The notes beneath the pieces were generated by a model that saw only the letters and a program-made list of their open reading frames with translations, was not told the DNA's origin and did not search any database. From Bugula neritina (taxonomy: Eukaryota; Animalia; Bryozoa): 64,000 bases of DNA. Location of the stretch: contig OZ037773.1 of NCBI GenBank assembly GCA_964035545.1, positions 3,501,751 to 3,565,750 on the forward strand, given 5' to 3'. The position numbers and the translations under genes are program-made. Positions 1 to 64,000 of the stretch are shown here, piece after piece (the first letter of the stretch is position 1; each line of letters opens with the position of its first letter).

Positions 1-3000
1 GCAACATCTGAAATGGGCTGTTGTAAGGAATTTTTCGCACTACAGTGGCGCTTGTGATTATTTAAACAGTTATCATTTCGGAAGGAAAGGCCACATAGAT
101 TGCAGTAAAACTTATCTAAAGAATTCGATACTTTCGAAGCACGGTAGTGCGTGTTCATGTGACCAGATACAGCGTGCCAATTTTTGAAAACCCGTTGACA
201 AATTTTGCACTTTGGAATGACTTTCATTTTGCTTTTGGAGATAATTTTGTTCCTATAACTTTTCAAAATATTTCCTTTTGGTGATTCTTTGAGTGCACCT
301 GCATGTGAATGGTAATATTGCTTATGAAAGTTCAATTGTTTTGAGTCTTGGAATAGCAATGAACACTGAGGACATTTTTGCAAGCTTTTAGACTTTGTTT
401 GCCAAAGTTTTGCCTTACTACATATTTTTACATGCCGATACAATTCTTGAAAACCAGCATAGGATATGTTACAGTAGACACATTTGGGTTTGATGTGCCA
501 CTTGGGATGATCTGGTTGCTCTTTCAACGGAATCTTCAACTTAGAAATATTGTGCACAAGCTCCATGTGGTACCATGCACCACTTCTAGATAACACCTTC
601 CCACAAAGATGACAAGGAAAAACCTTAGTGACAACTTTCGTTTCCTCTACTTGGTCACTCTCCGGTGTAGATTTAGAAATGGAACATTTTGCAGCTTGCT
701 TCTCAAGTTGACATCGCTTTACATGAAGTTTGAGAGCGTGCTGATTGGCACACCTAATATTACAAACTGAACACTGCAGATTTGAGTCTGTCTGAGCAAA
801 CCCACTTTTGTTGTGAGTCCGAATGTGACGATAAAGTTTGTTCCAACCAACAAATGCCATGTTGCACTTTGTACAATAAGGGGTAATGCTAGAACTGGCT
901 CTAGGTTTTACAATTGAAATTTTAGAATTGGTGCTGGCATCCGAAACTTTGTGAGTCCGTTTAAGGTGTCTTTGTGCAAGAGTCTTTTTTCCAAACACTC
1001 TGGTGCATAGAGAACAACGATACATTGAAGCATTTGTTCTTTTATGAATAATGTTTTTTTTACGACTTTCTACGTGGGCTGTGATGCGATTGAGATGGGA
1101 TTTACGCATATGACGCACTAAACTTGCTTTCGACATAAATGATTTCGGACACTCACCACAATTGTGTGTATTAGATGCATCATTCTTGCTTTCATCCTTA
1201 ATATCAGAACTCGGAATTTCATATGAATTATGTTCCTGTCTCATGTGGGCATAAACCCGCTTCCATGTCGAAAAATACTTTTTACAACGGTAACAAGTTG
1301 GAGAGGGTTTTTTTATTTGACTATGTGGTTTCAAAGAGTATATATTTGCAACATTCTCAAATTTGTGAATAAATGAAAAATGCTTTTTGATGTCTTTCCA
1401 ACTTTTGAATACGCGGGGGCATTTCACACAACAGTACATATTTTGAGACTTATCTCCAAGATCAGCATTTACACTTAGCTTGCAGGACTCTTTTTTCTTT
1501 CTGGCATGTCCTTTCTTCGTTTCTTTTGAAGAAGATCTAATGTCAAGTTTGCTTTCTGTCTTGACATCTCCACAGCAACGATGCACATGTTTTCTCAATG
1601 ATCTCACATGGCTAAGTTTAATGCTACAGTTGGGGCAGCCAGCAGACATCTCCAGAATTTTATGTTCAGAAAATTGTTCTTTGTGTACATTTTCGCCATG
1701 CTTCAACAGTTCACTTACACTGATAAACTTCTTTGGACACTTGAAGCAAGCAAACAAACCAAATTTTGCGGGCAATGAGAGTTTTCCATCAACTTTAAAT
1801 AAATTTGAAAGAGAACTTGTTGTTGCAGAAATATCAACATCTGCAAAACCAGTATTTTTTTCCAGTGGCTCTTCAGTGCATGTAATATAGTTGGAGGGGT
1901 TTTGCAACCTTTCTATGTCATGAGGTGACAGTCGGTCAAGTCTTACAATAGCCGAGGCATGCAATTGGTTTGATTGCTTTTCAGCTTTTGACATCAACAC
2001 ACTATTTCCTGTGGCACAATTACTGACGAGCTTCTGGGTGTAGCTTGTTACAAACAAATTATCACTACTGTCTGCAGCCATCGGTACCATTCCCTTTTCG
2101 TTTTTAATTGGTACGTGATTTGTGTCAATGTCTGCTGAATGATTGTCGACTTCAATTTCTCTAGATGTGCCATTTGAGTCTGAAGGATTCTCAACATCAA
2201 GCAATGTTTCAGAACTAACTGAGATACTATTCACATGTAAACCTGATCCTTCATCCCTCTCTGTCACTGAAAGTACAGAAATACATTGGAAACACTTTAA
2301 AACAACTAGGAAAAATCTGATTTAGCATGCCCACACCCACTTGGACATTGAAGGTAAACATTTATTAATATAGAGGCTACTCGTAAACCATTTTCTAATA
2401 GCCAATAAACTGACAAACCCAGAGCACGTTGTATATAAAACCTCGAAAACTTTGAATACTTTTTCATTGCATCATACAGAAAAATAATGACAGTGACAGG
2501 CCAGCCAGGAATAATCAATGAATTCAAATTTTATTAGCAGAACTTTGCAACTAGCAATTGCATAAAGATCATTTGCATTTTGGACAGCATTATCAATTTT
2601 CCGTTGTGAGCAGTTGAAACGGATGGCGTGCGAGCATGACATAAAATGACAATGTATGTAGTGGTCATAAGTCTACTACAAACAAAAATTCCAGTAGAAA
2701 CTCACTTTGATTGTCTAAGCTAGAGTCATTTGATGTAATTTCACTTTTTGTCTCCGGGGAAATTTGCTCAAAGAGATCTTGCTCCATAATGTCTACGATC
2801 TGATCAGAACATGAAGATTTATTGACTGCTGCTGCAAAAGATCGATCATACTTCAACTCAACACACCATTTACAGTAATCGATATTTTGCAATTTAAATT
2901 CTTTTGAAACCTACATGGACATTCAGAATTTGAACAAAAAACGCTGGTGCAGACTGTACACATTCTTTACCGTCATCATCACCATTCATTGAGCCTTTGC

Positions 3001-4107
3001 CCTCCTGATTGTCGCCCACTTGGTTTTTGCCTTCACTACCGCCATCATCACCACTCTCCGCTGAGCCTTTGCCTTCCTGATTATCACCCACTTTGCTTTT
3101 GCCTTCACCATCATTATCATAACCTATTGAGTTTTTGCCTTGTTGACCGTCATCCACGTTGCTTTTGCCTTTGTCATTATCATCTATTGGGTCTTTGTCT
3201 TGTTGATTGTCTTCCGCTGAGTCTTTGCCTTGATTGTTGTCATCTATTAAGTCATATAAATTAATTGGTTAGCTAACTTCAGTTACTATAACATAATAGG
3301 CAAGAATGGCGGGAGAAGAGAGGACTACAGTGAAAAGGACTGTAAAAAATTGCCATTTCCAAGGTAGTGATTGACCTGAGTTGACACTTGCGAAAAAGAT
3401 TTCTCTGATTGAATAGCCTTAACAAGTAATTTCACCTAATTGGGTCTACTGAAACTCCATGGCAAAAAAGACAAGACAAATCACATCTGCAGATATTAGT
3501 TCAGTATCCCAGGAAAAAATTGAAGGTATCACAACTACACACAATATATTCTAGAGCTAATTCAACCACAGATCCATGTAATATCTTTATACTTTCCAGG
3601 TTTTATACTGTATAAACTTTTTACCTAGTGTATTTACTAGGCGGTCCTTACATAATCAGGATATTTCAGGTCTATATTAAATTACACTCAGCAGCAGGGC
3701 AAACTTAAAAGCCTAAGTTTAAAACTGACCAGGACAGTTCATGTTTGTAGCATATGAAGTTTGTAGGTATTTCGCTGTTTCGCCTATTTTACTAGGTTTA
3801 ATCTCCGTATCTGCTCTATGGGGTCTTTTCTGAGGTGATTCTAGTCCTTCAATGTCCAGTGCTGCACAACAACATTGTAAAGATTTTAAATATATGAATA
3901 GCATTGAATTGCTTATTTACTTATGCCATCTTTTCAAGTTACATAATTGATTGTGCCAGAAAGAAAGGTACACGGAGGCATACTTAGATATAGAAATACA
4001 ACTTCAGGGCAGTATTGGCTTTGTTTTATTTTTTGGCATACACTAACAATGATACTCGTCTTAAATTAGTTCAGGATTATGGAAGATAACTCACGTGCTG
4101 ATGACAT
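1..4107 (-). CDS. Multi-C2H2/C2HC zinc-finger protein, 3' end beyond the window. Predicted coding exons 4095-4107, 3730-3861, 2971-3243, 2706-2831, <1-2266
   Basis: Exon 2266 to <1 is open wherever checked and encodes about 12 spaced fingers (e.g. CFKCPKKFISVSELLKHGENVH, CGECPKSFMSKASLVRHMRKSH, CHLCGKVLSRSGAWYHMELVH, CKICQRVFKNWHAVSGHMNTH). It is absent from the ORF track, consistent with having no stop inside the window. The upstream exons have GT-AG boundaries, all phase 1, starting at ATG 4107 (MSSAPLDIEG...). The 5' exons are less certain than the large exon. Confidence 0.85.
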
Positions 4108-4861
4108 TTTGTGGGACTAAAGAATTGAAATTAATCATTGCTGATTTCATTTCTTACTATTCTTTGTTGCTGCAGCACTCAGATTACTTAGTAAGCTGGC
4201 CTAAATGTTTAAAACACAGGCTACACATGCTGATAAGTGGGAAAATAAATCAAACTAACCTACTATAGATATTAGGAGTCAAAGATGGCAAAAAAGTCAT
4301 TAGCAAGTGACCTATTATTCTGAATTAATTCAAGAATATATCATTGTTGTTGTATGCACCAAAAATCGTTACAAAACCAACATGTTTACGCATACTATCT
4401 TGAAGTTGTATTTTAATTTAGCTACTAGTACTAGCCTAGAAAATTTAACACTGTGTAAATGTAAGGAGTCGACCATTTTGAATTAAAATACTTATAGTCA
4501 CACTAATACTCATATTCTTGTTAATACTGGGTATAATTATTGACAGTGCCACTCAGTGACTCACAGTGACACTAACAGTAACACTGGCAATCAGAATCAC
4601 GCTGACAGTGACTGTGAGTGTGACTTGACAGTTAATGTTATTACTAGTGTTACTACACCTGACTAGTATTAGTAATAATATTCATCTCGATCGGCAAAAA
4701 TATTACTAATATGTATATTAATGTTTTCACGAACCAACTAAAATTCAAGAACTAAGTTCTCGCATTGACAGAAACCTCAGGACTTCATTTTGGTGAGACG
4801 GGAGATCCTATCAGTATTTACATTAACATGTCTTCTATGCTGATGAAGAATTGTGTTATAA

Positions 4862-5005
4862 GCCGCTCTGTGTTGTGGGTGACTGGGTGCAGTAGCTTCA
4901 GATTCTTGATTTTGAAATAGGAGCTTTAAGTTGGGACTCAGAACCTTTCATTCGAAACTTGAGAATTGTAAACTACTGCACTCAGTCACCCTAAACTCGG
5001 AGCTG
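4862..5005. mobile_element. Small hairpin/MITE-like element, same family as 62722-62858
   Basis: Inverted arms GGGTGACTGGGTGCAGTAG (4877-4895) and CTACTGCACTCAGTCACCC (4973-4991) match 18/19, with weaker pairing inside and outside. The reverse complement aligns with 62722-62858. Confidence 0.65.
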
Positions 5006-6374
5006 TTTTTAGAATAATTCTCTTGAAATCGTCTCAATCGAAGTTGAAGGTCCTGCAACAAAGGAATAGCGTATTATTTCAGAATGATACAACTCCGCAA
5101 TCACTTGTTTACGCCTATTTTCCTACCAGCCTGTATCGCTGAATTGGAAAATTTCCCCTTCATTGGTCGACATGGCCTTCTTGTAGAATCTAGATTCTAG
5201 TACATTGTGTTTGTGCACATGGGTAATAAAATAATGCTACCGAGTAAACCTTTATTGTTATTAACCTTTCCCACCACTTTGTGCCATAGGCTAGTTCCCT
5301 GCTGCAATGTACATACAGACCAAGACCTCACAAACAAGTTAATAATAAGTTGGATGTAAATGTTTATAAACAGCACTATTCAAATTTGTTCTAGCTGTGG
5401 CAGGTTAGGATTTAAAAGCTGCATAATAATATATCAATAATATATTTATTTATAACTCAACATTTTGATTGCCAACATCTGCATTGTGATATAAGACTGT
5501 AAATGTTTTAAAGTAACCTTTAAACATTTTATACCTTTTACACATTTTACCAACATATTGCTCCATTCATTATAGTTTTCGAGTATACTTGGCTATAGCC
5601 ATTTATGGTACCAGTTACGACACCCAAATAACCCCTATAGCTCCTACAATTCATTGGTTTCTTGAATTTTAGCAACATTTTTGCCAACATATTGAGTGAT
5701 TAATATTAGCTGATATTTAAATAGCTCAGGTAACTTTGTAAGGGACGATTAGTAAGCTTATTTATTGAAAACTTATAACAAAAACAAACAAGCAGCAAAC
5801 AGTTGATAAAAAGTGCACCACTATTTCTTGAATTAGCTATCTTCCTATTTTGTATCACCTAAACTATTATTTACATAAAAATATATAATCTGTAGCAACT
5901 GACAAGTTAAAATATATGACTTTATTTATTCTATTCTTACAACAACATAAATATAAATAATGACAAAACAGCTTATTGAGTGAGTGTGAATGAGATGATA
6001 CATAAGAGGGTGTTAATACAAGTCAAGAAAATAACGAGACAGCAGCAGTGGGTGTGGAGTTTAATCTTCTGTGTAACGGTTTTCCATTGTCCAAACAGAC
6101 GCCTGACATTTCGAAATAAAGGGACAAGTAGATTATTTCCCTGAAAATCAGACAAAAAGTTTGGTTAGCAGCAAACCAAATTACATTCTTTCTATACATG
6201 TTATGAAACAAATCTCTTGTGATACCCCATCAACAAATCACGAATTATTGTCACCAAGAAGGATTTGGGTTGAAAAATGCCATTTGGTTATCATAGAGCA
6301 AGTAACAATTAAACTTCAACGTCTGCATCCTACCTGCTCAAATGCAGATTGTCAAGTAAGCATAAACTTGGCAA

Positions 6375-18935
<12,561 letters not shown>

Positions 18936-18948
18936 CTTTGCTGTGATG

Positions 18949-18956
18949 TGACGTCA
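18949..18956. promoter_or_regulatory. Palindromic CRE-like site TGACGTCA just upstream of the PP1 start codon
   Basis: Exact TGACGTCA, 13 nt upstream of the ATG at 18935. Function not shown. Confidence 0.35.
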
Positions 18957-19535
18957 GGATTTACAGCCTTCGCCAATATCCTAGTGATAGCCGGTGCGTA
19001 TATCTTTTGTGCGTTACATGAGAATGGTATTTTAACCCTTCCCAAAATCATTACATAAATAAACCCCGATAATAAAATTACGCGCAGATTGCAGGGAGAA
19101 CACAATCCTGAACTTAACCAGTAAAATTAACACACACGATGAGTGAAAATAATTTGGTTGGCAATAATAAATGGCGCACGCAAGCACACATGCACATCAC
19201 GTACACAATCAACTTTACAAAAGCTAGAATAGAATAAAATGCTGTGTCTACAATACTGCAACGTCTAGTTGTCCTTGCTTACACTTATTATAAATCATTC
19301 CATGTTGAGATGTTCGCCAGAGTCCAGTTTGATAGTGATTCGTCAGCAGCTTTTGCTATCAAAAAAACTTTTTAGCAGGAGTATGAGCTGGCACCTAAAC
19401 CCTTTGGAATATATTGTTTGTCATGTGTACTTATGGTAGCATATATTAACTTAGCAAGATGATATGGTGCCTTCTTCAGCCTAGAACTATTTTGATGTGT
19501 GTATATATTTATAGATGTGGGCCATGGTACTCTGT

Positions 19536-19582
19536 TCTGTGCTGATGAGGGGACAAATCCCGAAACAGCTGCTGTACGCAGA
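19536..19582 (+). ncRNA. Type I hammerhead ribozyme (HHR-1)
   Basis: Stem I TCTGTG/CGCAGA; core CTGATGA (19542-19548); stem II GGGG-ACAAA-TCCC; GAAA (19562-19565); stem III ACAG-CTG-CTGT; cleavage triplet GTA ending at 19576. Confidence 0.85.
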
Positions 19583-19692
19583 TTGAGATATTATGCTCTC
19601 ATTTAATGAGGAGTTTGAAGTTGAAATTTACAAATTGGAAGATATCTTAAAGCAGAATCTTTCGGGCTAATTTACCCAAACGTTACTGCACC

Positions 19693-19695
<3 letters not shown>

Positions 19696-19761
<66 letters not shown>
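19696..19761. repeat. (TA)n microsatellite
   Basis: Seen directly. Confidence 0.97.
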
Positions 19762-19767
<6 letters not shown>

Positions 19768-19841
19768 AATTGTATCGTGAGATTTTTAAAAAACAGCGAT
19801 AAAAAAGTGCTCAAATTATTATGTGTATAATAATGAGCAAT

Positions 19842-20031
19842 TATATTATTGAGGAAAAGAGCAATTTAATTATATAGATGTTGTTTTATTGTACTACTAA
19901 TAGTTTCATGCCTCTTCGGCACTCCTCAGGCACAATATTGTGCCTGAGGAGTGCCGAAGAGGCATGAAACTATTAGTAGTACAATAAAACAACATCTATA
20001 TAATTAAATTGCTCTTTTCCTCAATAATATA
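19842..20031. repeat. Perfect 190-bp spacerless palindrome, probably a Penelope-like pLTR inverted fragment
   Basis: Centre between 19936 and 19937 (cacaat|attgtg); the 95-bp arms are exact reverse complements. Each arm carries a minimal hammerhead. Confidence 0.92.
19936..19986 (+). ncRNA. Minimal type I hammerhead ribozyme (HHR-2); mirror copy at 19887-19937 on the minus strand
   Basis: Stem I TATTGTGC/GTACAATA; core CTGAGGA (19944-19950); stem II GTGCC-GAAGA-GGCAT; GAAA; short stem III ACT-ATT-AGT; GTA cleavage triplet ending at 19978. Confidence 0.78.
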
Positions 20032-21090
20032 TATATATATTATATATTTATTTATATATATATACAATACTATTATTATAAATTCGGAAATCTATTCATC
20101 TAGAGTTATTATATCTAAAATTTGTAAAATTCACAGTTTTCAAGTCATAATCATCCATTTTACTAATCCTTACTTTTTACATCATCTAGCTTTTACTGAG
20201 ACCAGCTCCATTCAAAATTATTAAATTACACATATAAGTATTGTAATGAAAATTACTTCCTTATGCATGGGACAGCAGCAATAACTTTTATAACTGGCCA
20301 CTAGAGCCAATAAGAGAATGGATACGACAAGCAGCAAGTATATAATATAACTAAAGAAACTTTGTGCAATCAAGAAATGTATATATTATGTATTTAATAC
20401 CACTCCACACAGCAATGCTACCAGCTACAGACCAAAACATCACCATTTACAAGAATATAAAGTATATATTATTCTTACATTTTAGCATCATGACCATAAA
20501 ATGTATACTATAATATTATTAATATCAACAAGTCATAGCCCAATGACAAATTTTGCAATAAAATAGAAACAAATATATATTACAGGAAAATAACTGCCTG
20601 CCCCAAAACTGCATAAGAAAGTGTACACAAAGATTTACTAATTATTATAATTATATTATGACAAGTAGAAACTTTTCAAATAAAATTAAGCTGTAAAAAT
20701 TATGAAGATAGTCAGACGCATTCCAAAGAAAGATATTAAACAAACCATGACTCTTCCTAAAACCAATATTTATAATGCAAGGCAGAATACCCCATTGTGA
20801 TAATATGTTAATAAACTAAATAGGTATATAATATAAATACTCGTCTAAATCTTGCAAATAAATGATATAAAATTTTTGTAAAATAAACCGAATCTATTTA
20901 CAGAGTGAGCTAGCTTATACAGGTGATATTTATACAAAATCATTCTCTTTTAAATAAATAAAATAAAAAAATGTTGCAGGCATAATTATATATGATATAT
21001 TAAATTTTGCAAGTAGTGTTGACTGGTATAAAACAATAAATTAAGATAATCTATATGCGCACTAGATACTTTATACCAAGATGGCCGACC

Positions 21091-24000
21091 TCAGTGGCCT
21101 GTGCTCACAGGATTCGATTCATTCGATTTGATAGTTACTAATGACTGTTGGTCTGTGCTAAGAGTTCCATTACTGAGTGTAGAACTGAGGCTAAGATTTG
21201 AGTTTGTGGATTTCCCTGTAGCCTGTTGCTGGATAGAGCTATCACATCTTTCTATACACTCCTCAAGTATTGTCTGTAACAGCGTTATCAAGTTCTCTAA
21301 ACCAATCAGATAGCCGTCTTCGTGATTTCCCCTTTGCCATGGAATGTTATGAGTAATAGAGATTCCTTCTTTTAAAGGAGTTGTCTTCCCAAAGTCTATC
21401 ATCCACACACCAGCTTTCACTCCGTCGTGTATAAAGAGAAGAGAACTTCCAATTATCTGTAACACAACAGTAATAGAGTCAATACGGGTGCAGTATTGGA
21501 GATATAGGGAAGAGCCTGTGTTCCAAGGAGAAATTTGGCTAGAGAAGTTATGTTCCCATTAGAATTTTAGTTTGAATCTCAAACCCAAATTGATAAGAAA
21601 AAATCGAAAAGATTAAGTTATTAAAATTTCCCTGCTCCTACGCCTAAATGAAAATGTAAAACTTGACAAGAAAATTTGAATTAAAAAATATTTTGGTTAT
21701 GTCTATAATTACAGCCAACAAAATGCTAAAAACAGGTTCTCTAAACAAGGGTGGAGTTTTTAAAATCTGCCACATATTTGAGATCTAAACAGTTTAGCTA
21801 TTTTGAGATTACAACATGTTTGGTAGTACCTCATGGCTGGCGAAGAATGGCGAGACTTCCAGAGTGGTTCGGAGTTGTCTTAGCCTGTGCAGGCACTGCT
21901 TCACTATGTGTATGTTGTTGGACAGAAAACCCGAGATTATTGTCTTTATAGTTAACTTGTCTTTACTAGTCTTGAAGTTAATACACGACTTGCCGTCGGA
22001 ACACTAAAACATATGACATCATCACATTTGACTGTCTAGTATAATCCAACACCTACATGTGTTTGTGAATGTACAAGCTAAGGTGAGTTATTCTACAAAC
22101 CAAAACTTCTAGCTTATGCTAAAGCACAGTTTGGGCAGAGTAGGCAACGAAGAGTGGGAAAATTAGTAATGGACATGGTATGAGTATGGATTGCTATTGA
22201 GAAGTGGTGGAACTATCTACACCCCCCCCCCCCCCCGTAACCATAACACACTTCTTTGTGACCACAATATACCCTTGTGCGACCCCATCATATTCCCATG
22301 TCACCATAATACACCCCTGTGTGACTACATCACACCCCTGCTAAACCATAGCACCTCCTACCTTGATGCCCTCGATACGGAAGCCCATAGTTGATGTAGA
22401 ACTAATGTCTTCCCTCCACTGCATGTACCTCGGTTTGCTTACTGCTCCCACCTTGTGTTCCGCCTCAGTTGGTTCAGATGGATCTATTTTCACCATTTTC
22501 TCATACATATCCTGTGGAACACGCAAACTCTCAAGTTATATAAAATGAAGTTTAGAAAAAAAGAGTAAAAGCTTCAGAAAGGCTGGCCACATGCATGTGT
22601 TCCTGAAATTAACAACTTATGTAGATTTATCAAGGAAATCCTGGAGTATTCCTTTTTACATGATATCGTGTTTGCAATGACCATTTAGTATAGCAACTGC
22701 TTTGTTTGCTGCCTAGCTTAAGGAGATTACAACTCCAAATAATATGGGGTATTGTCAGACAGCTCTAGGCATACTTAGGTTATTTATTATAATGGATGGA
22801 TTTAGAAAATAAAAAATTAGTTGGCAAAACTTATAGCATTAAACTGGGTTAAACATGAATACTTAAAATTAGTATGTGGCGCAAAAATACAGCATAATAT
22901 TATAAATACACAAAGCATTGAGTTTGACGTTGTTTGAACAATAAAGTCACTTTTAGCATATGAAATCAATTGAGCAATCTTCACCTATAAAATGAGATTA
23001 TGCATTAGCTTACAGGTGCTATTCATTGTAGATTAGAAGGGTACAAGAGATTTACAATGATTGATGACTATTAATTATTGTCATGAGTACAATCTACTAT
23101 TTGCGTCCTTTGCCTTTTCACAATTCTCCAATCAATAGCAGTTGATACTTGCAGCATTGAAATGAATGCTAAAATCTCATTGACTGAGCGCCTGCCACTG
23201 CATTGAGGAGGAGTGAAATAATTGTAAAAGTGTAACTGTAGAAAATAACTACAGAAGGTAGTTGCAGAAGATCACTGAAGAAGTGTAACAGCAGAGGAGG
23301 GAGTACTAGAGAGTGACTGCTAGACACTGAGAGTGGGATTAGTGCAGTTGAAGGTAAGGTAATGAATATTTCAACTCACTAACTTACAGAATACTCTAAG
23401 TAATTGACAGTATATAAACTCACTAACTGAGAGTACATTATATACCAATTAATAGACAGTATATAAAGGAGAGAGTTCAACATTGATTCCATTTTAATTT
23501 ATTACATTTTGCTCAGATCATGGAAACTTGTCATAAAAATCTAATATTTATTTCAAACTAAAACAATTTTTGAAAAGCTAAAATGATTTCAGTCAAACAT
23601 TACCCTTTAAAACCTTAGTCAGCCAAATCTGTGGGTACAAAACAGACTATGCAGTGCTACAATCTTTTCTCCAAGTATGAAAAATACATTAAATGGTATA
23701 AAATTGACAAAAAATATAGAATTTATAGCTTAATAAATACAACTAATAAATTAACAAAATGCACTATGCCAGCTGCTTGACAGGTGTGAAGAAATAAATA
23801 AATTTACTTTTGGCTCCTGCAGCTACTTAATTCCCAGGTACTACATGGGTCATTAAAATAATTTCTTGGTCATTGAATAAGGCCAGAGAAATGATTGACC
23901 ACTGGAGAAGTCACCTAGCTCTGTCAGTGTGACACGCCCCCTAAAACCTCCATATTGTGTGTTTAAAGTACTACTGAGAAGTGCTAATAGCCTTCTTTAA

Positions 24001-27000
24001 TTTGACTGTGTTCTATACAACAGTTTATTCGTGTACCACCAAGTAGTACAACTAGTGTAGAGCACTTATGAATAGTATGCTGTATCAAATAGATTTAGAG
24101 TAAAATATTTCAGCAACTATTCCACTAATTTCATTTATGACAAATATTTAATACTGGCATCTCATTTATGAATTTGTAGAAGAAATGAGACATCGAACTC
24201 TAGTAGCAGCAGGTCTCTATTAGAATCGGAAAAGAGCCACAAGTCAGCATTTAGGCTGCCGTTGGTGGGCCAGATAGTAGCTTCACCACCTCATGAATGG
24301 CGCTGGACACCAGGAGCTGAGTGATGGTGAACGCTCAGAGCTAACGCCGTTAGTACTACCACACTCTAGTATTAAGAGAGCTCCATTTATAGAAGAACAT
24401 TCTAGACGTAAAAGAGCCCCATCTATAGAAGAACATTCTAGAAGTAGCAGAGTCCCATCTATAGAAGAACATTCTAAAAGTAGCAGAGTCCCATCTATAG
24501 AAGACTCTAGTAGTAAAAGAGCCCCATCTAAACCACACTCTAGAAGCAAAAGAGTCCCATCTATAGAAGAACATTCTAGTATTAAAAGAGCTCCATCTAT
24601 AGAAAAACACTCTAGAAGTAAAAGAGTCGCATCTATAGAAGAACATTCTAGAAGTAAAAGAGTCCCATCTATAGAAGAACATTCTAAAAGTAGCAGAGTC
24701 CCTTCTATAGAAGAACATTCTAAAAGTAGCAGAGTCCCTTCTATAGAAGAACATTCTAGAAGTAAAAGAGTCGCATCTATAGAAGAACATTCTAGAAGTA
24801 AAAGAGTCGCATCTATAGAAGAACATTCTAGAAGTAAAAGAGTCGCATCTATAGAAGAACATTCTAGAAGTAAAAGAATCCCATCTATACCACTCTCTAC
24901 TAGTGATAAAGCTCCATCTATACCACTCTCTACTAGTGATAAAGCTCCATCTATACCACTCTCTACTAGTGATAAAGCTCCATCTATAGAACATTCTAGT
25001 AGTAATAGAACACCATCTATACCACACTCTGAAAACCAGCAACACTTTAGCAACACTAGAACTCCACTTGCCATCCATCTACCTCCAATTGAGAACAACG
25101 CAAGCACTCCCAATCCCGAAAAGAGAGACTGTAACAATCTGCACACACCGTATCCCGGCACAGCGTGTTGTAATGAAGCATTTCTTACCACCCCAACTGG
25201 TACAGGGCAATCATTTCTTGGTCCAAAAGATGGAGTAGAGAATACTCTGACGGTATTACAACCTGATCAAGGCTCAGCACACAGATCTGATCAGAACAGG
25301 TTAGTTCTACCATGTACTGAGCCAATCAAGTGAGTTCTACCATGTACTGAGCCAATCAAGTGAGTTCTACCATCTATTGAGCCAATCAAATGGGTGAGGC
25401 TAACTTGAGAACTCAATAGGTCAGACTTGACCATCTATACTACGCTGCTAATATGACATTTATATCAGTGAAATAGTATAAAAGTGTTGATGAAAATAGC
25501 TCGCCATCCACGGGAGGCTTTTGCTAATGTCATGTGTTTTTATATCACACGATTATTTTTATATCTTATACTCTGCGTTCAGTTATGAGAGTAGCGGCCA
25601 GCAACTAAAAGATGGAATGAGGGAGCAGATTAAGTGCATTGGAAAGGTGCCGATTGGAGAGAAGTGCTTTGCCCTGCTCATGTTCTTCTTAGTCTTTGGG
25701 ACGCTGTGTACTGCCCTGGGGACAACTTGCCTTATACCGGAAGTAAGTGCAGTCAGCTCTTGTCCACATCGCTGCTAATATTTTTGGAAGAAGACTCACG
25801 CAAGTTTATGGTCATTATCCCTGTGAGAAACCCTTGAGGGAAGGGTTTTTGTTAAATTGGGCTAAGGACTTATTCAGATGAAGCACAGGAGTAATTATGA
25901 CTGGATGCTCTTCCTAACATCACCAATGGCCTTTGTCAGGGTTCGAACCCATCACTTCGTGCCCATGAAGCAAACGCTCTAACCCCTAGACCACGAGTGC
26001 TCCCTTTTTTAAAAGCATTTAAAAAAATAATTTCTATTACCTGATGATGACTAACAGCATATATCATGAAACATGCTGATGTTTCATGATATATGTGACC
26101 AGTCGCGACAAAACCGGGGATGTGGCGGCGTTTATTAAGTGTAGTAAATGAAGGTTTAATTTGGAAATACTTAAATTTGAAATTAATTTCCAATTTTTAG
26201 ATTTTAGACTTTTCTAGTGCAAAAGAATCTAAGGATTTCAAAAATCATACTTTCGTAAGCATTTGATGATTCCTTCAGCTCTAAAATTGCATTTAAAGTT
26301 GGTAACTAAGGCTTTCAATTTTTTAAATGATGAAAAAATTGCGAAGTTATCGATTAAAGAAAGAAGACAATTTTAGTCACTTTCATAGCATGAGATCTTG
26401 CAAATTTATTTTTTATCAAATGAATTTAGCTTACACCTCTTTCTTCGTACTGTCAGAAGCATCATATTTAAAATCGAAGGCTAGTTTTAGTTTTTCATCG
26501 TGTTCCATCCAAAGTTAGCTTTTAAGTTACTGAGCTGTTTTGCCCTTTGGTGATAAATGCTGAACTTAATCTTTATCTTTAGCGTTCAAGCTTGAAAACC
26601 ACAACAATACAGGTAATTATACTCAAAACAATCATTTACGCTACTAACTTAGAATTGTTGCCAGGATTATTTGTAGTTATCAATTTAATAATATTTATAC
26701 TATCACTAGGAGTAGGAGTCTGTCTTAGTCTATTCTATTCTATACTACTACTAGTAACTATTTAAATGACTTTCACTATGACTCACAGTTTGAGGTACGG
26801 TTACTCATAATGATAATTATAATGACTATTATTCATGATTTACTGATACTGGTATTTGGTAGTAAAACCAAATGTAACTCAATAATAATACTAATAGTAA
26901 TAGTATAACTATAACTATAAGTATAAGTAATTAATAATTATAAATTCACTATTACTATTAGTATTACTATTACTTAGTACTTAATAGTATTACTGTATTA

Positions 27001-30000
27001 TTATTTGGGTCTGACTCTGAGTTTTGCCTTTGCTATTAAAACTTGATACTCATACTGATAGTATTACATTTATTGATTTATTCTATAGTTGATATTTCAA
27101 TTTACATTAGACTTACTCTTACTCTTAGTAACTTTTAGCCTCTGTCTTAGATTTTGTCAATACAGTTACTGATTACTATTACTATTAGTATTAACATTAG
27201 GCCTACTAGTACTAGTCAAACTACCTGTTCCTTTTGTGATTTTTAAATTAGCTCAAAGTTTGATTTAAAATATAATGATAAAATCTTTATCACATTATCA
27301 TTATGCAGGCTTACAGTTAGTGTTACTATCAAAACTCAATTGATAATCATATTTATATTCATAAAAGCATCACCTATAACCAAATTGAAATGATAAATGT
27401 GACTAAATGTAAATGATTATAATGATGAAATATTAATGCGAGTTCATGATGATTCTATAGTTGACTGACTTAGTTTTTCAGTAAGTTACTTTTAGTCTTA
27501 TTTAGTGAGTAGTAACACTAACTGAATGCATAAATAGTTTAAACTTTTTAATTTTATTATAAGATGAGCAAAAATTTATTCATATTTTAAAGTAATTCAT
27601 TGAATTCAAATTGATTTTATAGTAAATGTCTCTAATAGATTCAGTTGCACTTAGCTAGCTTTTTTACTCAATTAAATGCCTGAGTGGTTAATAGTTATCT
27701 AAAGACATTGCTTCAAAATTGCCAATTGCAGATATGCTAGATATTCAAGTGCATAATGTGTAATTTTACTGATAATACTATGTTAATATAGAATAATCCG
27801 ATATTCTGTACATTTTAGAAAGTGCACTTGTGAGGGCATTAGAGTGAAGACTCATACCTACACAACTCTACTACCTATCAATCTAATACTTCTAATGTAG
27901 ACACTCCGAATTTTGGCTTGCAAGGTTATGGCTTCTGCTTATTTCATTCATAAAAAGGTTTGCAGTCTTTTAATGATGTGCTTGAAAATTATCAAGCATT
28001 TTTTTAATTTAAATTGTTCTGTTTAATTCAATAAATTTAAACGTTGATGAAATGCAGGATCACAATTAACTACTGCCATAATAGTACTACAAGAGTGTTC
28101 AGCCAACTAAATTTTTATAATATAACTGGGTATAATTTCTAATCAAGCTACCGTTTCCTTTTGTTATTTAAAGAAAGTCAACATTGTACTTTCAGCTCTG
28201 GAATAGACAATAAGTGGGTAGATTGGCAGGATGGATGTCAAGTAGCAGCATCTATAATTGCTAGAAAATCAACTGATGATAGTGATGAAGCTTTTGCCAC
28301 ATACATGATGTTATGTGTCCATACTCCATAAACTCATATTATTAAGACTAAAGAAGTAGAAAGATGAAAAGTGCCTTTTTGCAAAAACCGTAGAAGCTAC
28401 CTAATTTTCTTTTCTTGATAAGAGTTAATTCAAGCATAATGGTTGTATCCAGGCTGGATTTTTTACTGCATTTAATTGGTTTTTTAAAATAATGTATTTG
28501 ATGTTTTAAATGTGAATATTAATGCCTAATAAAACTCAAAAGTTCAAATAGCTGATTTTATGTTTATAATATTTTCAACATCTCAGCCAAATCAATTGCT
28601 AAATTTAGTTGCTGTTAGAGATTATAAAGATATTTATGAATGAACCTCGCATGATCTCATAATAGTCAAATAATTTTCTCATAAGTGTTCTACTCATAAA
28701 GCAATAATTATGAAACAGCACAGCTCAATAGCTGCAGTTTGATATATTACAGAATATATTAGAGGAAAGGGAGGTATTCAATGTATAAGAGGAAGCAGCT
28801 GCCATTTCGTTTTATATGATTTCCTGCTGACTTGGATGCCTAATTTAAATATCTCAACACACAAACTTGCTGAAACATCTTCTTCTTTGCTGAAATTGTT
28901 AAACCTTTTAACCATTAAACAAAGTAAAAAGCAAATTGACAAATAAATTAGACAAAAAGTTTGGCGGCCATATTTGACCTAATTTTATGTTGAGGCAGCA
29001 TGAAATTTAGTTTAACAGAAAGCCCAAACTTTCACAATTATTTTGATACCAAATTTGTCACCATTCCTGTTATACAAAGACCCGTTGCTAAGGCTTGTAA
29101 ATTGTAAACAAATAATTCTCAACTTATTCTAGAGTTGCCAACTTTAAACGCGATTTTTTCGAAACAGTAATTTAGAAATTTTAAAAACGTTAAGGTTTTT
29201 AAATACTGATATCTCGAGTTCTACTCATGCTAGAGACTTCAAATAAAGTGCAAAATGTTCAAAAAAGTCTGCTCTATCACTCCATAGTAATAACTAGGTA
29301 TCCAACATTTTATATGCATCCCTTGTTTTGTGGTGCCAGGTCACATATGATGAAGTAGATCATTAAATAGCAGAAATAGTCTTACATTTACAAAAAATTA
29401 TACTCATTAAGTGCTAAATTTATCAACATGCAGATTCTAAAAATAGCCTTTTTTCTCCCTTGAGAGGTATTCCTCAACACCAGAGTGCTATTTACACATA
29501 CACTATTTGCTAAATCCTTCCACTGTGCTGACATTTGTGAACTGATTAAACAGGTAGGCTACGCCACGGACTCAAGCTTTTGCCAAACTGTGGGAGGCCT
29601 GATCACTGCCCTAACACTGGTGTGTGGAGGAGGGGTCCTCATACTACTTGCAGTAGCCTCCTGCATCGTAATAAGTGAGTGCAGTGGACGGGAACTGCAC
29701 GGAGGCAAGTGCTACATCAACTGCCATATCTTCGAAGATCTTGTCTAGTAAAACCGTTGTGAACTGGCAAAGACAATCCTAGCACCACAAATTTTGAACC
29801 TCATGTCAGCAAACAACAGCAATCTTACTCAGACATATTGCCTATGCATATATAACTCGCGTACGATAGCTCTCACAGCAGTATCTGCGTACTCAATAAG
29901 AGAAAATATATTGGCAGTCTGCTTGAAATCAATATGGAGTCAATAGAGACCCTGTTGTAAACTGTTTAGCAATACTATAAGAAGTTGTAGATACATACTA

Positions 30001-33000
30001 TGTACTCTTACTTAGTTCAGCTAATCATGGCCTATACTACACTATGTCTGATATATTGCAATGTATGGTAGATGCAGCGGTTGTATTATTTATACTTGAA
30101 GTGTCATTTAATCTGATTTTGTGTCTTGCTGTGATTATCTATGCTATGTTGAAGGAACATGTCTTTGGCTTGTGATTAATATACTGATGACCTTTTACAT
30201 ACATTGGCAGCATTTTTGAAGGACCATAACCCCTCATTCCCACTTACTGTACGTAGGCCGTAACAGCAAACATCAGCCACTTTTACAAATGTCTGAGCTT
30301 CCTGTACGGCGTTGCGGTACGTTAGGATCAAGCACTGCTTGATTAAAAAATGTTGCTGCGGACTTCTATTAGACAGAAAAAGTTTTGCATCAACTCATTG
30401 GATAAAAATGTCCACTGAGATAACATAGATCGTACATAATAGCGGACTTCGAAAACTTTAGACAGGACACATTAAAAATGGCTGATATTTTACGTTATGG
30501 CCTACAGTACGGTAAGTGTGAATGAAGGGTAAATATGTTACTAAATTTATATATCATGAGGCAGCAGTGCTTGCTTGATCTCTAGACCATGGCTGCTATT
30601 TGGAAAGACAGGTTACACCAAATTAGATGGGGGGGGGGGCATATTTTGTGTAATAAGATGATTGATTTGAACAACAGACAAAGTGAACTCACCTTACGAG
30701 GGGCAGGGCACTTCTCTGCCTTACACAACTCCTCCTCTAGGTACGTCCGAACACCTATCTTGCAGTCCATTACGGAAGGAGAGTTGAACCCGTGTAATAA
30801 ATTCTCTAATTCTCCGTATTCTGCATATCTAGTTAAGGATGAAATAACCAACACGCCAGTTGTCACAACATACTACCATTACTACTGGAAGATAGAAGGA
30901 GGGTGATAGTGTGTATATATAATATAAATTTGCTCACACGTATAAAAATTAGTTATAATTGCTAATATTATCAACAATTATAAATAATTTTTATACGTGT
31001 GAGCAAAATTAATGCTTTACGCTTTGTGTTTAGTTGTAAAACATAAAAACTTGCAGAATGCAATGCTCTACACTCTACAGACTAGTAATAGTTCAACAGA
31101 TGTTAACAAAGCACTTATTTTGGAGTTATTTTCTCTAGAATAGGATTTGACAGGAGAAGGCAAATTTTAAAACTAGAGAACCAGATGCATATTTTGTAAA
31201 TGGGATTCATCAAGTTGGTTAAAGGAAGTCAAGTTTATTGATTGAATATATATTTTCTTGTTATTAATTCTAGACCAATTATTAAACTTTGTTAAAGCTT
31301 TTGATGGTTTTTGTAGAAAATAGTAAATTATTCCATAGATTATGATACAGAGAGGGGGGGGGTCCAGCCCACAGGGAAAGTAGGGGGAGGGTGTCCAGCC
31401 CACAGGGAGAGTGGGGGGTTTAGCCCACAGGGAGAGTGGGGGTGCAGTCAACAGGGAGAGTGGGGGTACAGCATTCACTAAGCTGAGAATATTTTGGCCG
31501 AGATGAAAGAACATGCAATGTGTGGTCACACCCTATAGAAGTAACATTATCAGCACATGTACATGGTCAATGTGATAAGTATGTCTGAGTAGAGAGAGCA
31601 CTGACCCAAACGCTGCCTACAAACGCTGCCTACAAACGCTGCTCTGAATACTGATGTTTGGCCCCTACTTCATCTGGAACACGTGAATGAGTGAACATGA
31701 GAAATGCATGCACAAGTCAAGGAATTTATGGAATGGAGCCAAAATGATTATCTTTAGACATTGGAAAATAGCCTGGTATACTGATAGTGACGTGAGTGAC
31801 CATTACGCAGGCTTGCATAGACTAAAAGCATTCTCCAACCAAACATAGAACACACTAAATATAACTTAAGCTTGAGTGAAGCAGAGATCAAAGGAAACCC
31901 ATTTATATACAACAATTTAGTCAACTGTGAAAGCACATGGAATTGCGACAAACTTTAGAAACAAATAATGAGGGAATGTTGACACTGACACTTGGCAGAA
32001 GTAATTTATGTATTAAGTTAGCGATTTAGTCACGTCATGTGACGCAACTCCTATATTTTACACACCTGTTTGAAACTAATTTACTAAACTTCTTTACATT
32101 TTTTAAATTCAAATTCAGTAATGAATTTTATTGCTTGTAACCCTGTTAAAGTTAATCTCATTGTATTCAAATCAGACAGGAGAAGACAACCAAAGCAGTA
32201 ACAACATCTCTTGGTAAAGCTAGCAATAACACTATTGACAAATGTTCCTACAGGACTGAGTCACTAAGGATTAGCAATGCCGCATCTGCTAAGCCTATAA
32301 AATTACTTGCAGACAGAGAAGTACATATTTTGAAGAGTAACTATGACTCTGCATTAAAATTAGACGTATTAATTTTTTTAAACCTACTCCACCCAGCTGA
32401 AATAATTTAACATACTCGGTAAATTCACAAAATAGACCAATATCTGAGCGATAAGAAAAGGATACGATTGCCGCCCTTTGTGGTCATGCCATGGTACTTG
32501 GGCACAAAGGCTCTGAGGGGGTCATTGAACAGCTTGGTGAAGGCAGCGTGCTCCAGCTGACAGAACCTCTTCAGCACCAGAGACTCTTCTGCGCACTGCT
32601 CAAAGCTGCCTGAAACATTGTACAGGATAGATAACTCCCACACTCAACGTAGGCGCAAGTCACCACTTGCGACACAAAGATACTTTGAATATATGACTTG
32701 AAGCTGTGAACTTTTCTGGAGAGAAACAAAGTTACCATAAATTGGAAGTTTTGCTGAGGATTCATGAGGGCTGGACATGTTAATCTAAATCCAAATAAAG
32801 GAAAGTAAGAAAATGAGAAGTATTCATATTTCATTTGAATCTAAAGGGGAGGGGGGGGGGTGGGAGGTCTTTGAACAAGTCTAACGGACCCAAAGCCAAA
32901 CTTTACTTAGGTATTGTTGATTTCAGCATAACAAATGTCACCAAGAAAAACAAAATTTAATGCCACCTGTAATGTGTGATATATACATAGTATATAATAT

Positions 33001-36000
33001 ACATAGTATACAATATATGTAGTATGTAATATACATACCATATAATATACATGCTATATAATATACATACTATGTAGTATACATACTATATGATATACAT
33101 TCTATATAATATACACACTATGTAATATACATACCATATAATATACATGCTATATAATATACATACTATGTAGTATACATACTATATGATATACATGCTA
33201 TATAATATACACACTATGTAATATACATTTCATTTCACAAACCTTGATGACCTGCAAGCTGCACCCACTTTTGCTTCTTGTAACTCTCCAAAAAAGGCAT
33301 AATGCCCTTCAGTGCCTGCCATCTCTTCTACAATGAATATAAAAGAATAAATAAAAGCAGTACATCGTCATAATACATATAATCATATTATAGAGCATTG
33401 CACAGTAAATAAGAGATATTGAGTATAATATATTATACTAATAATAATGTACTGAGTAATATGACATATTATATTGAGTAGTATAGTATATTATGCTAGG
33501 AATAATATATGGAGTAATATTAAAGTGATATATTATACTTGAAATTACACATATGAATATAACATGTATATATTGTAAAGAAAGTTTACCCACTAAGGAA
33601 AGTGTACAAGAGCTCAAAGTATAATAAATTTTAAAATGCATAGATTGGATCTGTTATAACAGAAGGAGGTTCATGCCCTGAAGGCCAACTTATGAAACCA
33701 ACTCATGTATAAAATCAGACAATAATTCATCAATATAATCCCAAAACTTCCCTCTTTTCACCAGGAAATTGCTAAACAGCTCATCAAGTTGAAATAACTC
33801 AATAAATATTTTTAGAATGAGTAAGCTGCTGGAAAGGACAGCTGAGTAAGACATTTAGCCACATCCTAGCTGCCCCCATATAGCATCAGAGTGGGTTACC
33901 CAATGTTAGTATATGCTCATAGCCTGTGCCATCAGGCAAGCTTTAGGACCTCAGCCTACACATAAATAAGGAATTGTTCTATAGTCAAACTTCCTTCTAT
34001 GTGTCTGTTCTGAGAACCAAACACTGCCTGCTGGAAGCTTCATATCTTCCCAGAAACAACAGACATTACACCAACTAAAACTTTAGCCAATGAAAATGCA
34101 GAGGGAAGAAAACTACCAGATTTATTGCAGCTTTGGCAATGATTTGTATATGAATGCCAGTAGTATTAAAACATGGGGAACAAGAAGTTACAAAGTTACA
34201 TAATATTGCAAAATACTGACTACCACATCAGTGTAAGCACAGTGTACTGCAGTTATAACAGTTGGGGCACTCAGGCTAGAACCCCTCTTGAAGCTTATAG
34301 ACCACAAATGGCATTTTGCAAAATAAAGTTATTAGAGTTTAAATAAATTTCCAAAGGGCGGTTAAAGACAAGTTATTATATAAATTATTTGTTATTATTA
34401 TATATTTGTGTTAATTTTTATAGAATAGATAATAGCAAATTGCAAACTTATTTTGAATTATTTACCTAATTTTATAGAAATATAATTATATTACTTGTAG
34501 TTGTTTAGTAGAGACATGTTTTAAAACATTGATATGAACAAACACTTTGAGTTTGGTGTGTTAGAACACTGTCCCAGATGTACAAAGAATAATGAGAGCA
34601 AAGTTCAGTTACCACACTGCTTAAGCACCTAACAATTCTGTCAACTTGTCAGCCTAGGAATCTGAGAAACAGCTTAAGATATACTAAACCAATAATATAA
34701 TCTTTAAATCTAAGATCCCAGGCTAGCTGGTAAATATTATAGATGGCATTATAATAAATCATTTATTTAGCAATAAATAAATGATAGCCAGGTCTGCACT
34801 AGAATGATTGGCAAGGAGTGATACTTCTATAGCAGTTACAAAGACTTAGCAGAGTAAGTTGACTGCATTCCTTATGACTATATAGGGAGAAGTTAATATG
34901 ATAGTACATTACTGTAGCCACCACTGGGGTGAATATACCCCTGTGACATGAAAGAGATGGTGTTGGGGGTACTAGATATGATGGTGTGTACACCACTGTG
35001 ACATGAAAGAGATGGTGTTGGGGGTACTAGATATGATGGTGTGTACACCACTGTGACACATATACCTGATGGTGAATGACCCCAACAGTGACAGACTGGT
35101 TTAAGTGCTACACTAGTTAGAAAACAGTACCCATGTCAGTGACTTAGTGCAACAATACCTCAACACTTTATGCTATTGTAACCCACCTGTGCATAGAATA
35201 AAACTATTCAAGCTGTATGCAACCAAAAACTTCTAGAATAACATAATATATTACACAAAAATATCTGTAAAAATACTGCATTGCAACAATAATTTTACAG
35301 ACGCAGTATTTTTGGTAGTATCTATACTTCTATTACTATTACTACCATCACTAATACTACTAGTTACAACTAATACAACTACCGCTGCTACTACTTACTG
35401 CTACTACTAATGCTATACTACTACTACCACTACCACTACTACTACCACTACTACTACTACTGCTACTGCTACTACTACTAATACTACTACTACGACTACT
35501 ACTGCTACTAATACTACTACTACTACTACTAATACTACTATTTCATTACCAAGATACAATTTGAAAACAGAAGAATGCTGTTCTAAAAGAGAATTGGCAA
35601 CGGTCTCTGTTAACTGTTTTTCAGTTACACTTACAACACAAACATTTCTCTGAAAGATGACTTGCAACAATCACACAACCATGTGACTTTCACATTCTCC
35701 CTGTTTTACCCAATATACAGCCAGCTAACCATTCTCTTGGTCAGCACCAGTCATTGTTGCTGGGAGGGGGGGGGCAGAAAGAGACACACTCCGTGAGATT
35801 TCAAGGAGCAAGTCCCATGGTTACTAATGACTAAGCTGTTGACCATTAGGTTATGATGTTGGTAATTCCAACTAACACTGGCAAAGTGGAGTAGCAGGGA
35901 GAGAGCAATTTATAAAACATACCGAGGTTATTAGCAGTAGAATGGGCAATAAATAATTTTACAGCAGAGGGAAAGTAATTAAAGCATCAGCATAATCTGA

Positions 36001-39000
36001 TCTTCATTGGACAGCGTGTAGCAGTAGCACCACTTCAACTCAACCAAATATCTTTTTACTGAGTTGTACCTACCTATCTAGTTGTTACATTTACCTTAGC
36101 AAGGAGCTTGGGAGTTGCTTACCCATTCTGCCGAATAAACTATTTCAAGGTCTATTAAACTAATTTTTGGAGATTGCTACCAGTAAAAGCAAATCAGGGA
36201 GATGTGATATAATGGCCCTGGATTTTATTAACCATTTTCAAACATGTGCCAAGATTTACCAACAGTGAGCTGAATCTGAAGAACAAGAACTGAAGAAAAC
36301 CAATGAAAAAAGGAATACCATCCCAAACCCCTTGTCCTCCTACAACTCTCACCTATCCTCTTATAACTCTCATCTAGTCTTTTATAACATTCACTTATCC
36401 CCTTATAAGCTCCACCTATCCTCTTATAGCATTCACACCCTGTGGCAATGGGCCTCATATTTCCAAACATGAAATATTACACTTGCTTCTTCTATTCTAG
36501 TGACTGCAGACTAAGCAAGGGGGAGAATTTCTACTAGCATCAACACTAATGCTGATAACTATTAAGCATACAATTTGATTAAGTGGAAAAGGCAAAGTTG
36601 TCCATAAAACTGCAGTGCTTAGCCCAAATTCCTTAATTTCATAACCAACTTATTGCTCATCATAAGCTTGTCCTGTACAACTACAAGTTGAGATCTTAGG
36701 TGAAAAACATTCCCTTCTTTGTCAAAGACATGACGACATCATCAGCTTGGCTATACTCCCATCTCTAAACTATTGTTGATTTCATTAAATTCAATTGAGA
36801 TTCAAAAACCTTTGAGAATGTTCAATGAAGTCTAGCAAGTGCTGGCAGGTGTAATGCATAGATTATACTTATAGCCAACTAGTACTACTACTACTACCTA
36901 CTAGTACCACTAATAGTGCTACTACTACTACTACTACCTACTAGTACTACTACTACTACTACTTACTAGTACTACTACTAGTACTACTACTACTACTACT
37001 ACCACTACTATTATTACTACTATTACTACTACTAGCACTAGCACTAAACCTACTACTAATACTACTATTAGTACTACTACCTTTCCAGAAGGCTTTGCAT
37101 TAACATCCAAACTCGATTCACAATCCACCACTTTGGCGGAGCCTTCTATCTTAATAAGATTCTTGTAGAAGTCACTCTCCGCACACAGCCCGTCAATAAA
37201 CAGCTCTGATACCACCATCTCTGGAGAACTCGGGCTAGGCGTATCCATCAGCCAGTTGTTGTTCTCTGATACCAGACACGAAGGCATTGCTGAGTGTAAC
37301 ATGTTAATCTATTACAGTTTGTCGACTTCAACTTCAAGTAGCGAATATGCTATGGCAGATCGAGTTGAAGTGGTGTGAATATCTTTATGTTCAGTTACTC
37401 AATGCTGAAACACTTGCGCTCTCGAATTGATATACCCTTTACCGGTGTTGAAATAGCCAGCATTTATCCCGGAAGGTTTTTGGTAGTCACAGGCTAAACT
37501 TTCTTGGCCTCCAAATGCCTTGGAAATGCTGGTTACACTTACTAGTCCAAATCTAAAGCCAAACTCGACTACTTCACACGTGATGCAGCCTGTAGCTCCG
37601 ACACTCCAGGTTATGCTAGAGCGGGCAGTGGAAATATCATTCGCACCAGAGCAGTATATTCAACTTGCTCTGTGATTGGCCAATTCTTGTGTACAGACGC
37701 TGTGATAGGTTGCAGCAAAGATAAGCCAAGGATTAGGGCAACCATCACTCAAAACCCGGATACTATCGTGCGAATGACATAAAATAAAATTAAACCACAA
37801 GTATGAAAAGGTGGGCGGGATTTACACCATCCTTGGTCCGTAGTTATAATTATATTGTCATAATATGGTTGTTTATGAGCAACTTAATACGAAAATACCA
37901 TCACCATAGAAGACATGGAATTTATGCAGCCATAGTTTGCTATCATTTAATTCCACTCAGTGACCCCAAGTCATATGAAGTCTGTGGTACAGTTTACAGT
38001 TTACAAAAGTTTATGTAGCGACACGACAACTCCAACTCAAGTCAGTTGCTGTTCTTCACTGCGTTTCCATTATCGCATTATGCGAATGGATTTTCTCATT
38101 CGCCCTATGGAAACAGTTGCATCGAAGCAAAACCGCAGCCGGAAATTACACCGAACGGCTCCTTCGATGAAAATTTTCCTTCGCATTATGCGCATCATGG
38201 AAATGGTTCCTTCGGTTAAATCGAATGAAACCTTTTGTGCCGGAGGCAGAGATCAGCATTTGTGGCGGCTAGTTACATAGTTACGCGATGCTAACAATAA
38301 TAATTATAGGTTACAACCTTCGCTAAAGTGTACTTCGACTTTTAAAAATTTAAATTATTTTGTTTATCCTAGCTGCTATTATTTAAAATAATTACTAATC
38401 ATCCTAAATTTGTAAAACTATTCTGCAAGCCAAAGCTTTCTCAAGCTAAAAAAAAGTTGACAGCTATTTTCATTTTGAAAATTTAAATTACTTTTAGTTT
38501 TAAGCTTTTGTTTTTCGATCAAGAAATACGTTATGCTTTCATTGATTTATGGTTTTTTTATTTTAAATAAACTGACTCAAAGTTTGTGTATTTAGTTGAT
38601 TCAATCTATCAAAAATATGGACAGGAATAAAAAATTGTCGTTGTGCATGAACTCAAACTCAAAGTTGGCCATATTAATTATCATTTTAGTTCAGCCGTCA
38701 CAGTTGCAAAGAGAAGATAACTTCGTACGGATTGCATAGGAACGTGTGGTTTTTCCTTCGATGTAATCCGTACGGGCATCCGTACGCATTCATTCGCCTT
38801 CATGGAAACGCAGTGCTTGAAATTTCACAACTTAAATTAATACTTCTATGTGAAAAAGGTTGTTCAACTCTCATGGAGTAGGCTTCACTGAGAATATTCA
38901 AGTAAAACTTGAGTAACACTCGAGTTTATGCAATATTGCAGCATTTGATGTGGTCCAGTCTAGATAGAGGTGGCCTGGCTAACCTTCAGTTGACCTGTAC

Positions 39001-40951
39001 TAGATAAAGGTGCTGGCTGCCAACGTAAACAAAGATACTAAGTTTACATAAACTTAAACATGCTGTCATTTGCTTAGCAAGTCCTGTCAGCAAACAGCCA
39101 AACTAAACAGGATTCTAAAGCAAGCTCTCAAATACTGACACTAAAGTGATGAACTATAACATCATTGTATAACGCTAAAAACTTTAAAATTTCCAAAAAG
39201 TCAGCTAACACTACAAAATTAGAACGTAACCAACAATAACAAGAGGCCCTTTACCTGTAGAAGTGAGACCAATTGCGAAACTAGGATATGACATCACAGG
39301 AAGTGAATAAGAGAATCAGCGCAATGATGTAAAGTGCAAATAAGTACCAGTATGATAATAACTTACAGTACAATAACACCTGACTCACAAATGACTCATA
39401 AAATTTTATTTTTCTATATATTATTATAGATAATATTATTGCAAAATAAGATAAATTTCCACAGACATTAAAAACGAGGTACATTCTATATGAACCGTGA
39501 CATTATAAATAATATCTGGTGGTCTTTTATTTAACATAAATTATTATATGATTGTCAATATATTCAACTGATTACTTTATTACAGCTAGTGCACCTAGAT
39601 GTACAGTGATAACCATTGAAACTATTGCTAGTGCTAAACATGATTTCACTAAACTAGGTAGTAAAAATGGTTCCAGTTTTCATTTGAAATAAAAATATAG
39701 CAATATTATCCATGCATTTCATTAACTTGAAAAAAGCTATAACTTGAAATTGCTATAATTTTAATGGCTCTGCAAACTACGCTAGACCATACTATACTGA
39801 TTTTGGGGCACCAAGTCATTACTAAGGTGGAGATAAATCTCTTCACTTTGAAAGTGTGTGTAAAAAATAAAATGCAGACCAGAGTGATTGGTTTATGGCA
39901 AGTTTTACTAGCAAGAAGTTGGTGAAAAACTCCTTTCTCGATACTATATGTGTAAAGTTGTATGATACGTAATACAGTAATACAGTATGTAATATAGTAA
40001 TATGATATATATTACAGTTATATGATATATAAACAGTCATATATGATATATATTACAGTCATATGCAATATGTAATAGACCATAGAGCTATATTATATGT
40101 AATAGTGCTATATGACATGTAATATAGTCATATGACATGTAATAGTGCTATATGACATGTAATATAGTCATATGACATGCAATAGTGCTATATGACATGT
40201 AATATAGTCACATGACATGTAATAGTGCTATATGACATGTAATATAGTCATATGACATGTAATAGTGCTATATGACATGTAATATATATAGTCATATGAT
40301 ATGCAATAAAGCAGCAAACTGTGAATCCAACATATAAGTAACACATTACATTATTATGGAATAGCCTAATGACAACCAGCACACTAAACCTTATCTCTAC
40401 TTCCTTCAGGGAAGCTATTAAACCCATCTCAAGAGGCAAGAAGTAAAATATATTTCTTTATGAAACTAGTCAATGGAGAGAACAACTCCCTAGAAAACCT
40501 ATACCAGCAGCATAATATTATGTAACATAAGACATGAGTAGGAGGTAAAGTTGCCTTCTTTTCACAGGTGAGTGATTCCCATTGAAACCTTGGGCTCCAC
40601 AACAAAGCACACACCATGTTTAATTACAGGAGCAAAAGAGATAATAAAAATGTTATGGACCCACTTGAAGCATTTCAACATTAGAGAGTCTATTATATGG
40701 TAATTACTAGTGAGAATAACAAGGAAATCAAAGTGTTTACGGATGATTGATGATTTTATGAACATTCTTAGATTTTGTAACTAGTAGTAATTGCTAAGGA
40801 TCTGATTAGGGCAATGAGTAGACTCAGGAAATGCAGATAACCAGCATATCGATGTGAGGGGGGGTGTACACCCAACCCCACACAAGTGTTACATGTAGGG
40901 CATACAGAAAATTTCTACTTAATAATTATCACCAACATAAACATGAAGGTT

Positions 40952-40990
<39 letters not shown>

Positions 40991-42203
40991 GCATCATATT
41001 TGAGATACAACTTGGTTACTTAATACTACCATTCTTTACTAAACATACTTTGATTAAAACTTATATATATCAATGCAGTTATCAACTGAACATGGAAACA
41101 CACATTATAAAGCATACTGAGAAAAAAGATAACATATTGAGATAGAAGAAGATAAGTTTGGCCTGTCAAAGCATCAAATAATCTCAACAAACACAGTGAC
41201 AGTATTACATTATTATATGTACCTGCATTATATCATCATGTTACACGTAGGCTACATGAAATACAGAGCTTGTTAAGACCATAGTTTACTTTCTAAACCA
41301 ATTGGTTGAAATTATTGATTAAGAGAATATTAATTAAAATCAAGCATAATAAGGTGGCTAATTATGCAATAAAAACAAACAATTCATTTTCAATAGAATA
41401 ATCCAGATATTTCATTCATTCAACACGTTTAGGCCCACATGCTTCAAATGTATTTTACTGGCAGATATGTTTCCCAAATCCCAGTTTTCTATAGCTTTAA
41501 ACCAATGATTATAATTGTGTATTAGTGAAAATTAGAAAGTAAGATTTGATACAGTTATAAAATAATGTATAACTCTTGCAGCAAAGCAAAGCAAAATTAT
41601 GAATGACCAATCAGTTTTCCCTTCCACTGTTGACTGACAGACTCTTCCATATAAAAATCATAAAAATAATATGAAATTTAAAATATTAAAACTTAAAATT
41701 AAAAATATAAAATTATTTATTTGAGCTTCAATTGTCAGTTTGAATAACTAAGGAGTTATTCTCTCATTAATGTATGAGGAGATAATTCTAAGTGATCAAT
41801 TGTAATATAATTACATAAGTTCTAGATGACAGAAATAGCATCGGCACACTTTATGCAGGTAATGCCTGGAGATGTAACTAATTGAAAAATTAATTCCACC
41901 CACACAAAACCTCTTCCACAAATTGCCAACTCATCTAGACTCTGAGCCAGACGGCAATAGCAAGGTGAAACAGTGAAATGATGAGGATATATATTAGTCA
42001 ATGTCTGTTGGAATCAATTTCATTAGGTCAGCAGGCTAAGTTTTTATCAGCAAACCTATGGCTAAATTTCCCAATGTTGGGTGAAAACTTAAAATATCTG
42101 AGAAATATCTATAGGGTAAAATGAATACAAAGGAACAAAATATAAACTAAATGTTCTTTTAATATTACTTGGCACATATAGGAGTAAAAAATCCTTGCAA
42201 GTG

Positions 42204-42241
<38 letters not shown>

Positions 42242-45200
42242 GCTACTGCTACTGCTACTGCTACTGCTACTACTACTACTACTACCGCTACTACTGCTAC
42301 TACTGCTACTACTACTTTTAAGATCAGTACCATTATCACTGCTGCTATTACTTTATTGCAACTGTTACTACTGCCAGTACAACTACTGCAACGGTTACTA
42401 TCACAATTTATGGCTAATGTGACTAACTTACCAGGGGGTCTTTTATGGCCTCCAGGTAGGGGGTGCTGGGGGTGTGCAGGGCTGAGAGAACTGAGTCTAC
42501 ACTCACACAATCCGACTGCAGTTGTGGTTGCTGTGTGCTGTACAAGTTGAATAACGACTCGACATCATTGTCAATAGGAGCGGAGACTGGGTGCTTCGAC
42601 TCCTTCAAACTATAAATAGAAAAGTCAACCGCTACATACAGGATCACACAACTCCAACTTCTTGTTAATGTGATAAGGTTCCTGAAACTTTCCAGACTTC
42701 TCATGAACCCGATGACCAGTTTACGGTCAGTTCTACTGCCAGGGCAAGATGGGCAGCTAGTCCAGGAAGCTATTCCGCCGAGATAAAAGTTGGTCACATG
42801 GACCTCTTTGATCTCTTCTGTTAATTTATATTTATAATATAGAACTAGTCAAAGTCATATTAATTATTTATTCAAATGTGTATCATGATTTTATATATAA
42901 TCTATTGATCTTGAGAAGATGTAGAGAAAGCCGAAACAAGGAAGTCTGATCAGTAGCACAGCAGTCTGTCTCTTCTAGCAATATCACTAACTCCTGCACT
43001 AGTACTATCACTGTGTTTAACGGCAGTGGGACTGGTCAAACAGTTACTAGTTACAGTTACTAGTTCAACTAGTAACTGTTTGACTAGTAACTGTGACTAG
43101 GTAACTAGTACTATCACTGTTATTAACGACAGTGGGACTAGTCAAACAGTTCGGCGAATCTGACTAGACTTGAATGATGGATCATTAGAAATAACTTCTA
43201 CGATTAGCTTACTTTATGTACTCCAACAATAAGAGAGCTCTAGTAGTAACGTAAGCTTGACTAGTAAAGTAGCTGAAGAGTTAACTTCAACAAGTACATG
43301 AAGCAGAATCTGCAAGGGGCCGAGAGAGAGGGGGAGAGAGGGAGGTAGGAGAGAGGGAGGGGGAGAGAGAGAGGGAGGGGGAGAGAGAGGGAGGGAGAGG
43401 CTGCAAGGGGCTGAGAGAGAGGGGGGAGAGAGAGGGGGGAGAGAGAGAGGGGGGAGAGAGAGAGGGAGAGAGAGAGAGAGGGAGAGAGAGAGGGGGAGAG
43501 AGAGAGAGGGAGAGAGAGAGGGGGGAGAGAGAGAGGGCTGAGAGAGAGAGGGGGGAGAGAGAGAGGCTGAGAGAGGGGGAGAGAGGGGGAGAGAGGGGGA
43601 GAGAGAGAGATAGGGAGGGAGAGAGGGGGGAGAGAGGGGGAGAGAGGGGGAGATCTCAACTCACTTGCATACACCTGTTGGCACGCAGCATGCGCATGTA
43701 AGGTCTATATAGCTACCTACACGTCTTTTAACGCCCACACAACAACAACAACCAACTCGAAACACCTCACATTTAATGATACCTTTATGCTAATTTTCTC
43801 ACTTGCCAAAAAGTGACATGATATTATAAGCACATTAACATAATCCCAGGGGAGAAAGTGCAGGGATCTGCCATAGGGCATGCCTAAGGAGCAGCTTTGT
43901 GTCTCTTAGGTTAGGAAGGCATCACTTTCTGAAGTAAGTCAGCCAATCAATTCAAGTAAGTAAGCCAATCAAATCAGCTGCACACCAAACTGTGGCAGCA
44001 AGAAGGCAGCACGCAGTGGATCTCTCTACACATTTCAGCCACAGAATGAATGCACACCATGTAATAACAAATTAATTAGGGATAGCAGCTCACACACCAA
44101 AGAGGTAAAAATAGTAGGCTACCCTCAAAAACCAATACCACCTCAATAAATTACAATATACAATACAGTAACAAACTCCTAGTAGAGTAAGTTCTACTAG
44201 TTCATTGCTATCAGTGTTTGTATTAAATAATGAAAATTATCATGCTCAACTTCCACCAGATAAGATAGTGTACTATTAATATCTTGTAATGAAAAATGTA
44301 AACATATACAAGATTACAATATTCTGTTTAAACATAAGAAATATCATGACAGCACAGTGTCAAGTAGTCAAAGAGACAGCTTATATTCAGCTAACATGTT
44401 TAGCTCATGTTAGAGGAAACGGGAATTGGGCCATCTAAAATTGAAACAGAAAGAACTACAGGCGGTAAATGCACATTTCTTTTCTGAGGAACAAGGTTGA
44501 TGCATGTGACCCAAGAATTTCTATGAACTTTTAGCTATCAGCTGTACACCATACCCCCCCCCCCCCCCCCCTACCTAAACCAGCTCAAGTTGAAACTTGT
44601 CCGGCAACATTTACCTGGCACTTTTCCAAAAGCTAAATGTAAAAATGTGATCATAAACTCTACAAAACCCTTCTTTAAAATTATTGTGCCAAATTCTTAT
44701 TTTTACAACACAAGCATGATCTACAGCTCCCAGGCGCCCCATTGTCCAGCTGTAGTACTACATCTATTACTATCTGAGCCCTAAAACTTCCAACATCAAA
44801 TAAGTTTAGCCCTAGAATCTTACCTTACATCAACTTTAAGAGCTACCAAATGCTTCTCACTTAGCCGTTCCCGCAATGAGCGCTTCTTTCGAGGTTTAGA
44901 TGAAATGCTGTTAGTAGTTGCTTCCTCCTTGACATCAGAGACACTATCTGCAGCAGTCTTTGGAGAACTGAAACAGCAGCAGAAACAGCACTTGAGCGGC
45001 TTCATGTCACTTCTAAGTTTGGATCTAAAGCTAAGGCAGCAAAGACAATGCAGCGAGTTGTAGTAACGGACTAGACTTGCTCTAAAATCCCGTGTGTGTC
45101 AACTTATGCCTACTACACTTCTGAACACCACTAATGTATGCAGTGATAAACTTAGACTCAGTCCCTTGTATTTTCATGCCAATTATAGGAACTCCTCCAA

Positions 45201-48200
45201 CCTTAGGGTACCAGCATAGCCTGCTAGTAAACTACCAACTGAAACCCTTATATAAGTGTAATGAGATGAATGAGTTGACAGTTGAACGCAACTAGGATAA
45301 TTTATAGTTCTTGGCACATAATTATCTTATGTTCAAACAGTAAGAAAAACTGAGTTATTTATGTGATTATGGACAGGATTGGACAGGATTGGTGGAGATG
45401 GAATCACAGAGCTGAAAGGCCATTGGTCAGAATAAAGATATAAGCAATTGATCACAACAGCATTACCACGCAAGCAGGCTACATAAATTACAAAAACTAA
45501 GCCAATGGCTAACAGCAAAAATCAAGACCAACTGTGGCAGGCTAATAACCAAAGTAGTAGCCAAAAGCAAGCTGTATTGTCTAACAAATAACAGTTAACC
45601 ACAAATTTTTAATATTTTATTAAATTAGCAACTTTTTTTCAAGAATTTTCATAATTTACTTTGAAAATATTGAATTGTTTCTGTCGAAATAAAATAATAT
45701 GTTAATTGATGTAACAAAATTGGGTTTAGCGAGAGAAAATATTTGAACAAGTATTTCATAATCAAATAAGGTCTGAACCATGTATCAAGCAGAATCTAAT
45801 TGGATTAGAAGTTGCACTATAGTTTGACAGTTACTATGTTTAGTTATTTCCGGAGGGCTCCATGAGTAATCATTTGTCAAACTGTGTGTTGCATTATATT
45901 TAAATATTGCGAAAATCAAATTATTTGAATCTGTATAGTTGTGGCCGTCAAATGTGAAACTTTACCAGCTGAATAAAAGAAAGTTGCAAAGTTGTCTTCT
46001 CCTTACTACAATCCAAAAATTGCCTAAGCAACTTGTACCAAGCGGACCACATCTGCTACATTCATATGTGAACATACAGCAATAATCATACCCAAACAAC
46101 TTACCATGTGGTATTACAGTAACAGATTTAGATCAGTCAGAATTCGACTTTCCACAAGAACTAGTACACGCAAATGACTCACCGTGCTGTGTCAGAGGTT
46201 GAACCGGCCAGCGGTGACACGGGACTTGCAGAAGACATGCTAGTGGGAGGTGCAGACGTTGGAAGGAAGGCGCTATCAGATGAACTAGCATTGTGTTCCG
46301 CTGCCAGGAAGCCGTAACCGTCCGCATGATCTGTCTGAACATGATACGGATAGTGTATGTTGGAGAAATAGCCGTCTAGACTAGACAGAGAGTCTGCAGA
46401 CGGGCGGCTGTATACCCGACTCGGGTAGGATGAGCTTGAGCTGTCACTCAGTTGTCTGCTAACTACATGTAATACTGAGGGTGGGGGGCTAGAGATCAAG
46501 GAATGTTCACAAGTCTGACTGGTTGGAGAGGACAACTCCTCGGTGGTGTCTAAATTCCCATCAGAACTGGAGGTCCGTTCTAAAGGAGGAGTGTCTATTG
46601 CATGCTCCGCCTCCACTGCTGGCTCCACCCACTCTTCGTGGTCTAGGCTAGCCAGCTGCCACCTATAAATCTCCGCCCCAGTTTCCTCGACGATAGCTTC
46701 AGTTTCGTTTGGCTCCAGAGGAGGTGGAAATTGCAGAGTGGTAGAGGCAGGCCAAACCTTTACTGTGGGAGTCATCATCCCATCATCAGCAGATTCGAAG
46801 AGATTTGTGGGGGTTGTGCTCTCAATCAACTGAATTGGGGGGATAGTAGGGGTGGTGCTAATATCCCTGGATCCGCTCTCTGTGGTGTCAAGTGAGGCAT
46901 CTTCACTGTGTGTCCTGATTAGAGAGCTTGACTGATCAGAGTCAGCATAGAGTCGTCCTCCTCCGCCGTAATCGCTGCCGGCTGGGCTCACGTTACCAGA
47001 CGAATGCAATGCTATGTCGGAGCCATTTCCACTGTCACACCTGCAGCACATAAAACAACTCTAATTCTGAAGATGACCATGATGTATATCTATATCTATA
47101 TAAATATATCTATATAGATATATCTATACATAGCTCTACTAGATACATAGATATGCCTAGCTCTACTAGTTCTATATATATGTCTATATCTAGCTCTACT
47201 AGATATATAAATATGTCTATACGGTAGCTCTACTAGTTCTATAGATATGTCTATATCTAGCTCTACTAGTTCTATAGATATGTCTATATCTAGCTCTACT
47301 AGTTCTATAGATATGTCTGTACTATATTTACCTATAATACTATTACTAGGTCTAAATTAGTACCTGAGCCTAGAAGTGGGCAGTTGAAGGGTGTCTAGTG
47401 GTGGATGATTAGTGCCGGCAGTGGTGGATACAGGAGCTGTGGAGACAGATAGGGGTAGAATGTGGCTGTCGTATGTCGTATAACACACACAGGTATTCAT
47501 GTTGACGTCATCGGTATTATCAGTCAGCTCTACAATGTACGTGTGTTCACTTGAAGATAAGAGATGAAACGTGTGTTCTCTAAGTAAACAATGCTTAGTG
47601 TGCTAGAGAATGGGTGCTTGTACAGTAGCCGGAGCACTCACAGGTGTCTACAGCAAGGTATGGCCATTGTCAGTGAAACAATAGTACCAGTGTCTGTGCA
47701 GGATGATTCAGGTGGCTAACACAGGGGAGTCTGATTAACTTAACATCATTAGTGAGAGTCAGAAATAAATGTGCACTCAAAAGGCATTTATCAACTTTTA
47801 ATTGTCAGTGAGTTGGATATTTAGAGGAAAGACAATTCCGCACAAGGTAGTAAACTGATGGTTGTGAATAGTAGACTATGTCAACCAGAGAGTTAAAGGT
47901 GAAACCTGAAGCTAGAAAATGAGACACCTTTAGCAGGTGATGTTACATAGGTCACACCAACTAACCAAATGATATGTGTGCTTTAGTCTAAACAATAGCT
48001 CAGATGTTACAAGTTACTGTATACCCACTTCCAATTATTTATTATAAAACTATGTTTAAGCATACAGGTGGAAGGATCCAGCACCCCCCCCCCCAGCAAA
48101 ACTCTGGGCATTGGCTGCAGTTTATTATAAACAAGATGTAAACCTGTTGAATTCCATCTGCAAAACCATGTGTTTAGCCGAGGAGATGTTTATTTACTGC

Positions 48201-48668
48201 ACATAACTTGCTGTAAGGTTTTTATACAGACTTCTTTCAAGAAAATACAAAGATGGAGGCAAGTTAATTATGTGAGATGAGTCTTACAGATACCCACGAA
48301 TGAGCTATTGCCTAGAGTAGAGGAAACTACAGTCCAACAAATAATTTGATTTGATGAACAAACAGTAATGGAGTAGTATTAGTTTTCAGTTGTAGTCTCC
48401 ATCAAATATTGGCTGAGTGAACCATTACTTGACTTTGAAATAACCCAAGATAATTATAAACTTTGGTAAATACAAAGTACAAGAAGTTCCATCTTTCCAT
48501 ATTCCAATGACGAGAAGCTGGTGGTTAGACTAACTAACCTGAGGGTAGAGATTTAGCAAGGAATGCCTCCGTTTCCAAAGACATTTCATCAGCAGCGTTT
48601 TGTCTGGTGATACTGGCCCGACGCCCTTTAGCCCGAGGCTCCAAACGTTCTGCATTGTTGTCAGACAT
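21091..48668 (-). CDS. ITPK: Inositol-trisphosphate 3-kinase (ITPK/IP3K family), long isoform about 786 aa. Exons 48539-48668, 47364-47436, 46183-47040, 44829-45081, 33243-33327, 32466-32609, 30693-30820, 22362-22511, 21830-22003, 21091-21456
   Basis: The catalytic exons encode [43 protein letters not shown]...[30 protein letters not shown] and EDGYLIGL, the IP3 3-kinase signatures. Splice phases are consistent (2361 nt). The six kinase exons are near certain; the four N-terminal exons rest on ORF and phase continuity only. Confidence 0.9.
24293..29748 (+). CDS. Nested antisense gene: unknown 453-aa protein with an N-terminal Ser/Arg tandem-repeat region and two C-terminal TM helices. Exons 24293-25299, 25583-25742, 29554-29748
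   Basis: Donor AACAG|gttagt (phase 2) joins acceptor ttcag|T; donor GAA|gtaagt (phase 0) joins acceptor aaacag|GTA. Total 1362 nt, in frame. Hydrophobic segments [24 protein letters not shown] and [29 protein letters not shown] possible non-coding exon at ~23155-23353 ends in AAG|gtaagg. Confidence 0.72.
24361..25030 (+). repeat. Coding minisatellite, 36-bp and 33-bp units ([12 protein letters not shown] / [11 protein letters not shown])
   Basis: About 19 units such as tctagaagtaaaagagtcgcatctatagaagaacat; all length variants preserve the frame. Confidence 0.93.
25300..25389 (+). repeat. 30-bp tandem repeat (3 copies) beginning at a splice donor
   Basis: gt(t/g)agttctaccat(g/c)ta(c/t)tgagccaatcaa x3. 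Confidence 0.9.
25796..26004 (-). mobile_element. tRNA-derived SINE, copy 2
   Basis: Aligns with 7168-7378 over about 210 bp; A box TGGTCTAGGGG and B box GGTTCGAACCC on the minus strand. Confidence 0.8.
26091..29348. mobile_element. 3.26-kb non-autonomous TIR DNA element, superfamily unassigned
   Basis: Left end ATATGTGACCAGTCGCGACAAAACCGGGGATG; reverse complement of right end ATATGTGACCTGGCACCACAAAACAAGGGATG. Inverted subterminal match (tttaaagttggtaact / agttgccaactttaaa). GAT flanks both sides (possible 3-bp TSD). No transposase ORF. Confidence 0.72.
30230..30529. mobile_element. MITE with ~60-bp TIRs and CCC...GGG ends (piggyBac-like termini)
   Basis: ccctcattcccacttactgtacgtaggccgtaac ... 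gttatggcctacagtacggtaagtgtgaatgaaggg. Flanks ataa / taaa are an imperfect TTAA. Confidence 0.7.
30821..32465 (-). other. U12-type (minor spliceosome) GT-AG intron in the IP3K gene
   Basis: 5' splice site GTATCCTTTT (32465-32456); branch sequence TCCTTAAC followed by only tagatatgcag to the acceptor at 30821. The join gives ...[13 protein letters not shown]..., in frame. Confidence 0.88.
30927..31010. repeat. Imperfect inverted repeat / hairpin
   Basis: tttgctcacacgtataaaaatta ... taatttttatacgtgtgagcaaa. Confidence 0.85.
32980..33228. repeat. ~17-bp AT-rich minisatellite (atatacatactatataa-like)
   Basis: Tandem degenerate units directly beside the IP3K donor at 33242. Confidence 0.85.
35330..35540. 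repeat. (ACT)n-type microsatellite; similar tracts at 36880-37080 and 42208-42315
   Basis: Seen directly. Confidence 0.93.
37081..37302 (-). CDS. ITPK: Probable alternative first coding exon of IP3K (short isoform about 422 aa)
   Basis: ATG 37302 MLHSAMPS...NAKPSGK ends at AAG|gtagta (phase 0), matching the phase-0 acceptor at 33327 (KRWQALK). A more GC-rich region with a CCAAT/ATTGG box (gattggccaat, ~37674-37685) lies upstream. Confidence 0.6.
38057..38815. mobile_element. Non-autonomous CACTA/EnSpm-like element (759 bp)
   Basis: TIR CACTGCGTTTCCAT (38057-38070) / ATGGAAACGCAGTG (38802-38815); 3-bp TSD CTT on both sides; subterminal repeated motifs. Confidence 0.8.
40050..40300. repeat. 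Compound minisatellite (about 41-bp unit: atatgacatgtaatagtgct + atatgacatgtaatatagtc)
   Basis: Tandem copies seen directly. Confidence 0.9.
43322..43652. repeat. GA/GGA-rich purine microsatellite
   Basis: Seen directly. Confidence 0.95.
47085..47325. repeat. 31-bp minisatellite (ctagctctactagttctatagatatgtctat-like) in an IP3K intron
   Basis: Tandem degenerate copies. Confidence 0.85.
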
Positions 48669-51600
48669 TAGTCGGGTGCTTATCTCCAACTCTACTCACT
48701 ATCTTTCATTCTAGCTGCCTACCCAGTCTACAAAATATTCTTCAATTATTTAACTCTGTAATACCTATAAAAATAGTTGAATGTGAGCAGATGACAAGCA
48801 GTAAATCTGTGGAGGTATTCATAGCAAGGCAGAGGAGACATGTTGATTACTGGTTGAAGACCCCTGAATCAGCTGTTATGATTATATTGCTTTGTGAACT
48901 AACTGTGGCATGTTTGTAGCAGACAGCTCTCTTACAGGAAGGGTGGGTGCATGACCACCCTTAAAGTGAACATAATAGTAGTGATTCATCCACCCAGTTC
49001 TCAGTGTTGATATCTAACTAATGTTGACAACTTAAGCAACAGGAAACATATATTATGCCCATACCATGTGGTAAAACTTTTAGCCAAAATAAAGTACTTT
49101 AACTAACCTAACAGAAACTGCCAGGGCAGGACAATAGAAATGGCGATAGTAATCTTTTAAATATAATGAACTTTGCAAATAGTAGCAATACTAGTAATAC
49201 TAACAGTAGTAGTTGTAATAGTAATGGTTATATATGTAATGGTTATATAAGTAATATTAACAGCTACTCTTCAGAGAAGTAATGGTATTGGAATGAAACT
49301 CTTGAGAGGCTTTAGCACTGGAGTAGTAATTGTAAGCAGTAACTACAAAGACTGCATTAATTAGTACTGACAAGTCAGATATTTTGAATCTACAGTGTGA
49401 CAATAGTGCCTCATCATAGATGAAATATTTCCATTAAATGGGTATTCCCTAGTGACTTCCTGGACATTCCTTAAAAAGCCTGAATTAATCACCATGTGAT
49501 GCAATAATTGTATTCATTATCACTGAAGTATGACCAGAGCCATAGGCCAGTGGTATAAGCTGGGAGTGGGGAGGGGTACGAGGAGGATAGGTGGGGATAT
49601 TCTATAGCAGATCTTGTGAGATCTGCTCTTTCAAATATTATAAATAGCTTAGCTGAAAAGAAGTTTTTTAAAGAATTGATATGCCCTAAATTAGATTCTT
49701 GGCTGACCATACAAAACCCTAAATAGTGTTCTAAAGAAATTAATAAAGCTATAAAACGTTTCCCCTACAGAAAAACACTCACTGGTAGATAAAAGTTCAT
49801 TTGAGACAAAGTTTTGACTAGGAATAACAGGTTTGCAAATGTAATTTTACTTAGTTCCATTCGGAAAGAGAAAAAGGTCATTTCACTTAATTTAGTACAC
49901 ACTATGTATCTATAGTTTTTAGCTTTTTTCGAAGTTTAGCCATTAACATATAATTTCTTGCATTGAACTGATGAAATATTAACAAATAAGCAAGGTTATT
50001 TTCTAATTTTGCTTGATTTTCTATGTTTTATCCTAATTTTTTGGTAAACTTTGGCGTGTGAGGGTGTGATGAAAAAAGCATCACACAGCACACCCAAAAA
50101 GGTTGAACTACACTCTGAAAGCATCATTTTTTGAAGCAAATTACATAACTTTCTAGATTGGGGTCAAAAGTAAAAAACTTGTAATCCTCAAGTTACTGCA
50201 AACACAAAACTTACCTATTTGGCTAAAAAAAGAGCAGCAAGCTAACAAGAAGTTGATAAACAGACCATTCCAGGTAGATTTCTGATTGTTACCCAATGAA
50301 ATGCAGGAAAGTGAAACTTCAGTAGATTTACAAGTTGGTACAAATGAAGAAACTTGTGTGTACCTTGAACTGCTATATCACTAGAATTACATAATACTGG
50401 TTGTCAATGCTCAACTACCAGCATCTAGAGGGCCACTTTAGCCACTCAACAAGATCACGTGACACTTAACCTCTTTAATACAGTTGCAATAAATGCTGAC
50501 AACAATCACAGCAACTATTCAGCCATTGCTAAGCATTAAATCTCAGTATTAAAAAATTCAGAATGAAAAACAGAGTAAATTGCTGCAAGTTTTATTTTAT
50601 TAGGCACACCTCTATAATATTTATTTGAATGCATATATATGCAAAAATATGAGGAAGAAAAAAAGAATACAAATGCAAGATGACAACTTTATTGCTGAAT
50701 TAATTGGAGTTACCTACAAACCAGCCAGGATTTATATTATGCAAGCTAAGATGATAATTGAAAGCATCCAAAGGTAAACTTGTGCAAACTATTTCCACCT
50801 CTGCAAAAGACTAGAATGCAGCCTCCATAAACTGATTGCTAACCAAAACAAATCCAGTTTGTATACATTATGGAGTGTTAAAGTTTAGCTTATTTGTGGA
50901 GTACAGCATAGTAATTAAAATCTGTTTAACGTAACCCAATCTGCCCAACAGCCATTATGACTCCTTAGATGTTACATTTTACTATCTAAACAATACCTTA
51001 TAATTACTGTTACTAGATTTCCACCGCTCTATAAAACTGAACATATGCATCATGTAATACATGGGATACATTAACTGCTGGTCCATTGGGAGGTTTGGGC
51101 TACTAGTAGCATTATCTAGTAGCAACGTGACAGGGCTCAACCTGTTATCTCTCAGCAGGCTTTTTGCCAAACATAATTGATGGACCTCTACAATGCAAAA
51201 CGTATTAAAACGTGCTCCTTATTACTCCTAGGCAAGCGGTTGTGGATGCCCATCAAACAAACAAAACTTATCAGCAAATTAGGAATTCTAATTAAGAGTA
51301 GTCCAAGAGGAGATACTTTGACTTGTTTATTTTGAGTACAGCACTCATATGAATATCATCTATGATAGCTTCTACAACTGCAGCCAACATTCTACGTGTA
51401 GTAAAATATATTCATCAGTTTATTGATATACCATGTAAAGCAAATTAAGTGAAAAACTCTATAAGCTGACCCTAGTATTACCCATTTAGGAGCAGCAGTG
51501 GAGAGATTGAGATAGTCCGAGTTCTTAAATTTTTTATTAAAGTTTGGTTTGGGGCGCTGGTTGAAATTTTTGGGAGAACATAACTTCTTTTGCTACATTT

Positions 51601-54600
51601 CAAATATAGAACACAAGCTTTACTCATTTTTCTCCATTACTACGCCTACCTCGGATTACCAAACTAAGCTGTTTTTGAGTCTTCACCAAGCAGCTAGAGA
51701 AACAGTTAAACTAGGAAGACAAGTCACAGTGATACTACATGTCAACAACTGGAACACCTAGCAGAACAACATAAGCAGAAGTGCAGACTGCAAGAGGGTG
51801 GGGTTAGGAGCTGCCCCAAAACTATACAACAGAGCTGGTCTAAGCTTATCCACATCAACCAAGGCAACCCTTAGAAAAATGTGTTTAAGTTTCATCACAG
51901 CATAGGTGAGCGTAGGTTTGGCATTTTAAAAGGTGGGAAATGTAGGCCATCCGTTTGTGGTTTCTAAAATAGATATGTTCAACCCACACTCCAAACTTAG
52001 GACCAAATTTAGTACAAGAAGGAATGGAACTGCAAACCTATAACTGAACAGATATGGCTAAGGTCACGCCACTACTTTTGGGTTGACACCCTGACACAAT
52101 TAATCTTCTATTATTGGATTTTAATTGCTTTTAAAAACTTTCAACACCTGAAAACTTTGAAAACACCATCTGTTGGTCGACAATTAAAAGCTCTTGAATC
52201 TGAATATGTCTAACAGTGGTATAAATGAGTGAGTCACTGCTGCTTCTGTACATTGACTTAGTTTCATGTATTGTAATCAATCACAATTTGTAATTAAGTT
52301 CCATTCAAACACCAACAGGTGATGAAACCATCTTATGTAGCCTTTAAGGTAAAAATACTTAGAACCACAGCAAAGAAAGATTGCAGCTATTTTCTTGTTG
52401 AATTGAAGGTATTGGCTCCAGAAAAATCTCTATATAGTTGATAAAAAATACTCAGAAACAAATATGCGTTAGCCTGCGGGAAATTATTTACGTTGTCTGC
52501 TAGCTTCGGTTTTACGCAAGTTGATTTTTGCTTGATTAGTGAGAACCAACATGATTATAAAATGCAGAGGACTAACTTGGTGAACGTAAACATTTTTAGA
52601 TACTGAAAACCCTGAGAAGTTATGTAATCGCGTACAATTCTGAAAGTATTGTGGGAATTTTCGAAGGCTTATCTTTGCACGAGTTTGTGGTATAAAATAA
52701 GATTACAAATACAATTTAACATAAAGGCTGTTTCTATCTCAAGTGAGAATTCTAAGTTTTACCAAAGCTATATATGTAGTTCTCATGCCATTTAGATGGT
52801 CATTGCCCAGTTAGCTATATATGCTACTCAAGACTATCCAGGGCAAGATGGGTTACAGCTACAGGACATCATATGCCCCCCCCCCCCCCCCAATGGGTGT
52901 AGTCTTGGTTGATTCCATTATTCCAAAATAGTAAATTTTAAGTATTAAAAAAAAACTCTTGGCGAATAGCTTTAAATAAGAGCCAGCAATTCTCAGTTAC
53001 AAACATTTTGGCAGTTCCAGAAAAGATTCCAACACTTATTAATTATTTCGAAACAGTCATAGTTTAACCTCACTTGAAACCAAGATTCAAATTCCAATAT
53101 TAACAACGAAGCACTGCCAAAATTTTCCAAGTTGCAATAAAAGTTGCTACGAAATAAAAATATTTTTAAAAGTCTGGCACACAAACTTGCAGAAATTTAT
53201 TTTTAAAACCAGCATTACAAACATTCCGTGGCTTTCAATTATCTGACATTTAATTGGGAATCGCTGATAGCTATCTTCTGGTAAACAGCATTACGCACTG
53301 CATCCAACAATAGTTTGTTACTAAAATAAAAACTAAAATAACAATAGTTTGTTACTAAAATGAAAACTAAAATAACGTTTTATTCTCTTTTTAATAACAG
53401 TGATGATTTCATTTCTATACAGCCTATAGAAATAGATAGTGAGTGTAGTCATAAACCACTAATAACTCTAATAATCCTGTGCCAAGCAGGATTAACAAAA
53501 CGATAATATCTAATTTTTGAAGTGCTGCATGATGAGTCATTCAGCTGCACTAAAATTTTACCCAGAGGAATAGTTAACGTAATTCAGTTTAGATTAAGGA
53601 ATTAAAACCTGCAGAAACTGGGTACAAGTTCAACAAAAAGCTGCAAACAAGATTTTCCACCAAACCCAAAAGATTTAAGGCAAGTGTAGAGCTGCAGCAT
53701 TTTTCCCAATAAGATTAGTTGTAACAAAAGATATTCTAAACTTTGAAAAAGAACATTACAACTCCCAGTGACAATCTACATTTTAAAATAGCTGTTTCCA
53801 AAATCAAACTAGAACAGTGTTTAAAGGTGGCGACTCTATACCAGGTCATTTACTAAATAAGAAATAGTTTATTTGGTGCATTTAATTTTGACTAAGTCAA
53901 GTCCACCTCCTGTTTTATACTTGGAAAATCTAAAGAAAGTGCAATCCTCACTTCCTCTGCATGATCCATACTAATAGTTTGTTTGTTGAAATGGTAACGC
54001 TTCATATGTAATCCATAGAAATACTACCTAGTATTCAATGAAAAGTTTCTTAAAACTCAACACAGTAAAGTAAATAATGACAATAAGGCTTTAATTGAAG
54101 ATTACACATTGCAAAGAAAGGGTTGAATATCAATGAACTCAATAGCATTATTGCTTGAATCAGGGATCGACTTAATTTTAAAGGCTTCTAGACGTAGTAA
54201 CTAAATTTGAGATAACTGAATGTGGTATTTTCTTACTTTATTATTTTTATACATAATCACTACAGACACTTCAGCAATTTCATACTTTATATTTTATATA
54301 AGGTAAATTGAGTATTTTTCAACAGTCTAATGATTAATTCAAATATTGAAGAGTGAAAAACAAACTGCTAGAATTTCAACTACAGAATATATTTTAAACA
54401 ACCTAACACAGCCAGATGAAAAGTAGCAAAACAGATCTGATGGGAAAACATGATTAATTAGTATGAGAATACATATTTAAGCTCTTTCAACATATCCTTT
54501 TTGAATAAACAAAATAAAGTCCACAGTAAGCTTTTAGCCATAAAATTAGTTGAGAAATGAAGTTGATATTAAAGGTCAGACCTAGCCTGGCAAATTTTAT

Positions 54601-57600
54601 ACTTTGTTTATATTCCATGAGCAAGTTATTACCCAGCAATTAGCATGCTGCAACGCCACCCGTGTAATGTTGCATCTAACTAAAAATTTCACCTGCCAAG
54701 TTTGAATAATGAATTATGTCTCAAGAATACTACATAAACATTCTGTTAGAACCTAGGTTCAACAAAAATATTATCTTGCGCAGATTCAATCGCCATTCTT
54801 ATTCAAAATTAGTAATGAAAAAAGATTTTGCATCTAAAATTCACAGCCTCTTTAAAATTACCATTAGCATCGTTAAAAACCATGCAAGCTAATAATATAA
54901 GAGATAAATTATTCAAACGTTCAGAAATAGCACTTTCAGTTTAAATTCTCAAAAACTTAAAGTTATTAGGTTGGAATCAAGCTTTGAAATTTAATGACAA
55001 ATATAGCTACAATCCCTTCATTTGTGGTGATTTTAGGTAAGATGTTATTCAATGTTACGATAGTAGAACATTTTTAAAACTAAAACTTCAAATTATATTA
55101 TAAAATGAGACGAATGTAAGAAAAACTATAAGAAACTTTAAGTGACTATCCTATATGATATAAATACTATTTTCAATTGTGATTATTAGCATTTTAATTT
55201 TAGCAAATATAAATAATTATATAACAAAGAATACAAGGCTAAATAACTAATCAATCTAGAGCTACTAATGGTAATTGTTTTTTGATTAAATGACTGAGCC
55301 AATGACTATTATTATAACTGCCAATTCGAAAACTTGAGCACATATTGATGTTGAAATAACGCTATCACTCTTACACTTGCAGGCTGTCTCCATGGCTATT
55401 AATATGGTTTTAACTTATCAGCCTTAAGGTGAAAGTTAATATGATATGCATCCGTAGGTATAACTGTTGGGTAGTTTGAGTTTTTTACTTATATTTTTAC
55501 AATCATCATAATGATAATGACAACCAAAATGTAAATTTAGAATGATATTCATAATTAAACTCTGATCATAAACTAAAATATAAAATAAAAATAATACTCA
55601 TACTAATACTAATAGCAATACTACAAGTATAAGTAATACTTGCTTAAACTTATTTATAGTTATAGTATAACTACAAGATAAAAATTAAGAGCAAGTTTTA
55701 ATCAAGCTTACTTTTAGTTTTACTGTTCAATGTTAACTTACTTGAATTTTTGGTAACTTATACTTAACAATAACAGTAACTCAAACTGATCATTATCACC
55801 CTTATCATTATGGTTAAGTTTGATGATTCATCATTGAAATTTTGATGATTAGTCATTATGGTAAAGTGATTATGTTTATAATGATGATATTCATATTGAT
55901 TACATTATTATTTATATTTATAATATTGCTTTTTCTCATAATTATTAAATAATAATGTTATTATTACATAATCATAATGATAATATATTAATAATAATTA
56001 CAATTCAAGTTGATAATCGTGATATTCATATTGTGATTGTTCGATACGGTTATTATATTGAATTTGATATTCATATTAATATTGGGTATTGATTATTATT
56101 TTATAATAATTATAATAAATAATTATAATTAGTAACTTTTCCCTATGCTTTAAGTTCAAGTGTAACTGATAGTGATAGTGATAGTTATACTCGTACTGCA
56201 TAACCATAGGTATAACTACTAACTAGTAATACTAAGTCTAATAGTAATAATAATAGTATACACTTAGACTTACTTTTACTATTAGGTAATTACTCAATTA
56301 GTATAACTAGACTTAGACTAGAGTTACTGTTACTGACTTATACTTATAGTTATAGAAATAGAATGCAATTAATAATTCCTTTAACTATTAACTTTAAGTT
56401 TAAGTAAAAGAAATTTAGCATAGTATTAGTAACTCTTAGATTCAGAAAACTCCAGCTGAAAACGCTTGAAGCACTATGGCAATCTAATTTACTAAAAAGC
56501 ATTTCAATTTGGTTGGTTTACTTATTACTATTACTATTAGTATTAGTATTACTAGTCTACCATAGAGGTGAAGATCCTACAGCTTTGTGATTTAATAGGT
56601 AAGTATATTTGAAGCACGAAAAGACTGCTATGCAAAAGTCCGTGCATCTATAATTTTATATACGACAGTTGGAGTTACCTCTAGTACATACTCTTTGAAG
56701 TATGCCATTTATACGTTACATAGATTACCTTGACATCGTTTATGAATAATGAACAATGATTACTATCATTGTACATAAATTTATAGGAAGGCTTACAGTT
56801 GTAGAGTTATTTCCTCTTTCAATAACAATTTAGAGTTTCGTTTGGATGAGACAACTCTGTGATTATACCATCAGTCTGAGCTAAGTTGTAAAAGCTTGGG
56901 CACCCCATACTTAATATAATTATATGGGTCTTCAGCCAACTATCGATATGTGTATAGTATAACCTTGAACTATATCGTCATATAGTAAGATACTAAGTTG
57001 GTAATTAAATAGCAACCACTACAATCCAGTAAACCAAAGTCTTCAAAAATTAAAGACCCAATAGCAGCTGATATGTCAAAGAGAACTACAAATTAAGCAT
57101 ATTGCAAGTGTAGTATAAATAATATTATCATTATATAAATGATAAAGTGCATGAGTATGTAAGATGAGAGAGAGAGAGGGGGGCACAGCTGAGATTGGGA
57201 ATACATAAAATTGGAACATATTATGTAGTACTAGAGGTCAGGACTGTGAAGCACCACCAGTTAAACACTCTAGTCAGGAGGCAATAATATTCCTGCAGGT
57301 TAGGATAGGAATTGCAGCTAACAACACAGCCAAGCCAATATTGCTTGAAACATCACCGAGTTGTGGGTGAATGAATAGAGTCTTTGTATACACATTGTCG
57401 TCTGAATTCCAACTTGAGAGCCCCAAATCACTGCAGCCACCTCCAACTCTACTTCAAATGATTTTTCAAGCCAAAAAGAACACTTTAGTACACGAATCTA
57501 TAGGCTAGATGAGTAGTGATAGCAAAATAATTTAATATTAAATCAAAATATCGATTGATACATCCCCATCTGCAATGGTATGTTTTCATTTATTATAGAA

Positions 57601-58083
57601 ATAATTCACGCCATCGCTAAAAATTACAATAAAAATAATAATAAAAAAGAATAATTAAAAGAGCTCAATAACTCATCTGATCATGTTGGCAATTTATGAA
57701 GCTAGCACAAAATATTTCAGTTTTTACTACAAAAATTGTTATTTGATATAATAGATAGTGGGTTGATCCCTGGCTATAACTGTTCTAAACATTAAAATTT
57801 GGGCTAGTAATAAATAAGCAAATATCTGAAGTGTCAAAAACAGCATACAAGAGTCCAAAAATGACCAACTACCACGTAAAACATTTCATTATGCTGCCTG
57901 CAGCAACTGAAATGCTACTTTCCTAGCAGTACAATAAGCAAAATAACCTAAAAATATACAGTTGTCTAGAAACGCCGCCTTCAACATAAACTCAGTGGTC
58001 TGTTGAAACTATTGCACAGTCAAAGTGAATAATGAATACTGCATCTGGAAGGCACCATCTTGGAAAGCTTATAGGACATTGAA

Positions 58084-61000
58084 CTACTCGATGTCAGCTA
58101 ATATGGCATCTTGTATCACTTCTATTACATTAGTGCCATCAACTAGTTCTAAAAATACAACACATTTAGACATTATTATTAAATTTGCTTGAAATAAGTT
58201 CAAGATTAAGATTGCGCAGCTAATTGCATTTTATTCTCCGACAAATAAAAGTATTACAGGAGTTTTTTGGAGTATCTCTGAAAACTTTCTGATAACCTGG
58301 TAAACTTGATTTACATGATAACTTATACATTCAGGTAAGCAACTTGTCCTCATAAAGTACTGTTTTAGATATTTTTGTATAATTTGACCCTTAATCAGTA
58401 CATTAGGTAATTTACAAATTCTTTAATGATGGAAACAGTGTTAGGCATTCAATTCACATTATCAGATTTAAGACGCATTTTATTTTTTTTTGTATTTACA
58501 CTCGGGAATTGTCTTCCCAGTTTTGTGCTTTTTGAAAGATTTGAATAGTTTCTTACTCAACAAATTTTTCAAAAGAACATAACTTTTTTCGCTGAAATAT
58601 ACTTAAAACATGGGCACTTAAATGTCTCCTCAAGATCTTACATATTTACTGAGTAGTACCGAGCATTGCATACTACACGTGTATATTATAATATTTCAGT
58701 TTGAGTGAACACAACTACAAAAAAACAAAGCAAATGGCCATCAAATAACAAATAATAACCAATGAGCAGCCAGCTGAAACATGAACTCTATGCAAAGCAG
58801 AATTTGAACTTACTAATATCAGGTCTGTGCGTGAAGAGATCAAGCTGCTGCTGATAAACAGGCCAGTACACGACGTCAAAGTACTCGGGGTATGGCTCAG
58901 GGGGTTCGTAGGCCCTGAGCACCCTTCTGCTCTTACACTCCTTGTACGGCAGGATGAAGAAGTACTTCCTGTCTACCAGCTCCTCCAAACGTCTGCAGAA
59001 ACATAACAGCCTTCAGGTCTGAGAACTGCAAGTCTTGTAGTCCAAGTATTTTACCCAGCAGGTTGGGAACCCCTATTACATTCTGGGTCAATAGGAAGTA
59101 CTGATTTTACTTTATTTATAGTAGATATTTATATAAAAATTACCAAGCAAACAAAAGATTGGAATCTATAACTAAAAAAAACATATTACATGCTAAAATC
59201 TAAATAGAATGCAGTTAGAAGTATTCAGAAAAAGTTCTGGGACAGGAAATGCTAGAACTACTGATAACTCACGTATCTTCATATAACATGATGCCTTCTA
59301 TAATAATATAACGGAATCTTTGAGATATTTTCTCCTTCACGTCTTTTACCAACTTATCCATGTCAAAGGCAGCCAACTCTAGAAGTGTGTTAAGATAATA
59401 TAATAAATTATAAGATAATTAATTTGGAAATATCTAGAATACTTGGAGATATTCTCAACAACATTAGTAACCACTGAGTGTGTTTCGAAAGATTTCATGT
59501 ACTGTAACTCGGCCCATTTAGCGTGTAGCCACGTTAGACGGAATGAGAATTGCGTATAGGTGGAAATCTGCGATCAGCAGGAATGGAAATTTACATGCTA
59601 TTTGCATTTAACTTTACTGTTTGCCTGCAGTGTTTTTCTTTCCATAGCTACATCTGTGACCAACTGTATTTTACTGCTGCAAAAGTGAAAAAGCTAAACT
59701 GCAAAAAATCAAAATGTAAACGTGAAACTCGTAATAAATAATGAGCAGCTAATATGATCACTTCTGCAGAAACTCGCCGAGCTGGTTGTTCAGCATTTAA
59801 ACTGATCAGATTTTCTGCGTGTATATAATCTTCACTAGTGGTGAATGCAGAAATCTATCTAATATAACTCTACATTTAGTGGTCAAACAATAGCATCCCA
59901 AATATTAATAGTGATCATACGCATTAAAACTTGTCTAGTAAGCGCTAGGTCATGGGTTCAAATCCTGGCAGCATCATTGGTGATGTTAAGAAGAGCATCT
60001 GATCATAATAGACCTTTTCAGAGGTCTCTAATATCCCCCTTACAATTAAGAGTTGTGTCCCCCAAAATAAAATTGTTGAACAAAATAAACTTAAACTCAT
60101 TTTTGCGGTTTTGGTTGCTGATCAATGCTGAAGTGCCATTTTAGCATTGCTCAGTAACCAAAACCACAAAAATGCTTTCAAGTTTATTTTCTTTGAAATT
60201 CTACATGAAGAATTATTTTAAAATTTTTTGAGCTGCTAATATGTGTGCTTATACCAAAATATATATCTTCTAAAAGAACAATTCTATAGCATAATTAGAA
60301 TTTTAAGTGGCAACCAAACATTAAATTTTTAATGAGTTTGCTCGTTATACAAAGGTTCAACCTATTCACTTTGGGAAGACACAACTCTCATTTGTAAACT
60401 TTGAGAGATATCGGGGACCTCTGAAAAAGGTGTATTGCTCTAGCACAGCAAATACACATATTCTTAGCTCGTTAAAATACAACCCTTACCATCAGGTGTT
60501 TTCACAGCGATAGAGACTTTAAAATAATGTAAGTAATAAAACATATCAGGCAAAAACTGAATGAATTGAGGTAGACAGAGTATAGCAATCAAGACATTTA
60601 ATTACGAACATAGCATCTCTGGCCACCACTGTGCTAGCTAAGCTCACACATTTCAAATTTAGAATGTGAGTAGCAGAAGTTTAGCACAGAAATAAACACT
60701 CGAATAGCCAAGACAACGGAAAAGGACTAAAATTATACTTTATATTTTCAATTAATCTACACTCAGTACTGATAAATGTTTCCAGGAAGAAGACGTGCTT
60801 TACATTACCTCAACTATTCATCTGAAATAATGACAAAAACTCAGAATTACAAATCTGCCTAAGTATTACCATTAATTCCAGAGCACACAGACTAAACAAT
60901 GACTCACCATCCCAATTATCCGTACCATCATTCTTCCAATGTGAAGAATCTTCAGGCTATAAAGTAAGACATAAAAACATAGCCTAAATTTAAAAAATAG

Positions 61001-61759
61001 GTTATTTACTAAGATTTAATTACTGCAAGACATGAAAATTTCAATATACCAAATAAGGGCAATTACTAAAAATATTAAAGTGAAAATGCGCTAGTCATGT
61101 GGTGAAGCGATGTAAGTATACTTACAAGAAAACTTAGTTATATAACATATATTCATAATAGAGTTCTAAAACAATTCATCAGATGTAGATGTGAGTGAAT
61201 TTTTCTTTTGATAAAACTCCTATTTAAAAGCCAAACGTTGGCGTTTATTTACATCCTGTTGCATATTCAAACCCAGAAAATAGGTATATCTTTGAGACAT
61301 GACAACATGAGACGAACTTGCAAAAGCCATGCCCTCAACGTGATATTGAAAAATATGAGCAACTGCAACTAGATGCCTCTCCATACTAGTAGTATGAAGA
61401 AACATCAGCTAGAGACTGAAGATTCCTGTATACTATGCATACTCACCCAATAATAGTCATCTTGATGAATGACCGCCACAGAGTCTTTGGGCAACTGTCC
61501 TTTCAGATAATCAGCAACAGTAGTCTTTCCACCACATGTCACACTAAAGAAACTCTTCTGTTTATACTGAGCTGTTTATATTGAGCTATTTATACTGAGC
61601 TGTTTATACTGAGCTATTTATACTGGGCAATTTATGCACACAATAACATGCATGTAATTATATAAGACAATATAATATGTGTTGATATTTAATGTGAGAA
61701 AATATTATCACCAATTACCCTCCTAAACCCAACACGAGAGTAGCCAGTTCGGATGCCAT
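58084..61759 (-). CDS. NMRK1: Nicotinamide riboside kinase (178 aa). Exons 61719-61759, 61447-61543, 60908-60956, 59273-59378, 58814-58992, 58084-58148
   Basis: Spliced protein MASELATLVLGLGGVTCGGKTT (P-loop) ...VIHQDDYY...NWDELAAFDM...IIIEGIMLY...ECKSRRVLRAYEPPEPYPEYFDVVYWPVY...LVDGT matches NRK family motifs. All introns are GT-AG with consistent phases (537 nt). Confidence 0.92.
59900..60008 (+). mobile_element. tRNA-derived SINE, degraded 5' fragment (copy 3)
   Basis: GGGTTCAAATCC B box followed by cattggtgatgttaagaagagcatc, as in the other copies; truncated at the MITE. Confidence 0.55.
60011..60431. mobile_element. MITE with ~70-bp TIRs in an NMRK intron
   Basis: accttttcagaggtctctaatatc...gagttgtgtc and gacacaactc...gatatcggggacctctgaaaaaggt; internal palindrome at ~60093-60178. 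Confidence 0.7.
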
Positions 61760-62721
61760 TAGTGAATGAAACTGATCAGTTATTTAAAGGGTAAACATGA
61801 GAATAAGGAAGACTTTGATGAATAATAGAAGCTCTCACTTCCTGTCTTTTAAGTGAAACTCATATTACCTGCAACCATAAGATGTAGGCAACTATAAGTA
61901 TAAACTATGAGTGTATCAAGTAATTTAGTATAACTGTAAGTATATCGTGTGTAAAAAAAAAATCGACAAAGAACTATTTTTGCAATTCTCTATTTATAAT
62001 TTTTATAGCAAACTTATTCTTCCTGTAAAAATTAATTTTAAATAATACAATGTAATAATATTATTAAAATTTTATTATTAGTAATACTAATAGTAATAGT
62101 TATAGTAATACTAATAGTAATACTAATAGTAATAAACCAATAGTAAAAGTAATACTGATAGTAATAGTATAACTATAAGTATGAGTATAACCATAAATAT
62201 AAGTATTATCATTATGTTATCACCAGTTATGTAATATTGTATTATTCAATTATTTATATTTATAAATATTAATATATTAGTATTACATATTTATGTCCTT
62301 ACATTTAAATTGAACCATCCAGCAAAAACTTATTGATTAAACATCTTAGAAGTATAATGAGCAAAAAATAAATAAAAGTTACTTCTAGAGTCTATACTAA
62401 TACAGTAATAATACTAGTTAATACTAATACTAATAGTAATACTAATAGTAATACTAATACTTACAAAATCTAATAACTAGTTTCTACAACTTTCTCTCGA
62501 TCATTAAACCTATTAATGATGAAATGAAAATCGCTGTTGGATGTAAACTCGGTCTCTTCTAAATCTTTATGATTATGACTTTTAGAGAACTGATATATCA
62601 TCGCAATTGTATTAGTTAACATAGTTTTTCATTTCTCCTTTTTATAATTTAAGGCTAAGCTCTTTTCAGAAGCAGCGATTCGAGTTATGGCCTTAAATTG
62701 AAGCTTCAAATAAATCTATAA

Positions 62722-62858
62722 GCAGCTGCAATTTCGGGGTGAATGAGTGCAGTAGTTAGAGTTCTCAAGTTTACCAACAGAGGTTTATTAGACCCCCCAA
62801 ATTTAAACTCGAGAGCTTTAATATACTGCACTCATCACCCCCCAATACAGCCGTTCTG
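62722..62858. mobile_element. Small hairpin/MITE-like element, same family as 4862-5005
   Basis: Arms GGGGTGAATGAGTGCAGTA (62736-62754) and TACTGCACTCATCACCCC (62824-62841). Confidence 0.65.
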
Positions 62859-64000
62859 AAGTTTTTTTTTTCTCCATGATCCACAATGGTATACTGCTGC
62901 AGAAAAAAATCAATACGAATTAAATGAGTTTGTATGAAAATTTAAATGACTTTAGACATTGAAATGATATTGTGACTATAGAATGAACACTAGGACAGCC
63001 AAGATCAGTCAGCACCAATAATAACTGCTATTATAACAGCTTCTTGCCACGGACAATCCGTGACCTTAAAGGGAACAATCTTTGCAAGACTAATTTACAC
63101 ACAGAATAATCTAAACATTGACAGGTTAACTTACCTGTACTAATAAACAATATTGCAACACACACTGCAACCAATTTATGGACTATTGTATGCATTTTAC
63201 TTTCTGACCAACCGTAAACATATGAGGCATGCCGCTTCTGCTACCTAGTGGTCTAGCATGATCGTAATCTGGAGGTAACTGGAGGTATAACGGAAAAATA
63301 ATAAAAAATCCAATAGCCGATAGGGTCGTTAAATAACCTAGAATTTTACTATGGCTTAGTTTCAATGTGTTGACAATCACAATGAGTATGACTGTTACTG
63401 TTACTAACAGTAACAGTGTTAGTGTTACACTTACTGTTACTGTTAGTGTTACAGTTACACTTAGTCTTACACTTACAGATATTTAGTCAGTTACTGTTGC
63501 TGTTAGTAAGACGAAGTCAAAATTAGACTGCAAGTCGAGCAACTAACAACTATTTCTAACACAATAACACTAACAGTAACTACTAACTTACTGTTAGTAA
63601 CAGTGCTATAGATGTATTCAAGTATTATTTTATATTTGACATTTTGTATGCTATACCACTACAATATAATATACTACAGATATAGCATCCTGCTTCCCTG
63701 CAACCGTAGTTAGAGCTTAATATTGTTTTGTATTGAATACTTCCATGTATTCTATCTTTTCCCCATTTATAATATCTCTTTTCTTCCATACATAGTGTAT
63801 GTCTACTATATAGAATAACAGTAACATTAAATAGACACACACTTACAAGGTTATACACCATGATACAGGACATACAACTAATTATTGGAGATGGTACAAC
63901 ATTAGCCCTAAAAGTATACTTCCACATATATGATGTTTCGCAACAGGACTTCTAGCCTAAGGATTATAGCACTTCGCTCTTTAGCTATAAGATACTTATC

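Follow-up and report, generated by a model that had tools for sequence, protein, structure and literature searches.

We describe a protein-coding, spliced gene on the plus strand of a 64,000-nucleotide stretch of Bugula neritina DNA (the window); the gene is real and belongs to a small taxon-restricted family. In the reading that we prefer, and to which we give a probability of about 0.77, this gene is nested antisense in an IP3 3-kinase gene, its product has a conserved core made of a membrane hairpin and a Cys/His-rich tail in N-in/C-in orientation, and the repeat array in its N-terminal region is specific to one lineage.

Gene structure and splicing

A preliminary description of this DNA had joined three open reading frame fragments through phase-matched splice sites into one 453-residue protein, and this model is borne out by both the splice sites and a contig from a public run. 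Exons of 1007, 160 and 195 nt join in phase through GT..AG sites and give 453 amino acids followed by a stop (Table 1). The donors read CAG/GTTAGT at 25299/25300 and GAA/GTAAGT at 25742/25743, the acceptors ...GCGTTCAG/T at 25582/25583 and ...TTAAACAG/G at 29553/29554, and these splice ends are readable on the plus strand only. The frame of exon 1 is open from the stop at 24278-24280.

Junctions 25299/25583 and 25742/29554, named in the preliminary description for verification, are both crossed exactly by a 401-nt contig (run X8, record 26), a non-stranded, assembled sequence that maps to 25181-25296, 25580-25742 and 29554-29675. At the first junction a 3-nt CAG ambiguity makes 25296/25580 equivalent to 25299/25583. 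This contig, of low depth (6.67), is the sole RNA-type support, and the RNA nature of run X8 is our guess. The contig differs from the window at about 4% of letters and hence derives from a different allele or strain. Genome searches found exon 3 to be single-copy and revealed no intronless copy of the gene. The gene model spans the coding part from ATG to stop, and additional non-coding exons upstream are conceivable.

At the donor of intron 1 begins a tandem triplication (25303-25389 in Tandem Repeats Finder, period 30, 2.9 copies, 96% matches), and of the three GT donors which it creates the first alone is seen in use, in the X8 contig. As read from the sequence, splicing from 25330 would insert 10 amino acids without a frame change, and splicing from 25360 would bring in an in-frame TGA at 25331. 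The interspersed repeat of intron 2 gave 3664 candidates in the genome on first look, with scored copies 86-92% identical, and it is the cause of the contig-depth spikes in the region. Scans of 19000-31000 for tRNA genes and Rfam families gave no match at gathering score.

Table 1. Positions of the nested gene, of its repeats and of the host exons in the window
Feature	Position	Strand	Remarks
Host IPK exon	21274..21462	-	PF03770, profile 124-190, E 4.5e-13 and 6.7e-11 (two scans)
Host IPK exon	22359..22442	-	Profile 32-59; weak Pfam match, E 0.1; frame reads ...KPRYMQWRE...GFRIEGIK
Exon 1	24293..25299	+	ATG at 24293; 335 residues + 2 nt; Ser/Glu/Pro/Arg-rich low-complexity N-terminal region
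In-frame coding minisatellite	24362..25027	+	~19 units of 12 or 11 aa; core HS-R-S-K-R-V-[PA]-S-I-E-E, variant units at the 3' side
Intron 1	25300..25582	+	283 nt, phase 2, GT..AG; skipped in the X8 contig
30-nt unit, tandem triplication	25300..25389	+	Begins at the donor, giving 3 GT donors 30 nt apart
Exon 2	25583..25742	+	Basic pre-membrane segment, then helix 1 (residues 365-387, 25668-25736)
Intron 2	25743..29553	+	3811 nt, phase 0, GTAAGT..CAG; within the inter-helix loop; skipped in the X8 contig
~207 bp interspersed repeat, SINE-like	25800..26006		Inside intron 2, outside the gene product
Exon 3	29554..29748	+	Rest of loop with conserved Cys, helix 2 (residues 403-429, 29593-29673), tail, stop TAG 29746-29748
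Cys/His-rich tail, 24 residues	29674..29745	+	Most conserved element
Host IPK exon	30714..30812	-	PF03770, profile 3-33; about 970 nt past the stop of the nested gene

Orthologues and coding evidence

Counterparts of exons 2 and 3 were found in four other species among Logan and metagenome contigs. Both exons are present in L004-L006 and in L007, and exon 3 in L012-14 and L015. The L004 and L007 genes share the position and phase of each of the two introns with the gene of the window, intron 2 measuring 156 nt in L004 and about 805 nt in L007. From P-I-G-E-K-C onward, exon 2 of these two orthologues is 63-70% identical to that of the window, and exon 3 is 59-76% identical in the four other species. 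The L004 orthologue has its Met start a few codons past a stop and lacks a hydrophobic start. A weak match to helix 1 elsewhere (G000:C4:2524374, E 0.05) was dismissed as due to chance, since no tail exon lies close to it.

Two checks proposed with the preliminary description, a search for the C-terminal part in relatives and a substitution test on exons 2-3, both came out positive: the membrane exons are conserved in the four other species, and pN between species (0.24-0.31) is far below pS (0.82-0.95), the synonymous sites being saturated. Across the 10-kb region, conservation between species is limited to exon 2, exon 3 and a host exon. Variant sites listed from other sequencing runs are synonymous in six of seven cases. 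Those in exon 1 (24340, 24346 and 24352, in contigs of other runs) are all of this kind, as are three of the four in exon 2, the fourth changing L to P outside the helix.

Nesting in the host gene

The preliminary description had placed the gene antisense within an IP3 3-kinase gene, and minus-strand PF03770 exons were indeed found on either side of it. Since these IPK exons flank the nested gene, the whole of it lies within one intron of the host, on the opposite strand. The host open frames 21091-21465 and 30582-30866 reach 50 and 34.3 bits, above the curated PF03770 cut-off of 22.2. The 3-kinase subtype of the host was judged from motifs including K-P-R-Y-M-Q-W-R-E, which we take to be a signature of the ITPKA family. 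In L004-L006 and in L013 the nested gene is followed downstream, on the opposite strand, by the orthologous host exon; the nested antisense arrangement occurs in three species, this one and two others. A full-text literature search brought up no previous description of such nesting within an intron of an IP3 3-kinase gene, which is a weak negative.

Membrane hairpin and Cys/His-rich tail

As first described, the C-terminal part holds two hydrophobic helices joined by a short Cys-flanked loop and followed by a Cys/His-rich tail. The hydrophobic segments are 23 and 27 residues long, and Kyte-Doolittle 19-residue windows exceed 1.6 in the exon 2 helix. The loop has 15 residues here, with C385 two residues ahead of it and C399 inside; across species it has 12-15 residues, a net charge of 0 to -2 and a conserved Cys. 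Both L004 and L007 carry a strongly basic R-R-R-(R)-P directly ahead of helix 1. The earlier claim that a signal peptide is lacking agrees with the low hydropathy of residues 1-40, in which the hydropathy profile shows no hydrophobic stretch (largest 9-residue Kyte-Doolittle mean 0.92). The topology is therefore most likely an N-in/C-in hairpin with cytoplasmic N-terminal region and tail, as judged from hydropathy and flank charge only, given the missing signal peptide, the positive charge ahead of helix 1 and an acidic loop.

The conserved part comprises the C-terminal ~100 residues, namely a basic segment C-x-G-[KR]...P-I-G-E-K-C, the two transmembrane helices, the loop and the tail. The tail carries a net charge of -2. 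Five species agree at 21 of its 24 positions, and 10-22 of its 72 nucleotides differ between species as against one or two of the 24 amino acids. It is the hairpin and tail that selection preserves. Of the four orthologues, three stop one codon past E-D-L-V. The terminal F-E-D-L fits the core pattern of the Atg8/LC3-interacting motif, a pattern too short to carry much weight. An AlphaFold model of exon 3, made with three sequences, had helix 2 predicted and the tail unstructured, but its confidence was low (mean pLDDT 52.7), too low for use as a fold query.

Repeat array

The region encoded by exon 1 is rich in serine (20.6%), glutamate (9.9%), proline (9.6%) and arginine (9.0%) and contains the tandem units. 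The preliminary description had counted about 19 repeats of 11-12 residues and about 15 R-x-x-S motifs, and our unit table and motif counts agree with it: 19 'SI'-anchored units occupy residues about 24-245, all of them 36 or 33 nt long, so that the frame is kept, and the whole protein contains 15 R-x-x-S, 19 [RK]-x-x-S, 12 S-x-x-E and 8 R-x-[KR]-R. Tandem Repeats Finder reports 24361-24889, with a period of 36 nt, 14.9 copies and 86% matches. Several units are identical at the DNA level (those at residues 154, 166 and 178; 130 and 142; 201 and 212). The genome holds no close second copy of the array, other matches being 18-40% identical and of low complexity.

The repeats are absent from the complete first exon of L004 (about 146 aa), which is the one complete orthologous exon 1, and from the 44 L007 residues available. 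Because neighbouring units are identical in nucleotide sequence the expansion is recent, and since the array is missing from the complete orthologous exon it does not belong to the conserved core. It looks like a young, lineage-specific expansion.

Searches for related families

The preliminary description recognised no family for the protein, and Pfam, PDB, the ESM Atlas and a profile search of 1.84 billion proteins all agree with this. For the window, L004 and L007 alike, Pfam scans of the exon 2 and exon 3 products gave no match at E up to 1-10, the halves being scanned separately, with lowered sensitivity. The PDB sequence search gave no match, and the best ESM Atlas score, 0.75 for a bacterial 'inner membrane protein' cluster, was below the useful level. 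The exhaustive profile search with exon 3 as the query returned P0002 and P0003 alone and no known family; P0003, a 774-aa tandem-repeat protein, had 23 positions matched many times over and was discarded as spurious. Likewise, the Pfam matches of exon 1 to MIMI_R596-like_C and NDUFB10 were below the cut-offs, no stretch passing by itself, and fell on the repeats; they were treated as low-complexity noise. In word searches nothing scored with the non-repeat part of exon 1, and exon 2 gave no candidates in a search that also missed the 99-aa L004 product, so that its blanks mean little. On these searches the gene is a taxon-restricted orphan; a very distant family link is conceivable, the halves of the hairpin having been searched separately.

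Discussion

The coding evidence consists of the non-repeat parts of the gene, its junctions and its orthologues. That the transcript is non-coding or does not exist, its open frame arising from the repeat and chance, is scarcely credible to us, even though repeats do open frames by themselves: of the six frames, three are open within the array, two of these on the minus strand (302 and 240 aa), which is the usual artefact of repeats, and the array taken by itself is therefore not a sign of coding. One could add that RNA support comes from one contig and that no annotated protein was found in the databases searched. However, the exon 2-3 protein has been kept in four other species despite saturated synonymous sites, intron positions and phases are conserved, and on base composition alone the chance of staying open is ~1e-3 for the ~91 non-repeat codons of exon 1 and ~2e-4 for the 117 codons of exons 2-3.

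The remaining alternatives concern the role of the array. The preliminary description saw the point of the protein in it, as a cytoplasmic multisite phosphorylation device of CaMKII/CK2 type, carried on the hairpin and tied to Ca2+/IP3 signalling. R-x-x-S followed by a hydrophobic residue is the CaMKII-type consensus and S-x-x-E the CK2-type one; the 15 and 12 copies of these serine motifs, the probably cytosolic location of a region without signal peptide, the frame kept by 36- or 33-nt units and the position inside a kinase gene, retained in two other species, would all suit this proposal. As stated it is unsupported, given that the array is recent and not conserved in L004 or the available part of L007, and we consider it unlikely: a young array with DNA-identical neighbours offers no demonstrable selection, and short basic or acidic Ser motifs are frequent in disordered regions. 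Moreover, a gene inside another's intron will remain there by default, and retention of the nesting is no sign of functional coupling. It is very improbable that the N-terminal region is luminal and is processed into many short peptides by furin-type cuts at R-S-K-R, with a Golgi casein kinase acting at S-x-E. Peptide precursors are usually built of tandem peptide copies separated by dibasic sites, and 8 R-x-[KR]-R, 12 K-R pairs and 14 S-x-E are regularly spaced here; yet a signal peptide or hydrophobic start is missing from this protein and from that of L004, and the search for a conserved exon further upstream that might supply one came out empty. The basic segment ahead of helix 1 speaks for an N-terminus in the cytosol, K-S-S-R or S-D-K replaces the dibasic site in several units, and the orthologues lack the array in the first-exon sequence available.

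In the preferred reading, hairpin and tail together would form the functional core and tether a fast-evolving disordered N-terminal arm to the membrane. The Cys and His clustered on the cytosolic face could bind metal, be palmitoylated or dock a partner, which is a guess from the residue pattern. In this genome the arm has recently grown longer, a 36-nt in-frame unit having multiplied through slippage or unequal exchange to give ~15 copies of a basic-then-acidic R-x-x-S-I-E-E that could be phosphorylated. It would be a long shot to combine all of this, with the tail and the cysteines ahead of helix 1 forming a new membrane-clamped metal-binding or multiply palmitoylated, partner-recruiting module, the ~15-site array being read by Ca2+-dependent kinases, and the gene being co-regulated with its host via antisense transcription.

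What is new here is a real gene that no database protein represents. A tail that is nearly unchanged while synonymous sites are saturated usually means a precise binding or cofactor site, and it makes a small, testable target. The array is a clean natural case of a coding minisatellite building a kinase-consensus array on an existing membrane anchor in one lineage, a possible first step to a new regulatory region, and the nesting, kept in three species, offers a simple case for host-guest transcription interference. Current understanding is not overturned, since orphan membrane proteins and nested genes are common in animal genomes.

Comparison with known systems

Among known proteins, those of the CD225/dispanin family (IFITM, PRRT2, TRARG1/TUSC5, SynDIG1; PF04505) have a disordered, fast-evolving cytosolic N-terminus, two C-terminal hydrophobic segments and juxtamembrane Cys, palmitoylated in IFITMs. 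The likeness, which serves as a lead only, lies in the long N-terminal arm and the two-segment C-terminal module with cysteines. In that family, however, a conserved basic loop of ~20-25 residues is typical and the sequence ends shortly after the second helix, whereas the present proteins have a loop of 12-15 residues, acidic or neutral, and a 24-residue tail; in Pfam neither domain half, scanned separately, matched PF04505 in three species. LITAF/SIMPLE-like proteins (PF10601) hold zinc by Cys/His on both sides of the membrane insertion, which clamps the hairpin, and they resemble our protein in having Cys/His on both cytosolic sides of the hydrophobic membrane part. They differ in their C-x-x-C knuckles, absent here, and in a single non-crossing stretch of ~22 residues instead of two helices of 23 and 27; there was no Pfam match to PF10601 with the halves scanned separately, nor did either half match a two-helix C-terminal module of Spec3/Stum type. 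With coding minisatellites (VNTR exons) the array shares a unit that is a multiple of three, identical neighbours, a kept frame and restriction to one lineage; this likeness covers the origin of the N-terminal array and is silent on the hairpin and tail. With intron-nested, opposite-strand animal genes the present one has in common that the whole gene sits in one host intron and is kept there in related species.

Gene structure and splicing

The window is AT-rich (G+C ~36%) and its gene structure is eukaryotic. The spliced plus-strand gene proposed in the preliminary description proved to be real: its three exons join in phase to give 453 codons, the acceptors of both introns end in CAG, and that of intron 1 is preceded by a pyrimidine-rich stretch. 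For splice evidence, contigs from four public sequencing runs were placed on positions 24000-29990. A 401-nt contig from run X8, which represents the same organism as the DNA run containing the window, aligns to 25181-25296, 25580-25742 and 29554-29675 and so spans each of the predicted junctions; its 3-nt offset where exon 1 meets exon 2 is the CAG with which both exon 1 and intron 1 end. About 4% of the letters differ between this contig and the window, which fits another allele or strain. Since GT..AG can be read on the plus strand only, transcription runs antisense to the host gene. A retrocopy is improbable as the source of the X8 contig, because exons 2 and 3 are single-copy in the genome and a search there for an intronless copy of them found none. 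A contig from another run, X2, spans exon 2 plus intron sequence and so represents unspliced RNA or DNA.

Coordinates of the nested gene, the host kinase exons and other features of the window
Feature	Position	Strand	Remark
Exon 1	ATG 24293 to GTTAGT donor at 25300	+	open frame, 1007 nt
Exon 2	25583 to GTAAGT donor at 25743	+	160 nt
Exon 3	29554 to TAG 29746-29748	+	195 nt
IPK (PF03770) exon	21274-21462	-	host
IPK (PF03770) exon	22359-22442	-	host
IPK (PF03770) exon	30714-30812	-	host
Gag-Pol-like open frame	14236-18186	+	unbroken, 1316 aa
Protein phosphatase exon	9947-10300	-	Metallophos, E 5.6e-18
Ser-rich open frame	46179-47051	-	290 aa, no Pfam match

Two repeats were noticed in the introns. 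A 30-nt unit starts exactly at the exon-1 donor and is present in three copies (25300-25389, 96% alike), so that GT donors recur every 30 nt at three positions; the first is the only one seen used, splicing at the second would lengthen the protein in frame by 10 residues, and the third would bring in an in-frame TGA at 25331. Intron 2 carries a ~207-bp SINE-like interspersed repeat (25800-26006) with 3664 candidates in the genome at first look, its scored copies being 86-92% identical; it gave no tRNA or Rfam match and explains the very high contig depth at these positions in all four runs.

The gene (24293-29748) lies entirely within the host intron between the second and third kinase exons listed, so that minus-strand IPK exons flank it on both sides, in agreement with the nesting described earlier. 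Translations of the host exons carry motifs which we take to be those of the IP3 3-kinase subtype. The Ser-rich frame on the host strand may be an N-terminal IP3 3-kinase exon or a separate gene. Elsewhere in the window, the 1316-aa frame resembles by eye an LTR-retrotransposon Gag-Pol, with a CCHC knuckle, reverse transcriptase and integrase-like stretches, and the serine/threonine protein phosphatase exon shows PP1-type catalytic-subunit motifs.

Orthologues and selection

P0001 and P0002, both short Logan products, were retrieved by a word search with exon 3 and led to their contigs: L004-L006 from one species and L007 from another, which contain counterparts of exons 2 and 3. With L012-L014 and L015, found by scanning metagenomes, the total rises to five species, and the conservation of the membrane-spanning exons, put forward in the preliminary description as a check, was thereby established. 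Both introns occupy the same codon positions and phases in L004, L007 and the window, while intron 2 measures 156 and ~805 nt in the two contigs versus 3811 nt here. The exon-3 equivalent of L015 (1167-1641) is split within helix 2 by an extra intron, so that this family has either gained or lost an intron.

The dN/dS-type comparison proposed at the same time also favoured a coding gene, between-species pS being 0.82-0.95 (saturated) and pN 0.24-0.31. Across the 10-kb region, the host exon and exons 2 and 3 of the nested gene are the only parts conserved between species, and six of the seven variant sites listed from other runs that fall in coding exons are synonymous. A non-coding reading might draw on the array in exon 1, where one plus-strand and two minus-strand frames out of the six are open, so that the array alone is uninformative on coding; splicing, conservation and polymorphism, on which the status of the gene rests, exclude that reading for practical purposes.

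L004-L006 and L013 carry the counterpart of the host kinase exon on the strand opposite to the nested gene, 0.7-2.1 kb past its stop, which indicates that the nested arrangement is old. Conserved nesting is expected of any nested gene and alone is no proof of a functional link.

The repeat array and the N-terminal arm

At 24361-24889 Tandem Repeats Finder detects a 36-nt repeat (14.9 copies, 86% matches); the protein shows 19 units, each 12 or 11 residues long, within residues 24-245. In the 453-aa protein R-x-x-S occurs 15 times, S-x-x-E 12 times and R-x-[KR]-R eight times. Three consecutive units at residues 154-189 and two further pairs elsewhere are identical in DNA to their neighbours, which marks the array as a young in-frame minisatellite; no close relative of it was found elsewhere in this genome. 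Two minus-strand open frames that cross the array (24283-25191, 302 aa; 24356-25078, 240 aa) were rejected as genes, being repeat artefacts without conservation or splicing support. The same artefact accounts for long open frames on both strands in short-unit tandem or low-complexity tracts at 7768-8294, 8720-9286, 42109-42510 and 43261-43674.

The first exon of L004 is complete, encodes ~146 Ser/Thr/Asn/Pro-rich residues and contains neither 12-residue repeats nor alignable similarity to exon 1 of the window, to which the 44 N-terminal residues that L007 provides are also unrelated. The N-terminal region is thus not conserved. The basophilic kinase consensus is R-x-x-S-hydrophobic and the acidophilic one S-x-x-E, and the ~15 basic-then-acidic Ser motifs of the arm match both; they are candidate phosphorylation sites. 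The array and its motifs had been described correctly; no support was found for the proposed link between a phosphorylation array and Ca2+/IP3 signalling, and the absence of the array from the orthologues weakens this proposal further.

Conserved core and predicted topology

The other protein features described at the outset were likewise confirmed: the start is not hydrophobic, hydrophobic segments at residues 365-387 and 403-429 are linked by a 15-residue loop, and a 24-residue Cys/His tail follows the second. Judged from the alignments, the conserved core comprises three parts: a basic segment, C-[IV]-G-[KR]... (10 further letters not shown); the helix pair, with one invariant Cys in the short loop and a second helix rich in Gly pairs; and the tail, E-C-S-G-[RQ]-E-L-H-G-G-K-C-[HY] (10 further letters not shown). 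The tail is invariant at 21 of 24 positions in five species, and its 24 codons differ between species at 10-22 of 72 nt, altering only 1-2 aa; we regard it as the most valuable lead. At 29743-29751 the protein ends in E-D-L-V and TAG directly after the tail, while three of the four orthologues have E-D-L-V-E before the stop, one residue beyond it, the final Glu codon being missing in the window gene.

Helix 1 is immediately preceded by strong positive charge, present in the orthologues as R-R-R-(R)-P; the loop is neutral to acidic, and no signal peptide was found in the window protein or in L004. Such features point to an N-in/C-in hairpin as the most likely topology, in which the tail and the long arm would both be cytoplasmic. 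A lumenal N-terminal region processed by convertases, for which the R-S-K-R sites and S-x-E motifs could speak, is unlikely, since this topology argues against it. The arm would be a disordered, fast-evolving region, carrying in this species the ~15 Ser motifs. With the hairpin N-in/C-in, six conserved Cys plus two or three His would cluster on its cytosolic side, where they may bind a metal, be palmitoylated or form a docking surface; the AlphaFold model is uninformative on this point.

Comparison with known families

The earlier failure to recognise a family was borne out. Pfam gave no match for any piece from three species, nor did PDB sequences for the nested-gene protein, and ESM Atlas yielded nothing useful; when 1.84 billion representative proteins were searched exhaustively with a profile, the matches were limited to the Logan fragment and a repeat protein, the latter dismissed as spurious. 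Since the hairpin was scanned in separate halves, a very remote family link may have escaped these searches. The nested gene belongs to a small orphan family, represented so far by five species. Among known systems, the defining features of CD225/dispanins and of the LITAF domain were checked against the sequence and are absent here, although the former resemble the protein in overall layout and the latter in having Cys/His residues that flank a membrane insertion.
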